Origin: Ramazzottius varieornatus
Taxonomy: Eukaryota > Animalia > Tardigrada
Length of the DNA stretch: 13,935 nt
Direction of reading: 5' to 3'
Assembly (NCBI GenBank): GCA_001949185.1
Contig: BDGG01000031.1
Span: 1-13,935 of the forward strand
Positions 1-13,935 of the stretch are shown here, piece by piece. The translations under genes were made by a program, and so were the position numbers. Under the pieces are notes generated by a model. The model ran no database searches and was not told the DNA's origin. It saw only the letters and a program-made list of their open reading frames with translations. Each line of letters opens with the position of its first letter. Positions within the stretch are counted from its first letter, which is position 1.

Positions 1-1
1 G

Positions 2-427
2 ATGGACGATGCGCCGAGAAAAAAACGACTGCAGAAGAACACCATGCTCAACCTTAAGGCTGGCGCACTGATCACGTCCGATGAGTTCGTGGAGACGGTG
101 GAGAAAATGCAAGCGGATTCCGCAGCCAAGAAAGCTGCGTTGAAGGCGGCGGATGCTGCTACAAAAGCAGCCTCTAAAGCAGCAGGAAAAGTAACAGCGA
201 GTGCTGCGGAGAAGGCGGCGAGAAAAGCGGAGAAAGCAGCTGAGAAAGTCGCAGAGAAAACGGCGAAGGCAGCAGAAAAAGCAGCTACGCAGGCTGCAAA
301 GGCAGTGGAGAAAGCTGCTGCGAAACTCGCTGCTCGGGATGCCAAATTGTCAAGAATACAAAAGCGAAAGACTGTCGATGATATACCACCACCGAAGAGA
401 GCAAGAAAAGAAACGTGCAAAGCGTAA
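2..427 (+). CDS. C-terminal part of a probable pogo/Tc5/Fot1-like DDE transposase (5' part outside the window), with a Lys/Ala-rich helical tail
   Basis: The frame is open from the window edge. KAGALITSDEFVE resembles the post-DDE 'xxlTsxE' motif of pogo-type transposases. It is followed by a charged K/A-rich helix and an NLS-like PPPKRARK. It lies about 350 bp upstream of a TIR matching the pogo element at the right edge. The catalytic domain is not visible. Confidence 0.55.
   Translation: MDDAPRKKRLQKNTMLNLKAGALITSDEFVETVEKMQADSAAKKAALKAADAATKAASKAAGKVTASAAEKAARKAEKAAEKVAEKTAKAAEKAATQAAKAVEKAAAKLAARDAKLSRIQKRKTVDDIPPPKRARKETCKA
134..334 (+). repeat. Six degenerate 11-aa (33-bp) coding repeats
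   Basis: AALKAADAATK / AASKAAGKVTAS / AAEKAARKAEK / AAEKVAEKTAK / AAEKAATQAAK / AVEKAAAKLAA, read directly from the ORF 2..427. Confidence 0.75.
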
Positions 428-773
428 CCGAAAGGGCTTCTGAGCTTAACTTTAATACGGCGGAATCCGCAGTTAGTACGAGATTTTTGCCACTTTTCTG
501 ACCAGTCCCAAATTTGCCTCTGACCGTTTTATATTGTGTGTAAGAGCAAGGTGCCTGTTCTAATTAGATAAGTGCGGAGTAAGTTACTCTGTTGGATGCG
601 GAGATAAAAGCTTTCCCAGTCGGTCAGAAGAACTGTGAAGTCTGTGATGGATGCACCAGCGAAAGTGATGCCGCATCTGAAATTGTCAATACCGGACCGC
701 GCCAAAACAATACCGCAGTTCTTTTGCGGTACCAAAAGCCAACTACATGTGCTGCCATCGCATACCGCAGAGT

Positions 774-828
774 GTGTCCACTCCGATGTCAAATTTTGGG
801 GTGTCCACTCCATTGCCGCCTCCTCGTA
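774..828 (+). mobile_element. Right (3') terminal inverted repeat of a pogo-family transposon, with TA target site at 827-828
   Basis: 774-830 is the reverse complement of 13219-13275 with 4 mismatches in 57 bp. It contains an internal direct repeat GTGTCCACTCC x2 and ends ...CTCCTCG|TA. The MITE at 5861-6005 has the same terminus. Confidence 0.8.
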
Positions 829-3200
829 TGACACTTATTGGACCAGCGGCCAAGCGGATCAGCTTTCCAGACAATACGGACGGTATCTCGGACGCCTGCT
901 TTGTAAGTCACGTACTTGTACAGCCTGTTGGGCAGAACTAATGGCAGTACACGCACCTGGCCTAAATGTGGGCATGGGACGAAATGGGACGAAACTGTGG
1001 GTGACGGAGCGAAAGCGGCGCTGCTAAGATTGATTTAATTGATTGGTCAACCTCAGCTGGCCCGCGCCGCCTTCGCTCTGCTGCCCACATTTATCCTGGG
1101 CGCGTGTACTTATATCCTTGGTCTGACATGAAATACGGTATCACGCGGTTTCTTCCTCGCAGACCATATGCTCTTTTTTGATTCCGTCGGGTACGTGCGG
1201 GTGGAGGACGATTTCGGCTACATAAGCTATATTCGCTTCCTCAACTACGGAAGTAACCTGGGGGACGCTGCAACTATCTTCTTGGTAAAAAATCGAAACA
1301 AGGGTTAACATGTGAATGTTCCTGTCCGTGAGTTGGTGATAAATAATTATCATGACTTTCGCAGCACAATACCATACATCAGCTTGCTGCGTCCGAGTAT
1401 TTTTTGGGCAATGCTTTCACCGACCAGGTTCATTCTGCTCTGAAGAGCGTATTTCGCTTCCTGAATTGGCACGTGGCAGTTGAGGTCAATTTATACCAGT
1501 TCGGCATATACAGCCGATATCAGGGACCTGCTTTTGACGTCTGCGCCGCCATTCCAACCGGCCAGCTACTTCCAGCTGAGCAGGACGTTCCGCTCCTGGT
1601 TAACGGTTATCAGAAACTGAAATACAAGAACGGAACCTACAAGCCCTACGAGTACAAGTACAAGTACGGACCCGTTTATCCTGATGGGTCGCCCCGACCA
1701 AAGGAGTTTCCGGTGATGGGACGAACTGACGACAACATGGCGTCCAGCGACAGCGCTTCTTTGGCATGGAATCAAGTCATCCCACAGCCACCCGCCAATC
1801 CCGATGCTTCGTCTTTGTCGCCACCGTTTTCAGCCAACGTTGGTAAGATGGTGGACAAACTGACCGGGATGAGCATAGATCAGCTAGCGGATGCGCTGGC
1901 GGCGTGGAACAGTATCAAGGCAGCTGCGGCTGCAGCGTCGGGCGTAGTCATCGACCAAGGAGCCAAAATCTTTGACAAACAAGCAGCCTATACGTATGCG
2001 CACTTTTCCCCCAACCAAGTCTTCCTACCAGGCTATGAAACTTTTGATCTTTTAGTTTTCTATTGTGGCATTGGGAGTACGCCGCTGGTAGTGTCAACAA
2101 ATACAACAGCCCCGAAGATATTTGGAAGAGCGAGAGGCTGGACTCGTACTTCGCATCTGATGCCACGTAAGCAGGGCGCATGCAGATATTTTTTAATTAA
2201 TTATTCCATGCTATAGTCCCCAGGCAGTCACTTTATGTTTTTCAGAGATCTCGACAATATAGTCAGTAAGTACCATAAATGGTGCTTCGTGCACTATTTT
2301 CTGACTTATTATTATCATTTTTCCCAAAGTATTCTGTGGTCCAGGTAATTTAACACTGTACTCATAGGTGGACTGACGCGAAGGAATGGCGCCGAAGCCG
2401 TTCGAATCATCGATAAAATTGCGCTCAATTTAGCGTCCATATCTCGAATGAAGGGCGAAGCTTGGTACACGATCTCCTACTTCACGGTAGGTAAATCGGT
2501 ACACGTGCCTGGCCTAAATGTGGGGATGGACAAAAATATGGGGAACGGAGCGAAAGCGANNNNNNNNNNNNNNNNNNNNNNNNNNNNNNNNNNNNNNNNN
2601 NNNNNNNNNTTTTGTCCTCCCATATTTAGGCCAAGCGCGTGTACCGCTCAAGCATTGACTGATTGTTCAGCGCTATGGCGTGTCCAAATTGTGTTGCTGT
2701 CAATCAATCTTTCTCCATTTCAGTTCACGACGGATACTTATATGGAAGCCGCCAACTTTTTCCTAGGAAACGCATTGAAAGACGAGGCATACTCTGCTTT
2801 GGAATCGCTATTCACCTTCATCAACTTCAAAACGTACCAGATTTACCACGGTTACAGTAACCGCTACCGCTTCCGTCCGTACGCCGACAACTGGGAGATG
2901 ATTGGTGTTGTGCCGACCACTTGCTCCACCGTCGATATTGACTACGATGGCCACGACGTCTGTTCGTACATGGATGACAACTACTTTCGATCAATGGGTC
3001 ACGGCAGACGCAGGTACGCATCGGAGAAGTACCGTCCAGAGTACGACGATTCCCGCTATCATGACGACCAGCGACGCGACCAGTACGACCGAAATCCTGT
3101 CCAAGATGGTTACAATGCAGATCGTGTGGCTCGACCGGTCAACTATGGCCCGCCTGACGACTTCCAGCATGATGAGCGCCCAGGGCTAGATGCGCGATAG
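827..3200 (+). CDS. Spliced, 5'-truncated gene encoding two tandem degenerate globin-fold-like domains plus a Tyr-rich linker and tail
   Basis: Exons 827-902, 1163-1284, 1365-1993, 2056-2166, 2246-2265, 2368-2486 and 2724-3200. All six introns are GT-AG with compatible phases (1,0,2,2,1,0), giving an uninterrupted 517-aa frame to TAG 3198-3200. Internal duplication: EYFLGNAFTDQVHSALKSVFRFLN vs NFFLGNALKDEAYSALESLFTFIN. Globin helix patterns: A-helix TGMSIDQLADALAAW, E-helix LDNIVSGL, GH/H LGNAFTDQVHSAL. Confidence 0.8.
948..1108. mobile_element. MITE family A, copy 1 (Tc1/mariner/pogo-type, TA TSD), in intron 903-1162
   Basis: TA|CACGCACCTGGCCTAAATGTGGGCA ... TGCCCACATTTATCCTGGGCGCGTG|TA. 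Imperfect TIR of about 25 bp. A second copy lies at 2500-2643. Confidence 0.85.
2500..2643. mobile_element. MITE family A, copy 2, in intron 2487-2723; contains an assembly gap
   Basis: TA|CACGTGCCTGGCCTAAATGTGGGG ... CCCATATTTAGGCCAAGCGCGTG|TA. Shares the internal ACGGAGCGAAAGCG with copy 1. Confidence 0.85.
2560..2609. other. Assembly gap (50 N)
   Basis: Run of N in the centre of the palindromic MITE. The true length is unknown. Confidence 0.99.
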
Positions 3201-3311
3201 GCGAGTCCAGCGCGCTGTTTCCTTAGCAACTAACTAATACCTGCCACAGTTAGCAAAATCCTGTTCGGGATTCGTTTATACTGTACTCAATTACGCCGCT
3301 CCCGTACCAAC

Positions 3312-4327
3312 CACTGCGTCACGTATTCATCTGTCCACCCCCATCTTTATTGAGAAAGTCATAACGTATTTCGTACTGATCCAATTTTGATAATTCAAAC
3401 CTCTTTGTGGAGAATAATGGTTAGTCTTCACGACCGCCTGACTTTTGTGTGCTAAAATCAACAAATCAACTAGTAACAGCGGCACGAGGAACTCCAAACC
3501 AACCTTGTTTTCGGCGCAGTGCTACTGAAGACAGCCATCTGCTGAGACGCTGCGCTTGTCATCGTGGCGTAGAGTCAAAATCGGGCTTTCGTACAAGCTC
3601 ATGCGAGAACTTTCTGGAGCTCTGCAGAGGAGGCTTCGTTGATGTGCTGATGTGGGCGTTTTGCCGCGCAAAACACGCTGGATCTTGCTGAACTGCGAGG
3701 TAAACGACGTGATTCGGGCATAGTGATTTTTCACTCGTAATTCGGGCATATTTATTCTCAGCTCTTGCTGCGCGTAATGAACTGCTTCTTGTTTCCTGAG
3801 GTAGACCAGCCCCTCTCCTCGAGGTTTCAATAGATTTGAGAACGACAAAGCGTTGTGGAGCACGGGAATTTGGCCTGGGAGAGGGATTTGTTGAAAAGGC
3901 CACCATTTTGAACGTAATTTAGCAGCAAGGAGGTCATACAGAAGACGGAAGCCCGTCGGAAGGAGTATTCACGATCGAAAATAACCGATAACATCTCTTG
4001 GTTGACACAATAACGAAACGTTTTCTACCGAGGTACGAAAATTCTTAAACGAGCTTTTTTGACAGTTCGATGTTGACTTTACGCTGCGTTGACAATCGCG
4101 TCTTCTCAACAGATGGCTGGCTTCCGCAGCACTGAGCCGAAAACAAGACTGCTTTTGGGCTTCGTCGGGTCGCTGTTACCTATATGATTTGTTGATTGGA
4201 GAGCTAGGAAGTCATGTGGTCGTAAAGAGCGAACGTCAGTCTCCACAAATTTGGTATCAAAATGGATAAGTATAACCTTTTCAATAAAACTGGGGCTGAA
4301 CAGATAAATATGAGGTACTGAGCAGTG
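3312..4327. mobile_element. ~1 kb foldback / long-TIR non-autonomous element (superfamily not assigned)
   Basis: Arms ~3324-3645 and ~4006-4310 are diverged reverse complements. The best block, 3504-3547 vs 4104-4147, matches 39/44. Possible CACTGC...GCAGTG termini. No clear TSD. Confidence 0.7.
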
Positions 4328-4799
4328 AGCACCTGCCGCATAACGGCCGATTGATTTCCTTGTGCGGTTCATGCCACAAGCGCGGTGTTAATTCAGTTCC
4401 TTGGTGTTTTTGCTATTTTGCTTGGCAGTTTTTCGCATACTGTACGTGAGACATGCAAACACATGGTCCAGCAACGTCGAAGTACGTGTAAATGTGAAGA
4501 ATAACGGTGACCTTATAACCACTTATTATTTATTAATGAACATAACGTGATAAGTAGAAGTGAGGGTATAGTTTTATTTGGACCGTCCTAACGCATTGAT
4601 AGGTGTCGTCGATGCAACTAGAAGTAGCTCACTGTGTGCGAGACCGAGGCGGAAGTGGTTACTACTCGTGCCGGAATGTTACACGGGAGAAGCTCACAGC
4701 CGGACATGGCGAATAGTCAAGGCGGAAATGCCATTAAGGAAGCCTACGAGGAAGTGCCTGGTGGTCTGAAAGTCTCCATACAGCGCACATCCATGCCTG

Positions 4800-5421
4800 G
4801 CAGATCTCAGTGTTGTGTCAGTTCTGAACTGAAAGGCTATAATGTCAGTGCTTTTACCAGTTCCTATTCCAGTTCCGAAACTGGAATGTAGGAACTGAAA
4901 CGTTTTTCGGGGAATTGAAATTAAAGGAACGGAAATTAAAGGAACTGAAATGGAAAACTTGGAAGGGGAGCTGGAACTCAATTTTTGGAAGGTCAGGCAC
5001 TGCGAATCTGAGTCCAGTTCGGATCTGAAATTACGAATCTGAATTCCAGTTCATGCCGCATTGATTAGAAGCCAGATTAAACGTACCCGTAGTACTGTTA
5101 CTTTGTTATCGAAAGTAGAAAGCCTTATACATTGGGGAAGCTCACATTTCCTCCCATACCTCGCCTGCTCGAGACCCTAAGACGGTAAATATGGCGGAAC
5201 TTTACTGGCTCTGTTTCAGGTCTTTCAATTTCAGTTCCCGTTCCGAAATTGGAACTGGTGAATAGGAACTGAATCCCTCCCGCAACAAGAACTGAAATCA
5301 AAAGAACTGAAATGGAAATCCGGAACTGGAATACAGAAAAGGAACTGAAGTTCGTACGGCTGAGGAACTGGAATAGGAACTGAAATCTCAGAACAGGAAC
5401 TGAAATAACACTGGCAGATCT
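4800..5421. mobile_element. Non-autonomous hAT element (606 bp, 4808-5413) with 8-bp TSD
   Basis: Perfect TSD GCAGATCT at 4800-4807 and 5414-5421. TIRs CAGTGTTGTGTCAGTTC / GAACTGAAATAACACTG. Many subterminal GGAACTG(A/G)AAT motifs in both orientations. An 8-bp TSD with a CAG terminus is typical of hAT. Confidence 0.9.
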
Positions 5422-5858
5422 ACAGGTTGATTCAAATTTTCTTCCACGGATTTTTGTAAATGTGTGGGAAATCGCTTTCTGACCCATCAAAGTCGCGTAT
5501 ACCTGGTCTGGTCTGGTCTGGCAACTGATACAAAGTTGAAGCACGAGAAAAACAGAATCACGGAGTCAGACGTTTTCCCTGACCCATACTGTAGACCATC
5601 GCACATGAGCTACAGTGGGCAGGTTACGATCCTATGCGCTCAGCTCGTCACGATCAGCTGATCGGTGAACCAAGGTAGTAATGTGGCAGTGTCATCCATC
5701 AACCGTGCACTACACAGTCGGATGGGCTGACGTAACGATCAGTCAGAATTCAAATTCGGCGAAAGGCAAACCTTCACACTGTCGCTCATGTGCCATGGCC
5801 AATGGGACAGGAAAACCTCTGCCACGAAGCATGCGTTCGTTACATCACGCCGATATTG

Positions 5859-6007
5859 TACGAGGAGCTGAACCAAACTTTACCCGCGGTTAAAACTTTA
5901 CCCATCTACGTCACGCATACGTCCCAAGCCCAAAGTGCCTGCGAATCGCTTGTGACGTATGTGGGTAAAGTTTCAACCGTGGGTAAAGTTAGGCTCAGCT
6001 CCTCGTA
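5859..6007. mobile_element. MITE family B (145 bp, 5861-6005), TA TSD, pogo-like ends
   Basis: TA|CGAGGAGCTGAACCAAACTTTACCCGCGGTTAAAACTTTACCC ... GGGTAAAGTTTCAACCGTGGGTAAAGTTAGGCTCAGCTCCTCG|TA. TIRs of about 50 bp, each with a doubled AACTTTACCC motif. Confidence 0.9.
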
Positions 6008-6135
6008 CCGTTCTTTGCAATCAGCTAACAGAGGCTCCAACAGTAAGTCCATAGCGGAAGGCGACTTCAGAGATTGTATGAGGTGCGTAATTTGTATCAT
6101 ACAGGGTTGAACGACTTACGTCTAAGGAGCAAGTG

Positions 6136-9100
6136 TTATCCATACAGAAGGTCTTCAGAAAAGGCGCCAGCGATACGAATATCTCGCTCAGATAACGAAG
6201 CAAACATTCTGTGAATTGACGGTCTACTGAACAAATATGGGCGAGGTGCAACCGTACGCAAAATGAACTGGCGAACTGCCGGTGAGGGTAACCTACGCTT
6301 CGGCGGTTGAGCCCTAAGACTAACATTACCTGATGATGAGCCACCGCGACTCTGGTTGCCCTGGTCGAAACACACGGCGATATGCTGTCCCAACGGACTC
6401 CTGGCTCCACCCGGCACTGCCCGGAGCTGTCGATCCTCTACAAGCTGCCGTAAGAAATTCGTGAAAGTTTGGTGCTCGGGTAAGGCAGCTGACTTGGCTG
6501 ACAACCGTCGCATTGACTTGTAGGCACACAAAGCCTGCTCGTTGGACCTCAGACTCGTGATAAAGTTCTGTAAGCACAACCGAATTTGAGCCTCCGTTCG
6601 CCTTTGAACTGAGATAGCCTTAGACGCAACAAACATACCTCGAAATCAGTCCAGCTGAAAAGTTGTTCCGAAAACAATCTGGAGAGCATCTTGGCTAAGG
6701 TCCTCTTGTCGTGCTGTACAGTCACCTCCAGACTGTCCATTTCTTCGAACAGCCGAATCAGACCTGCTTTCATCAGCATGGGCAAAGTATGACGGAAAAC
6801 TTCGCCAATCAGCATATCCATAAAAGACAAAACCTATCGAAACACCAAGTTCAATTCTCATCAGATAATCAATAACGAAACTCGCTGTCTTACATTCTCT
6901 GCTTCAACACGTTCGTCGAATAGTCGTTTTTGCCTTCGCACCGACTTCCCTTCCGCCGCTTCCCACGCATCTTTCCACGCAGTGCCAGCTTGGCTCATTC
7001 TCTCACTTAACCGACTGGTTCCACTTTCTTCTTCCCAGTCTCTCGGCGAATGCCACCTGACAAAGTCCTCAAAGACACACCCGGGGTTGGCCGCCTTGAA
7101 GGCCGACATATCACTGACCAGTGCCACACTCTGCAGTCTGATACGATTGGCCTTCCCTTCCGCCTCCTCCTCCGTCGCCACCAGCTTCTCCAGATGCTCC
7201 CTGGCTACATCTTCCGTCATTGGCGCCGGCTCCTGTGTTACCGGGATGAAGATACTCACTTCTGGATTGTGAAGAAGTCTCAACGTCGGATGGGCTTCTT
7301 TCCTTCCTTCTGGCTTCAGGACAGCTATATGCTGCAATAAAGACAACCTAAAGTTCACTCCAACAATATTATCGATTTTCTTATGGCTTTCGGCGATCTT
7401 ACAGTACTGTTTCGAGGTTTGTCCTCGTCATCGGTTTCGCAATCGAAGAACTCATCTTCGTCGTCCGTCATCACATCACTTTGCGTGTCCATGTACATCG
7501 AGCTACTGGACTGCATTCCTTGCGGACTCGCTTCGCCCGTCGAGCCCGAACCTGCTTGTCGCTTGATAATGCAGCATTTGAGCATCTGAAGCTTCTGATG
7601 AAGCAAGCAGGTTCCATGGTTCGGCATATCACCGTCCACCCCGGCAATGAGAAGGCCATTCTCCCACCGGTACCGAAGTTCCAGTATGACTTCCTGCCAT
7701 AGGTACGCGACAGCCAGGACACCGCCAAACCTCTCGTAGACGAAGAAAACCGCCAGAGCCAGCCGGAAAGCTAAGCTGTCACACGGCGCTGCTTTCGCCC
7801 CTTTGAAAATCTACAAACCGGAAGAGAGGCTATGAGAAAACAAAACCTGCATACAGTGCTCCCTACACTTGGTACGGTACTCGAGTACGTATGGTGCTTG
7901 CAAAATGGAAGAAAAACCTGTGTACACTTAGCTATACACATAGCGCAGTAAAATGTATGCAGGTTCTCGCAAACCCCAACGAAACCTGCATACAGCAAAC
8001 CCTACAGCTAGAACGGTGCTCGAGTATGCAAGTGCTCGCAAGTTAAACACCTACGTTGTCGGGAGGTTCGGTGAAAGTTAGGTAGCTTTTCCCCATTTCC
8101 TTGGCCAAGTCGCTATCAGGAAAGATGTATGCTAGTATATCGTTGAGGTTCTCCGCGTCGATGGGGACGGGAAGATGGTACTTGGGCAGTCGGCTGTAGA
8201 TGGCTTTAGAGAGGCGACTGCGAAGGTGGTCGCGTGGACTGGCTGCCGTTAGACGTTCCAACACCTCAGCTGCCTGTTCCTTCTCCTCTTTACGAAGCTG
8301 CTCTTTCTCCAGGTACTCCAGAAAGGAATGGATACTTTCGCGACGGTGAGTCTGTTTCGCAAACGTTTTTATAGTTTCGGCTGAAAAAAAGGGCGAGTAA
8401 TTCCATCGCAAAGTTTGCATAGGACGGAAAATTATAGAGAATATATAAGAAAATAATACCGATTTTATACGTCGCGTTTTCTTCGAAGACCAACTGAGCT
8501 GCCCATTTGGGGGCTTGTAGCGGTTCAAGATCTCTGTAAAGAAATCAATGAATAGATTTTTCCCACAGTTCTCACTTTCGTTTTCTATTGGTGTATTTTC
8601 TTACGAATGTAGAAGGGTGTCTTCAATGGCGTCGGCGTTAGCGTTCGGCCAAGAGGTGAACAGGTGAATCACACTATGAGGAAAAGGACAAGACCGCGCT
8701 GAGCATAGCGGAGAGAAGGGAAAGTCCAAGTACTTACAAGCTGTTGAATTCTTCCGGGCCGAAGGGAATACTGCCCAACTTGAGGGTCAACGAAGAGTCT
8801 TCGTTCTCTTCGGGTGTGTCTTCGAACTCAATTGTGTCAGGAAGAAGGTCGATCGTGAATTGGATGGAGGCTTTGATGAGCTGGGTGGAATCTTCGACAC
8901 CCTATAGGAAAATACGTCTTTTGTAACAATTCGCATCTCGGCAAGCAAATACGGCAGGATCGTTCTTTCACGTGGCGCACGTCTTCGGCCAATAACGCAG
9001 ACAAAGTGCGCCACTTTGACAAACTCGAAAACCTCGCTCTGGCCAATACTGAGAGCGTACGCCACTTCCAGAAACGATCTGGTCCAGCTTTTCTGCCGAG

Positions 9101-10608
9101 CTACATATTTGTTCCACCAAGCCTAGCTGATATTTGGTTTTGACCAAGACAGCGATTTTGTTTGATATTAATTTTCGACTCACAATTTTCCCTTTGAAAA
9201 TTTCCAGCAGGCCGCTCAGCGTTTGCAGCCTCTCAGGAATTTTCTGGAGGTCGATGATTTCATACAAAGTACGAAACCCGGACACCTCAGAGACCCCGAC
9301 GAACATCTGCCGCAGTGGCTCGTCGAACTGGAGGAACATCGGGATCGGACTACAGCAAACAAGAATAAAACAGTCAACCGAAGATTTATGTCTGCAGAAA
9401 CCCACCATTTCGTATTCGAGACTGCCATCACGATGGAACTATGCAGAATTTTCAACCGGTCTTCACTGACTTTGTAGTCGATCTTGTTGAAGGGCGAGGA
9501 AGTCATCACTACGAAATCCGCCAAGCCAAACCTAGAAAAAGTCAGAAGTTGGCAGCACACTACTACCTCCTTTTCGCTGGGATATTTCCGGCATAGTACC
9601 ATCTCGCCAGTGGATGCAGGGTTGCAGACAGAGGGAAGTCGTTCTCTGTCGACAGCATCTGTTCGAAGATGGGTGGAAACTGGTCCACAGAAAACGATGC
9701 TGCAACGACGATAATTCTTCAGTACTAGAAAAATTAATATCTTCCTCAAGGATACGAATCACCCTCACTGTGGCTGAGGGAGGCGAATCTTGGAGCAGAA
9801 GCGAGGACATTGTCTCCTTCCAGCGAACTCTGCTTCACGATCGAGGTGAGAGCCGACACATCCGTCTTTTCGTCTGGCCTTAACTGAAACCTCTTGACAA
9901 TGAATTCGTAGTCCGGTACGTCCGTGATGTCGGTTGAGTATTCCTTCCACTTGTTGGTCACAAACGAACCCTGTCGAACAGAAAAAAAGACGACGTTACG
10001 GCATGATCCAAGTCCCGCCTCACTCACGCAGGCCGTTAGCGCATTTTTGAACTTAGTACTATGGCATGGCCGCATGTACTCGCGCACCAGCGTACACCTT
10101 GACATCATGCGCCACCGCAAAATAATATATCATATTTCATTTATGGTTTTACGTTACTACATTTGTCTAAGATGTTTCTTACTTCCTACCTTTGATAGCT
10201 TTGTTTCGGGCACCAGCCTTGGTAATTTCCATTCGTTGATCACATCCTCAAGTCGAGCGATCAGTCTACAAAGTGAAAGAGTCTTCAGTAAAGATTAGTG
10301 CCATCAAGCAAAGTCCACCCCATCAGTTCGGATCAAACCGCGCAGAAATATGGTGTTCCGACCCGCCAAGATGCGCCACTGTTCGAGGTGTCCAGTTAAT
10401 CTTTCTCTTACCGTTCCCAGTCCGATGCAGTAGTGAAATCCGTAATCTCGAACACCTCATTAGGATCCTGTAACCGCGAGCAATCATTCTATCGTGTGCT
10501 TCCCGAAAACGGAGAATGTACGCAGACATGACATACCTCGATGCTCTCGTCATCATCCGCGTTGTTGTGAAACTTTGCTCGTGCGTCTTTCTCTTCCAGC
10601 GATACCAT
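6136..10608 (-). CDS. RAB3GAP1: Rab3 GTPase-activating protein catalytic subunit (multi-exon)
   Basis: First exons 10608-10537 (MVSLEEK...ESIE), 10467-10412 (DPNEVFEITDFTTASDWER), 10265-10190 (LIARLEDVINEWKL) and 9970-9763. Later motifs ENDFP...HPLARWFG, LLHQKLQMLKCCI, IPVTQEPAPMTED, SDMSAFKAANPGCVFEDFVRWHSPRDW and RRQKRLFD. C-terminus RMFASLSERDIRIAGAFSEDLLYG*. Not all internal exon boundaries were mapped. Confidence 0.95.
7842..8041. repeat. Intronic ~60-bp degenerate direct repeat with inverted sub-copy
   Basis: AAACCTGCATACAG...CCCTACA...ACGGT(A/G)CTCGAGTA...GTGCT(T/C)GCAA at ~7843-7902 and ~7982-8041. Partial copy near 7914 and an inverted TGTATGCAGGTT near 7954. Lies in a RAB3GAP1 intron. 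Confidence 0.7.
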
Positions 10609-11363
10609 GATGAACCACACGGAAAAGATCCTCCCACGTTCGATCCCCTGCACTTATCTCCACTTGGAAATTCTTCAACGTTCAACCGAACAGAACAGGA
10701 GTAAAGGAGCAAAGGAGCAACGGAGCATGACGGACAGTCGGACTTCCCATTTCCAAAAGCAAACAATTACAAATCAAGAAAACGACGAAACAGCTGATTT
10801 TGATTGTTGATTGAACCCGTCTTGTGACCACCAGCCTGCATTGCAAGTGCCGAAAAGCAGGCAGCTTTTCCGGGTCCCCGTTGAAAGTAACGAGTATCTT
10901 TCTGGAAGGTTTCTTCGACCTTGTTGCATAAGCTTGTGTAGAATATAAACGTGACACACTAGCCTCTTGTTCACTTGTGAGACCGGTTCGAAGCCCACGC
11001 ATAAGGTGACAACCGACATAATTCCAGCGCACTTGGATGCATATGGCGCGACCTGGCTCCTAATTGAGAACCTCACCACAGATTGAACAACAACGTGCTG
11101 TACAGACGCGCAGGAATGACGATACCATCATGACAGGAAAGACAGACAGACCGTCTGATTACTGCCGATGAATTGCAAATTTTGTACAGCTGTGTTAACT
11201 GCAAGATATCGACTGTGTAATTCGAAACATTTCTTACAGTTATTCCGTTTCCTTTTTTATGGCAAGTTTCCCTTCGCACTTGCTTCGAACGTCTTCAGCG
11301 CTGTAAACATTCAGCCTTTTCGTCTTCTCTGGAGTCTACCCTGCAAGAGCTCACCACGTAATC
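10609..11363. promoter_or_regulatory. Short divergent (head-to-head) intergenic region containing the 5' UTRs and promoters of RAB3GAP1 and the OYE gene
   Basis: 755 bp separate the two inferred, oppositely oriented ATGs. No specific promoter motif was identified. Confidence 0.5.
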
Positions 11364-12975
<1,612 letters not shown>

Positions 12976-13220
12976 TGGTAAATCAACGTGCGAGCTTGAC
13001 TTCTCTCGCCGGGAAGGCCTTTACTTGGGCAATCCACCACCTTATCAAGGCTTGAACTGCGACCGCACGGACCAACTGAAACCAACTATCAGGCTGTCCT
13101 CCGTATACTTTTGCTGTCTCTTGCTCTTAAGACCTCCCGGAATATTCCAGGCTAACCTAGCTCAAGATGGGAAAAGAAGTATGAAATAGGGAACGAAATC
13201 TGGAATGACTGTATTCCGCA

Positions 13221-13935
13221 TACGAGGAGCAGGCAGTGGAGTGGACACCCCAAAAATTGACATCGGAGTGGACACAGCCATAACCCAGTAACCGATGGGT
13301 CGATTTGCTTTGCTTATTGCTCAAACGACAGATAAAACCTTAACAACTTGTTTGCTACCACACAAAAGCTGAGAGAGTTTCCAGAACGTCAGATTTTTCG
13401 TTCGCGAGCAGGAAGACTCGAACCAATGTTAAAGAGCCTACGACAGAAAGTCACAAAGGGCCGCCAGGGGCGCGCATGTCTTCGCTTGCTGTCATGATGA
13501 CTACGTCACCGGGCATTTTCATGCTCTCTAATGCCGTCTGAATGAAAGAAATCGTCTTGATGACGTACTTCCGACAGAATTTTCATTTCGCACGGTATGG
13601 TGATGGACTACTGTGCCAAATATCATAAAGGATTCCTGTAAGTTGTAACTCATCTTCCTGATCTTTATGATGGCTTCTTCCAAACTCAAGACTGCTGCCG
13701 AGGTCAGCAGAGAACTAATGGATTCTGCTCTCTACGCGGTAAAGAAATCTGGAGTAAGCAAGAAGCTTGCGGCGAAGCTCTTTGGAGTGTCTCGAACGAC
13801 GCTCGGCAGACGTCTCCAGAATCCGCGTCCAGAACGACATGGTGGCCGAACAAAGTTTCCAGCTCAGGTGGAAGACGAGCTCGTGGATCTGCTCACTTCT
13901 TGCTGTATCATGGGGATTCCCCTTAATCGCTATCA
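13221..13935 (+). mobile_element. 5' part of a pogo-family DNA transposon (TA at 13221-13222, left TIR 13223-13275)
   Basis: TA|CGAGGAGCAGGCAGTGGAGTGGACACCCC... is the inverted match of 774-828, and a transposase ORF follows at 13667. Confidence 0.8.
13667..13935 (+). CDS. Pogo/Tc5-like transposase N-terminus (HTH_psq plus start of CENP-B-type HTH); runs off the window
   Basis: Hand translation (absent from the ORF track): MMASSKLKTAAEVSRELMDSALYAVKKSGVSKKLAAKLFGVSRTTLGRRLQNPRPERHGGRTKFPAQVEDELVDLLTSCCIMGIPLNRY. It fits the psq pattern A..av..g.S.r.AAk.fGVsrtTL..R, the GR linker and E..Lv..l......G.pl. Confidence 0.88.
   Translation, partial: MMASSKLKTAAEVSRELMDSALYAVKKSGVSKKLAAKLFGVSRTTLGRRLQNPRPERHGGRTKFPAQVEDELVDLLTSCCIMGIPLNRY

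Follow-up and report, generated by a model that had tools for sequence, protein, structure and literature searches.

A transposon-split gene of Ramazzottius varieornatus for a putatively secreted protein with two divergent, probably globin-derived domains

Gene structure and transposon insertion

The window, i.e. the whole analysed stretch of 13,935 nucleotides from Ramazzottius varieornatus, contains at positions 827–3200 of the forward strand a genuine, spliced gene, of which the 3' three quarters are present and the 5' end is missing (Table 1). Exon coordinates were first derived by eye and subsequently set against RNA contigs assembled from sequencing runs. Contigs of run X2 carry every joint of a seven-exon model (902/1163, 1284/1365, 1993/2056, 2166/2246, 2265/2368, and 2486/2724; all GT..AG), and joint 2486/2724 is also present in contigs of run X5. 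The exons, the third and seventh of which span 1365–1993 and 2724–3200, sum to 1554 nt, which corresponds to 517 codons and a single terminal stop. A preliminary description of this DNA had joined seven exons into one open frame of 517 amino acids; we obtained the same count, and all six junctions are present in the RNA contigs.

The window part of the gene has no start codon, and the open frame extends upstream in the X2 transcript. Positions 827–828 are the TA target-site duplication left by a transposon. What appears as the first exon in the window is thus only the 3' remainder of an exon that was cut. An ATG at 828 was rejected as the start of this exon, since its frame meets a TAA in the second window exon when joined by the confirmed 902/1163 joint; codons therefore begin at 827. 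A frame-2 reading upstream of 827 as helix B/C of domain 1 was also rejected, as this sequence is the inverted repeat of the transposon. The internal duplication noted in the preliminary description is real but weak: exon 7 of the window matches window positions 1383–1556 in a whole-genome search (E 0.005, 29% identity), the family alignment places the two copies in the same columns, where a Gly is invariant, and each copy begins directly after a phase-0 intron. Two sister copies of a MITE lie in introns 1 and 6. The second copy, which has terminal inverted repeats of 26–29 nt, is located entirely within intron 6 (2487–2723), and this intron is spliced out in X2 and X5. The assembly gap falls within the same spliced-out intron and the reading frame is thus independent of the unread letters.

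Table 1 Features along the window (positions in nucleotides from the first letter of the window)
Feature	Position	Strand	Evidence or remark
Right-hand part of 2,944-bp pogo-like DNA transposon	1–826	+	TIR 773–826; contig begins inside element
TA target-site duplication, first two bases of retained exon piece	827–828	+	X2 transcript and X1 contig
Exon 3 of the uninterrupted allele, 3' piece; start of helix E, globin-fold domain 1 (predicted)	827–902	+	Joint 902/1163; aligns to helix-E region of P0015/P0006
MITE copy within intron 903–1162	947–1109	.	Inverted repeat I3; direct repeats D1–D3 common with 2499–2644
Exon: end of helix E, helix F, FG corner to G6, domain 1 (predicted)	1163–1284	+	Joints 902/1163, 1284/1365
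Domain-1 F8-equivalent codon AGC (Ser)	1225–1227	+	Gapless alignment to His of P0006 and P0009
Exon, 5' part: domain-1 helices G7–H (predicted), motif FLGN..FT..V.SAL	1365–1562	+	Follows phase-0 intron at G7.0
Pro/Tyr/Lys-rich interdomain linker	1563–1781	+	P8, Y8, K7 in 73 residues; P0015 equivalent pLDDT <50
Exon, 3' part: conserved Pro-rich pre-A extension, helix A, helix B to B12, domain 2 (predicted)	1782–1993	+	Head alignment; joint 1993/2056
Trp codon at A12 position, domain-2 helix A	1905–1907	+	
Exon: end of helix B, helix C (Trp at C2), CD region, start of helix E, domain 2 (predicted)	2056–2166	+	RNA joints; paralogue match E 1e-5
20-nt micro-exon within domain-2 helix E (predicted)	2246–2265	+	Two joints, 20-letter side each, X2 record 13
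Exon: end of helix E, helix F, FG corner to G6, domain 2 (predicted)	2368–2486	+	RNA joints; paralogue match E 6e-8
MITE containing assembly gap 2560–2609	2499–2644	.	Inverted repeat I2
Domain-2 helices G7–H (predicted) after phase-0 intron at G7.0	2724–2930	+	RNA joint; family alignment
Asp/Arg/Tyr-rich C-terminal tail and stop TAG (3198–3200)	2931–3200	+	D18, R13, Y10 in 89 residues
3' untranslated region (minimum extent)	3201–3519	+	X2 record 13 to 3440; X5 record 21 to 3519

The missing 5' half is located at the start of contig C11 (locus L010) and comprises the signal peptide and helices A–C of domain 1. Exon 1 on C11 opens with an ATG followed by approximately 20 hydrophobic residues (signal peptide judged by eye), and splicing the following two C11 exons together reproduces the 30 letters found in X2 directly upstream of 827. 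As one string these 30 letters were not found in the genome; they span a spliced intron and their pieces are on C11. This upstream coding sequence is fused directly to 827 in the X2 transcript (empty site) and to the other TIR of the transposon in a contig of run X1, and the second copy of the target-site TA is at C11:782–783. In the reference assembly, the gene is split by a transposon in exon 3 between C11 and the contig of the window, C31; the uninterrupted allele would encode 689 aa in nine exons. The inserted element fits the pogo/Tc1-mariner pattern, with TA at both ends, TIRs, and an N-terminal HTH. A full copy of the element (L030) is bounded by TA and by TIRs of 56 nt, and its ORF1 contains an HTH_psq domain (E 1e-4, above the cut-off of this domain). 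Pfam detected no DDE domain. Further copies on C38, C11 (1.389M), and C3 are 100% identical, and the insertion is thus very recent. The reference allele is most likely null through this insertion.

Predicted fold and intron positions of the two domains

The fold of the window protein was inferred through homology from AlphaFold2 models of two family members, namely the single-domain, putatively secreted homologue P0006 (pLDDT 56, pTM 0.59) and P0015 (RvY_16639; mean pLDDT 46, domain-1 region 50–82), both of which were modelled from shallow input alignments of 10–11 rows. P0015 is the closest two-domain paralogue in R. varieornatus and is 37–47% identical to the window exons (E 4.6e-43, 4e-24, 5e-10, 6e-8, 1e-5, and 1e-3). 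Structural comparison by VIA-align against 48,161 PDB representatives gave exclusively globin or globin-like structures among the best 50 entries examined for each model, with full-length target coverage. The top matches of P0006 were Kumaglobin (5ziq_A; Z 15.4, rmsd 2.6 Å, 152/155 residues) and Glycera hemoglobin (Z 13.8, 147/147), and those of P0015 were the same two proteins (5ziq_A, Z 16.9, rmsd 2.2 Å, 154/155; Glycera hemoglobin, Z 15.8, 146/147). All Foldseek matches listed, about 45–50 per model, are likewise globins (TM 0.50–0.78 by target). An ESMFold model of P0015 was poor, and a structural search with it found nothing.

Sequence profiles, on the other hand, did not recover a globin. 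With the threshold relaxed to E 10, Pfam Globin (PF00042) still matched none of the window exons, each searched singly, and none of P0001, P0002, P0006, P0009, P0014, and P0015, and a genome scan with PF00042 identified canonical globins at other loci only. No globin was found by phmmer/hmmsearch against the PDB with the exons, the unit profile, or the head profile; the best PDB sequence match of the tail profile was the G/H region of a flavohemoglobin at a marginal E of 0.2. Alignment to a globin of the same genome by hhalign had a probability of 0.2%, and the ESM Atlas returned no globin match for P0006 and residues 86–280 of P0015. The tandem two-globin-fold reading of the preliminary description is supported by the structural matches of two homologue models, which also agree with its helix assignments, whereas it finds no counterpart in sequence-profile searches. 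Judged by these homologue models, the two domains of the window protein are predicted to adopt very divergent 3-on-3 globin folds.

Intron positions point in the same direction. In domain 2, intron 1993/2056 (phase 2) lies six residues before the C2 position and intron 2486/2724 (phase 0) lies 14 residues before the GH-corner Gly. In domain 1, a phase-2 intron on C11 precedes the C2 Pro by six residues, and intron 1284/1365 is at G7.0. These spacings to C2 and the GH-corner Gly equal those of the globin introns B12.2 and G7.0 in the beta-globin string quoted in the preliminary description, which had proposed both introns; they are exact in position and phase in both domains. The gapless match to beta-globin exon 3 that had also been put forward amounts to 5/26 and 2/26 identities, which is not significant alone and is meaningful only together with the fold and the introns.

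Heme-pocket positions and members of the protein family

The position equivalent to F8 is occupied by Ser in domain 1 and by Leu in domain 2, as previously assigned by a manual register and obtained here by aligning the domains with the single-domain relatives P0006 and P0009, which share a conserved His at the helix-F end. In X2, base 1226 is A, which changes the domain-1 F8 residue to Asn. The domain-2 F-helix exon encodes no His, and P0015 has no His at the F8 position. CD1, located by counting six residues past C2, is not aromatic in any member and lies in a region of variable length with pLDDT <50. The equivalences for F8 and CD1 derive from sequence alignment to the models rather than residue-level superposition, and the FG region exceeds that of classical globins by six residues. 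Read at this level, canonical His-ligated heme binding has probably been lost in this gene. A conserved Tyr ('SY') is found beside F8 in domain 1 of three paralogues and could ligate a metal or heme.

The family comprises at least eight loci in the R. varieornatus genome, some of them pseudogenes, and several paralogues have in-frame stops. Loss of His is not family-wide: the single-domain members P0006 and P0009 keep His at the end of helix F, but it is absent from the two-domain window gene and P0015, with two-domain members having Ser (Asn in another strain) or Leu. P0006, P0009, and P0015 have N-terminal leaders that resemble signal peptides as judged by eye, which suggests that family members are secreted. 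An exhaustive HMMER search for homologues recovered 11 metagenome or run-assembly proteins, and a word-indexed protein search returned almost only the protein itself and its paralogues. No description of this family was found in literature searched by locus tags and tardigrade globins. In the R. varieornatus annotation the family is 'hypothetical' or fragmented, e.g. RvY_16639 and RvY_16638 are one paralogue in two pieces. The earlier expectation of a hypothetical annotation thus holds for the family; the window member itself was missed because the transposon breaks the assembly inside it.

Relation to known globins and alternative explanations

Nematode perienteric hemoglobins (Ascaris, Pseudoterranova) are secreted proteins with two tandem globin domains and a highly charged C-terminal tail of His/Glu/Lys repeats, in which His F8 is kept and heme is bound with very high affinity for oxygen. 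The tardigrade protein resembles them in its putatively secreted tandem architecture and charged tail, and the nematode domain structure 1ASH was matched by both models (Z 10.2 for P0006, 12.3 for P0015); it differs by Ser/Leu at F8, an Asp/Arg/Tyr-rich tail, and a long Tyr-rich linker. With vertebrate alpha/beta globins it shares the positions and phases of B12.2 and G7.0, the spacing from G7 to the GH Gly, and a similar motif 'F-T-x-x-V-x-(A/S)-A' where helix H starts, a comparison that rests on the exon-3 string quoted in the preliminary description. Unlike these globins, it has only 2–5/26 identities in the exon-3 segment, lacks His F8, His E7, and Phe CD1 by alignment, and has a longer helix F and FG corner, a conserved Pro-rich N-terminal extension, and a predicted secretory route. 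Kumaglobin is from the same organism (PDB 5ZIQ/5ZM9; Kim, Fukuda and Inoue, FEBS J 2019, as cited in PMC7380671) and is the best structural match of both models, including the stretch preceding helix A, but is a single-domain, hexacoordinated heme protein according to its PDB title and has no detectable sequence similarity to the family. Non-heme globin-fold domains are known from bacteria, i.e. the N-terminal domain of RsbR (2BNL) and the sensor domains of B. anthracis sporulation inhibitors (3PMC) (PMC7475203). They have neither a proximal His nor heme, as is predicted for the window protein, and they are among the structural matches of P0006 (Z 8.1–9.3); however, these matches are weaker than those to true globins, the domains are cytoplasmic signalling modules, and no common intron or motif evidence links them to the tardigrade family. 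The heme-free globin folds covered by this review are from bacteria only, with no animal example.

We consider it probable that the locus harbours a gene for a secreted two-domain protein that descended from globins, lost His-ligated heme, and was split by a transposon in the reference. The protein would be composed of a signal peptide, a short Ser/Thr/Pro region, domain 1, a Pro/Tyr/Lys-rich linker, domain 2, and an Asp/Arg/Tyr-rich tail. Each domain would derive from a 3-on-3 globin ancestor (helices A, B, C, E, F, G, and H) with both ancestral introns, B12.2 and G7.0, retained, and the tandem duplication would predate the expansion of the family. The protein most likely acts extracellularly without heme; it could hold a hydrophobic ligand in the vestigial pocket or serve as a matrix or oligomerising protein via its Tyr-rich, charged disordered segments. 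The transposon in exon 3 of the reference allele is a recently active, 2.9-kb pogo-like element. A wider proposal is tentative and stands somewhat short of even chances: that this is a lineage-restricted tardigrade family of globin descent and secreted, that its two-domain branch is heme-free and the first such case in animals, that its members now serve as extracellular ligand carriers or as a Tyr-cross-linked matrix, and that the reference strain is a natural knock-out of one member. Globins are among the best-studied protein families, and a secreted family in animals that has lost the proximal His while retaining the fold and ancient introns would illustrate the extent of their drift. The family is invisible to sequence profiles and provides a concrete case for asking about the role of a globin pocket after heme, for which the insertion allele and the empty-site strain would represent a ready natural knock-out with its control.

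Non-canonical heme ligation by Tyr, Met, or another pocket His, as part of an extracellular redox or heme-scavenging family, is an unlikely reading of the two-domain proteins. Tyr ligation of heme occurs in some bacterial hemophores and in the catalase type. In domain 1 of the window gene, P0015, and a paralogue at C14:420k, the residue right after the F8-equivalent Ser is a Tyr, the earlier register places Met/Tyr near the pocket, the single-domain relatives keep His F8, and the fold has been retained under purifying selection. Yet the change from Ser in one strain to Asn in another is unlike a ligand position. The F8 residue of domain 2 is Leu, the whole F-helix exon of that domain is devoid of His, and CD1, as aligned, is non-aromatic in every member. 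Less probable still is that the likeness to globins is an analogy, in which AlphaFold snapped the weakly constrained helices of an unrelated lineage-specific protein onto a globin topology. Such an artefact would account for the low pLDDT and for the failure of every sequence or profile comparison to reach significance for any globin, and a caution given with VIA-align puts the Z that helical models can attain through chance packing at about 14. It would leave unexplained that two targets of about 30% mutual identity recovered exclusively globin-fold structures in their top 50 and no other helical fold, at a coverage of 146/147 to 154/155 target residues and rmsd of 2.2–2.8 Å, and that both canonical introns are exact in position and phase in each domain. 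Trp at A12, Pro at C2, and the GH-corner motif are present as well, and the sole marginal PDB sequence match is to a globin, in the G/H region, which is the corresponding part of the topology.

A decaying pseudogene that is functionless in every strain, with its conservation reflecting recent common ancestry, has if anything a slightly smaller probability than analogy. The transposon within a coding exon, the low and partly unspliced coverage that is all that reference-like runs provide, and the in-frame stops of several paralogues are what decay would produce; the insertion is however very recent, as seen from the identical element copies, and in the other strain the site is empty and the transcript is open and completely spliced. 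The gene of that strain, X2, differs from the reference by seven synonymous and seven non-synonymous changes in the coding sequence, and five of the seven amino-acid replacements fall in the linker or tail. The resulting pN/pS between the two strains is 0.28. Across 240 nt of the 3' UTR there are 10 changes and a deletion, as compared to 14 changes in 1551 coding nt; the UTR has diverged about four times as fast as the coding sequence.

Splicing of the gene and its interruption by a transposon

Exon borders were read from window 600–3500 in three frames, and read evidence consisted of assembled contigs of public RNA runs placed on window 300–3600. The seven coding pieces of the gene, all with GT..AG borders, join into a computed 1554 nt, equal to 517 codons plus one terminal TAG, as the preliminary description had proposed with its open 517-aa frame from seven exons. 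Its six junctions were likewise all recovered as joints in contigs of X2, a run from another strain, which reproduce every border (902/1163, 1284/1365, 1993/2056, 2166/2246, 2265/2368 and 2486/2724); the 2486/2724 joint was seen independently in contigs of run X5. An ATG at 828 was rejected as the start, because with the confirmed 902/1163 joint its frame stops in exon 2; the true codon register begins at 827. One of two MITE copies in the gene lies entirely within intron 6 (2487–2723), which is spliced out in two runs, so that the coding frame is independent of the unread letters in this copy. X5 contig depth over 2409–2630 reached 446–818, indicating a MITE family that is either plentiful in RNA or present in very many copies.

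The window starts at the first base of contig C31, and its positions 1–826 have 100% identical copies on contigs C38, C11, and C3. A full copy measures 2,944 bp, is bounded by terminal inverted repeats with TA at both ends, and encodes an ORF with an HTH_psq domain and a second ORF with a terminal Ala/Lys-rich tail. Judged from its sequence, the inserted element is a pogo/Tc1-mariner-type DNA transposon, and it is probably still active, since four or more of its copies show 100% identity. C31, C11, and C3 each begin inside a transposon copy, and the transposon is the cause of the contig breaks.

Immediately before 827, the X2 contigs carry 30 letters unrelated to the window, and a contig of run X1 with zero mismatches to the window carries the same letters beside the other inverted repeat of the transposon. 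A genome search found no unbroken match to them because they span a splice; both halves map to the beginning of C11, minus strand (locus L010, with the missing 5' half), where TA and the transposon left end come next. Exon 1 on L010 opens with a hydrophobic secretion leader and is followed by a phase-2 intron and a 79-nt exon, and the last piece consists of 18 nt that open the exon resuming at window 829. These pieces, together with the TA and transposon left end, place C11 (reversed) next to C31 across a single collapsed copy of the transposon. In uninterrupted form, the allele has a computed 2070 coding nt (689 aa). X2, about 1% divergent from the window, has an empty insertion site and a fully spliced message. 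In a reference-type run, the spliced 5' exons read into the transposon and meet a stop within about 20 codons, and the downstream exons occur at low depth only and partly unspliced. The transposon interrupts a coding exon of the reference-strain allele, which is likely a null.

Coordinates of the gene, the mobile elements and related loci
Feature	Position	Strand	Details
Seven coding pieces	827-902, 1163-1284, 1365-1993, 2056-2166, 2246-2265, 2368-2486, 2724-3200	+	GT..AG borders
Exon 1 (L010)	C11, ATG at 1555 to 1137	-	139 codons + two bases
MITE	2499-2644		146 nt; 26-29 nt inverted ends; contains Ns 2560-2609
MITE sister copy	947-1109		First intron of same gene
Full transposon copies	L030 (C11:1387031-1389972), L031		TIRs 56 nt
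Second inverted-repeat end, same transposon family	13223-13276	-	93% identity; runs on to C31:20541
Partial transposon copy	C31:20087-20541		Beyond right end of window
Full two-domain paralogue (L012/L016)	C14:143-149k (C14:144004-148714)		Same exon plan; annotated as fragments RvY_16639 + RvY_16638
Two-domain paralogues with in-frame stops	L009/L013 (C14:418759-423468); L014/L015 (C14:967476-972084)
Tail-only family matches	C14, C6, C2		Own-genome searches

Globin fold, intron positions and pocket residues

No sequence method (Pfam, PDB searches, hhalign) found a globin match, save for one marginal case, the family tail profile against the flavohemoglobin G/H region (E 0.2). Models were obtained for the single-domain secreted homologue P0006 (10-row alignment, pLDDT 56, pTM 0.59) and the closest two-domain paralogue P0015 (RvY_16639; pLDDT 50–82 over residues 90–280). 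Best in VIA-align for both was 5ziq_A, tardigrade Kumaglobin (P0006: Z 15.4, rmsd 2.6 Å, 152/155; P0015: Z 16.9, rmsd 2.2 Å, 154/155), the one globin structure from a tardigrade to which the papers found refer (PMC7380671); Glycera Hb aligned with Z 13.8 (147/147) and Z 15.8 (146/147), respectively. The best 50 VIA-align entries were globin or globin-like throughout for P0006 and globin-fold throughout for P0015, and the Foldseek matches listed were globins throughout, with TM 0.54–0.70 by target for P0006 and 0.50–0.78 for single-domain targets for P0015, in line with the globin folds that the preliminary description had expected from such a check. Helices in both models follow the order A, B, C, loop, E, F, G, H. 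Window exons matched the gene of P0015 with E values of 4.6e-43 (exon 1365–1993), 4e-24, 5e-10, 6e-8, 1e-5, and 1e-3, and through this homology the fold is transferred to the window protein. A globin fold is predicted for the family on the models of P0006 and P0015 and, by homology, for the window protein.

Gene structure and motifs provide support independent of fold prediction. Globin intron positions are present in both domains. Six residues ahead of the C2 position, which is Pro in domain 1 ('LWFPDD', on C11) and Trp in domain 2, a codon is interrupted by a phase-2 intron, and 14 residues separate a phase-0 intron from the invariant GH-corner Gly that follows it. The spacings equal those of B12.2 and G7.0 in the beta-globin segment that the preliminary description had quoted. 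An additional phase-1 intron in helix E is common to both domains. A Trp 11 residues past a conserved Ser in helix A of domain 2 and the single-domain proteins gives the A12 pattern.

P0006 and P0009, a further single-domain secreted homologue, have a common His in helix F, at its penultimate turn. Aligned without gaps, domain 1 of the window protein (codon 1225–1227) and domain 1 of P0015 carry Ser here, and window domain 2 carries Leu, reproducing the F8 residues assigned earlier by manual register; neither window domain has a His at the aligned F8, and the domain-2 F-helix exon contains none. Window 1226 is polymorphic (AGC, Ser, in the reference; AAC, Asn, in X2), the sole window-versus-X2 replacement within helix F. 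CD1 by simple counting is not aromatic, in a poorly modelled loop. The family very probably shares common descent from globins, and canonical heme binding has probably been lost. On an extracellular heme-independent role, as a ligand carrier or as a matrix or oligomerising protein, our judgement is evenly balanced. Non-heme globin folds in a broad globin review are bacterial only (PMC7475203).

Constraint and family

Window and X2 coding sequences differ by seven synonymous and seven non-synonymous changes (pN/pS 0.28), five of the latter in linker or tail. Over 240 nt of 3' UTR there are 10 substitutions and one deletion, versus 14 changes over 1551 coding nt. Small as these counts are, they suggest that the globin-fold modules are under purifying selection.

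Own-genome searches recovered at least eight family loci, including the gene under study. Public annotation divides one two-domain paralogue in two and misses the intervening exons: RvY_16639 (486 aa) stops in domain 2 at helix C/CD, and RvY_16638 (90 aa) comprises helices G–H; a literature search found no mention of the paralogues' locus tags. L009/L013 and L014/L015 both have a stop codon where domain 1 should encode its conserved Trp (A12), with several additional stops in L014/L015, and may be duplicated pseudogenes. Only 11 matches emerged when 1.84 billion representatives were scanned exhaustively with HMMER. They include P0006 and P0009, complete proteins of the single-domain type that have signal peptides and define the family unit as a Pro-rich extension, a 'head' (helices A–B), a middle, and a 'tail' with the invariant Gly. 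The family is lineage-restricted, and the gene under study is a real, spliced, secreted-type two-domain member. Domain-1-type and domain-2-type tails are each kept across paralogues, indicating that the tandem duplication predates the family expansion.
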